A DNA stretch of 64,000 nucleotides from Harriotta raleighana (lineage: Eukaryota): contig JBNZDD010013711.1 in assembly GCA_050575255.1 (NCBI GenBank), positions 6,574,491 to 6,638,490 on the forward strand, given 5' to 3'. Numbering within the stretch: position 1 is the stretch's first letter; each line of letters opens with the position of its first letter. The position numbers and the translations under genes were made by a program. Under the pieces are notes generated by a model. The model was not told the DNA's origin and did not search any database. It worked only from the letters and a program-made list of their open reading frames with translations. Shown piece after piece: positions 1 to 64,000 of this stretch.

Positions 1-32
1 ATATTTCTAGTATGTATTGCACCTGGTAAATA

Positions 33-633
33 CAGTAAAAGCACCCATCTGGCACCCATGGGACCTGGCCAGTGATGGTTAAATGGTTTTCCAGTTGAAC
101 AGTGTTTTTTTAAAACAATTTAAATTAAAAATTATTTTAACACATGCCATATTAATAATAGACTAAATAATAACGGATAATAACAATATTGTATAGATAT
201 TTTATTGTAAATGTACACTGTACCATATAAATAACAGAGTAAATATAGCAATAACAGATACTGTAATAACAGAGTATTGTAGGGCTACAATTGTAAATGT
301 TGGAACAATACTATATAAATAATAGATTAAATACATTAAAAACAGATAGTATAATAACAGAATATTGTATTAGTACTTTTATTTATACTTAATTTCTGCA
401 ATGGCATCCAAGGGAGGAAAACAAAATGGCAGCAGCGCAACTTTTTTTTAAAAAAAGGCAGGGGTGAGTTTAGGCTCGACTAATAGCCAGCCAATATACC
501 TGCACCAGTACATTAAATGCGTCATCACTATTCTGCCGAATAACTTACGGTTTATCAAATTGGGACTTTTTTTGAGGTCCCGGTTTAACGGGTTTTCCAG
601 TTCATTGAGTCACGGATAAATGGGCTTTTACTG
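33..633. mobile_element. pogo/Tigger-like MITE, family A
   Basis: TA|CAGTAAAAGC...GCTTTTACTG|TA terminal inverted repeats with TA target duplication. Confidence 0.85.
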
Positions 634-753
634 TAATATTTTAACTATTTGGTTTAGATACCATGCAGGGTCATTTCATTTATGGTGAAACTGTTTAATC
701 TGCATCTGCTTCTCACGGTTAGCTTCTAATGTTTGACTGAAATGCGTTTGCAG

Positions 754-893
754 AATCTGTGGACCTCGACATGGTGAAACCGAAATAACGGAAATAGATT
801 GGGGTAAACGTTGTGTGGACAAGTTTGACATCATTGGAATAATAGGTGAAGGCACTTATGGACAAGTTTACAAAGCCAAGGACAAAGATGCAG
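754..893 (+). CDS. CDK13: CDK13 internal coding exon (human exon 4 equivalent): start of kinase domain, Gly-rich loop
   Basis: ttgcag|A...GCAG|gtaaaa; translates [46 protein letters not shown]; 140 nt. Confidence 0.97.
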
Positions 894-1007
894 GTAAAAT
901 ATACTTTTTACAATATTACAATGGTTTGTTCTACAGCGACGTTTTGACCCAAATAAATTACTGCTTTAACTAATTTATTTGTTCTAGTTTTCGAGGTCTT
1001 TCTCACT

Positions 1008-1603
1008 TATAACCTAGGCCAATAGAAAAGTTCAGCTGCACTTTTCCCATGAAACCTGACATAAACACCCCCTGTTACAAACTCGCTGTAAATGCAGTTT
1101 CTGGCTAGAGGACTTTCCAGCTGTTTACCTGATGTCACTGTGAGAGGGATGGCTCCAGAAGCACATTTGCGGCGCGAGTGTATGTGATATATATATATAT
1201 TGATATATATATATATAGATATATAGAGAGAGAGAGAGTATTCTGCCCCACTCATGTTTGTGGGTGTGCCTGTGTGTTTCTCTATTTTCTGTCTGTATGT
1301 CTCTGCGTGTGTATCCCTCTTTCTGTTGCTGTGTTTGTGTTTCTCTCTGTGTCTGAGTTTGTGTCTGTGTGTGTGTGTGTGTATATCCCTGTAAGTGTGG
1401 GTCTCTCTCAGGGTCTGTGTGCGATGCTGGGCCCTGAGAGCTCATGTAAATTGGGCAGCAAAATATACCCCAATAGCACCAATTAATTCCCCGCGCTTTG
1501 GTCCAAAATTTGCCAAAGCGCTCCCACGGTTTTTCCCAAATTGGCAGACATCCCTGCAATTTTTGGCAAATATTTCTGAGCTATTCTATTGACCGAGCTT
1601 ATA
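1008..1603. mobile_element. Unclassified non-autonomous TIR element with internal (TA)n/(GA)n/(TG)n
   Basis: TATAACCTAGGCCAATAGAA ... TTCTATTGACCGAGCTTATA imperfect TIRs; a related right end occurs at 54421-54461. Confidence 0.65.
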
Positions 1604-2970
1604 CATCTTGCTCTTTTACTTCAGTTTTCTCTGGTTTAAATACCAGTCAGTCATTAGTCCATCATGAGAAGAGGGTAGAAAGTTTTTCTCTCCTTTTTAT
1701 TGAACTCCCATAGCTATCGCTGATCCATTCTGAATGTTGCCATGCGCAGATGAGGCTACAGGCAGCATAATACTTTTACATTTTACGAATGCTGCAAGAA
1801 AGTGTTTTAAGAGTGGCCCAGTCGGTTTGGAGTTTCATTTCCTCTAAGACGCTTTCAACTATCATCTCTGCTGACCACATCTTTTGATGATTTGTTGCAA
1901 GATTTGGCTTTTCGTGTGTCAGAATTAGAATGCAAATCTGTGTTCTACAGCTGTGCGGCTGCACATGTTGCTTGGTTTGTACATATTGAATGTGACTGAT
2001 GTTAAATTGCAATGTTGTCCTATATTTAGAAGTCTTATAACTGGAACCAAATATACTTGTGAGTTGACTTTTGCTGCATTAGTCCTGTTGTTGTACATAC
2101 AAATGCATTGGTAAATTTTATATTCTTAAAAACTGTTTATCTTGCAAGTGAAAAAGGAATCCACCTCCTCTATGAAGCTACTTTGATTATCACGTTTCAC
2201 ATTTCTGTTTTTTCTTCATTGTGGTGAGCGCTTTGAAATCAGGGTTCATGGAGTCCATGGGCAAGCCTCGCACACGAGGACACGCCTCGCAAGCGAGAGA
2301 CCTGGGTTTGATTCTAAGGCCCATCTTGCAGATTATTAAACCACAAGTTCTTTCTCCCTGTTCAGGTGGATGCTTAAAAATTCTCCGAAACTTCAATTTT
2401 AAAAGTTTCCCTCTGTGGTCTCTTCAGCAAATCATATCAATTATAAAATGTTACAACATAGAATTAAAAAGCCCATTGCATTTACGCTTCTCTGTTTCTC
2501 CATGAGCCACCTAATCCCAGTCTACTGCTTGCTCCTTAAACCCTTCTTCAAACATCAATCTTATTCACCATTGCAATAATTTATGGACTCTACTCTATTT
2601 GAAGAACTAGTGTTTTATTCCACCCACTGTCACTCCCTGTCTCTTTTTATCAAAAACTTGATTCTCTCTTCCTAGTGTATTTGTATCAAACAAAACATTC
2701 CAAGAAAAATGAGTGAAAAAGAAATATGACATATCATGCAACTTGAAAGAGAGCTGGAGCAGAATAAGGCTTCCAGTATATTGCACTATTGGCAATGTGT
2801 AATTCTATTGAGTTTTTATTCAGAGGTTTTTATTCAGATGACCCGAATATGAATTATTTCCCTCCCCCACTCCTCCCATTATTTTCATTTGTAGAGATTA
2901 TTACTCTCACTTGCACTTTCCTATTTTTAGTTGCCTTCTTGCTTCAAGTCACACAAAATGTTGTACAATA

Positions 2971-3587
2971 CAGGTATCCCATCATTTACGACAGGGTCGT
3001 GTTCTTAAAAAAGTCACGTAAATTGAAATGTCATAAATCGGAACGCGGTTTCCCATGCGGTCCCATTATATAACCCGAGATGGTTATATACTGCTGCTCA
3101 TTTCACTTATTCTTTTCTTACATTGTAGAAATGTAGTAGAGGCTGTGAATTGCTTGAAATTTGAGTGGTGTCGCTTTAAAAGAAGCTGGCTTTTAAAACG
3201 CTTAAAAAAAAGCTTTTAATGCTAAACAAATGCGACACCGCCGACCAATTTGTATAAAGAGCGTACTTACAATGAGCTGAGTCCACAAAACAAATGGAGA
3301 TAACGTTTTGGCCGAGCTGAGCGTCAATCAAGATATCGCCCTCTAGTGGTGGGAAGCTAATTTGGGTCTCAGCAAAAAAAGGTTGGGAACCACTGACATA
3401 GCGATATGCTATTGGCCAGTTTAAATGCTTGGATACAGCATACAACTGTGATTTTACCGCGAAATACACTATATACTGTGCATGTGCAAAAAAAAATGTC
3501 GTAATAATGATGTATATCGATTAAAAGGTGTTAAAAAATTATGTTCGTTAAATTGAAATAGAAATGTCGTAAATCGGGATATACCTG
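2971..3587. mobile_element. Tigger-like MITE, family B, carrying an internal hAT-like end
   Basis: TA|CAGGTATCCC...GGGATATACCTG|TA; GGTTGGGAACCACTG at 3381-3395 resembles a hAT/Charlie terminus. Confidence 0.75.
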
Positions 3588-5341
3588 TACTGTTATGCTG
3601 TGAATTTTAATGATTTAAAAATATCCCAGTCTGGAAAAACAAATCATGTATTCAGAGATGGCATTTAAAGGAATTTAGTTTCATATTCTACCTATTTGCG
3701 TAATCCCAGGAAAATCTCAAATGGATGGGAGGGAAAGAGAGACATAAGGTACATTCAATATTGTATATGTTACCTTTGTATCACTAAATCAGATTTAATT
3801 TTCAGGTAGAGACTGCTATTTCACCCCCCCGCACCCCGTTTAGAGCATTTAATCAGTTCTTTATTTTCCATGCCAATTCATTGATTGAACATTCATGAAA
3901 ACAGTTTTTGTTCAATCATAGCAGTGAGACAATAAATTACAGCAATTTAATGGTGTTGTTGACAGCTCCGTGTAATTGTACTAACAGAGCAATAGTATGT
4001 TGTTATTGATGCAAGACTAATTGGTTCACCCCAAAACATATTAGTAATTTAAATCGGTGGCAAAGTGATGTGAATGATGTCTCATTTATGATTTAGAAGA
4101 ATTCTAACTTTTTTTCTCTTTCCTCCAGGTGTGTTGATTTATAGGTTATGGCTCCTCTGGTATTTATTTACCCAAGTGGTAATTTTGTGGGCCAAGGCAG
4201 TGGAGTCTTAATTTTTGATCTTTTTAAACCTGTATGAATTACAGGTGCCCACCAATCAAAGGCTTTCAGATGATAATTTTTTGCATTAATTGTAATGTAA
4301 TTAAGGGTGTCTCTTTGTTCTTCACCTGATTAACTGAATATGAATTATTTGTTTAAAAAAAGTAACCTTTGTGTTATGCATTGGAAGTAGGAGTAATTTA
4401 CAACAAAAAAAATTGAATTGGTTGAAAGCATCAACCTGCGTTTATTTAGTGTCCTTCACTTAGAATAATGTCTTGGAGTACTTTACAGTGACAGGTACCG
4501 GAGGAGGGGGAAAGGGAGAGGTGACTGTAGGAGCTTGAAGAAGTAGGTTTTAAGATAGCTTTTGATCCCACAGCCAATTAGTGCCACAACTCTGCAGGTT
4601 ATAGTTTGTGGCTATTGATATCATTCAAGAAAACACCCACCACATGGGTACATCTGATGCAGTTAATGAAGACATCAAATGAACTCCTTAATAGGATAGT
4701 ACTTAGTGTGATGGAGGTGTTGAACAGGAATTTTTTGCACATGACCTGTCATTGCACAAATATCTTATGCACTTTGCTACGAAATGCACTTATTGCACTA
4801 TCCTTAGAAATCTAGTAGGTGGGAGGGTTCAGACAGTGAAGGTATTAACAAGGTTAATGTTTACTTTAAGGTTATTGCTCTACATTTCCTATGAATTACT
4901 TTTAGTACATTTAGTGCCTTTCAAAGATTTACAGTAGAGCATGAACTGCTGTAAAATTGGAGTATAGGTAACACTTATGACCAGCTGGGCGGAGTTTGAC
5001 TAACTTTAAATCTCCAGATATTGCCCCTTGACCGTGGCATGTTCATTACCAGTAAAGAATATTGCCCAAGCTGTCCACAGACAGGGTGGAGTGTCTTATT
5101 TTTATAGTGTTTACTTAGATTACTGCTAGTCAAATTCTGTTGTATTATAGGAATGGAGCCAGAATTTTGGAGAATTTATTTTGTCTCTGACTATATGAGT
5201 TTTTACAGATTGGCTATTTATCATAGTTTCAGCTTGTGTTAACTTTCTGTTTCCACTTGCATACCAGAATATGGCGTGTACTTGGAATCACATCAGACAA
5301 CATGCTTAATTACTATATTGTTAAATGAAGCTCTACATTGT

Positions 5342-6592
5342 GGTGTCCTGCAGCTCAGTGGTAGAGAACTCGTCTCGCAAGCGAGAGACCTGGGTTCAGT
5401 ACCCAGCAGGGTGAAACTTTGGGCAAGTTTCCTTACTCCAGGTGCATCTGTTTATCTAGCAGTAAGTAGGAACCCAGTTGTTAGTCGATTGGCAGATCAC
5501 TTTTCCCTGATACTGTATTTCCTTTTTTAAAAATTGGTGATTTCAATCCACTACTGTTTGTGGGACACTGCTGTGCGCAATTGGCAGCTGTGTTTCGCCC
5601 ACAAAATATACAGTCCATTCCCTTTACACTTACGGAGTCCTGTAGCTCAGTAGTTAGAGCACTCGACTTGTAGTTAGAGACCTGTGTGCGAATCCAGCCA
5701 GGTTAAGATGAAACCTTGGACAAGTTTCCATACTCCATACACCTAATGATAATTTGTCCCCAAAAAACCACAATACAGTAAAACCTCGTTTATCTGTGAC
5801 TCCATGAACCGGAAAGCCCGATGAACCGGAATCTCAAAAAAAAAGGCCCGATTCGATAAACTGGAAGTTATCCAGCAGAATAGGATGACACAGTTAATGA
5901 ATCGATTGTCACTCACTCGTGCGAGTTGAGCCTAAAGTCACGCTACTGCCGTTTTTAAAAAAAAATCATGATACTGCCTTTTTTTAAAAAAATTGCGTTA
6001 CTGCTGCTTGGTTTTCCTCCCATGGTGGCCATTGCAGAAGTTAAATATAAATAATAAAGGATTGATACAATATTCTGTTATTAGTGTATTTAGTCTATTA
6101 TTTCTATAGTATTGTTCAACATTTACAATAAAGTAACAATACAGTATTCTGTTATTACTGTATTTACTTTATTGTTTATATGGTACAGTGTACAACATTT
6201 ACAATAAAATACCCATGCAATATTGTTATTATCTGTTATTATTTAGTCTATTATTAATATGGTATATGTTTAAAAAAAATAAAAATATATACATTTAAAA
6301 AACAATGGAAAACCGTTTAACCACCACTGGCCAGGTCCCGTGGGTGCCGGATAAACAGGATTTTACTATAATAAAATTGGGCATTTCAATCCACGAGTGT
6401 TTGCAGTCAATTCACTTTACAGTATATTCTGTGAAGCGCTTTGAATCGCCTAAAAGACGTGAAAAGCGCTATATCATTGCAAGGTTTATTATTACAGTAT
6501 AGTTACTTCACAGTATATTCTGTGAAGCACTTTTAGACTTTTGTCACGCCAAAATATGATAAAGCGCTATATCAAATGCAAGAATTATTATA
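5342..6592 (+). mobile_element. Nested cluster: tRNA-derived SINE interrupted by a second SINE (5635-~6495), itself interrupted by a family-A MITE (5776-6368)
   Basis: Two tRNA-like heads (GTCCTGYAGCTCAGT; A/B boxes), two AAAGCGCTATATCA..GCAAG..TTATTAT tails, and TA-flanked CAGTAAAACC termini. Confidence 0.8.
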
Positions 6593-6710
6593 ATCAACCG
6601 AAGGGAACAATTTAACTGGAGAAAGTTGCTTTTACTGCAGGTTTCAATTTTGTCATACTAACAGTAAAGCATAAGTGAAAATCTAGAAATGTATGCAAGG
6701 TTGAAGTTAA

Positions 6711-7550
<840 letters not shown>

Positions 7551-8123
7551 TTTAGGCCGAAGGGAAGCAATGCGAAATTTTTGGTTGTCGTAAATCACAG
7601 TTATATAAACACTCTCCACATGGTGGTTCCAGATATAATTGTAATTGTGATTTATTGAGCTTTAGGCAGCTCCATAATGTATCAGCTCGAAATATGGGAC
7701 CCTATTTATAGCTTCATATGTGCTCACAATCCCAGGTCATGCCTTTAAGCAGCTGTTGTCCCAAGCCTCAAGGTTTCTTCATCAGTGTGGTGCGAGGAAA
7801 TATGTCTCTTTAACACTGTTTTTCCAAAATATTAGCTTCATATTTCCAGCCAGACCTGCCACACCAATCTGGAGTTCCCCCCAATCTCCCTCCCTCTCTT
7901 CGATCACGATTCTTAACAAGACTTATTTTTTTCAGTCATCTTTCTGCTTCCCACCTCCAGCTTGGGGACAAATCCAGTATTGGTAAGCACTTTGGGACAT
8001 CCTTCTGATGTGAAAGGTCCTAAATAAATGTAAATTTGTATTGCAATTGACACAAGGTTGCATGTCTTGTCACCTCTTGAGCTAACCTTGAAATGTTAAC
8101 CTTCAGGATATCTGAAGATGTAA

Positions 8124-8348
<225 letters not shown>

Positions 8349-8515
8349 TGACATTCTGAAGCAAGCAATGAAATGAGAGTTGCCATTGAATTTACTTAAA
8401 GTTTGTGTTTGCATGCATAATTTGTACACAAGAATTTATTAAACAGATGTGTATAAAATGTATTCTACAAAGTAAATTCTACAAGCTCTTTGTTAAACAT
8501 CTTTAAATCATAGTA

Positions 8516-9310
8516 CAGTAAAATCTTGTTTATCCGGCACCCACGGGACCTGGCCAGTGGCGGTTAAACAGATTTCTGGTTGAACGGGGTTTTTAAAAAA
8601 TAACTTTAAAAATATATCATTTTTTAAATTAAAAATTATTTTAGCACATACCATATTAACAATAGACTAAATAATAACAGAATAGTGTATTAGTATTTTA
8701 CTATTTCTGCTTAACTTCGCAATGGCAGTACTGATTCGACGGAGGCAAAACAAAACGCGACTTTTAAAGGAGCAGCAGCGAGTTTAGACCCGACTAGCAG
8801 CCAGCACACACACACATAGACACAGACACACATTATCAAAGATATTCAGTCTGAATCCATCATATAAATTCTGTCCACAACTCTCCCTCCACCACCCTCC
8901 CTTTCCTTTCTCTCTCCCTCTTTCTCTCTGCATCAACCTGCCTGCATCACTCTCTCTCTCCTCCCATTATGCTTTCCCCCATCTGTCTTTCTCTTCCTTT
9001 CCCCCATCTCTCCATTGCCCTTCCCCCTCTCTCCCTTTCCTCCATTCCCCCCCTCTCTCCGTTTCCTCCATCTCTCCATTCCCCCCCACCTCCCTCTCTC
9101 TCCGTTTCTTCCATCTCCATGCCCCACCACCCCTCCCTCTATCTCTCTGGCCGCTACCTACACTAGTGTTAGTACTTTATTATTTATACTTAACTTCACA
9201 ACGGCAGCACTCGTCCAAAGGAGGTAAAAAAAAAAATCGGCTTTTTTTTTGAGATGGCGGTTGAACCGGTTTTCCGGTCATTCGAGTCATGGATAAACAA
9301 GGTTTTACTG
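8516..9310. mobile_element. Family-A MITE with internal pyrimidine-rich tract (8880-9150)
   Basis: TA|CAGTAAAATCTTGTTTATCC...GGATAAACAAGGTTTTACTG|TA. Confidence 0.88.
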
Positions 9311-10429
9311 TAGTCAGTATAATGGGAATTTTCCTATGAGTTGAAATTGAATAACCAAGTCAGATATTGTAGTGTCAGCAATGGATAAATATAAAACATC
9401 TAATATTGTGTGCTTAGCTGCAATGTTCTAGGATTCAGTGCTAATTTAGCTATATTTTAAGATTGAAATGTCTTTTGGGATTTATGTCTGTTGGAGTTTT
9501 AAATGAACTGCCATATCTGAATGTTCTCTTCATTCGCCACTTGTAGTTTTAAAATGGGCAGCTCCCTCACATTGGTACCAGGTTTTTTTTTAAGTTCTGT
9601 GGTTTAATATTTTGTCCAGCCAGAATTATTGAGCTTTTTGGGACATCCTCCCATCACCACAAGCATATATAAACATGAATTGAATTGCACTTTATCTCTT
9701 ATTATAATCCAGGGGCATCTTTTATCCTTTGTTTGTACTGCTAGACGTGAACTCTCACTTTCAGCCATATTGCAATAAGCAATATCTGTTTTAAAGAATC
9801 GTTGACTCCTGACAGGGAGCTTAAATGAATCAAAGGTATATTGTCAGACACTTCCAAAACATTCAGCAGGACCTTTGTGTGTAGAATGAACATTTAACCT
9901 CAATAGTTGGCTTAAGGAGACCTATTAAAAAATTAATATAGCAATACAAGTGACCAATTGAGTATTCTGTTTTCTCCTCCACAAAAAGCTCTTTAGGTAT
10001 AGTTCCATATAAATGGTTATGAACTCATTTGAATTTCTCCAAACGTTTAACTGTGCCTGTACACATTATGGTAAAAGTAAAACAAACTGTATTGTAAGGT
10101 ATAATCTTCAGTGTGGCATTTAAAATTTATTTGTGTGATTAAGTTGCATAATACACTAGCATGGTAATTTTTGTGTGTTCTTGTTTGTGTAATAATCAAT
10201 TTGGCCGTTCTGCTTTTGAGAAGAGTTAAGAGTTAATCAATTATTAAAAATTTTTTTTTTAAATGAATTGTATTTAAAAAGAACAAGCCTGTGATTGTTA
10301 ATTTCAATTAAACACCTATGGTAAGTATTCTAAAATTAATCTGAAAGTTAAAAAGATTTTATGAAGTTATATGTTTAATACAGTTTTAAAAGCAGTGGCA
10401 TTCATGGAACAATTTTGTTTTGCCACCAG

Positions 10430-10486
10430 GGGGCAGATAAAACTAGCAGATTTTGGCCTTGCCCGGCTGTACAACTCTGAAGAAAG
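10430..10486 (+). CDS. CDK13: CDK13 exon: DFG motif
   Basis: caccag|G...GAAAG|gtatgt; RGQIKLADFGLARLYNSEE; 57 nt. Confidence 0.97.
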
Positions 10487-10841
10487 GTATGTTTGTTGAT
10501 TTACAAAAAGCGCTTCAATTAGTAGAAGATTGTGAATGATTCTCAGTATAACCATGCTTAGAAACAAAATACTCTAGTGTAATTATAAGTTTTTTTTTGT
10601 ATTCATCCATATTATGCAACAAAGCAATACAGATTGCATTGGTATGCATCTCACAATGTTTTGCAAACCAGAGATCATGCAGTTTTTGTAGAATATGTGC
10701 TCTGGTGATGCCTCTATTGCACATGTCTGATCAAAAATTTATATAACTGTCATAATCAAATCTAAAATTTTACTTTGCTTAAAGAACATATTTACATGAA
10801 TCATACATACATCGTTACTGGACCCAATTGAATTTATATTA

Positions 10842-11234
10842 TAGTAAAAGCTTTGTTATCCGACACCCTCGGCACCTGACTGGTGCCGTCTAATCAATTA
10901 TGCCGGATATTCGAGTGGCAAGTTGCCGAAAATCCTGCACAAAAAATTAACTTATTTTAAAACATACCATATTAATAATAACAGAATGTTGTATGGATAC
11001 TTACCAATAAAGCATACATAAATAGTACAGTCAACCCTTCCGAATGTGGGGCTTATGTTCCTGGAAAACAGCTAATTCGGTAAAATCGCATTCAGTAAAT
11101 TTAATAAGTGTGCATGTGCAAAGTGAGGATACGAGCGGGGAAAACTGCGTATACTCAAATTTTATTTGTATTGGGAGATACTGGTTGATTGAGTGTGCCG
11201 GTTGGTTGGTTGCTGGATAACCAAGCTTTTACTG
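10842..11234. mobile_element. Family-A-related MITE (short subtype)
   Basis: TA|TAGTAAAAGCTT...AAGCTTTTACTG|TA; interior shared with 18889-19238. Confidence 0.8.
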
Positions 11235-11269
11235 TATTTAGAAAGTTCTGGTTTCCTCCCCTGCCCAAA

Positions 11270-12290
11270 AGCACATTGTCCTTGTCAAAATTACCAATGC
11301 CTTTCTCTCTTATAACTAGGGCTACTTGATGTCTTTTGATATCATGGACTACTCCACCCTATCCATCTCTCTTACTTCCTTTACTTTGTTTCACTCTTAA
11401 CTCTTCCAGTGAAGTTCTGTAGCTTAATGATGAGAGTACTTGCCTAACTTCAAGATTCTGTCCATGACTGGTTCTGTCCTATCTTTCACACTGCCTCCAC
11501 TTTGTGTCCACCAATGGCCTTTTCTCCAGCCCCCGCACTGTCTTGTGCGGAGTTCCTCAGGGCTCTGTTCTTGGTCCCCTCCTCTTTACCCTCTACCTGC
11601 TCCCCCTCAGTGACATCATCCGCAGACATGGGGTAAATTTCCACACGTATGTGAATGACACCCAACTCGTACCTCTCAGCTAGTACTGCCTTCTACCACC
11701 TCCACAACATTGCACCACTGCCTCACCCCTCAAGCTGTTGAAACCCTTGTCCATGCATTCATCATATCAAGGCTCAACTATGGAAACTCCCTCCTCGTTG
11801 GCCTTTCCAGGTCTTTCCTTCACAAGCTGCAGATCATCCAGAACTCTGCGGCTCGTGTCCTCGCCCATACTAAGCTCCATGACCACATCACCCTCGCCCG
11901 GCTCCATTGGCTCCCCATCCCCCAGAGGATTGAATTAAAGTTCCTCGTCCTCACTTTCAAGGACATTCACAACCCTCTCCTATCTCTACGACCTGCAATC
12001 TCTGTTCAGGGGGCTCTGGTCTGCTCGATGTCCCCTGCCCTACCAGCGGTGGATTGACTTTCAGCTTCTCTGTCCCCACACTCTGGAACTCCATCCCACA
12101 GTCCCTTTGCCTTGCCTCCTCCCTTGCCTCCTTCAAGGCTGGTCTCAAGACCCTCCTCTTCAATCGTGCCTTCTGCAACCCTCCCAACTCTCTCTCGCCC
12201 TATCATCCTTGCTCGGGTCCCTACCTGACTGTTGAGCGCCTTGGGATGACCTCCCAATATGAAAAGCGCTCTATGACTGTAATTTTGTTG
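11270..12290 (+). mobile_element. Decayed L2 LINE (RT region to 3' tail)
   Basis: [13 protein letters not shown]-like and LVHAFIISRLNYGNSLLVGL remnants; GAAAAGCGCT...TAATTTTGTTG tail. Confidence 0.85.
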
Positions 12291-12294
12291 TAGC

Positions 12295-13100
12295 AAGGCA
12301 AAACATTGGACAAGTTTCCTTATTCCACACATCTCTGTTTACTTAGCAGTAAGTAGGATCCCGGTTAGTCGATTGGCAGATCACTTTCTGCAGGTAATCA
12401 CCCCGTTTTTTTTTAAAAAGAGAAAAAATTCTTGTACTCAATCCACAACTGTTTGTCTGCTGCTGTGTGAAATTGGCTGCTGTATTTTGCCAACAAATAT
12501 ATACAGTAAATTCACTTTACAGTTTATTCTTTGAAGCATTTTGAGACGTCTCAAAGATATGATAAAGCGCCATATCAAATGCTAGGATTATTATTACAGT
12601 TAACCCTCGTCGAATGCAACTTTATCGATTGCGAATTTAAGTATATGCAGCGAAACAAAAGCATCACTTTTTTATGAGGCGCGTAAGACTTGTGTATATG
12701 CACTGGCTGGCCCCCGCGCTCATTCGCATGTGTGAGAACGCCAATAGCTCCCAACTAAATCCAATGATTCCTCAACTGGCTGGTCGTGTGCGCATGCACA
12801 CTTTTGACCAAACTGGCAGATCTCGACTAAAGCCGATGATTCCTCGGCTGGCTGGCCCCGTGCGCAATGCATTCTTGGGTAAGGTTTAGACAACTCTTCC
12901 TGATAATAATCCCTCAAAAAACAATAATAAATTGCCCATTTCAATCCACAATTGTTTGTGGGATGCTGCTGTGCAATTGGTTGCTATGTTTCGCTTACTT
13001 ATATACAGTTAATTTACTTTACAATATATTCTGTGAAGCGCTTTAAAATGCCTGGAAGACGTGAAGAGCGCTATATCAAATGCAATGATTATTATTATTA
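12295..13100 (+). mobile_element. SINE bodies (12295-12595, ~12885-13100) flanking a Tigger-like fragment (12597-~12880)
   Basis: SINE core/tail AAAGCGCCATATCAAATGC..ATTATT; TA|CAGTTAACCCTCG terminus. Confidence 0.65.
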
Positions 13101-13104
13101 TTTT

Positions 13105-14433
13105 AAATTTAAGTAAGGCCATCTTTGATGGAATGAGAAATCTATTGACCACAATAAATTGAGCTGAATTGTTATTGGGTAAACCTGCAGATGAACAATG
13201 GGAAGCATTCAAGAAAGTATTGGTACGATGCAGAACAAGTATATACCCCTAAAAAGCAAAAGTTCAAATCGTATAGTTAGGCAACCATGGTAGACAAAGG
13301 GGGTTATGAACTGTATCAAATTGAAAGCTTACTCACATACAAGAAAAAGCTACTCAAATACAAGCAGAGGGCTGGGAGAACCACCAAAGGCAGCAAAAGA
13401 TACAAAGAAAGTAATAAAAGGAACAAAAAGTGAATATGGAAAGAACCTTGCAAAGGATATTAAAAGCTTTTATAAACAAATTAAGAGAAAGAGAATGGTA
13501 ATGGGGAATGTGGGTCTGTTAAAGACAGATGTGGGTGGACTATAACAGATAATAAAGAAATGGCTGACTTGTTAAATAAATACTTTTAACGATTTTACGA
13601 TTGAGGATGAGGACAAAATACCAGCTGTACACAGGAACCTAAAAATAAGTATTTTAAAGAGAAATGCTTAATAAATTAAAAGAAATAAAAAGAAAAGTAA
13701 TGATATTCAAAGTAGACCTGATAGTTTCCACCTCTAGTTGTTAAAGGAAATAGGAGAGGAAATTGCAGATGCATTTGTCATTTTCCAAAGCTCCTGGATT
13801 TGGGAATTGTGACCTTAGATTGGAAAATAGCGAATGTCACCTCTTTATTTAAGATGGGACGGAGGGAGAAATCAGGAAATTACAGACCTGTCAGCTTAAC
13901 GTCAGTTGGAGGGAAAATAATGGAATCAATCATCGGGGACAGAGTGACTGAACACTTGGACAGAGCTTGTTAAAGAGAGTCAGAGTTTATGATGGGTGGG
14001 TCATGTCTAACTATTCTTTTAATTTTTTTCAAGAAGTCACTAAAATGGTGGATAAGGGAATGTCTGGATGACGTTTATATGGACTTTCAGGAGGCATTTG
14101 ATAAGATTTCACACAAAAAATTAGTGAAAATTAAGCCTCCTTAGTCGGGTTTAACCTTGTGATGTGGCAATTGGTTGGAAGGCAGCAAACAGAGAGTAAG
14201 GGTAAAGGGAATGTTCACTGATTGGCTGGATGTGGGATAAAGGGACTCTGGCTGGACATGACATGTGGTATCTCCCAGGGGTCTGNCGTGGGATAAAGGG
14301 ACTCTGTGGCTGGACATGACATGTGGTATCTCCCAGGGGTCTGTACTGGGACCTCNTGTGGGATAAAGGGACTCTGTGGCTGGACATGACATGTGGTATC
14401 TCCCAGGGGTCTGTACTGGGACCTCAGCTATTT

Positions 14434-14464
<31 letters not shown>

Positions 14465-15423
14465 AATGACTTGGATGAAGGCATAGAACGTTTTATATCC
14501 AAGTATGCAGACAACAGACACTAAGTAAGTGTGGCGTAGGAAGTTAAAAGTGAGAAGTCATCCACTGCAGACCAAAACAAAAAGCTGAATATTTTCTTAA
14601 TGGGGAGGCTGGTGTAGAAGGCGCTATATAAATGCAAGTTGCTGTTGTAGTAAGAACTGGAGGAGCAAAGAGATTTGGGTGTCCATATCTACAAATCACT
14701 AAAAACTAGTTCCCAGGTGCAAAATGTAATCAAAAGACAAATGCCTTTATATCAGGTCCTGGAATACAAAGGGGAGGTAATGATGCTTCAGCTGTATAGA
14801 GCGTTAGTCAGGCCCCACCTGGAGTACTGTGTTCACTTTTGGGCACCACACATCAGGAAAGATATATTGACACAGAAGAGGGTGTAGCGCAGGTTCACCA
14901 GAATGTTACCAGGCCTAAAAAGGTTAAGTTACAAGGACAGGGACATTCTTCCGACGTGAAAGGTGCTCTATAAATATAATTTTGTTGTTGTTGCATAAAC
15001 TTGGATTGTATTCCCTTGAATTTAGGCGGTTGAAAGGTGATTTGATTGAGATATTTATGATGATAAAGGGATTTAATAGAGTAGATAGAGAGAGCTATTT
15101 TCTTTGGTTGGGGAAATCCCAAACTAGGTGGCATAGTCTTAAAATCAGAACCAAACCATTTAAGAGTGAAATCAAGAAGCATTTTTTTTCACTCAAAGGG
15201 TGGTAGAAATCTAGAATTCTCTTCCCCCAAAAGATTGTGGATGATTGATCCATCCACATCTTCAAGGTTTAGTAGATTTTTTGGTAGGTCAGGGTATTAA
15301 GGGATACAGGGAGAAAATGGGAAATTAGAATTGAAAGTATTAGTTGAGGTACAGGTCAGCCATGATCTAATTAAATGCCGGAATAGGCTCGAAGGGCTGA
15401 GTGGCCTACTCCTGTTGCTATGT
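13105..15423 (+). mobile_element. Decayed CR1 LINE (ORF2 RT region to 3' end)
   Basis: NYRPVSLTS-like and LYRALVRPHLEYCVHFWAPH, LGLYSLEFRRLKGDLIE remnants; GGCTCGAAGGGCTGAGTGGCCTACTCCTG tail. Confidence 0.9.
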
Positions 15424-15528
15424 AAATTCTTCAAACTAGGCTCTCAATCAGCACCAGATTAAGAATTCTTGGGGCCCTGCAGGCTCTTGTGCTTGCTGTT
15501 GGTTCCCCTTCCCACCTTCTGCCACTAT

Positions 15529-15825
15529 GAAGTCCTATAGCTCAGGGGTTGCATCACTTGCCTTACAAGTAAATGACCTGGGAAATTCCAGGCAGGGTGA
15601 AACCTTGAGGAAGTTTTCTTACTCCACATGCCTAATAATAAGCCCTTAAAAAACACAATAATAATTTGGTCATTTCAATCCCAAGACTGTTTATGGGACA
15701 CTGCTGTGTGCAATTGGCTACTGCGTTTCGCCCACAAGTATACAGTCAATTCACTTTACAGTATTTTCTGTGAAGCACTACAAGACGTAAAAAGCGCTAT
15801 ATCAAATTCAAGGATTATTATTGTA
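15529..15825 (+). mobile_element. tRNA-derived SINE
   Basis: AGTCCTATAGCTCAG head, GGGACACTGCTGTGTGCAATTGG core, AAAGCGCTATATCAAAT tail. Confidence 0.85.
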
Positions 15826-16012
15826 ATTATTACGTCCTGAAACACTGGGACTCTCTCACTCAATCCCTCCTCCCTCAATCTCTTCACAGTAATGAGGAGC
15901 ACTTCATTACTGTACCTCATGTTTAGAGTGTTTATATATATATATATATATACACACACACATATATGCGCAAATTGTTTGCAGACTATGCTCCTCACAA
16001 CTGATCCTTCCT

Positions 16013-16194
16013 TTAATTTCTCCAGTGTTTGTTCCATTAATAGCATGTGCCTTTACTACACAGTCTACAGATTGCTATCCTTGGACTTTCATTAGGTTTT
16101 GAAGAGTCAATGTTTTTCACCCATTTGTTCCTTTAGTCGACCATACACCAATAACGTTATTACTCTCTGGTGTCGACCGCCGGAGCTGCTGCTT
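16013..16194 (+). pseudogene. Partial duplicate of the CDK13 T-loop exon plus its upstream intron (copy of 16537..16718)
   Basis: 182-nt direct repeat at offset 524 with ~8 mismatches; keeps the ctttag acceptor (16136); reads SRPYTNNVITLWCRPPELLL and then diverges. Confidence 0.9.
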
Positions 16195-16619
16195 ATTTAT
16201 TCTTTTCATTATTTTAAATCAAATCGCCCACATATCTTTTCTGCTCTATGAATTCATTCTGAGGTGTATTACTACATACATGGGTGTTTCTTACTTTCTT
16301 TTGTTTTGTTGCAAGTGTGTAGGACTGCAAGCTTTTGATTTTGTATTGAGATTTGCCAAGTAAGTGGTGACATGTGAATGACAATATTTAATGTGCTCCA
16401 CCCAAGTGGTGCAGCTTGTACATATTCTAATACTCTTGCAGCTGGTTAAGTTGGGCACCTATTGTTACATTTAATATAGTCGCTAGTTTTGTTCACCTAG
16501 CAATGTTGGATTTGGAGGTTTGAGATGTATGTATGATTAATTTCTCCAGTGTTTTTTCCATTAATAGCATGTGCCTTCACTACACAGTCTACAGATTTCT
16601 AACCTTGGACTTTCATTAG

Positions 16620-16763
<144 letters not shown>

Positions 16764-16789
16764 TAAGTGTTCTATGTAATGTTTCCTAA

Positions 16790-16957
<168 letters not shown>

Positions 16958-17486
16958 TAGGTGTTGTGTTCTAATCCAGCATTTACAACAGAAATTTGGC
17001 AAAATATTCCCTGAACATGTGGAATAAACTAGGATTTTCAGAATTACGTCGATACCCCAACTTACATTTAAATAGCACTCTTTACGCAGGGTGGCCTCTT
17101 GGAGCACTTAACAATGGTTGAGCCTGACATTGGGAGAGGGAGGTGACTTTAGGCTCAGTCAAAGAGGAAGGTCTATGGCGTGATCTGAAAATAGGAAAGG
17201 AAAGGGCAAGGCAGAGGGATTGAGGGAGAGAGTTTCAGAGCATAGTGGCTGAACGCAAGGGACAAGGGATATGCAGGAGGTCAGAACTAGAGTGAGTGAT
17301 GGCATGGAGAATAAACAGGGTAGAGAGGTGCCTCTGAAAAATGTCACATAGCTGGTATTTTATACCCAATTCCCCAGTGATTTAAAAGGCAGGGATTTTC
17401 GAGACGAGGAATTAAATATCCCGTTTATATTAATGTATTAAAATATGCACTACTCAAAATAAATTTAAAATGTTTATTGGTCATAA

Positions 17487-17790
17487 AAACAACAAGTTAC
17501 ATTTGTATAGAGTCTTTCATGTCGGAGGACGTCCCAAGGCACTGCACAGTCAGGGATCTGCCCCACCCCTATCTGGTGGTTGGGAGCATATGGGAGATTG
17601 TAAGATTAGTGACTGAAGGCACGATTGAGAGTCTTGAGATGAGTGTTGAAGGAGGTAAGGGAGGGGGTGAGGCAGAGGGACTGTGGGGTAGAGTTCCAGA
17701 GGGTGGGGGCTGAGAGGCTGAAGGCCACCCGCCAATGGTAGGCAAGGTGGGGGACGTGGAGCAAGACAGAGCCTCAGCTCGTAACTGAGG
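17487..17790 (-). mobile_element. L2 LINE 3' end
   Basis: Reverse tail AACAACAAGTTACATTTGTATAGAGTCTTTCATG; GGGACTGTGGGGTAGAGTTCCAGA. Confidence 0.75.
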
Positions 17791-18423
17791 CCCATAGTCC
17801 AATTGAGGCCCATAGTCCTCTCTCTCCCCCTCCAGTCTGATGGAATATTTTACTTTCTCTTCAATCTTGAACGCTAATATTTGAATTTTCAATGTTTGTT
17901 CTTTAACTGGAAATGTGCATGTACTGCAGTCACCGGCTTCATTTTCTTAAGTATAATTTATTGGCTGGTTTCATCTGTTTCTACCAGTAATTGTCCAATG
18001 TAATAAAATTGGATTTGATCAAAATGGAATGTGACTGCTTCAGATCCAATTTAGGACTTCCTCCTCCTTGTGTCTGATGACTCAACCATAAATCATTAGA
18101 TTAGCTGCCTAGATAATTGTCTTGCATTAAGTCAAGGAAATTTATCCCTAGAGACTGACCTGATACTGCTCTCTATTCGTGGATGGTGAATGCTAATCAT
18201 GAATCTATCCAGGCTTAAACAAGATGTGTGTCCGGGCATCAGTTAAATGATGTATAAAGTAGTCCAATCTGAATTGATGCTTTTTTTTTGACATTTGAGA
18301 GAGGAAGCAATACTACAACAACAGCAACTACTCTCTAACTGGTTGCATTTCTAAGTGGAACATAGTTTTATTTCATGTTGCAATGAATATTAATTTTATA
18401 ATAATCAGATGGAACAGAATTAA

Positions 18424-18612
<189 letters not shown>

Positions 18613-18888
18613 TAAGTATTCATTGTTTATCAAATTTCATATCTTAAAGTGTATATGCTAAACCTTTATGAAATGCATCTGATGATTTAAAGTCTTGGAG
18701 CGTCCTCTTGACGTGAAAAGTGTAATTTTGTTGTTTTAAAGAGAATATTTACACTGCATATTTTTAAACTATTAATGTCAATATTGTGATTGACTAATAC
18801 AAGTAGTGAATAAAAAGTTCTGCCATTTTTCATGTGCACTGATCCGGAAGGCTGTCATTGCTTTGTTATGATGAAGGGCACCTGAGTA

Positions 18889-19238
18889 CAGTATCCGGCA
18901 CCCTTGGTACGTGACCAGTGCTGGTTAATCAAATATGCCGGATATTCGTGCGGCAAGTTGCCGAAAATTCTATACAAAAGATTAACTTATTTTAAAACAT
19001 ACCATATTAATAATAGACTAAATAATAACAGAATATTGCATGGATACTTACCAATAAAGCATTCCAGACACTCGGTAAAATGATCAGTAAAAAGCATGCC
19101 AGTGTTCGGTAAATTTAATAAGTCTACTTGTGCCAAGTGAGCATACCGCGAGTGTCCCGGATCTTCCAATACAATTGGGAGATACTGGTTGGTTGAGTAT
19201 GCCGGTTGGTTGGGTACAGAATAAACAAGGTTTTACTG
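18889..19238. mobile_element. Family-A MITE (short subtype)
   Basis: TA|CAGTATCCGGCACC...ATAAACAAGGTTTTACTG|TA. Confidence 0.8.
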
Positions 19239-19421
19239 TACTTGGATTCAGTCCACTGCATTATAATGAATCCATAATTATAGGGCTTTAAACAAATGCT
19301 CACTGATCAACTAGTGAATTGTGTTCTCTTTCGTTAAAATAAATCTAATTATAGTATGCATCTTACTTGTGAAGTGTGAAGTCTAATTTATTTTTCCCAT
19401 TATAACTGTGTTTTTGTTCAG

Positions 19422-19553
19422 TATTCCAGTTGCTGCGCTTGATCTCTTTGACCACATGTTAGCTTTGGATCCCAGCAGGCGTTGTACCGCTGAACATGCC
19501 CTTCAGTCTGATTTCCTCAGAGATGTGGATCATACAAAAATGCCTCCACCAGA
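19422..19553 (+). CDS. CDK13: CDK13 exon: end of kinase domain
   Basis: gttcag|T...CCAGA|gtaagt; [44 protein letters not shown]; 132 nt. Confidence 0.97.
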
Positions 19554-20264
19554 GTAAGTGATTTTTGAATTTGGTCTAATGATTTCAAATCTTTACTTCA
19601 CAATTATGTATAAATTCACCAGTTTCTGATTTTAATCTGTAAAAAACAGTATCTGTTGAACCAGAGAACATGGTTTGAAAGTGGGGTAAAATGCAGGAAC
19701 ACTGTTTCAGTGAGCAAGTTGTAAAGTATGGTAGAATTTCCCTAGGAAGATGGTAGAAGCAGAAATTGTTGATTCTTTCAAAGGCAACTTAGTTAGATTT
19801 CTTTTAGGAAATAATATTGTAAGGCACAGTATATAGTATATAGTTAGGGACATGTGCATGTGACTGCCAGGACATTGGACGTCCCACTGATGTGAAAGGC
19901 GCTATACAAGTGTAATTGGAAGGCACTCCAGATGGAATTTGATCTTCTTTCACCTGGCAAATCAAAACAAAATGAATTCCCATTGTTAAAAATTCTTGCA
20001 TTTGATATAGAGCCTTAAAACATTTTTTAAGAACCTTATTTTAAAAACAATCTGATTCGACCCCCAAAAGGTGCTGACTTGCTGCCCAGCAGTCAGTCAT
20101 TTTGTAATCAAAAATGTTAAAACATCACGTGTCGAAAGCTAAAGAACAATTTGTATTTTAACATAAAACTGAATTACTCGTGTGAAAATGTTTCCACTTT
20201 CTGTGAATTGGTGGCTTTTGACACAATTTGTAAAACTACCTTCTACATACTTTCATTTTTGCAG

Positions 20265-20464
20265 CTTACCACATTGGCAAGATTGTCACGAACTATGGAG
20301 CAAAAAACGACGAAGACAGAAGCAGTCAGGAGTTGATGATGCAGCAGCACCCAAAGCTCCTCGTAAGGACACCGCTCTAAGTACGGATGATAGCCGGAAT
20401 AATACACCTCAAAGCTTGCAACTTTACCAGCATAAATCTCAGGGCAATTCTAATATAGGAATAG
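20265..20464 (+). CDS. CDK13: CDK13 exon: C-terminal kinase extension (DCHEL motif and polybasic cluster)
   Basis: ttgcag|C...ATAG|gtcagt; [36 protein letters not shown]...SQGNSNIGI; 200 nt. Confidence 0.96.
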
Positions 20465-23400
20465 GTCAGTGATTTTGCTGTTCTTTGTGAATCTTTTTCT
20501 TGTTTTCTTAATTGAGTTTCACATTAATTAATTAAAGGAAGTCGTGCAAACATGCCTTTACCGGGATCTCCATACCTTATGCATAGGGTTGCCTCCATCA
20601 GATAAATATTGGTCTTTTTTGTGATGTTCCACAATTTGCCACAAATACATTTTCCTACAATGTCACAGGGGTAAAGAATTGAGGAAAAAGATGAATTGAA
20701 ACTTGACTGGGGAATTAGAAACTGTAGTTAGGGCAAAGGTGAGTGGATCAAAGGTCTAAAAATGTCACTCATTGCGAGAGTGATGTGCATCAACTGATGT
20801 CAGAAATGAGCACTTTTATTGTGGCAGTGCTGGATGCCTAGTTATCTTAATTGTTGATTTGTTTAGTCCCAAGTATGAAAATTTTCAACAAAAAAATGTG
20901 GTCAGCCAGGTGTCTGGCCCATACAGAAACTTATCACCATGCTCAATAATATCTTAACCAAAGTGAGATTTCCATTCATCCCAGCTACACATGGAAATTC
21001 AAGAGATGTTGATTGGAATGCTATGAGCACCCTCCCTGGAGGCTGCTCATAGCATTGGGCAAGCTTGCCCAATTACTGAAGGTATTGGGCACACATAAAT
21101 GCCATGGCTAACAAAACATTAGTGTGTGTGTTGGGGTGCTGCTGGGGGCTAACCAGCTAACACCGTTGAGAGCACTGCCTGGCAAACATTACTGCTGCTT
21201 GTCCAGCTAGGACTACCCAACAAGAGGCAAAAAAATCAAAATTTAGGTTAAAAATAATTGTTTTTCAAACAAAAGGAAAAAATAATTCAATTCTATTTAT
21301 CCTGCTTTATGAATTAGACTTTGAAGTTAACTGGAGTTTAAATTAAAATGTAAGGACATTAAATGGCATCAAAGGAATGCCAAGGTTACTTTAAAAAATG
21401 AAAAGCTTTACACCCACCACAAATATTGCTCAGTCATAAAAATGTCACATATATACTAGATCAAAACTTCCTTGTGTTTCTTGTTGCTTTTTAAAATTTT
21501 AATTTCTGTCTTGTCTGTTTTCTCCCTCTCTTTCACCTATCTACTTTCACTCAAGACATTCAAGGCCTATCTCCTTTCACTCCATGGTCAGCTGATGTTA
21601 TTGTCAGTGTTTGCAAATGAAATTCCTCTTAAATCCCAGCTAACCGTACTCATGGGGAGGAGAGCTTGTCCAGCGTGTGGGATTTTGCAACTAATTGTAA
21701 TTACAATGCAGGTACTGACATTTACCAGTGTTTTTCACAAGTACCAATAAATGCTGGTACATGCATTGTAACTGTTTCAATCTCATTAGCAGAAGATAGC
21801 GAATAAGCTATCACCTGCTTGCAGGATTCAAATAATCTGAATCAAAGTTGATATCCCGGACCACTGTGAAGGTCAGTGAGGCTGCTTAGTGTGGGGTTGG
21901 CGCCCAGTAGAGAATTAGGAGTCGGGAGTTTACATGCCGCTTATGGATTCTTTTTAATTTCAGTTTGGGGCCTGATTTTGATAGGTCTGAATTCCGCATA
22001 ACCAGAGTAAGACTGGGAGAATTTTTTTTATTGGGTGGCAGAGTCTAGTGGGCATTTTAGAATTACATATGATATAAGATTAAAGTTGACACATTTATAG
22101 AGTTTTAAAATTTCACATAACTGACCAATTATACGTAAATACTTTTGAAATTCTTGGTCATCTTTTGCAGATGTCTCCTTAGTTTATAGAAATAAAAAAA
22201 ATTGAACGAGGGCTGACAAAACATTCTGTGCTTAATTTTTTTTCCCAGCTTCACAAAACATTCGCCTATTGTTTAGTAGAAACAATTAGTGCATATTTCC
22301 GCAATTATAATGCTGTTTACCAGCTGAAATTGATGGTGGGGAGAGGAGAAAAATAGAGAGGAGAAATCAGCAAGGTTGCTATTCCAAATCTATTCATCCG
22401 TTTCTGGAATGTGCATGTACAAATAACATTAGATGTTCATTTGCGCACATCATTGACGCTCTCAATGATGCTCTCAATGGTGCTCAATGCTTCATCTGCG
22501 AACACACTTGAGTATTGGTATCGAATAGTATCTTGAACCTGTATAACCATCTGCCAGTTTGCGTCTTTTCCCTTCCTACTTTACATTATGTATTGCTTGT
22601 ACCAGTGCTATATTCCACTGCAAAAGGCTGCAGCCTATTTCAAAGCCTGGAGCAGTTACTGAAAAGTTGGGCTTCCTGTTGGCATGTAGTTTTCTCTTGC
22701 ATTGCATCGTGAGTAGTATGAGAAAATGATCTCATTTTCTGCTTTCAATTATTTCATTCTTCTTGGCATACAAAGTTATTACAAGGTCAATGTGTACAAC
22801 CGAAAGGTAGTTATCTAACCACTCTTGTGCTTTGGTTTCTTGTTTCCACTTGTGTACAATGTCATTGAGGTTATCAAACTGTTTGAAACCCCTTTAAGAT
22901 AACCAGTGTTCACTACTGTTTTGTACGCATTACTTTTTTTTTAAAAGAGTGGGTGAGAGCTTTTTCTAAACACGGCTGCTCTTTTTATTTGTGAGCTAAC
23001 ACACTTCCTCTAATAAAGCTTGTGTTCTTTCTGTATTTTTTTTTGCCTTGATGAGAACAATGCCAAGCAATGGATACACATGGCATAAAGCTAAGGCAGT
23101 AATGAGGCCTATGCAAGATCACAGGGGTGTCACTCCCATTTCTATCGGTCAATCCTGAGATGCGCTGAATTCTTTAAATGCACTTTAGAACATGTTCACC
23201 TGTATATTATACACGGTGGGAGTCAGTGATATTAGTTTTGTAACTTGTCAACCTCTTTCATTTTTTGGATACAAGGTTGTGACCACCTCACATGATTTTA
23301 AATGCACCGTGTGTGTTTATTTTATTCTGTTCGGGTTGTTACTGTATTCACATCGAGTTTGATGCAGAAAAGTGATACAGTACATGGGAAGTATTTTATG

Positions 23401-23919
23401 ACCACAATACTTTCCTCCTTTTCTATTTCCTGAACTCCTTTCCAGGCATTGAAGAAACAATGCATTTTTTTCAACCTCTATTCCTTTACTGTAGCTGTGA
23501 TGCCACTGCCTGGAGTTACTCGATTTAATTTAATTAGTACAATAATTTCATATTGGACAGTAAGCTACTCCAGAGGCACCTGTCAAAGAAAGTACATTAG
23601 CTGAATGCTGCTACACATGCACTCTTACACTTTGCTTCTCTGGGATTTGGTGGCTCTGGAGAGCTCACCAGTGGATTGCCAGATTCTTTCACAAACCACA
23701 TAAATTTATAGATAAAGAAAAGTTGATTTCACAGCAGTCACACATAGAACTTGTAAATTCTTTACATTTTTTGATAATATGCCTTGTAAATATATGAGTA
23801 TTCTCTAGGTAATTGCTTGATTCTAAAACAGCATGTAGTGCACATGATTTAAAACTAAGAATTCATCAAGCCTCTTAGCCACTGCTGCGGCTCTTCTAGA
23901 TATTTTATGTGCTCATTTT

Positions 23920-24075
23920 CCCCCTCTAAATCTGAGCATTGAGGTCAATTTTTGGCAGTTGTGCTCCCTGCCTGAAATTAGACAACTCAGCACAAACTAG
24001 AGAAACCTGAGACAATCCAGGCTTTGTGTAACTCAAAGCTATTCAGCAAATAAACTTGCTGAGCTGACAGAAAAG
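23920..24075 (-). mobile_element. LF-SINE-like relic (5' part)
   Basis: Reverse strand GTGCTGAGTTGTCTAATTTCAGG...AATTGACCTCAATGCTC resembles the LF-SINE consensus as I recall it; heavily diverged. Confidence 0.5.
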
Positions 24076-27000
24076 CTGTCACAATCTGAGAATGGAAATT
24101 AAAAGATGAGTAGAATTTTTTGAAAAATGGATTAAAGATGGGCTAGGAAAGCAGTAAAATGAATTTAACAATGAAAGTAAGATGAAAGCGAATGAGCACT
24201 AATATAAAGTGTTTATTTTAATTTGAAATGATTTTAGCACTCATTTTCAATGAACAGCTAATATTATTAATAGTTTCTGACATTTGACAGCTTTATTACA
24301 GTAACAATATTTTCTGCATCATGTTACAAACTTCATGTACAGAATTCCTTGATCGAAGGGAAACTAAAGTTTGTTTAAACCATACAGAAATCTGAAAGTT
24401 GACATTTTTTACTATTAAATCTGATTTTGTAGCAAACGAAAAGTCCTCAAGTCTTGGTTGCATCAGACTCAGTTAGGTTGAAACTGTGTCGTATTAATTT
24501 ATGGTCCAGAGAAACAGATATTTGCCCCATCAAGTCATTGGTGGTATTAGCTTTTTCACCCAGGTTTTCATTTCAATCCCAATCCTCTGCTCGCTGGTAT
24601 GCCTTTTTATATTTTAAAGCTCAAAACAGAAGGACACTGCCGCCAGCTCCAAGATGAGCAAATTTATCTTTTTCTATTTTTGAGCCTCTTTCTCTCCCCT
24701 CCCCCAATACTATCCCTAAATTGTATGATCATTGAGGCTGAATTAATATTTGGTTGTTTAAAGAAAATGTTAAACTTTTTATAAAATAGGTTAGTTCGGT
24801 TAGCAGTTTGGTCCGAGTTTCTGTGCATCTCAAACACCTTGCTGAGCAAAAAAAAATCAGTTGTTCTAACTTGTGGCTCAAATTCACAAACAGTGAATTT
24901 CTGGTTACTATTTGCTTTGCTAATTCTTAGTTTACCAAAGATCCATCTGTGAGATTGCAGCAAAAAAGTGTGGAAACTAGCCAGTCCCTGTAGGGAATGA
25001 AAAAAATGTGAGGTTAATCCTTCGGTTGGTTCTGTACATCACCTCGTGGCTGAATGTAGTGAAATTGCCAATTGAAATAACCATTTCTGCCTGCCCTGAG
25101 CAGGGGATTGTTATGATTGCAGGGCACCCTGAAGTATGAAGTAACTTGCTTTTCATTCTTCCCAAATCAGCAGAAATAACAATCATTATTATCATTATCT
25201 ATAAATATCAATAAAAGCTTAATATTGAATTGACACCTCTAAATTTGGCTTATGCCTCAGCACAGCCTGAGTCTAGGGAATATAATTAATAAGTAATTTA
25301 CTTCTATTTTACAGAGCAAGGTGAAACTAGGACTACCAGAGGAAGATGTGGAAGTGCATCTACTAAACTTTTAAATAAAAAGGAAACTAACACGTTTGTG
25401 AGGCTTAAAATAAGAAAAAGGTTACCATGCTCAAGTAGAAAAGTCATCAGATCTTAATGGAATTGTGAAGCACTGTATGTCATACATTTTGGCAAAAGAA
25501 TAAAGAAAATTAAACCTAAATAGTACAGCTCTTAATATGCAACAGAGCTTTCTGGTGTGGATACATATGTTTGTTACAGGTGGGAGTGCAGGTAGAAAAA
25601 GCCATTTAAACAGGCAATTATTAAAAAATGCACATCATTTTTGTTAATTATATGGTGCCTCTGTGCAATCTGCATAAACCCATGGCTTTACAATTCCCAC
25701 TTTCCTTTTCAAACACTGGTATTCCTAACAGGCTTGCTTTATTGACTACCACTATGGCAAATGAGTGAAATGCTTCATGATTATAGGGACATATCATAGG
25801 AGCAATTGTGCTTGAAACAGTTTGTTAGCTTTTAGTCTATTTAAGCTATTGAGTAAAGGAATATCAAAATCACTTTTCCTGAAGGTCGTGATGTGCCTTA
25901 GGTTGTCGCTCCACAGTGATTCTACAGTATTCTGTGGAATTATATGTTGTATGAGCTAGAACAATAAAGAATGGTATATGTTCTACCATGGGGTTAAACA
26001 TTTACTGTTCACAGTAAGACTACATCCTGAACTCATCTCTTATCTAGCTACCGCTTTCTGCAGACATTTTTGGAGCAGGAAACCTAGGTGGTCTGTTCAT
26101 TATGCCCTCCCCCAGGATACTGAGACCAATGATAGTGGAACCAATGGTAACACCCACACTAATGCCCTAGATTTGAAAAGAATAAATGATTCATGCAGAT
26201 AATCCTTTGCAAATTAAGGCTTTGATATCCTTTCTTCTCCCCTCTCTTAAGATATGATTTGATAAGTGCTGAGATTCCAGTATCACACAGAAGTATCTTC
26301 TCTTCCCATGTGATCCCGAACTTGAGTTATATTTACCTATATGGGACATCACTACTGGAACTCGCCAATTCCTGTTTGTGTCCTTTTCAACAAGGTTATC
26401 TAGTGGTAGCTCTGAATGGGAACCATGGCAGGAAGTTTTTCTAAATCTTTAGCACTCCCAGCTCACCCAAAGAAAAGTGCTGGCCTACTTTAATAACACT
26501 GCCCTTATTTGAGTGATATTCAATGACTAAGCACTTTAGGTTCAGTCCAGACACATTTACATTTGTAAATAATTATCTGAATGTTTAGGAATGCTTCACT
26601 CCTAGGAATGTTTAGGAGTGACTCATAATTTTATATTTCAAAAATTGACATGTATATCTCAAGGATACTCAAGGATATCTCAAGGATAGGGCGTAGCCAC
26701 TGTACATCTGGTTACTTTTGGTTCTAAAACTTAAAAACTTAAAACTTAAAAACTTAAAAGTTAAAAGCTTTTTTTAATGACCATAAATATTTTGTTTTTA
26801 TTTAGACTTTGTACCCATTTCTTGTAAAGTTCCATCATTCCTTAGTTGAATTTAAACATGATTTTTTATGTCCTATCTCATCCTTCCCTGATCAGGTTTG
26901 ATTCCTTTTTCCTTGGCCAAGGCTTCTCTGGATGCCCTTGGGCATTTTGCTTAATGTAGACGTTATACATTGATCATGATGACAGCAGATTATTTGATTG

Positions 27001-27347
27001 GGCGGAACATCATGGTCAAGTCTGGCTCTGTCCTTCCAGAACATTTGTGCAATCGCAGTTTACAGGTGTGGGGTGGTCTCAGGACAGTGATCAGTAACTC
27101 TGTTTTTTCCTTCCCTCATGACAATTGTAGCACCGATTGTTGCTTCTGCAATCAAACCAATAGCTTCCTGATTTAATGTTGCACTGGGGCAGTGCTTTTG
27201 TGGACTAGGCTAATGGGGAGCTTCTTAAAATGGATATCTGTCGACAAATTTTTTATTATCTTTCATTTTCTCTTTTATATCTAAATCTAGTAATTAATTA
27301 GCTATTATGTTATGCAGCTATTAATTTTGATGTTGCTATTTCTGCAG

Positions 27348-27836
27348 GCGCTAAAGGCACTGGACAGCAACTGAACCAGAATGACCTGGCTATTCTGATC
27401 AACCTGCTTCAGTCTAAGAATAGTCTTAGTCTGGGCCACCTTGCTCAAGTACTGAATATTAAAATGAATCCTGAGACTCAGCAGCAACTCAGCACAGTTA
27501 ACCTCCCAGCTGGAGTTCTGGCAGCCGCTGCCAAGCAGCAGCAACAAAAAGAGGTCCCGAAATCACAACTCGTCACGCCTTCTGTGCCAGCCCAGCCACC
27601 ACCACTCCCACCACCCCCCCCGCTCCCTCCTGTAGTCCAGCCGCCGCAGACAAAGACTGAGCCAGACACTGCCCAAGCAGCCATCCAGAGCGCACTTGCT
27701 GTGTTACTGACTCAGCTGATCAAGAAACAGCAACCACAAGGCAAAGAACCAGTCCTAGAGAAGGACAGTGCTGTGGTGGATATTGAGGTGCCTATTCAGC
27801 CTCCGGAACCACTTGAACCTGCCCTGACTGTATCTG
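27348..27836 (+). CDS. CDK13: CDK13 penultimate exon, Q/P/A-rich
   Basis: ctgcag|GC...TCTG|gtatgt; GAKGTGQQLNQNDLAILINLLQSKNSLSLGHLAQVLNIKMNPETQQQLSTVNLPAGVL...poly-Pro...; 489 nt, phase 1-1. Confidence 0.93.
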
Positions 27837-27912
27837 GTATGTTGCACCGTAGTTAATTTAGCAAAAAAAGTTCTAGAAATTATTTATCTAAAACATTTGG
27901 ATAATAATTATA

Positions 27913-28295
27913 CAGTAAAACCTTGTTCATCCATGACCCGATCAACCGGATTGCTCGACCCCCTCCTGGGGCAATTCCCCATTCCAGAATCATGAGTTTG
28001 CTCACTTTCCGCATGTTTGCAATGCGCACTTAGTAAACTTACGAACTTGGGTTTTTTACCGATCAGTAGAAAATGTTGTTTTACCGATTTTTTTCCCCGA
28101 CTGTGCTGGAATGCTTTGTTGGTAATTATCCACACAATATTCTGTTATTGTTTAGTGTATTATTAACATGGTATGTTTTAAAATAAGTTAATTTTTTATG
28201 TTGGGTTTTCGGCAACTTGCCGGCACAGTCAACTAGTCCNNNNNNNNNNCCCCCCCCCCCCCCCCCGAGCGGGCCAGATAAACAAGGTTTTACTG
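27913..28295. mobile_element. Family-A MITE (contains 10-N gap 28240-28249)
   Basis: TA|CAGTAAAACCTTGTTCATCC...GATAAACAAGGTTTTACTG|TA. Confidence 0.85.
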
Positions 28296-28479
28296 TATAA
28301 CTGTTACACAAGTACTTTTCACGTTGTGTTTGACCTCTGCATTTTGACTTGTTTGTTGTATGAGCTGAAATTCCTTAGTGGTTCGGATTCCTCCTGTCTT
28401 CTTCTCTGCCCCTTCCCCTTAGCTGGATATGAGTGGGGGCTCATGCTGAACTATGAATCCACAAATGCAGCAGCAGCAC

Positions 28480-28800
28480 TTTGGTACTCGTCGACAAACC
28501 AGCTATCCTCCAGTGACCGTTGACAGTAAACATAGACTATGAAAATCATCACAGCTGAGCCACATCTTGTCCTAACATTCACATACATGCACTTTTATAC
28601 TGAGTCATGAGAAACAATCATGGTGGGAATACTAGCCAGTGTGTACTCACATTTGCTGAGTATGCCAAGGGTTGTTGTGCAATAGTACCTCCACCTTTTC
28701 ATGATTGAGAATAGCAACATCATTATTGACTAAAGATTGTGCTGGACATTTCCTGATCTTTATGACTCCACACCATCATTTTACCATCTTGTGAGCAGAT
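28480..28800 (-). mobile_element. LF-SINE-like relic
   Basis: CATCACAGCTGAGCCACATCTTGTCCTAACATTCACATACATGCACTTT...TTTCCTGATCTTTATGACTC resembles the reverse complement of the LF-SINE body and head. Confidence 0.55.
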
Positions 28801-29399
28801 GTAGTGAATTTACATTCACCATCTGACCTTCGTGCGGGTTAGCTAGCATATTGGGATTTTTAATTTGGAAGTATTAGTAGAAAGCTGCACTTAAATATTT
28901 ATTATTTATCTGAGCTCGTAATTCACACTTCCATTAAACAAATGTTTATTGGATTCAGCACTGAAAACTCAATTGGTGGTGAATTTATTTGTCATCAAAT
29001 AAGGCCAAGCACATTTCAGTCCTGTGATTCTGTACAAGCCTGCAATAAATTCATTCCCATTGCACACAGAATTGGATCTTTATGGATTGGCATAATCTGG
29101 GTTGAAATTGCATTCTTTTATCTTAATTTGAGGAGTCATCACTGAGGAATTGGGATTTAAACCACGATCTGATAAATTGGTTAAACAGGCTTGATGTGCT
29201 CCAGTTCTTGTTTTGCTATGATCAGCTCAGAGCAGGCTTGTTGAAGCCTTCTTGCTGGTTAACTAGCTGCCTCAGGCTGAGTAGCAATGCAACAATGGGA
29301 TTTGACAAAGGAATAGAGAACGTACCTCCTTTTATAATTTTTGAAGAGCTGTGGTGAAAATGAAAGGTTTTAAAGTGTTAAAGTATATGTTTGTTTCAG

Positions 29400-30280
29400 A
29401 TTTTAACATTGATGCTTCTGGTCAGTTGGATCATAGTGGTCCAGAACCACCCTCTGCTCCTGAACACCCTCGAATCCTGCCTCCAGATCAGAGACCTCCA
29501 GAACCACCAGAACCACCACCCACATCAACAGTCTCAAACTTTCCGAACGAAGCACAGCACAGTACCAGCCCTGTTACTGTGGGTGACCCTGCTGCAGGTG
29601 TGAAGGCAGCACTATTAGAGCTTTTAGCTCATCACCAAGCCCAGGAGGAGGGTCAAGGACGGACTACTGCTGACTATCGACCCGGTGGTAAAATTCGAAC
29701 TGCTGCAGAGTATAGCGATGGATTTGGAACATCTTATTCATCTAGTAATTACGATAGTGATAGTTATGGCAAAAGACTCAGTAGCAGTAGTGGAATGGGA
29801 ACTTTTCTGGGCAGACCAGATGCCCCCACTCACTCACTTCTGGATAATGTATCATCTGCATTTGGTGCTTCTTCATCTCATGTTAGTGGTGCACACCAGC
29901 CTTCTGGCTATTCAGATACCTTTAGCAGCTCAGTGACTGGATTTGGAGAAGGGATTGGTTACCTCAACAGCACCATGCAGTTTAAAGGCGATAAAGACCA
30001 CAGGTTTGATTATAGCCGTAGTGTTCTACCCCCTCTAGGAAAAACTGGAAGTAATCCATCATCAGTACCTGAAAGTACTAAAAGTGCAAATGTGCCTCTT
30101 GCCACAAAACTGCAGAATTATGGCTATGTTGCCAACAGACAAGAAAACCTAGCTTCCAGTGGCCCTATTCATGGACAGAGTTGGGGATCCCCTGGACACG
30201 GAACAGGTTATTCTCACGCCTACAGTGGACGTATTAATACATCAAACATAGGAGGAAGAGGCAGAGGTTTACCATACTGA
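29400..30280 (+). CDS. CDK13: CDK13 last coding exon with stop codon
   Basis: tttcag|AT; RILPPDQRPPEPPEPPP, GVKAALLELL, GDKDHRFDY, ends GGRGRGLPY-TGA (CDK13-type C-terminus); the frame sums correctly across all 11 exons. Confidence 0.96.
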
Positions 30281-32800
30281 TTATAAACCAGACCTATAGC
30301 ACACCGGAATGATAAACAACTGGGTTGTCCTCTCTATAGTTGTGGTTTGTACCAGGATTTTTTTTTAATGTATGCTGTACATTTGAATACAAATGCAGAT
30401 GTTATTAAATTTGGCAGGTTTGAAACATATTCAATTACAAAATTGATTTCTACCATGTAGGGAAGCAACAAAGAAAACTCTTGGCTTCTTCTCATGAGCT
30501 GTTCTTTTCCTTGTCCTTGTTTCTATAATTCTGATTTTTGAAAATTATATTTTGATTGTGCATCATATTTCCCATTTGATAGGTTATGCCTGTGTCTATT
30601 ATAGCAGTTTCGAGATGAACAGCATTTCTAGACTAATCAACTATTAAGACATTTGTTGCTGAACATTGACAAAACCATAACGAGTTTAGCCATACGTCTT
30701 TACATTAAGCAATTCTATAGGTTTGGACCAACTGTCTTCTGTGAGCTGCTGAGTTTTGCAAGGCTCTTAGGTAGTGTGCTTTCTTATATTTTTCTTATGA
30801 CTATTGGCAGATAACTAACTGTCAGATCTTAAGTGTAATGTTATTGCAGGAAATGTGAGTATGCGCATTGTACCTGCACTAAAAACATCAGTGTGGTTTA
30901 CCTTATTTATAAAATGGAGACCGCAAGTATTTGGTCATTTTTTTGAAGTCAAATGAGAAGATTTGAGTAAAATACATGCAAACTGAAACTGTTGCCTTGT
31001 TTTGTACTTTTATCAGACAATTCTTACTAAAAACAAAGAAATATAAAAATGTAGCAAACATTTGATTATTTCAGTGTTTGTCATAAATCTTTGTAATCAT
31101 TCATTTGGCTAGTTTAATTCTACCTGCTTTTTGAAATAAACTGAAATAATGCGTTTTGTTACAGAAATTTTTTTTGAGTGGATTTAAGCTAGATTTGGAA
31201 ACAGGGTGGTTGAGACGTGTACAAGTTGGTGAGTTTGGCATCATACATTGGATGTTGTCTTTTGTCTGCAATGGTTGAAACAAAAAATATTACCACTGCC
31301 TCTAAGAGTGTTGCAGGACAGTTATTCAGTCTTCAATTTACTTGAGTTTTATTCTTCTTTGTAATGTCTTCTTACTGCCTTGCAGTTCTTTTAGAAGTAT
31401 CCAATAAATAATTCAACGTCATCAACATTATCAGAGGGAAACCATAATGGAAAAACTAACAAGTGAGTACAGTGGGTATTAATTCTGGCATATTTTAACA
31501 TTCTCTGTATCTTAAGAATTCTTGGTATTTTTTCAAAAAAAATTTGCTCTAAAGGAGCAGAAAAGAGAATTCAAACCATTTTTGTAATTATTACAGCAAT
31601 ATGAATTGAAACCCAAGTTCCATCACACAGTTAGAAAGTGGCCCAAATGACTTGAATTCTCAGGTGTGGGGTGGGTGGGGAGTATTTGATTTTCATGAGA
31701 GTATAAGGCTTCCACAGAGATTGGTACATTTTAGGCCAGCACATGATCAAGATGAAATGCACAGGTCTGCTTTACATTGTAATGTTCAATGCATAATTTC
31801 TACCATCAGGCTATATAAAGACATTGAACACTTCATTTTAGCGTCATATGTTAAACTTTAAACACTGATACTTTACACTTGTTTACCCTTTTTTTTAAAA
31901 AAAAGGTCCCAAATAAACCAGTGATTTTTTTTGTCACAGCTGGTAAGCTTGCTGAAAATATCACTTGATGTGTTACAAAGCAACTGTATCTTGTTGTGGC
32001 TTAAAATAAATACGTGAATCATAATGGTTTCTAATTTGTGGATCTTACAGTAAAGGTAAATATAAAATCATACCCATGTTGATTTTCACTGCAGTTTCAA
32101 AACATTAGAGAATGTTGCACTTGATGGGGTAGGGGACTGGAAGGCATGTGTGTTGAGATGATTGGTGATAGAGATTTCTTGTAAAGTTGAGTAATTTTTA
32201 TTAGGTCTTTTTCACTGGCAGATAATCCAGTTCAATTCAGAGTTACAGTTCAAAATCTTGTTTAAAACAAATGGACATTTTGAATTTCAGTGTTGCTGCT
32301 CTATTTCCTGTGCCCGCACTATTGCCTTTAATGCATATAATAAAGATCTCAGGTGCCCAGCCAATACTGGATATATTTATTGTGATGAAATATTGCTGTC
32401 CTGTACAGTAACCATTACTGTTACACGTGTGCAAATTGAGTTCTGTACTTTTGTCTCACATGCACAAAAGGTACAAGGTAGAAATCATTCCAAAATTACA
32501 ATACACTTGGGATAAATGGGTGTATTCATATTTCAGTGAAAACCCAGGTGTAAAATGCTCACCTTCCCAGCTTAAATCAGTTGTGTTTATTGTGTTTATT
32601 TTCAAATTCAGAGATGTTTTTTGTTGGCCTACTTCATCTCCACCTACAAAAAAAAACAAAAAGATATTTATACTGTAATATGTTCTATGAATACTATGGC
32701 CTTTTCAAAAAGTTTCATGTAATTTGTTAAATTGAATTCTGGCATTGTAATTTTGTATGGATCTGTAAATAAAGATGGAGATTAATTTCTGCAGAACCCC
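30281..32800 (+). other. CDK13: CDK13 3' UTR (end inferred)
   Basis: AT-rich and free of recognisable TEs; AATAAA at 31135, 31403, 31912, 32005, 32339, 32768; TE fragments resume at ~33050. Confidence 0.6.
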
Positions 32801-33049
32801 TTTGTGTATAATTTATTAAAACAAAATACACCTCCTCCTCCAGACTACTGAATTCTGAGACTACTCATCTGCAGGCTAATACTGCTCAAATGTAAAATAG
32901 AGTTCAAATAAATATTCCATTGACAGCAAATACTTTTCATTTCCTGCCCTCCTTTCTTTCTTCTATCCAAAAGGGTGGAGGTGGAAATGTTAGTCATTAA
33001 ATTAAACACTACTGTTGTAATTATTTTTCATACACAATTTCCTAATAAC

Positions 33050-33470
33050 AACAAATGACAACAAAATTACATTTGTATAGTGCCTTTCGTGTTGGGAGGA
33101 CATCCCAAGATAGTGTTTTGGACCTGACTTGGGGATCGGCGAGGGTGATAGAAGGCACGGTCGAAGACGAGGGTATTGAGGCGGGTCATGAACAACAACA
33201 ACAACAACAACAAAATTACATTTATAGAGTGCATTTCATGTCGGAAGGATATCCCAAGGTGCTGGGAGGGGAGAGGTAGAGGGACTGCAGGTTGGAGCGT
33301 CATGGAGAGCTTTGAAGGTGAGGAATAGGATCTTGAACTGCATCCTCTGTGTGATGGGAAGCCAGTCGAGTTGGGTGATGATGGGGGTGAAGGGTTACGG
33401 AGCCTGGTGCGGTAGAAGGCTGCAAAGTTCTGGATGATCTACAGTCTGGAGGGAGACGTTGGGGAGCCTT
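33050..33470 (-). mobile_element. L2 LINE 3' fragments (two tails)
   Basis: (CAA)n-AAATTACATTT.TAGAGTGC.TTTC reverse tails at ~33057 and ~33192. Confidence 0.75.
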
Positions 33471-33574
33471 ATGCTGTGACCTATCAACTCTCTGGCACTC
33501 TTCGGTAACTAAAACTCCCTACAATTGACATTCATCACTAAAGTTGTGAGGTTAATTTGTAGGTCAAATTAGAG

Positions 33575-33960
33575 CAGAGAAGATTACGCGGGGACCTGAT
33601 AGAGGTCTTCAAGATCATGAAAGGTTTCGACAGGCTAGATCGGGAAAAGCTGTTTCCGCTGGTAGGTGTGTTTGTGAGCCGAGGTCACAGTCTTAAGATA
33701 TCTACCAAAAGAAGCAGAGGGGAGGTTAGAAGAATTTTTTTCACTCAAGAGTTGTTCGAATTTGGAATGATCTGCCTGAAAGGGTAGTGAGGTCCGATTC
33801 GATAGCAGCTTTTAAGAGAGAACTGGATAGGTATCTGGGGAAGATGGGTTTGCAGGGTTATGGGGAGAAAGCTGGTGATTGTGGTTAAAAAAAAGTGACA
33901 TTGCTCTGTCAAAGAGCCGGCACAGACTCGATGGCCTGAATGGCCTCCTTCTGTGCCGTA
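33575..33960 (+). mobile_element. CR1 LINE 3' fragment
   Basis: LEQRRLRGDLIEVFKIMKGFDRLD remnant; GATGGCCTGAATGGCCTCCTTCTGTGCCGTA tail. Confidence 0.85.
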
Positions 33961-34224
33961 ACCTTAAAAAAAAAAGATTTAAACCACCTGAATATTGTGG
34001 TTATTGAGAGGTCCATCTAACAAATTCTGTTTTTTTAAAAAACTAAGATGTAACTCTTTCCAAGAATAATGAATGGAGGATGGAACGCTCAAGGTTAGAA
34101 TTTATTTTTTCAGAAATTACTGCTGTTCCAGCAGAACTCTGCAAGTTTCCTCTTCATCACGGTTAATGTAGGAGGTTACTTACATAATTGAAGTTTTTCA
34201 ACTGTAGGATTTTATTAAAGAATC

Positions 34225-34590
34225 GTAGAATTATTGCAGCACAGGAAGAGGCCATTCGGCCCATTGTGCCTATGCCAGCTCCTTGAAAGAGGTCCCAACT
34301 AGTCCCATCCCCACCCCATAGCTCTGTACATTTTTTTTTAAGTATCTTATCTAATTTCACTTTAAAAGCTATTATCGAATCTGCTCACATCACCTTTTCA
34401 GGAAGTCCAGATCGTAAAAACTCTTGAGTAAAACAGTTTCTCCTCATTCCCCCTCTAATTCGTTTGCCAATTATCTTAAGTCTGTGTCCTCCTGTTATAG
34501 ACCCACCCACCAGAGGAAATCATTCTTCCCTATCTACCAAAACCCCTCATCATTTTGAACACCTCTATTAAATCTTCCCTCAAATATTCT
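34225..34590 (-). mobile_element. CR1 LINE 3' fragment
   Basis: CACAGGAAGAGGCCATTCGGCCC reverse tail; CTCATCATTTTGAACACCTCTATTAAATCT. Confidence 0.8.
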
Positions 34591-36552
34591 CTGCTATTTT
34601 TAGTCATTTAAAATTAATGTTACTAAATGTGTTTTACATTGCAATTTCCACCAAAAATCGACTCTACCACAATTGTGCGAATTTATCCCAAAAAACTGAA
34701 ACAAAGTACTACAGTATTTATGTTTATCATCTTTTCTAAGTTCCATAAGAAGATAACCATAGGTACCCATGATGCACGACGAGATGAACGTATAAGGTTT
34801 TTGATTAAATACTAGATTGTGAGCATTTCTGATGTAACCAGACAAGATTGCCTTTTTTATTTCATTATTGTAATGCCACAAAAATGTTCATTGTTCATCT
34901 ATTGCTGGTCAATGATCATGACAAGGTAATCTCACTTTTCTCCCCAGATACCCGCTGAAAGTCTTGTATTAATGTAGTCAGAATTGTGAGCAAATCTAGT
35001 ATTAATTGCAATTTCCAGCCTGCAAATATATTGCTCATTTGTGGCAAGTGGAAAATGTTTGTGAATTGGCAAACTCTTGACTGTGTTTTGCTTCCCTGTA
35101 TTTTTTCCAAATGTTTTCCAACTCGAGATTTGTGATTCACTATTTGCGAATCGAACAATCAGACAAAAGTCGCAATTAACCACTCATTTGGCTTAGTCAA
35201 AATATTGCATAAATGTTACATGAAGACTGCGAATCGGTCTCACCACATCCTTAATTTTTGCAACTCTTTCCCAAACCACTTGTTACCACTTCCCCTTCCT
35301 TCAGGTATCAAAAAACAGATTTACTTGTTTTCTTTTCTGCCTTTTGGTCATTATCCATAAATTGGATTTCCCTGTTTGGTGTGTTTGTCATGCTTTAAGA
35401 TATTGTGTTAATGTGAAAGGTGCCATATAAATGCAAGCTGTTGTAAACCAGTGATTAGTGGTTAATTTTAGAAAAATAATCCGATTTATATCTCTCCCCG
35501 TTAGCAGACAAACATGTAATTCTACATGAAACTGTTTTAATGAGGATGAAGAGCTGACTGCCAGCAGCAATAAATAATACATTGTTGACCTGTAAGGTAC
35601 TAAAGAGATGGTTGCTCAAGTGTGAATGTTTCCTGGAATATGTTCTGCACTTGGTTACTAGAGAAAGTTACTTATTACACAAATCTGAAAAATCATTTGT
35701 TGAAGGATTAATGTAGACCAGCAAGGAGTATTTGAAAACAACATTTGACATTCCCATTATGTAAGCTCCATAAGTCCACTTTGCTGACTTTTGAGAAATC
35801 GCAATGGGACACTTTGAGAATATAGTGAAACTTGTATCAGTTGGGACAGTAACCTTTACAGGTGACATACATGAAAAACCAAGTTCCAGACTAACTACAA
35901 GTCATCTAAATTCCAACAAAATTTGCAGGGTTCAGGGTAATTGCATTGTGGTGAAGCACCTTATCACATCTTGGAGACATTTTAAAAGTGCTTTACAGAT
36001 TTACTGTCAATTAAATTGATATTTTGTGAGTGAAACATGAATTGTGAGGAATTGCACACAGCAGTGTCCCACAAACAGTCATGGATTGAGTGACCAAATA
36101 TGATTTATTTTTGAAGGAATCATTGCCCTCAGGAAAGCAATCAGCCAATCAACTAACTGGTAGGGTTCTTACTCACTGGTAGGTAAACAGAGGTATGTGG
36201 AGCAAGTAAACTTGCCCAATGTTTTGCCCTGCTGAAGAAATCAAACGAGGTGTGCGCCCTAATCATTAAGCTGTAGGACTGACTCCACATGCTGAATTGC
36301 TGTCCATGTGGTGTGCTACCTTGTGGTCAGATAACCTGTTGTAGATTCCATGGCACTATTTGGAAAGAAAAGGGAGTTTCTCCAGACACTACCCTGCGTG
36401 AGGGGCGCTATATAAATGCAAGTTGCTGTTTTAATCCTGGCCAAGAATCTCACCAATAAAATTGTTCAGTCACTCTGTGGCTGTTGGTGGGGCATCGCTG
36501 TGGGTAAATTGACAGCTGTATTTACCTACAAAAGCTGCACACTGCACAGTGA

Positions 36553-36831
36553 TAATAATAATCCTTGTGTCTCAAAGCACTTCACAGAATATACTGTAAA
36601 GTGAATTGACTGTATATTTGCGGGCGAAACGCAGGAGGAAATTGCGCACAGCAGTGTCCCACAAACAGTCGTGGATTGAAATCACCAATTTCTTATAGGT
36701 TTTTTTTGGAATGATTATTGGTGTGTGGAGTAAGGAAACTTGCCCAAGGTTTCGCCCTGACCTGCCTGGATTCGAAACACAGGTATCTCGCTTGTAAGGT
36801 GAGTGTTCTCACCAGCGAGCTACAGGACTCC
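36553..36831 (-). mobile_element. tRNA-derived SINE directly upstream of the SUGCT promoter (a second copy lies at ~36030-36280)
   Basis: Reverse head GAGCTACAGGACTCC, B-box GGATTCGAAAC, core CACAGCAGTGTCCCACAAAC. Confidence 0.88.
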
Positions 36832-36959
36832 AGTAAAAGTCGTGTGAAGAGCTTGAAGACGTGGTAAGGTGCTGTGTCACATGTGGCCAGCAGGAGGCTG
36901 ATGGATGATCATTCTCTTAGTGTAAAGCGTTGCCAGGGGCCTGAGCAATGACAGTGACA

Positions 36960-37275
36960 GTAACACGGTATCTCCACTGGGTGTCGCCACAGCCTCGGGT
37001 CCGGGTTGATTGACAGGTGGTGACGGCCAGATCTGCTCGGTGCTGTTGTCATTTCCGTCGGGTCGGTCGGGTCGGGATGAGGTGTTTACCGGCGCTGAGG
37101 CTTCTGCGTTTCTCATGGTCTCGGTGGGGACCGGCACCGGGGGGGAGCCGCAGGCCGCTCAGCAGCGCTCCGCCGCTGTCAGGTACAAACCCCGCGGGAC
37201 CCGCTTGTCAAAGGGGAGAGAAACAAGCCTGAACACCGAGGCCTCAAGTCCCCAACAGGACCCGCCAACAGGGGC
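36960..37275 (+). promoter_or_regulatory. CpG-island-like promoter and first-exon region of SUGCT
   Basis: One of very few non-repeat GC/CpG-rich stretches in the window; surrounds ATG 37077; ETS-like TTTCCG at ~37052. Confidence 0.65.
37077..37182 (+). CDS. SUGCT: SUGCT exon 1 (mitochondrial targeting peptide)
   Basis: gggATG; [35 protein letters not shown] is Arg/Leu/Ser-rich with no acidic residues; TCAG|gtacaa donor, phase 1, matching exon 2. Confidence 0.8.
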
Positions 37276-37277
37276 AT

Positions 37278-38340
37278 GAGCGGATACAGGGGCAGGGACA
37301 GGAGCGGATACAGGGGCAGGGACAGGAGCGGATACAGGGGCAGGTACAGGGACAGGAGCGGATACAGGGGCAGGGACAGGAGCGGATACAGGTGCAGGTC
37401 CAGGAGTGGGTACAGGGGCAGGGGCAGGAGCGGATACAGGGGCAGGTACAGGGACAGGAGCGGGTACAGGGGCAGGGACAGGAGCGGATACAGGGGCAGG
37501 TACAGGGACAGGAGCGGATACAGGGGCAGGGACAGGAGCGGATACAGGGGCAGGTACAGGGACAGGAGCGGATACAGGGGCAGGGACAGGAGCGGATACA
37601 GGGGCAGGTACAGGGACAGGAGCGGATACAGGGGCAGGGACAGGAGCGGATACAGGGGCAGGTACAGGGACAGGAGCGGATACAGGGGCAGGGACAGGAG
37701 CGGATACAGGGGCAGGTACAGGGACAGGAGCGGATACAGGGGCAGGGACAGGAGCGGATACAGGGGCAGGTACAGGGACAGGAGCGGATACAGGGGCAGG
37801 GACAGGAGCGGATACAGGGGCAGGTACAGGGACAGGAGCGGATACAGGTGCAGGTCCAGGAGTGGGTACAGGGGCGGGTACAGGGGCAAGTACAGGGGCG
37901 GGTACAGGGATGGATACAGGGGCGGGTACAGGGGCAAGTACAGGGGCGGGTACAGGGATGGGTACAGGGGCGGGTACAGGGGCAGGTACAGGGGCAGGAG
38001 CAGGTACAGGAGCGGATACGGGTACAGGAGCGGATACAGGCGCGGGTACAGGGATGGGTACAGGAGCAGGAGCGTGTACATTGAGCGGATACAGGGGCAG
38101 GTACAGGGGTGGGTACAGGGGCAGGAGCAGGTTCAGGAGCGGATACAGGGGCAGGTACAGGTCTGGGTACAGGAGCAGGGGCAGGAGCAGGCACAGTGGT
38201 GGGTACAGGGGCAGGAGCGGATACAAGAGCAGGTACGGGGGCGGGTACAGGAGTAGGAGCGGGGGCAGGAGCAGGTACAGGGGCATGTGCAGGGGAAAGA
38301 GTGGGTATAGGAGCGGATACAGGGGCAGGAGCAGGTATGG
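37278..38340 (+). repeat. G-rich minisatellite in SUGCT intron 1: 6-nt NNCAGG subunits with a 24+30=54-nt higher-order unit
   Basis: GACAGGAGCGGATACAGGGGCAGG alternates with GACAGGAGCGGATACAGGGGCAGGTACAGG; homogeneous to ~37850 and degenerate afterwards. Confidence 0.97.
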
Positions 38341-38889
38341 GGGCAACAACAAAATTACATTTATAGAAGTGCCTTTCACGTCGGGAGGACAGTGTGACAT
38401 GGGGGCAGAAGCGTCAGGGGAGGGGCGGGGGGAAGGGCAGGAGTGGCAGGGGCAGGGAGGCAGGAGGGGCAAGGGAGGACGGGACAGGGATATGGCAGCA
38501 CAGCGCAGCATGGGACAGGGCAGCACAGTTTACTGACATTACACCGTGTAATACTGACCACCTCAGTAATACAGAGTAATATTGACTACCTCAGTAATTT
38601 TGAGTTACACTGACCATTGCAATAAAATAGTTTAGAGTAACAGACCACTTCAATAATGTAGAGTAATAGTGACCACATCTATAATATAGAAAAATAATAT
38701 AGAACAAGATAATGTGTAACACAGGTAAATTTATATAAAATATAACACATAATATAGCAAAAATTGAACAACAATGTGTAACACAGCAAAGATTTATTAT
38801 ATAATTAAAACATTTATTATATCTAATAGTTAATAACTAATAATTAATACATTTTAATCTAATAATACATAATGTGTACAACAGCAATA

Positions 38890-41560
38890 GCAACATTACA
38901 TTTGAACAGCACCTTTCATGTTGGAAAGACATCCCAAGGCACGGGACATGAATGTTAAGGTATATTACCACTAACACATTAAAAACTTAATTAGCACAGA
39001 TTTAAAAAAATATATATGTGTGTGTATAACACAACGTCTGAGGGATAAAATATTTATAATATATAACAACAGCAACAAAATTTGTGGAATACCTTTCATG
39101 TTGGGAGGACGTCTCATGGCACTGAACATTCGGGGGTCAGGACCCAAGCATGGGAGAGGGGTAGGGACAGGGTTGGGTTGAGGGAGGGTAGAGAGGCAGG
39201 AGGGCGACTGACGGTACCATTGTAAATGAGGGTCTTGAGTCAGGCCTTGAAGGAGGCTAGGGAGCAAGGGAAAGGGACTGTGGGATGGAGTTCCAAAGTG
39301 TGGGGGAAGAACTGAAAGCCTGGCCACCGATGGTAGGGCGGGTGAAGTGGGAGATACAGAGGCAGGCTTGCTAAATGGAGGGAGCAGACAGGTTAATAGA
39401 GGGTCAGAGAGGTAGGAAGGGTTCAGGCCATGGAGGGCCTTGAAAATGAGGACAAGAATTTAGAATTTGATCCTCTGAGGGATGGGTAGCTAGTGGAGCC
39501 GGGCGAGGGTGGAGTTGATGGGACCACAGATCCTGGTGCGGGAGAGGACACGAGCTGTAAGATTTTGGATGATCTGCAATTTATGGAGGGAAGAATTGGG
39601 GCAGGTCGACAAGGAGGGAGTTTCCGTAGTATGATAATATTGCACAATCCATGTGTAGAGTCAATATGTTCTTATTAGTATGAGATTTATTCAGGAACAG
39701 TGCATTGCTGTCTTCCTTCAGGTGGTCTGCTTAGCAACAAGCAAAAGTGAACTAGAAAGACTTATATTCCATGTTGCTATCCAAATGTAATTTTGCTGTT
39801 GTTGCCATTTCTCTGTATGCAGTTAAGTCAGCTAAAATTACTCTTAATTTTAGAGTAAGAAATTTCTATTTGAGAAACATTCAAAGTAATTGAAAGCTTT
39901 GGATAGGAGTGTCTGTATTGTAATTACTATAGTAAATGTATCTAAAATGCTGGGTTAATCTTATGTTAAAGAGTTTTGTTGGAAACTAACTGAAGCAAAA
40001 TCTGTCGCAGATTAAGTGAGTTTCTACCCTTTTCACCAAAACCATTGGCGGGTGAACCATCAGCCATTCTGCCCCCACTCTCTGGAACTCCATTCCATAG
40101 TCTCCCTGTCCCATCCCTTGCCTGATTTAACACCCTTCTTAAGATTCTCCTCTTCAACCGTTCCTTCAGTCACCTGCCTTCCGCCCCCACTGCCCTCCAC
40201 CCTCTCCCCTCCCTCAACTCGGGTCTGAAGCAACGATTCTCCAGCATCTTGGGACGTTCTCCCGATGTGAAAGGTGCAATAGAACTGTAATTTTGTTTAC
40301 TTAAATCATTTTTATGAAATGTGATTAGAGAGGAGTGACCGATGAGAATATATTTTATCTCATACTGATCACATGATCATTAAATGAATAAGATGTCAAT
40401 TATGAAGTTTCAGCAACTATGTAACCTCAGGACTTTTGTTACAATTACTCAAATCCCATTATTTTTAAAAGAAAAAATGTAGGCTTTTATCCCCCTCTGG
40501 CTCCGCCTTAATATAGAACTTAGCTGGGGGAACAATCATTGTAAGTGGGAAGATGTAAGATTGCAATTTGTTTGGTGTGACGTTTGTGGAAACCCATACC
40601 TAAGAGTATCCAGATTGAGAGTTTCATCCATGCCACCTACACATGGAAACATGTATTTTGGAATGGAATGCACACACTCTTGGAGCGACATATCCTACAT
40701 ACCTAATTCTTACAACATTCTTGGAGAGTCTTACAACAACAACAAAAAAAATATATTTGTATAGCACCCTTCACATTGGAAGTATGTCCCTAGGCGTTGC
40801 ATAGAGAGTATTCCGGACCTAAGATGGGGTAGGGATTGGGGAGGGTGGAGGGTAGGGGGGCTGGCAGAGAGAAGTTGATCAAATGTACGGTCAAAGAAAA
40901 GGTCTTTGGGATGTTCTTGAAGGAGACGAGGGAATGGGCGAGGCAGAGGAACTGTGGGATGGAGTTCCAGGGGGCAGAATGGCTGAAGGCCCGCCCGCCA
41001 ATGGTGTGGTGGGCGAGGTGGGGAAGTGAAGCTGGTCAGTGCCCACTGAGCTGAGGGAGCAGACAGGTTGGTAGGGGATTAGGAGGTCCCATTGGCGGGG
41101 CGGGAAGTCGTGGAGGATTTTGAAGGTGAGGACCAGGATGTTGATAGGAAGCCAGTGGAGTCAGCAAAGTCCAGCAAAGGAGGATATGGTATGGTCACAT
41201 AGCTTAGTGTGGAGAGTACACGGGTTGCAGAGTTCTAGATGATCTGCTGCAATGGGGGGGAGGAGTTGTGGGTTCTGAGAAGCAAGCAATTTGCATATTC
41301 AAGCGTGGATGTTATGAATGTATGTATGAGAGTTTCGACGACTGTTGGTGTGAGACAGTGGTGGAGCCAGGCTATGTTGTGGAAGTGAGGGAAGGCAGAG
41401 CAAGGAGGTCATGGCACAGATGTGGAATACAAAGCATAGTTGAGGGTCGAACAAGGCGCCAAGTTTCGGACTAGCTTAGAACAGATGGAGTGTGCATCCA
41501 TGGATGGTGATGCTGTCAGCACCTGAGGTGCTGGAGGAGCCAATCAGGAGTGTCTTAGAT
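38890..41560. mobile_element. Cluster of L2 LINE fragments (minus 38890-39630, plus 40030-40300, minus 40735-41560)
   Basis: Repeated GGGATGGAGTTCCA / CTCTGGAACTCCA motifs and CAACAA...ATTTGTATAGCACC tails. Confidence 0.75.
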
Positions 41561-44529
41561 GCACATTGCAAGCGCCAAGGCTTGGGGTGCCCAGAATGTG
41601 TGTCAAGGTACTGCTCTGAGATGCTGCCCAGTGTGGAGAGCACTATATAAATCCAAGTTGTTGTTGTTTAATCAGCAAAAACTTCAGTGCTTGCCATTGA
41701 ATACACTGTCTGGCAAGCTTCCAAACATGTGCCCAACTAGGACCATCGACCTATTAGGAATTTGGCTTGTGGGGTTAAAGGGAGCTGACCAAATAATTCC
41801 TGCCCCCCAATCTACCCCTCCAAACCTTATTGATGATCCAGGCAGGTTGTTCTTTTGTCAGCAGTGCCCTGGAGTACTACCAACTGGATTGACTCAGGAA
41901 CCAGGCTCCTGAGACCGTCATAGAAGATTGACTCAATTCTGACATTTTATTCTCAAGGATGTCACCATGGAGTCAATTTTGCTAGAAGAAAGTAAGAAAG
42001 TCCACTTGCCATTCTTACCTCAATTGCCTGCTTGCCATTGGGCTTTTATCAGAATCTGTGCTCTAGCTGTGCATTGAGTCTGGTGTCTTAGAAAACCACA
42101 TCCTTAAGTTTTAAGACATTTATAAAACACTTGGCCACGACACTGAATATAGCAGACTAAAGCTAGACTTTATGTCAACATTTCAATAAAGAATAAACTA
42201 CTGAAGGTTAAAAACAGTTCAGTCTTCACTGAACAAAGGAACATATTAGACAGATTAAACTAAGTTGTCAGTCCTTTGGGGAATAAATGTTTCCGCCTCC
42301 TTTCTCTTGGTTGTCAGCATTTAGCATTTCCATCTGTTTATCTTTACTTGTCTTTTTTTTCCCCATTTTAAAATTTCCCTTTTTTTAAGGTAAATTAGCT
42401 CTCAGTCTGCTGGCCCCTGGTAATTCAGCTGTCGAGAGGGAGAGCAGTCAGGCTGCTCGTGGACTGGTGCCATTGCCCTTTATAGGCTCCCAGATGAACT
42501 GTCCAGATGTGACGCTTATTCTCTGAATTTGCTTGCCTGCTGCTTCCTTGCCATCTCCACACTCAGGATGGTTAATATTGGGAAGCAGTGCAGGAATCAA
42601 ATCTCAAACAGAGCTCTGCGTATTAATGCTCTGTCGCTCATTGCCTTTTTCTACCTTTTTTGATCATCCTTCTGTTCTGTCATTTGGCCCTCGTGTGATC
42701 TGGTTTCAACATCACCAATAAAACTGATGTGTCTGGCTCAAACTCAAAGACCTGCACTTGTCTTTTGACGTGCGTGTTGAGTTTACTTGGGTGGAGCAGC
42801 TTGTTTAATGTTTTCTTGGAGACATGAGAAAACATTGGGGAAGGCAGCATGAGTCGGGTATTGTGGAGTCCTCTTTGTACGATCGCCTTTTTCAGCTCTT
42901 TATTTTTAGTGGAATGGAATAGTGTAAAGTGTTGATGATGTCGATTTACGTCACAAGGAATCACTGAAAGTTCAGGTCACAGTTTCTCTTTATCCCCAAG
43001 AACACCCATTAAATGTATGTACTGTAGTTTGTTCTGTCACAATTTCAGTGAAGCCCAACCTTACTTATATAATTTAATTCTTTCTTAAAGTCCAATATGT
43101 TTTAATATTAAGTGCTTGGTTAGGTGGGATTTAACTTGATGAGCTAGAAGCCAGAGGTGTTCAGATGCATTCTGATAACCTTGTGATCAACTCTCATATT
43201 TATATATTTTTTAATGATAGGAATCTCAATTGTGAACTAAGTGCTGTCACTTAGGACTTAAGTAAGAGATGCGTATTATAATTATAATAATCCTTTAGAT
43301 AAAGAGCATGAGCTGCCACTAACAGTGAATGTTGGGGATGTATTTTTCCCTTTCCTTCTATGATTGCTTCTGACCCAATTTGTTTTAAAATTTATGGTCT
43401 TGAAAAGCTGAGAATAAATTGTCGATGCTGAATGTTTTTTTTAAAAAAGCGTTTAGCTATAATAATAAAAACTATGGAACTTGTTCAGTCACAAATAAAT
43501 TATTATTTTTTAAAAATCACCATCTTGTCTGTTTCACCCTTTTCCCCACTCTTCCTTTCTTACTACTTTTCTCCTCTCCTCATGTTTCTCCTTTACCCTC
43601 TTGACCCATGAAATGGTGGAGAGGAATGTACCTCAGGCGATTTACCAACAATTCTATTCCTAGCAGTGTAGGTGTGTGCAAGTGCAGTTTGGAGATTGGT
43701 GACCAATGTTTGGCTCACACTAAAGAGCCAAGACCAGAAACAAAGGCTTTGTTAAGCTTGCTCCTTCTGTTTCACAGGTGCAGTATCCTATAGATTCAAT
43801 ATATTTTAAAAATTGCAAAATAAAACACCAGAATATTAATCCCATATTTCCATCTCTCATGTTTGCAGTGTTGAACCTTGACATAAGTCAGCATTTAGAG
43901 ACTTTCTCTGAGGTAGCATCTTTAAATTGATATTTATTAGGTAGACAAATAAAAAGAACAGCATAAAAAGCTATGATTGATTGAAAATGTTTGTAATTGT
44001 TACTCTTGTCAGATAATATATACCTATATATATATATATATATCCACTCCATCCGCTTTCCAATAATAAAATCATAAGATTTCCATCATGTCAATCATGT
44101 TAAGGAGGGGCAGAGGAGGGAAATACTCTTATTCATGTTCCAGTGACCATTTCTTCTAAGCCTAATATTTAATTGATTATCTATGCTGCTGAAGCAAGGC
44201 ACAGAATACTGGAAAGAATCTTGTTACTTCAGCTTCTCTTAAGTTTAAATTGGGTGATTCCAGGTCAACATTTTCTAGATTTCTGTGTTCCATTTTGACT
44301 TCTGAGAGAGAATTTTTCTTTTGATGTACATATAAGAACAGTCTGGAGTCTGGTCTATGGTTGCTGGCAATACCAACACATCAACTAAACACTTCTGTGT
44401 TCGAGGATGAGATCCAAAGACCCAGGAATGTACAAGACCGGAAAAGAACATTAAGCTTGTCTGGCTGATCTCATTATTTACTATTTCTCATACCTCTTCC
44501 TTCCTCTGCACCCATACACGCCCATATAA

Positions 44530-46130
44530 TTTCAATCATCTGTCTTGACGTATCAGCCCAGTTCAGTTGGTTGCACAGCTGCCTTGGAGTCAGGCTGACA
44601 AACCAATGCTGTGCGAGAAAAGGGTGCCATTCAGAGGTGCTGTCCTTTGGATGGAATTTTGAACCAAAGTACATTCAGATGAGTGCCAGAGATCATCAAT
44701 AATAATAATAATCCTGGTATGTAGCACCTTATCATGGTTCAAAGTGCTTCACCGAGCTTACTATGGTGACTATTTGTATGGGAAAGCAGCACACAGCCAT
44801 GTCTTACAAATAAACCATAAGATGAATGACCTAATTTTTATCTGAGGAATTATTGATCAAGACACAAGGAGAAAATCCCCTCTCTTTGAATATTGCCATG
44901 GGATTTTTAAACACCACAGACAGGTAGAACCTCAGTTTAGTGTCTCACCTGAAATGTGGCTCCTCAGTTAGTGGAGCACTTCCAGCATTGCATTGGAGTG
45001 CCAGTCTAAACCGTTAGCTCAATCCTTTAAAGCAAAACTCTCACCGTCCTTTCTGAGCTTCAGAATGTGCTGTTTATTGTGAGCTTCTCGAATTGACAAA
45101 TTATTGGTCAATAAACCTTTAATAGATTATTTTAACCCTTGGCCCTCTCCTTTTCAACATCTATATGTTCCTCCTTGCTGACATCATCTGCAGAAATGAG
45201 GTCAACTTCTATATGTAGACAGATGACACCCAACTCTATCTTTCTGGCTCCACCCTTGATTCCAGGACCACTGCTGTACTGGCAGACTGACCGTCAGACA
45301 TCAAGTCCTGCATGGGTGCTAACTTTCTATAGTTGAATGTCAAGAAGACTGAGGCCCTCCTGATTGCCTTGTGCTCGTGCCTTCACACCTCAGGCACTGG
45401 CAGCATCAACCTCCACGGATGCACACTCCACCAAGCCAATCAGGAACCTAGGTGTCTTGTTTGATTCTCAAATGTCTTTTCTCCCCCACATCCATGCCAT
45501 GACTCACTGCCTTCCCTCACGTCCGCAACATTTCCCGACTCCGCCACTACCTCACCTCATAGGCTGCTGAAACTCTCATTCATGCCTTCATCACGTCCAG
45601 GCTCCCTGCTTGTTGGCCTCCCCAACTCCTCCCTCCACAAGCTGCAGATCATCCAGAGCTCTGCAGCTAGTGTCCTCTCCTGCACTGGCTCCATGAACCC
45701 ATCACTCTCACCCTTGCCCAACACCACTGGCTTCTCCTTACTCAGAGGATTCTATTCAAGATCCTGGTCCTCACCTTTAAAGCCCTCCGTGGCCTTGCTC
45801 CACCCTACCTCTGGGACCTCCTAATCCCCTACCAACCTTTCTGCTCCCTTCAAATGCAAGGCGGATAAATTCAGCAGCCAGTTTGTGTACAGCAAAATCC
45901 TCAAAACACCAATGCAGTAAAAGGCTAATTTATCTGAAAGACAATAAAGAAAACTCACTTGTTTTTTCAAATTGTTTCATGGGATTTTTAATATCCACAT
46001 GAATAGGTGGATAGGACATCAGTTTAATATCTCAAAAGTGGCATCTTGACAAAACAGTGCTCCCCAGTATTGTACTGGATTGCATTATTATATTCTCTGC
46101 ATTAATGGAAATGCCCAGCAGGAGACAGAA
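44530..46130. mobile_element. Old Deu-domain SINE fragments (44530-44690 +, 44790-45030 -, 45870-46130 -) around an L2 fragment (45135-45850 +)
   Basis: GAGGTGCTGTCCTTTGGATG and TGCCATGGGATTTTT..CAGTTTA.TGTCTCA Deu-like motifs; L2 YVDRxHPTL/LHKLQIIQ remnants. Confidence 0.6.
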
Positions 46131-46788
46131 TTGTGCAACTTTTCTGTGTGATAAGCCAGTTGGGTTTTTAGAAATTGGATCAATGTTTCTTACTGGGAGG
46201 TATAATAAAAATATTAGACAAATTTGTTTAATGTCAGTTTGGACCATCTCTCCTGGGAAAAATTAAACAAAATATTGGTCTCCTCCCACGAAGCTGCATA
46301 TCAGTTTCAGAATATATTTTGTTATTGAGAAAATTATTTGAAGTGAAAGTCTAAATTCCATTTACCTTACCCAACAATTTACATTTACTCTAGATTGTTG
46401 ATCTCATTGTAAGTTAAAGGGAAAAATTATTTATTCACTGTGTTTGTAATCTGAATTTCACTGCGTGGTTACAGTTAGAGCTGAAAATCAAATAACTTCA
46501 AGAAACATGTCTGGTGTGTTTCAGATATATTCAAATAGTTGCAGTTATGTTTTTCTTCATCCTGTTTTATTGATGTACAGAGTGCATTCCAGTTGTCCGG
46601 TGCATTCCAGTTTGTGCATTTTTTGTGCAGGTGGGTATTTTGTTTGGGAGCTTATTGGTGAACGACTCAGGTACTTTGGAAGGATTTTTTCAATATTTCT
46701 GTAACGTTTTGTGTGCAAGCTCTGTAAACAATACTGAAACTAATACCATAATGGTGCAAAATTAGATATTTGTCAACAGAACAATGTA

Positions 46789-47473
46789 CAGGCAGTCCTC
46801 AAGTTACGTCAGGGTTAGGTTCCTAAGATGTGGTGTAAGTCGAATTTGTATGTAAGTCGAGTCACCCCCCCTATAATGCTTACAGTAACATACAGTGATT
46901 GGTTGTAGTGTATAGTGGGCTGCCCTCTCTCCCCTGCACCCCTCCTAATATGTACAGTACTGTAAATAAAATAAAATATCACTATGTACTTACATGGCTT
47001 CATTGTGAGTCTGGCAAGCGATGTAGCGCAATACAGGAGATCACACGCGACGTAGCTCAACACAGGAGATCACACGCGACGTAGCGCAATGCAGGAGATC
47101 ACACGCGACGTAGCGCAACACAGGAGATCACACGCGACGTAGCGCAACGCAGGAGATCACACGCGACGTAGCGCACCGTCTAAAGGCTCGAGAGTACTGT
47201 ACCGCCGAGCTCACACAGACTCACACAGTACCTGTACAGTACACACTCGCGTCTCGCCTCCATCCTGTTCCTGTCCTGAACGCGTATCGTGGTCCCGTAA
47301 GTGTTGAGAGCGGCGACTCCAGTTTTCTATCGCGCGTGGGGCAACTAAAGTATTTACATAGTAGTGTCGTAACTTCGAGACTTTGGATGTAACTCGGACA
47401 TAATTTTACTGATATTAAGCGTCGTAACTTCGAATTGTCGTACCTCGGAACGTCGTAACTAGAGGACTGCCTG
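46789..47473. mobile_element. Tigger-like MITE, family C, with an internal 29-bp tandem repeat
   Basis: TA|CAGGCAGTCCTCAAGTTACG...CGTAACTAGAGGACTGCCTG|TA. Confidence 0.9.
47023..47175 (+). repeat. 29-bp tandem repeat, ~5.3 copies
   Basis: GTAGCGCAAYRCAGGAGATCACACGCGAC. Confidence 0.95.
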
Positions 47474-47597
47474 TATTATCAAAACTATCAAGAAATGTTT
47501 CCATTTATTACTTTAGAGTGGCCTTTGGTGTGAAGCCTTCCTGACTTCAGCACAGTGCACGAAGACTTCACTGCTGACGTTATTGTTAATCATAGTA

Positions 47598-47706
47598 CAG
47601 TAAAAGCCCGTTTATACGTGACACAAAAAATTGTGTTGGGTTTTCGGTGTCGGATCCGACCGTTTAACCGGCAAGCCGTTTAACCAGCACTGGCCAAGTT
47701 TTACTG
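47598..47706. mobile_element. Minimal family-A MITE (109 bp)
   Basis: TA|CAGTAAAAGCCCGTTTAT...AAGTTTTACTG|TA. Confidence 0.75.
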
Positions 47707-49516
47707 TATATCAATGGCAATTCATGATACTCAGCCAGCCCTGAGAGTAACACGAAAGCTGTGTGGTACAGAGTCAGCATCAATAGTCGTGGCTGCTCAC
47801 AGGAAATTAAGGTGCAGTGATTACTCTCTTGGAACTATCATCAGGTTCAACCATTTTGCCAAAATCGTTTGGGTTAAGTGAGGGATCATATCCATTTTCT
47901 CCATGGACAATATAAGTGTAAATTATAACAAGATATGACCCAGAACAAAACTTGTTTGACTTTTAACTTGTTATATAAGATTCTTAATGTGGATCATATC
48001 ATTACTATTTATCTCTTTATTGGTGCATGTTTCCTCAGATTCTGGTCATTCCTTTCACAAAATCAGGCTACTGCAATCCACCACCCTACTCCAATTTTTG
48101 ACTGAGCTTTTAGCTGACTCTAAAACCCCTTTCCAAAATCCATCTTTGCTTNCACTATGAACCTGACTCTAAAACCCCTTTCCAAAATCCATCTTTGCTT
48201 ACAAACTTTCTAAAAAATCTACCTATTTGATTATAGCATTGATCAGCTCCCTCTAGACTCTTCCCCTTTGCTCAGCTTTCCACTCTGTCTCTATAAAGTG
48301 CTTTGAAAATTTTTCCTGTATGAAAGATGCAATATAAGTGCAAATGGTTGAATGTAGAAACAAGGTGATTTTTCTTTGGAGGTGTCCAAAACAATCCTGT
48401 TTATATTCATTGAGTATATTTTGACACTCATTGTCAGCATCAAGTATTTGTAGGGCAGACATATTGTGGTCACTTGTAAGAAAAAACTCCCAATTCTCTG
48501 TTCTAACAATGTAGAACTACGTCTATCACTTCCTAAGTGTGAAGTTTTCAAAAATTTGCAAATTCAGTGAAAGTATGTGGTGAATTGTAGACGTAATTCT
48601 GCTTTGAAATGGCCATTGACCATTTCTAAACCTATTTTATTGAGGACCTCTTGAAGAGGGAGCGAGTTTCATCTCATCAATCTGGGTTGCAATCAATCCA
48701 AGTTGAAGAGGTGTGTCAAGTCTTGATGGACGAAATTCCTATAGAGCAGATAAATGGTGTCACTGAGAGCTGAGTCAATCTCTGTGTCAAATAAATTAAA
48801 GTGTTGTTGGCACGTCAGCAGATTTTATTATCCTTCTCTGTCCATTTTTAGAGTGTTTGGAAGGTTAGAATAACTTTGTTAATGAATGCTTAGGTACTTA
48901 GGCAAAAGGGTCATCCTCTCTTACTGATCATAGCCAAGGGCCAAAACAAGCAGTATCCAGCGGCCTGAGTGCTGCTTTTACACAATAACATGTATTGTGG
49001 GAACCAAGTTAAGTTTGAGAAGCAATGAAAGAATATGCCAAACTCCAGAAAATGTAGTTTGTTGCTTTAGTAACCGCAAAACAACTAACTAAATCAGTTC
49101 ACATCACTGGATAAATTGTTTCTTTAGTCTGCTGCTGTTGGAGTCCACACAAGTATTCAGTTTCATCAACTGAGATTGGAAAAAATCCTCTTATAAAATC
49201 CCAATATTACAGTACAGTATATGCACAAGCAGAAACCTTGTAGAACATACTATACCCGGGGCCACTGCATTATATTACACATCGGTCTGTTGCTGACACA
49301 CCTTTACTGTGCTATGCTTCTGCTTTTTGCTGTAGGGTTTTAATTTTTTAACATTTTCTTCTGAGTCTGAATACCAATTGTAAACTGCCATCATTCTACA
49401 TAGCTAACATGAGGTGCTAAAACAATGGCTACTAAAAGTTTTGTTTTGGTGTGTTTTAACTTATTCTGAGATGAGTTTAGAATGATTAATGATACTGCAT
49501 TGGTTTCAATGTTAGT

Positions 49517-50133
49517 GGAGTCCTGCAGCTCAGTGTTTGGAGCAATCACATTGCAAGCGAGAGACCAGCGTTTGATTCCAGACAGCGCAAAACCTTGGGC
49601 CAGTTTACTTACTCTACACACTCGACAATAAACCCTTGAAAAAAAAATAATAAATGGATCATTTTGAATCCATGATTGGTTGTGGGACTGCTGTGTGCAA
49701 TTGCCTGTCGTATTTCACCCACAAATATACAGTCAATCCGCTTTACAACATATTCTGTGAAGCACTTTGAGACAACAACAACAAAATTGCACTTGCATAA
49801 TGCCTTTCACGTCAGGAGGTCGTCCCAAGGTGCTGCGCAGTCATCATTTCAGCCCCGAGCTGGGGACAGGAAAGGTGGAGAGAAAGGGGAGACATTTAGA
49901 GTGACCAATGGGACTGTCGAAGAGGAGGGGGCAAGGCAGAGGGACTGCAGGATGGAGTTCCAGAGGTTGGGGGCAGAGTGGTTAAAGGTCCTCCCGCCAA
50001 TGGTGGGGTGGTTGGGTCGGTGGACATGGAGCAGGCAAAAGCTTGCTAAGCAGAGGGGTTGGGCAGATTGGTACGAGGTTAGAGACATGTAGAAGATGTG
50101 AAAAGTGCTTTATCAAATGCAAAATATTATTAT
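49517..50133 (+). mobile_element. tRNA-derived SINE interrupted by an antisense L2 3' end (~49775-50081)
   Basis: GGAGTCCTGCAGCTCAGT head; SINE tail resumes at 50082; GAGACA duplicated on both sides of the insert. Confidence 0.8.
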
Positions 50134-50839
50134 CATCAGTTAGTAGTCCAGAAATTCAAACCAGGAGCTTAAAAAACCTTGAGTCAGAGCAGAATGTCAT
50201 CAAAAATATTTTTTGGGGTTTCAAAAAAGGAATTACTTATTGGAATGAAAACGTTGGTGGCTATGCCATCAGCTGTTATGCCCTTAACCTCTAGAACTCC
50301 TTTCCTCTTATGTTTCAATATCTTCCCCTGTCCTCCATATCTATAAATACTGCCAAAAACCTATCTCTTCAACTAATTGTTCACACTTATTGTCATGTTC
50401 TTTCTCTCCTAACACTCTTGCTTAGCATCTGACCATTAGTGTGAAGTGCTTGGAGATGTTTCCTGGCTTCCTATTTGCAGAAATGATTGGCTTCAAGATC
50501 CTTACAGTGGTGTACAATCACTTCATAACCTAGCACTGTCCTACCTCTCCAACCTGCTTACAACCCACTCATTTACTCACCTTAGCTTAGTTCAGCCGGC
50601 TCTGTCCTTCTGCTTATCCCTTATGCCCTCTGCTCCGCTGAGTGTTTTCAGCCATTACACCCAGAAACTGGAACTTTTTGCATGAATCCCCTCCTTGCTA
50701 TTCTTCAGATCGCACCTAAAGATCTTACTCTTCAATCTTTTCTACAATTACTTTACCTCTCTCCCTGACTCGATTTCAGGTGTTGATCCTATGTGAAGGC
50801 ACTATGTACGTACAAACTGATGTTGTTTGCAACAACAGA

Positions 50840-50983
50840 TAGATTTCTTGTGGATAAAGGGATTAAGGGATATGGGGATAAGGTGGAGTTAGAATAGATC
50901 AGTCATGATCTTATTGAATGGTGGGGCAGACTTAAGGGGCCGAATGGCCTACTCCTGCTCCTAATTCTTATGTTCTTATGTTC
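50840..50983 (+). mobile_element. CR1 3' tail
   Basis: GGGGCCGAATGGCCTACTCCTGCTCCTAATTCTTATGTTCTTATGTTCT. Confidence 0.85.
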
Positions 50984-52363
50984 TAACTACTAGATGTGTT
51001 TTACATTTTAATCCCAGTTACTCAAAGCATGATAATCTGTGACAATTGTTGCAGTATTTCTTTTAAGGATTGTTTCTTTCTACATAACACAGTTTGATCA
51101 TAGTGATGATAAAATGGTGAAAAGTTAAAGATGTTAACATCACTAATGGATCGTGACTCCCAGTGAATACTTGACTGCCCACTGTAGGCATTTTTTGTTG
51201 AATATTGAGAGGCGTAAACAGTGCAACTGGAAGTAACTTTCAACAAGAGCTGACGTTTCACAAACCATACACTGGTTCTTGCCAGCGGCTGTAGTGGTGG
51301 GGGAGGTGTTACAGTGGGATTTCCTGTACTTGAATTTTATATGGCAGCTTATAATGTCTCAAAGGTCTTCACACAGCAACATATTTTATAGTGAATTTAT
51401 TGTAGTGTTGAAACAACCTTTTAACACATGTGGAAACCCATCACCTTGCTTATGAGTATCCAAACTAAGATGAGATTTCCATGCATCCCATCAACATATG
51501 GAAATCCCACAAATAAATTGTTGGAATGGAATGTGATCTGTCGCCCACGAGTGACGCAACCTGCTAACCTAATTCCGATATGTATTGGGCGCAGCTTGGC
51601 AAGAGAACCTGGAGTGTGCTTTAGGACACTGCTGGAGTTTTACCAACGAAAACTACATAGCTTGCCATTGATAGCACTGTCTGTCATGCTTTCCCACTGC
51701 TTGTCCAGCTAGGATTATTCTAATTCTTAAGGCTTTGGTTGCAGGGTTGACAAGAACTGAGTGCGTTGATTCCCTGTCCCCAGTTACTGATCTGCTCTTC
51801 CAAGTCCTGCCAATGAGCCAGACTGGCAGTACTGTAATCAGTTCTGCCCTGGAATACTGCAGACCCACCTGGCTCAAGATCACCAGAGAGCTGACTCAAA
51901 TCCCACATTTAATTGCCAAACATGTCACCTTAGAACAAGTTCAGGTCCAAGCAGATCCCACTTACTCTCCCCCTTCCTGCCCCTCCCCTAAGAAGATTCA
52001 CTATTTTTTTGTATATTTAACAGTCGTGGGTTTCAGCTCTCACTGGGTGGATGTTAGGTCCCAGGAATTCCCTGCAAGTATCCCTGTGGTCTACATAGCT
52101 CAACATGAAATGTTTCAGAGCATTGCCACCATCTTCCTGTCTAGCTTGGGCACATGTTTGTTTGTTGTCAGCCGGGTACGTAATACACGCAGAAACCCAT
52201 CACCTTGTTTAAGACAAGCCAAATGAGACTGAGATTTCCATATTTTCATGTCGCCTATGCATAGAAATTTCCCTGTGTCTGGAATGGAGTGTACATTCTT
52301 TCCACGAAGGAGTAGATCTTGCTTTCTTAATTACATAAAGCATTAGGCACAGGTTTGCAAATA

Positions 52364-53264
52364 CATAAAACCTTGTTTATCCGTGACTCGATGAACTGGA
52401 AAACCCGTTCAACCACCACCTCAAAAAAAAAGTCCCGATTCGATTAACCGTAAGTTATCTGGCAAATAGTGATGATGCGTTTAATGAATGGACTATTGCA
52501 AGCGAGTGCAGTACTCGCGAGTGCAGTACTCGCGAATGCAGTACTCATGGTTGGTCACTAGGCGTGTCTAAACTGGTGAGACGCTCAGAGCCCTAGGCAG
52601 CAGCCATTTTTACAGGTGAGACACACAGAGAGGGACACCCACACACAGATAAAGAAACAGACCACAGATAGAGAGACACACACAGATACAGAGAGGGAGG
52701 GAGACACACAGAGATAGAGATACACACAGACCCATAGACAGAGAGAAAGAGGGGGAGAGAGAGAGACACACAGACAGACTCACACACANAGATACAGAGA
52801 GGGTGGGAGACACACAGAGATAGAGATNNNNNNNNNNNNNNNNNNNNNNNNNNNNNNNNNNNNNNNNNNNNNNNNNNNNNNNNNNNNNNNNNNNNNNNNN
52901 NNNNNNNNNNNNNNNNNNNNNNNNNNNNNNNNNNNNNNNNNNNNNNNNNNNNNNNNNNNNNNNNNNNNNNNNNNTTACCTTGGTCGTTTGTATTTGTTAA
53001 TGGAAACACGCATAGTGATGCTTATCTAAGCTATTAAAACTCAGAAGTTGCTACTTTAGTCGATTTGATGGCTGCGATTGCAAAGTTAAGTATAAATAAA
53101 GTACTAATACAATATTCTGCTGTTATTTAGACTATTATTAATATGGTATGTGTTAAAAAAAAATGTTTTAAATAAAATATTATTTTTAAAATCCGTTCAA
53201 CCGGAAAAATGTTTAACCGCCATTGGCCAGGTCCCGTGGGTGCTGGATAAACAAGGTTTTACTG
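52364..53264. mobile_element. Family-A MITE spanning a (CA/GA) microsatellite and an assembly gap (N 52828-52974)
   Basis: CATAAAACCTTGTTTATCCG...GGATAAACAAGGTTTTACTG|TA. Confidence 0.8.
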
Positions 53265-53584
53265 TACCATGGTCTAGGGATCACCGAATGTGCGCTGGAG
53301 TACTGATGGAGTTTAACCATATAAAATTACATATCTTCCCATTGAGAGAAGTGTTTGGCAAGCTTCCCGCTTCTGGTCCAACAAGGACAGCTTTACTCAA
53401 CAGGGCTTTACTAAGTTAACAGGAGCCAGTGTGTAGAACCCTGCCCCCAATGATAGGTCTACTCTTCCATGTCTGCCGACAAGGCAGATTGGCTGGTATA
53501 TCATTACCTGGGACAATAGAAAAGTGGGGCCACAACTTTTCAGCTGAATCCGCTATAAACATCACCCTCCACTATTAAAAAAAA

Positions 53585-53965
53585 AGCAAAATTGTACAGT
53601 GCCTTTCAAGTCAGGAGGATGTCACAAGGCGCTGGATAGTTATTGTTTCAGACCCGAGCTGGATTTGGCCAATGGGGCAGTCAAAGAAGAGGGTCTTGAG
53701 GCAGGACTTGAAGCAGGCCAGGGAGGTGGCGAGGCAGAGGGACTGTGGAATGGAGTTTCAGAGGTTGTGGGCAGAGTTGCTGAAGGATCACCTGCCAATG
53801 TTGGGGCAGGTGGGGCGGAGGTCATGGATCAAGCCGGACCCTGCTGAGCGGAGGGGCGGGCAGGTTTTTAGGGGTTTAGGAGGTAGTGGATGTAGGATAG
53901 GGCAAGGCTTTGAATGTGAGGACCCAGGATCTTGATGGATCCTCTGGATGATGGGGAGCCAATTA
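53585..53965 (-). mobile_element. L2 LINE 3' fragment
   Basis: GAAGAGGGTCTTGAG, GGGACTGTGGAATGGAGTTTCAGAG. Confidence 0.75.
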
Positions 53966-56900
53966 AGTTGCTAAAATATGAAGTCTTTGGCCCCGGGCTT
54001 CTCGTACTGTTTATCTAAAGCACCTGTGATTGGGTGGCTCCAGATGTGCATGCGTGGTGCAGCACAAGCTTCACTCTGATGCCTCTCTGGTTGTGATTGT
54101 CTATGTGTCTCTCTCTTGCTCTGTTTGTGAGTGTCTGTATGTGTGTCTCTCCGCGTGTGTCTCTGTGTTTTAAAGTGTCTCTTTGCAAGCGTATCTCCTC
54201 AGTTTGTATTTGCGAGTATCTGTCTGTATCTGTCCAGGCCCTTCAAGCCTGTGTTGGTGACACTCCCTACCCAAAATGGAACACCCAGTTTTCGTTAAAG
54301 AAAAAAATTGCAACAATCTAATATGTGTTGCTCGCTCATGTTAAGTTTTTCAATGAAGTGAAAAAATGTTGGCTAGCAGTAAAATGTACCTCAATCAATT
54401 TAGTCAAATTTGTCTGAAATTTTTGGTAAATATTTCCACACTTTTCTATTGGCCTAGGTTACTTCTAGTGTCTTGGATAACTGCACATGGCTCAAGAACC
54501 ATGAGATCAAGCCTCTGATACTGATTGCACCTCATACTTATCAATTAAGTATGTAGGGTATGGTTTTTTTCCAGGGAGAAATTGCATTCCATTCTATATG
54601 CAGGAACATTTCCATGTGCAGTTGATATGCATATGTGAAACGTTTGTTTGTGTTTGGACATTCTTATATATCAGACATTTGGCTAACCTCAAAAAAGTGG
54701 TTGATTTGGCTCACCCACTTGTGACTGTAAGCTATATTTGAATCTTGTTTAACTGATTGGGAAAATTCGTACTTTCAATAAAATTGTAGGTGTGCATCAT
54801 ATGGAGACCTTCTGAGGAGTGGAGGATTATTGTTTTTCGTAAAAGTGGAAGGATTTGGGTGGGGGCAATAGATTTTCGGATGTACTCCATACCCCACTTC
54901 TTTTTTATGTAACATTCTGACTATTTTCTGTAGCTATTGAGAAATGCTGTAAGTCTGATCTTGCAAGATTGCCTTGACTATTTCTCATGTGAATAGCTAT
55001 GCAAACTCTGGGTCAAATATTGTAATTTGCAAATTAATCCTGTTGAGTCTATAAAAAAAACTTCAGAATCTTGGGGTCATCCAAGAGAAGGATTTTGAGA
55101 CACCAAACTACAATTAGGAGGAATAGTGCGGTTTCCAACTTTGCAGACTGATGTCTGGTTCATCATTATTGCAGAAAACAATAACAGAGTTATCACAGTA
55201 AACCTTCTGGGCTACCACAAAGGAAAAGGAAATGTAGTATCTATGAGATGAGTGTTTGAGAATGACCTTCTTCACCAATCTCAACTTGGAACGATTGTAA
55301 AACCAATCATCTCATTACTACTTTTTTTTCCTGAATTCAAGTTTGTTTTTGAACCCGGTGGATTCTGTTACCAGCTTCCCATGACAAACCACATTTTCGA
55401 ATCCCATGTCTCCATTTTCAACAGACTTGGCGATCATAGAAGTTAATCTGGGTGAGGGACATTTTTACTAGTGAGTGGAACTTGACATTTCAATTCTGCT
55501 GCAATCATGCGGAAAATATTCTCCTACATTTTGCTTTGAAATGCTGTTTTGACTTGTTAGTCGCAACATTTCTTTTATTTCTTGGGGTTTTTGGAAACTG
55601 TTTTGTAAATGATATTCTGTTACATGTACTGTGTAACAAGTTGCTTTTATATATGGCATTCATGTGGGGTAGAGTATCAGACATGCTTAACACTGGTGGA
55701 GGTGACCATAAGCGAACCAGACTACTTTTAGATTAAGTAGATCGAAAAGGAAGGTCTTCAGTTGTAATCTAAAAGAGAGTTTCAAATCTTTGAGGCGAGG
55801 TAACTGAAAGAATGGCTACCGATGGACTGTGCTTTATTTTTCCACTTTTATCATCTAGTATCCTGCAGATTGACATGCAAAGTAAAACTATCTGTATCTT
55901 TTTTAGAGTAGCGAATAACATTTTGAGTTTCTTGCAGAGCCCATGTTTGGTATTCTGTTCTGGTAATAGTAACTTGAGCAACTAAATTTACAGTGCTTTG
56001 TTTAGTGCAGTATTTAATTAGATTTTAAGAGCTTCTCACTTGTGTACATATCTCTTCACTCTCTGGCACAACCCTACCTTTCTGACTTCCTCTCTCCCCA
56101 CTCTACTTACTGCGCTCAGCTGGTTCTACACTCCGGGCTCTCACACCCCTGCTCCACCATCGGTGGCTGAGCTTTTAGGCACTACGTGCCAAAGCTTTGG
56201 AACTGTTGAAAATAAATTTCTTTCAATATCCTGGTCAACAATGCCCCAGATAAAATTGGTCATTCATTTCAGAGCTATCATTGGGACATAGCTGTGTGCA
56301 AATCGGCTGCCGTGTTCTCCAACAAAATAGTGACTACACTTTACAGTAATTCCTATGAAGTGCTTTGAGATGTCTTCCCGACATGAAAGGCACTATATCA
56401 AATGCAAGGATTATTATTAAGTTAGAAATAGAGCATTGTTTATATGTCCTGATTACTATTGATCAATGTTGAGAAATTTAATTACGCTGCATGTTTCAGT
56501 TGGGAGCAGCAGGCAGAGCCGAGACGATAAATGTTCCTGGTAGGTTGGCATTCATGTCAGTGTGCAATTATGAAAAATAATTCCATTCTCCAGAGTCCAC
56601 TCGTGTGGTATAAAACAAAACATACCACAGTTTCCTGCACAGCTGGTTTCTAGTCAGGAGTGAATGATATGTGTTCTTTGATCTGTAGACATTATACAGA
56701 CAGTACTTAACTGCTTCACGATAGAGCAAAATTTAAAACTTTTATTTATAATTTTGTGGGATCCTTGTCATCCATATCCATTTTGAAAGTCAATATTTAA
56801 TAAGAATCATGTTTCTTTTGTCTTTCCATTACCCTTAATTGCCTTCAGTTTATTTTGTTTAAATTGTAAGGTAGTCAACACTGATCAAGGGAACTAGCTT

Positions 56901-57294
56901 GGAGGAATTGTTCAAATGTGGGAGGATGTAGAATGTGGCTACATCAGAGCAGTTTCCCCAATGATTTTACTCTGTAAAATAGTAATCAATTTTCAATACA
57001 TCCTGATAAAGCACTATATCAACGACCTGATAAAGCACTATATCAAATGCAAAGATTTTTATTATAGAAATTTCAATTGAGATATATTAATTTCATATCC
57101 AATAACATTGGATATTTTCTTCATTAATCTAAAAATTGTATGTATATCATCAAGCCGTTAAGAATTTAGACATTTGTAAGGATTTTAATGTATTGTTTGC
57201 CTTAACTAAAAAGTAGAACTAATTCAAAAGTAAAATGCTTTGTGCCATTATCAATAATCCCTTAAAAAATGTGATAATTCAATCTACAACTGTT

Positions 57295-57770
57295 TATAAT
57301 AATAATCCTTGCATTTGATACACTGTACTGCTTTTCACATCTTATCGACGTTTCAAAGCACTTCACAAAATATGCTATAAAGTGAATTGACTGTATATTT
57401 GTTGCGAAACACGGCAGCCAATAGCTCACAGCAGTGTCCCACAAACAGTCGTGGATTGAAATGACCAATTTTAATTATTGTTTTTTTTTTGACATATTAT
57501 TTATTATTAGGTGTGTGCAGTAAGGAAACTTGCCCAAGGTTTCACCCTGATCTGCCTGGATTTGAACACAGGTCTCACGCTTGTAAGGTTAGTGCTCTAA
57601 CCACTGAACTACAGGAGCTCCATGTGACACTGCTGTGCGCAATTGGTTACCGCGTTTCTTCCACAAAATATACAGTCAATTCATTTGATAGTATATATTC
57701 TATGAAGGGTTTTAACACGTTTCAATGACATAATAAAATGTTATATCACATGCAAGGATTATTATTATTA
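57295..57770. mobile_element. Full-length minus-strand SINE (57295-57620) abutting a plus-strand SINE 3' half (57625-57770)
   Basis: ATAATCCTTGCATTTGATA...CTACAGGAGCTCC, then GACACTGCTGTGCGCAATTGG...ATGCAAGGATTATTATT. Confidence 0.85.
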
Positions 57771-58394
57771 TCCTTTAGGTACCCAGGACAAAATAATTTG
57801 TGAGATATCAGCAATATTTTCCTCTGTTGATCCATTAGCATAAGGGTTTAAAAATGAGGTGGTGAGCAGGTTACTTGGGTAAGATTTTTTCTCTCTTTTC
57901 CTATCACAATTTTGCATGTTGGAGGTGGGGGAGAGAAGCCGAGAGTAAGGACAGGCCAGGCCTTGAAGAGAGAGGTAACACCACTCCCAAAAACCCTGAA
58001 TATCTTTTCAGCATGATTGAAATATCGGTCACTAACCAGCCTTGAACCAAAGGCAAAGAGGGAGTATGAGCATGTACCTCCCAAGAAGTGGAGAAACATG
58101 ACCAGGCAGATGTTTACTCTATGAAAACCTTACAAACTTTGTTATGCCGTTTGACACAATCTGCCTTAAAATATGTGGCTGATGCAATAATTGGGTTTAC
58201 TATTTGGTGATTTCTAACAAAATTTCTTAATTAGAAAGCACATCATATTAACTTGTGAAAATTTGTTCCAATAAGATCTACTTTTGCAGTAGAATAGCTT
58301 TTGTCTAATATTCACTGCAAGGCATCATGGTTACTAATTCTGAATTACCCTTAGATGATGTGAGAAATTCTGTGGGACTGTGCACACTAGGACT

Positions 58395-58750
58395 TTCAAA
58401 GTCCTCCATGGCCTTGCTTCCCCCCAACTCTGTGACCTCCTAATCGTCTAAATATTTGCCCATTCCCTCTGCTCAGTAGGCTCCGGCCCCCACCTTGCTC
58501 GCACCACCATTGGCAGGGGAGCCTTCAGCCACTGTGCCCCCATCTTCTAGAACTCCAGCTCCCAGTCCCTCTGCTCCATTTTTGTCTCCTTCAAGACTTG
58601 GCTCAAGACCCTCCTGTTCGACCTGCCTTTGATCAGCCTCCTTAACCTCACCCTCCACTCCAGGCTCAGGTACAAAACACTGATTATCCAACGCCTTGGG
58701 ATGCCCTCCCGATTTGAAAGGCCCTATACAAATGTAATTTGATTGTTGCT
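58395..58750 (+). mobile_element. L2 LINE 3' fragment
   Basis: CTCAAGACCCTCCTGTTCGACC; GAAAGGCCCTATACAAATGTAATTT tail. Confidence 0.75.
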
Positions 58751-60359
58751 ATCTTGTATGAAGGGCACAATATGAATGCAAGTTAGTAAAATTGGTTACA
58801 GATCATGGGAGGATGATTGAGGCAAGGATGCTATAATCATTTTTTAAAAATTGTTTCTGTGATTGGAAGATGGTAGTAGGGTGTTGTGGAAGGAACTCCG
58901 TTGTACTCTGTTTTAGATCAAGTTTTTTTTTTTTCTCTGCAGATATCTGATTGTTCACTTTGTTTCAGTGAAGAATGAAAGAAGGTGTGCGTGCATATGA
59001 ATTGTGAACATTGGCATGAACTTCTTTGTGAATTCACAGGGTCATACTCTTATGTATTATGATTAAATATGGCAAAAATTGGGCTTCAAGTCTAGCAATA
59101 ATGGAATGCCACATTCTGCACATTATACAGAACATCCCTACCCCCTCACCAACATGTATATGTATTTGAACAGATGGGATATCCTGTTGACTGGAATCTG
59201 TTGGTCTTTGGTGAAATGATCAATCACTTGATCTTAACCTTATGAAAACAGTCATTGATTTGGGAGCGCTGTCAAAAACTTCTCTTTCCACGCTTGAAAT
59301 TGAGTTCATTTCGGATTTAAGTTTTTTTCCTTTCTTTCAACAGCACAGTCAAATAACAGCCTTTTCTCTCCTCCATACCAAGAGTATAGAAGAAAAGTCT
59401 GATATAAAACCCATTTTCTTTGAGCACCATTGTAACATGACACTCCAATGCAGTTTTCAAGGTTCTGTCCTTCAGATGAGAGGGAAATCTGAGGTCCCCA
59501 TATCACTATTTAAAAAGAAAAGGGAGTTTCTCCCAATAACCTGGCTAACAATCCTCCAGAGAGAGAAAAATCTCTTCAAGGCTGTTTGGGGGACTTTGCT
59601 GTTCTACTACATTCATTTTCAAAATACTCATCACACGCTACAGAAAATTCTGTGAAGAAGGTTTTGCTGTAATAGGGTGCTATATCAAATGCAAGGATTA
59701 TGTTTTGAACGTGTGGAATCTTAAGTTTGTATGGAACCAGTAAGAAATCCTGCATAAATTTTAACCCATATGTGAACTTACAATTTTCATATGGAAAGTT
59801 GCTTTGTCAATCACGACTTTAGTGGTCAACCAACCATACCACATCTGGTCTCAGGGATATGACTGCTCTGAAACCACATCTGAAGTTTCACCCGAATTAG
59901 TTTGTTTCATGTTCAGGAAATTACTATCCTGCTGCATATGCTTTTGAGGTGGTATATATTGTGTGGGTGCAAGGAGAGCCCCTCACAACAGAACAAAAGC
60001 TATTCATAATATTAGGCAGTTTGTGTCTCACAGGATAAGCAATTTGGGGTTCTCATGGTTGGTTTAATGTATTCTAGATTTCTACCATTTAGCTGAAAGC
60101 AAATCTCAACTGTGACAATCTAAAAAACAAATCCCCATATCGAGATGTAATTTGTGGTATTTCTTAATTGATTTCCTTAATAAGGAATGCGGTTAAAATT
60201 GCTGTCAATCTGAGGAACTTTCCCCAGGAATAGATTGGTTCCTGTGGGTCAGTCTGATGTACTTTCAGTTACTAGAAGAAGTCCCCATTTGTGTGGATTC
60301 CCATGTAGAAGCACAGCATATTAGACCCCATTAGACTCGCACGATCATAAGAGAGCTTC

Positions 60360-62458
60360 AGATGAAGAATGCCCTTTGGCCCAATTGATCTCATCTTACG
60401 ATCACGGCATCAAGTTATTATTTACAGGAGTTTGTGGGCTTCAACCACCCTTCCTGGTATCCTGTTCCAGTCATTAATAACCCTTTGTAAAGAAACACTT
60501 CCTGAAATTGGTGTCTGTCCTGAAATTGTCCTTTGCAACTTTAAACCTGAGTGCTCTTGTTCTGCTGTCTCAGTGCATCCAAAATTGTTGTCTGGATCAA
60601 CTTTTGCAATCGCATTTAAAATTGTGAATACCTCAATAAAGTTCCCTTTGAGATGTCACATTTTAAGACTGAAAATGTTCTTGTAACTAGAGCTTTATTA
60701 TTTATCATTCGTGTTCGTTGTATAAAAAAAATTGCAAAGGTAACTGCAGCTTTTGAAACATGGTCAATTTTTTCAGTCATCTGCGGGGTACTCAGGGCTC
60801 CATCCTTGACCCTTTTCTTTTCCTCATTTATATGCTCCCCCTTGGCGATGTCATCCAAGACACAAACTTCCATATGAAATGACACATGCAGATCTGAACT
60901 CCACAACCAACTCTTTCCCTCAGACTCACCGAATCAGTGCACAATCTAGGCAATTGGTTTGATCCCCAGCTGTCCTTCCTACCCCGCATCTGGTCCCTGA
61001 CCAGGACCGTCTTCTTCCATCTTCACCTGCCTCTGACCATACCTTATTCCAAATGGAGGCAAAATCCTTGTGCTTGCGTGTACCACCTCCCATCTGGAAT
61101 ACTCAAACGCACACCTTGCCGGTCGTTCCCTCAGCCTGGCCTATTCCATATCCCATGCCTGGCCTGCAACGCCATCGGCATCGGGCCTTCAGCCTCTCTG
61201 TCTTCACCCTCTGGAACTCTATCCGACCTTCCCTTCACCTCACTTACTTCCTTTGCCTCCTTCAAGGCACGCCTCATAGTCCTTCTCTTCGACCGTGTCT
61301 TTGGCTACCCTCTCTGTCCTCCACTTTCCCTGAACCCTACCCCTTCCGCTCAAGTCCTAATATCTGACTATTCAGCTCCTTGGGATGTGCTTGCAACATG
61401 AAAGGAACTTTATAAATGTAATTTTGTATTGTACTCTCCACCATTGGAGGTATTACTTTCAGCCAGACGCTCTGAAACTCTCCCTCAAACCCTCCACCTC
61501 TCTCACATTTTTCAAGTTCTGCCTGAAAACCTTCCTTTTCGACCTAACGTACAGTCACTAACCACCCCATCCCCACTCCAGTATAAAAGTTGTTGTTCTT
61601 ATACATCAGAAGGATGAAGTGCTAAATTGGCTCACCGGGATTTGAATCCTGATTTCAATCAACTGAACATAGATATTTACATTGCAATAAGTGTTTCTAT
61701 AATCAAAGTAGTGTCCTGTAAAAGTGGTACAGGTGGTCATAGTAAAATTTGGTTTTTGCAACCCATTAATGTTTTTGCTGTGACAGTCAGACTTTGTTGT
61801 GCTTAGAACATATTTTCTTGTAAACATATGGAACAGACTTCATGGAAAGCAGAAAGTGTTGATTCTTTCAAGAAGAAATTTGATAGATTTGTGTTCGAAA
61901 ATAATATCTTGGGATACAATATATGGTTTAGGACACGACATGTCAAGCAACTTTCAGGATTCATGGAAGGTGAACTAGTTGGATTTTGGTCTTCTTTCAC
62001 CTAGTAAATTCTTATGTTCTTAGAATAATAACAATAATCCTTGCATTTGATATAATGCTTTTCATGTCTTTTTTATTATGTTGCTTGTCTTATGATGTTC
62101 CATTTTCTAGAGGGTCATGAACTCTCAGATATCAATGTTTTCCTATGAAAATAAATATTGTGTGTGCTATGAAGCAGAAGTTTCAGCCTCTCTGCCCTTA
62201 CATTCTGGAACTCCATCCCGCAATCCCTTCGCCTCACTTCCTTTCTTTCCTCCTTCAAGGCTGGTCTCAAGACCTTCCTCGTCGACCATGCCTTCTTCTC
62301 CCCTCCTAACCCTTCCCTCTCTCCTACTCTCCTTCCCCTTCCCCCTACCCCAACCCTTCCCCCCCAGGTTGGGTCCCGACCTGATTGTTCAGCATCTTGG
62401 GACATCCTCCCGATGTGATAGGCACTCTATAAATGTAATTTTGTTGTTGTTGTTGTTG
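60360..62458. mobile_element. LINE fragments: CR1 minus (~60360-60670), L2 plus (~60780-61430), CR1-like plus (~61835-62020), L2 plus (~62180-62458)
   Basis: TTCCAGTCATTAATAACCCTTTG; CTCAGGGCTCCATCCTTGACCC; TTCTTATGTTCTTA; ATAAATGTAATTTTGTTGTTGTTG tails. Confidence 0.7.
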
Positions 62459-62530
62459 AAGTTATCTCTTATGATTCCAGACAATTTTGGTCTTATGGTC
62501 TTTTACAATTTTTGTGTTTTTGATTTTCAG

Positions 62531-62582
62531 GTCACAGCAATGTAAAACCTCTGGAAGGAATTAAAGTACTGGATCTCACAAG
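62531..62582 (+). CDS. SUGCT: SUGCT exon 2 (succinyl-CoA:glutarate CoA-transferase, CaiB/BaiF family III)
   Basis: tttcag|GT...ACAAG|gtacag; [17 protein letters not shown]; 52 nt. Confidence 0.95.
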
Positions 62583-62680
62583 GTACAGTGCAAAACAAAC
62601 AAAAAATGTTCTGGTAAGAATTTGCCATGTTCTATGATTCTAAGAATTATAGTTACTTATCCATTTTCCATTCCAAACAG

Positions 62681-62754
62681 GGTATTAGCAGGACCTTTTG
62701 CTACCATGATCTTAGGAGACTTGGGCGCAAAAGTCATCAAAGTAGAAAAAACAG
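62681..62754 (+). CDS. SUGCT: SUGCT exon 3; the gene continues beyond the window
   Basis: aaacag|G...ACAG|gtaatg; [25 protein letters not shown], the CoA-transferase III N-terminal signature; 74 nt. Confidence 0.95.
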
Positions 62755-62765
62755 GTAATGGTCTA

Positions 62766-63190
62766 CTGGAACTCCCCGTTATCCATTGTCCCGCTATCCA
62801 TTATTTCGATTATACATAGTTTATAAAATAATCACAAAGTGCAGTAATTTTACGACAAGCGTCGTAAAGTTTAGAAAAAATGTCCGCAATCACGTGGGTA
62901 ACCACATTGTAGCGATCAGCTGAGTTGGGACGCGATGTGGGTATCGCAGCTCAGCAGCTAACAGGATAATAACAAGTGGCTTCAACTGCTACAACCAGTC
63001 TGTATCCGAAGAAAAAAAAAGCAGTTCAGCAAACATTGGATAGATTTTTTTAAACAGCATCCGCCCCTTCATCTCAATGACTCCCCACCCCCCCACCTTC
63101 ATCTGAATAACTCCGCCCCCACCACTCAGCGCTGCCCACTACCACATCAACCATCTCCAATAAGTTTTCTCGTTGTATTATTATTTAATT
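62766..63190 (+). mobile_element. Tigger-like element remnant with transposase C-terminal fragment
   Basis: CTGGAACTCCCCGTTATCC terminus-like sequence; 63021-63053 reads AVQQTLDRFF*. Confidence 0.55.
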
Positions 63191-63196
63191 GATATA

Positions 63197-63919
63197 CAGT
63201 AAAACCTTGTTTATCTGTGACTCGACGAACCAGAAAACCCATTCAACCGCTATCTCAAAAAAAAGGCCAGATTCGATGAACCGGAAGTTATCCAGCAGAA
63301 TAGTAAAGACACATTTAATGAATGGATTCTCGCATGCGAGTACTGCTGCAATTATATCGGCGGCCACTAGTTGAGCCTAAAGTCGCGCTACTGACGTTTT
63401 TTTCAAAACTTGCGATACTACCGTTTGTTAAGAAAAATGCAGTTTTCCCGATTTTTTTTTCCTCCTTGGCGGCTATTGTAGACGTTAAGTATAAATTCTA
63501 AAGTACTAATACAATATTCTGTTAGTATAGTATCTGTTATTAGTGTATTTAGTCTATTATTTATATAGTATTGTTCAATATTTACATATGTGTCTGTATG
63601 TGTGTGTGTGTGTGTACTCTCTCTCTCTGCAAGTCCAGCCATTGTAGAAGTTAAGTATAAATTCTAAAGTACTAATACAATATTCTGTTAGTATAGTATC
63701 TGTTATTAGTGTATTTAGTCTATTATTTATATAGTATTGTTCAATATTTACATATGTGTCTGTATGTGTGTGTGTGTGTGTACTCTCTCTCTCTGCAAGT
63801 CCAGCCATTGTAGAAGTTAAGTATAAATTCTAAAGTACTAATACAATATTCTGTTAGTATAGTATCTGTTATTAGTGTATTTAGTCTATTATTTATATAG
63901 TATTGTTCAACATTTACAT

Positions 63920-63964
<45 letters not shown>

Positions 63965-64000
63965 CTCACTCTCTCTGCAAGACCAGCGTATTCAATCAAT
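63197..64000. mobile_element. Family-A MITE (runs off the window) with an internal 166-bp triplication
   Basis: TA|CAGTAAAACCTTGTTTATC; units start at 63475, 63641, 63807. Confidence 0.85.

Follow-up and report, generated by a model that had tools for sequence, protein, structure and literature searches.

The window, a 64,000-nt stretch of Harriotta raleighana DNA taken here in its entirety, contains most of the CDK13 gene. Because 11 CDK13 exons have fixed places in the window and three more lie upstream, the interval 20465-27347 is numbered intron 12 (6.9 kb). The exon that precedes this intron encodes 66 amino acids at 100% identity to the CDK13 protein of Callorhinchus milii (P0001), and the remaining exons mostly match that protein at approximately 78-100%. 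The last junction of the gene is 27836/29400. The solved structures of CDK12 and CDK13 have chains that terminate inside exon 12, so that a product cut after this exon would retain the crystallised kinase module, in agreement with the original prediction that a short CDK13 would keep its whole kinase; such a product would be expected to have kinase activity. The paralog CDK12 lies on a separate contig, where the equivalent intron measures 939 nt. The features of intron 12 and its flanking exons are listed in Table 1.

Table 1. Positions in the window of exons 12 and 13 of CDK13 and of sequence features in and around intron 12.
Feature	Position	Strand	Basis
CDK13 exon 12 (DCHEL/KKRRR kinase extension)	20265..20464	+	identity to Callorhinchus milii, fixed junctions, ends of solved chains
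Alternative in-frame donor CTC/GTAAGG, 102 nt inside exon 12	20363..20368	+	sequence; shark and ray isoforms
Main donor GTCAGT, non-consensus at +3; reading on into the intron meets an in-frame TGA at 20470-20472	20465..20472	+	fixed junction
Second pseudo-exon candidate, purine-rich, 70 nt, with 65-nt AG-free run, AAG/GTGAGT and stop at codon 5	20669..20738	+	matrix score
Repeat-free single-copy part of intron 12, contains the candidate	21900..27347	.	genome-wide similarity search
AG-free pyrimidine-rich run and acceptor CAG	22558..22605	+	possible branch A at 22583 (-23); matrix score
Candidate hidden exon of 103 nt, open for 35 codons	22606..22708	+	sequence; without protein relative
Donor-like GTGAGT overlapping TGA 22710-22712	22709..22714	+	sequence
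Three TGTA motifs (22793, 22853, 22922)	22793..22925	+	sequence
AATAAA followed by a T-rich tract; probable latent poly(A) site of the intron	23012..23045	+	sequence, downstream T/G content
CDK13 exon 13	27348..27836	+	fixed junctions; out-of-frame TAA 27352-27354

Four further features of the window were recorded. The segment 16013-16194 is a tandem, partial copy of 16537-16768: it repeats the acceptor of the activation-loop exon and the 60 nt that follow, with two residues altered. It is followed by a GTRAGT at 16359/16360 and could be a decoy or poison exon. Part of the CDK13 3' UTR (30941-31195) has a 98%-identical rearranged copy on another contig (L071:1551-1847), a short inverted piece included. 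Downstream of the gene, 37099-38536 is a tandem repeat, rich in GC, in which both strands carry long open frames. The tRNA-like match at 5344-5414 in intron 4 falls within a high-copy repeat and is probably the head of a SINE.

Two donors would compete for the 3' end of exon 12. RefSeq isoforms of eight shark and ray species (17 pairs compared) lack exactly the last 34 residues of this exon, and the corresponding donor, 20362/20363, is presumably used in Harriotta raleighana as well. This 34-residue difference was rejected as a counterpart of the candidate hidden exon at 22606, since it corresponds to the final 102 nt of exon 12. Among the 34 residues is a TPQ site whose threonine is reported to be phosphorylated in human CDK13 (T1058). 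The GQ-stop that would end a reading through the main donor also ends 17 of 25 non-teleost-type short CDK13 ORFs (skate-, bird- and mammal-type, with taxa assigned by likeness where an ORF has no name). With a conserved weak donor and an annotated alternative donor, the 5' end of intron 12 looks regulated.

The original prediction had marked a hidden exon further inside the intron, one that might act either as an alternative last exon or as a poison cassette. All of its parts were recovered where it had put them. In the phase left by exon 12 the frame stays open for 35 codons up to the TGA, coordinates and translation alike; this stop overlaps the C/GTGAGT at 22709; and the TGTA motifs, the AATAAA (23012-23017) and a T-rich tract follow, the AATAAA being a motif 304 nt 3' of the candidate donor. 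The frameshift that had been anticipated was reproduced as well: joined to 27348, the 103-nt exon runs into the out-of-frame stop of exon 13, 482 nt before the last junction. Inclusion of the exon, if it is spliced, would consequently bring in a stop that precedes a later junction by over 50 nt, which is the criterion for NMD. The pyrimidine-rich, AG-free run said to precede the acceptor held up with one qualification. There are indeed 46 nt free of AG (22558-22603) before the AG at 22604-22605, but the strong pyrimidine stretch lies about 24-42 nt upstream of that AG and the adjoining 20 nt are only 60% pyrimidine. The 22606-23045 element is single copy in the genome, which rules out an origin as a retrocopy or repeat. 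A search of sequencing runs with 20200-27900 as the query listed no RNA run with this sequence, an outcome that is neutral as to expression; so long a query lowers the proportion of words that a relative can share.

Splice-site strength was evaluated with home-built matrices derived from 22 true CDK12 and CDK13 junctions of the same genome (a 23rd junction was doubtful and left out). On these matrices, which rest on 22 sites, ignore position dependence and undervalue perfect GTRAGT donors, the acceptor at 22606 scored 3.2 bits (82nd of the 397 AG in intron 12) and the donor at 22709 scored 2.2 bits (87th of the 364 GT), versus 12.0 bits for the true acceptor at 27348. When set against the 22 true sites by leave-one-out scoring, the candidate acceptor fell below all but one and the candidate donor below all; four true donors in the CDK12/CDK13 set also have no G at -1. 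As a pair, the two sites rank 501st among the 4,094 pairs of intron 12 that are 50-250 nt apart, and pseudo-exon 20669-20738 reaches 14.9 bits vs 5.4 bits for 22606-22708 on the same matrix. The motif GTRAGT occurs just twice in the 6.9-kb intron, the candidate donor being one of these. Of 635 comparable acceptors, 29% are likewise followed by 35 open codons.

We also asked how often the whole arrangement would be expected by chance. In 528 kb of strand around the gene, an acceptor, a GTRAGT and any AATAAA within 500 nt were found together for 6 of 188 GTRAGT, against 8.9 expected, and this loose composite should arise by chance approximately 0.5 times in 29 kb of gene strand. When a G/T-rich tract and TGTA were made further requirements, two composites were found in the same 528 kb against 0.64 expected; the chance expectation is then about 0.04 for one gene and 0.16 for one window, figures to be read in light of thresholds that were chosen post hoc and a window that was itself picked by a pattern-seeking reader. 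The composite pattern does pick out real exons, because two of the eight hits at loose thresholds are true exons and one more is a duplicated true acceptor. Overall, the composite is uncommon yet within reach of chance; its poly(A) signal is good and its splice sites are ordinary.

The poly(A) signal is the strongest part of the arrangement. Only 2-4 of the 602 AATAAA examined are as T- or G/T-rich at +1 to +30 as the one at 23012 (top 1%); in windows further downstream, 59 of 602 are equal or richer at +16 to +45 and 227 of 602 at +21 to +50, where it is average. At least three TGTA in the 250 nt upstream were found for 89 of the 602. Within the CDK13 introns of the window, AATAAA 23012 is the sole one with a G/T content of at least 0.7 just downstream, and it has the best downstream context of the nine AATAAA in intron 12, in a sequence where such hexamers occur about once per kb. 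The interval 22501-23000 has a T-over-A skew of 0.21 and holds seven TGTA.

The intron around the candidate is itself unusual. A search of the genome with 21900-27347 (5,448 nt) returned two candidate matches, vs 25,146 for a CDK13 intron of the same length that served as the one control, and a single 39-nt match lies elsewhere. Judged by this similarity search, as opposed to a repeat library, the stretch qualifies as a transposon-free region (at least 5 kb without transposon sequence), a class that has been linked to regulatory loci in the available text of PMC2241635. Locally, in a 264-kb region with 44% repeat coverage and 324 repeat-free gaps, no gap is longer than 21057-27894, and the last exon together with its 3' UTR forms the second-longest. 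Intron 12 is 2% covered by local repeats, vs 20-57% for eight other CDK13 introns. Old repeats lie at 20890-21221 and 21652-21889, so that in the genome-wide comparison they reach as far as 21889, and the repeat-free zone continues for 4.3 kb beyond AATAAA 23012. Being so unusually free of repeats, intron 12 may hold real regulatory sequence.

Searches for relatives of the element covered proteins, the paralog, other assemblies and RNA families. A word search with the 35-residue peptide returned no relatives, and its two phmmer matches among 1.84 billion representatives were rejected as unrelated tandem-repeat proteins. Apart from those two, the peptide has no match among 382 collected proteins, CDK12 and CDK13 included, a set that drew on the best 120 of 955 longer matches, the best 120 of 347 near-length matches and 116 of the 212 members of 10 other vertebrate clusters; it follows exon 12 in none of the 47 members of 10 cartilaginous-fish clusters. 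A conserved coding alternative last exon with a new C-terminus was thus not found in the relatives represented by these 47 cluster members and 382 proteins, sets in which a form destroyed by NMD could not appear. The CDK12 locus, including its 939-nt intron, has no similarity to the 22606 element. None of 40 loci on metagenome contigs matched the element, and the two teleost CDK13-type loci carry less than 400 nt of intron; no orthologous intron was found in prokaryote genome contigs, and viral contigs gave one weak locus. As for structured RNA, no Rfam family matches the intron at gathering score, the matches that were returned being at chance level (E 4.2 and 4.6), and the element has no stable fold (z 0.37). 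Decayed coding sequence in intron 12 was likewise rejected, with no Pfam match in 11 of 12 frames and one at E 0.013, below the cut-off.

The collected sequences contained several other departures, at this junction and elsewhere. Two white shark CDK13 isoforms (P0134, P0136) have 27 residues inserted in frame between exons 12 and 13, a cassette that looks to us like the end of a CR1-type retroelement. Gene models of a bat, a camel and a coelacanth have divergent stretches at the same junction. For human and chimpanzee CDK13, annotated short forms (P0160, P0168) diverge in their tail past the ELAQLELI exon, which would fit an alternative last exon at an earlier point in the kinase. In invertebrate-type CDK12/13 frames (L038, L039, P0374-P0381), a stop about 10-45 residues past KKRRR, which may be a true end or intron read-through, resembles the end of the predicted short product.

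The reading that we favor, with about an even chance of being correct, is that 22606-22708 is a cryptic pseudo-exon, normally skipped, beside a latent intronic poly(A) site at 23012. Nearly all splicing of exon 12 would join 20464, or the in-frame donor at 20362, to the strong acceptor 27348; the weak acceptor 22606 and the GTGAGT 22709 would resemble splice sites by chance, as hundreds of sequences in the intron do. U1 and processive elongation are established to keep intronic poly(A) sites silent in general, and the AATAAA at 23012 would be no exception, firing at a low level at most unless these controls fail. A different constraint would likely account for the lack of repeats, for instance on regulatory DNA or on how the weak donor of exon 12 is spliced.

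We consider it doubtful, though the strongest of the competing readings, that the acceptor at 22606 is real. Use of the donor at 22709 would then yield a frameshifted NMD target, whereas cleavage near 23035 would yield a short CDK13 that keeps the entire kinase and ends in the 35-residue tail, the ratio between the two being set by U1 binding and CDK12/13 activity. Every part of this arrangement is present, in the right order and at the right spacing, the composite at moderate thresholds is uncommon at its roughly 0.04 per gene, the poly(A) context near the hexamer is strong, the setting is repeat-free, and the short protein would keep the crystallised module. The same arrangement has been published for human candidate events (available text of PMC13187750), and premature polyadenylation of human CDK13 under THZ531 appears in supplementary data (PMC6465371). 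Nevertheless, the indirect evidence on the hidden exon leans against its use: the splice sites score as weak on the small matrices, with a higher-scoring poison candidate nearby at 20669-20738, the tail occurs in no annotated or assembled protein searched, CDK12 has no similar element and the regulated human CDK13 sites lie in other introns. The NMD-escape event of human CDK12 at chr17:39530604 presumably falls in the last exon of that gene and not in the counterpart intron. Autoregulation of CDK13 through the hidden exon, which we infer at every step, takes up a minor share of this reading and is in itself very improbable.

Less probable again, and in our judgment unlikely, is that the poly(A) site is real and works without a hidden acceptor. 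With the weak main donor of exon 12 sometimes unused, translation would end two codons into the intron at TGA 20470-20472, and a 2.6-kb 3' UTR would extend to about 23035, giving a kinase-only CDK13. The donor GTCAGT is indeed non-consensus and is rivalled by the upstream donor annotated in eight elasmobranch species, the same GQ-stop recurs in 17 of the 25 short ORFs, and 23012 has the best downstream context of the intron's nine AATAAA. However, the recurrence of the GQ-stop is largely due to constraint on the donor sequence, and the ORFs may derive from genomic contigs. Between the donor and the site lie two other AATAAA (21746 and 22191) as well as the old repeats at 20890-21221 and 21652-21889, the repeat-free zone runs on for 4.3 kb past the site, and the isoform is unannotated in the cartilaginous-fish CDK13 sets.

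A third alternative, to which we give a low probability, treats 22500-23100 as a constrained non-coding element (an enhancer or a cluster of RNA-protein binding sites) or as the 3' end of a separate intronic transcript, the likeness to an exon being incidental. The single-copy, repeat-free character of the stretch, with such regions tied to regulatory loci (available text of PMC2241635), and the T-over-A skew and seven TGTA of 22501-23000 agree with it, but the intron has neither a match at Rfam gathering score nor a stable fold at the element. The most ambitious reading, that the intron is an ancient feedback switch in which low CDK12/13 activity acts through the weak donor and the 23012 site to give a kinase-only, NMD-escaping CDK13 (by way of the 22606 exon or of read-through) and high activity leaves the donor bound by U1 and gives an NMD target, with the repeat-free intron as its footprint, strikes us as very improbable.

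Next to the favored reading of a skipped pseudo-exon and a latent site, the repeat-free intron and the conserved weak donor lean slightly toward something regulated here, not toward 22606 specifically. The firmer lead is intron 12 itself, with its repeat-free sequence, conserved weak donor and alternative donor annotated in sharks and rays. What stands at present is an arrangement of motifs in one fish genome. Should the exon and the site be used, a suppressor of intronic polyadenylation would carry such a site in its own gene, at the single point where its kinase stays whole; if true, this would offer a direct test of CDK12/13 self-regulation and would bear on inhibitor design.

In the literature searched, which omits most subscription journals, there is no description of this CDK13 event. 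The available text of PMC7190357 and of bioRxiv 10.64898/2026.05.15.725461 makes no mention of autoregulation or feedback, and CDK13 is absent from the available supplements of PMC11632617 and PMC8091538. The hidden exon invites comparison with three known systems and with regulated sites in human CDK13 itself. Genes for SR proteins contain ultraconserved autoregulatory poison exons, which are defined by deep sequence conservation. CDK13 resembles them as an RNA-processing regulator gene with a putative frameshifting cassette in a repeat-poor intron.

The closest published arrangement couples a poison exon to a poly(A) site in the intron behind it, with escape from NMD; 451 human candidate events are described, and VRK3, NFX1, TM2D3 and DDX31 are cases of the kind (available text of PMC13187750). 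The likeness lies in a stop-bearing cassette, a donor and a poly(A) site in the downstream intron, with three possible products. Two differences separate the systems: the human cases rest on junction and poly(A) reads, while the CDK13 arrangement is one of sequence motifs, and the CDK13 stop overlaps the donor, so that its poison effect would come by frameshift, which the published definition excludes (PMC13187750). In the main text (other than one reference) and one supplement of that paper, CDK13 is unnamed and CDK12 is listed, with an event that begins at chr17:39530604. If real, the hidden exon would belong to a class of NMD-escape switches that is already known.

Intronic polyadenylation of human CDK13 shares with the candidate the gene, the presence of regulated intronic sites and sensitivity as a THZ531 target (PMC5928244; PMC6465371, as far as their available files go). 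All six atlas rows for human CDK13 in the PMC5928244 file, which covers differentially used sites only, fall at retained coding fractions of 0.27 and 0.45; those sites, with 27% or 45% of the coding region kept, lie in earlier introns and lose the kinase. Supplement 10 of PMC6465371 lists human CDK13 as a gene with premature polyadenylation under THZ531 and gives no position. The 23012 site, by comparison, would keep about 70% of the coding region (residue 1034 of 1489 in P0121), the whole kinase included.

A further known class comprises the cryptic pseudo-exons and latent intronic poly(A) sites that U1 keeps silent. The candidate resembles such U1-silenced pseudo-exons in being a weak splice pair among thousands in a long intron where AATAAA occurs about once per kb. 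It differs from the usual latent sites in the better poly(A) context at 23012 and in the repeat-free intron that surrounds it.
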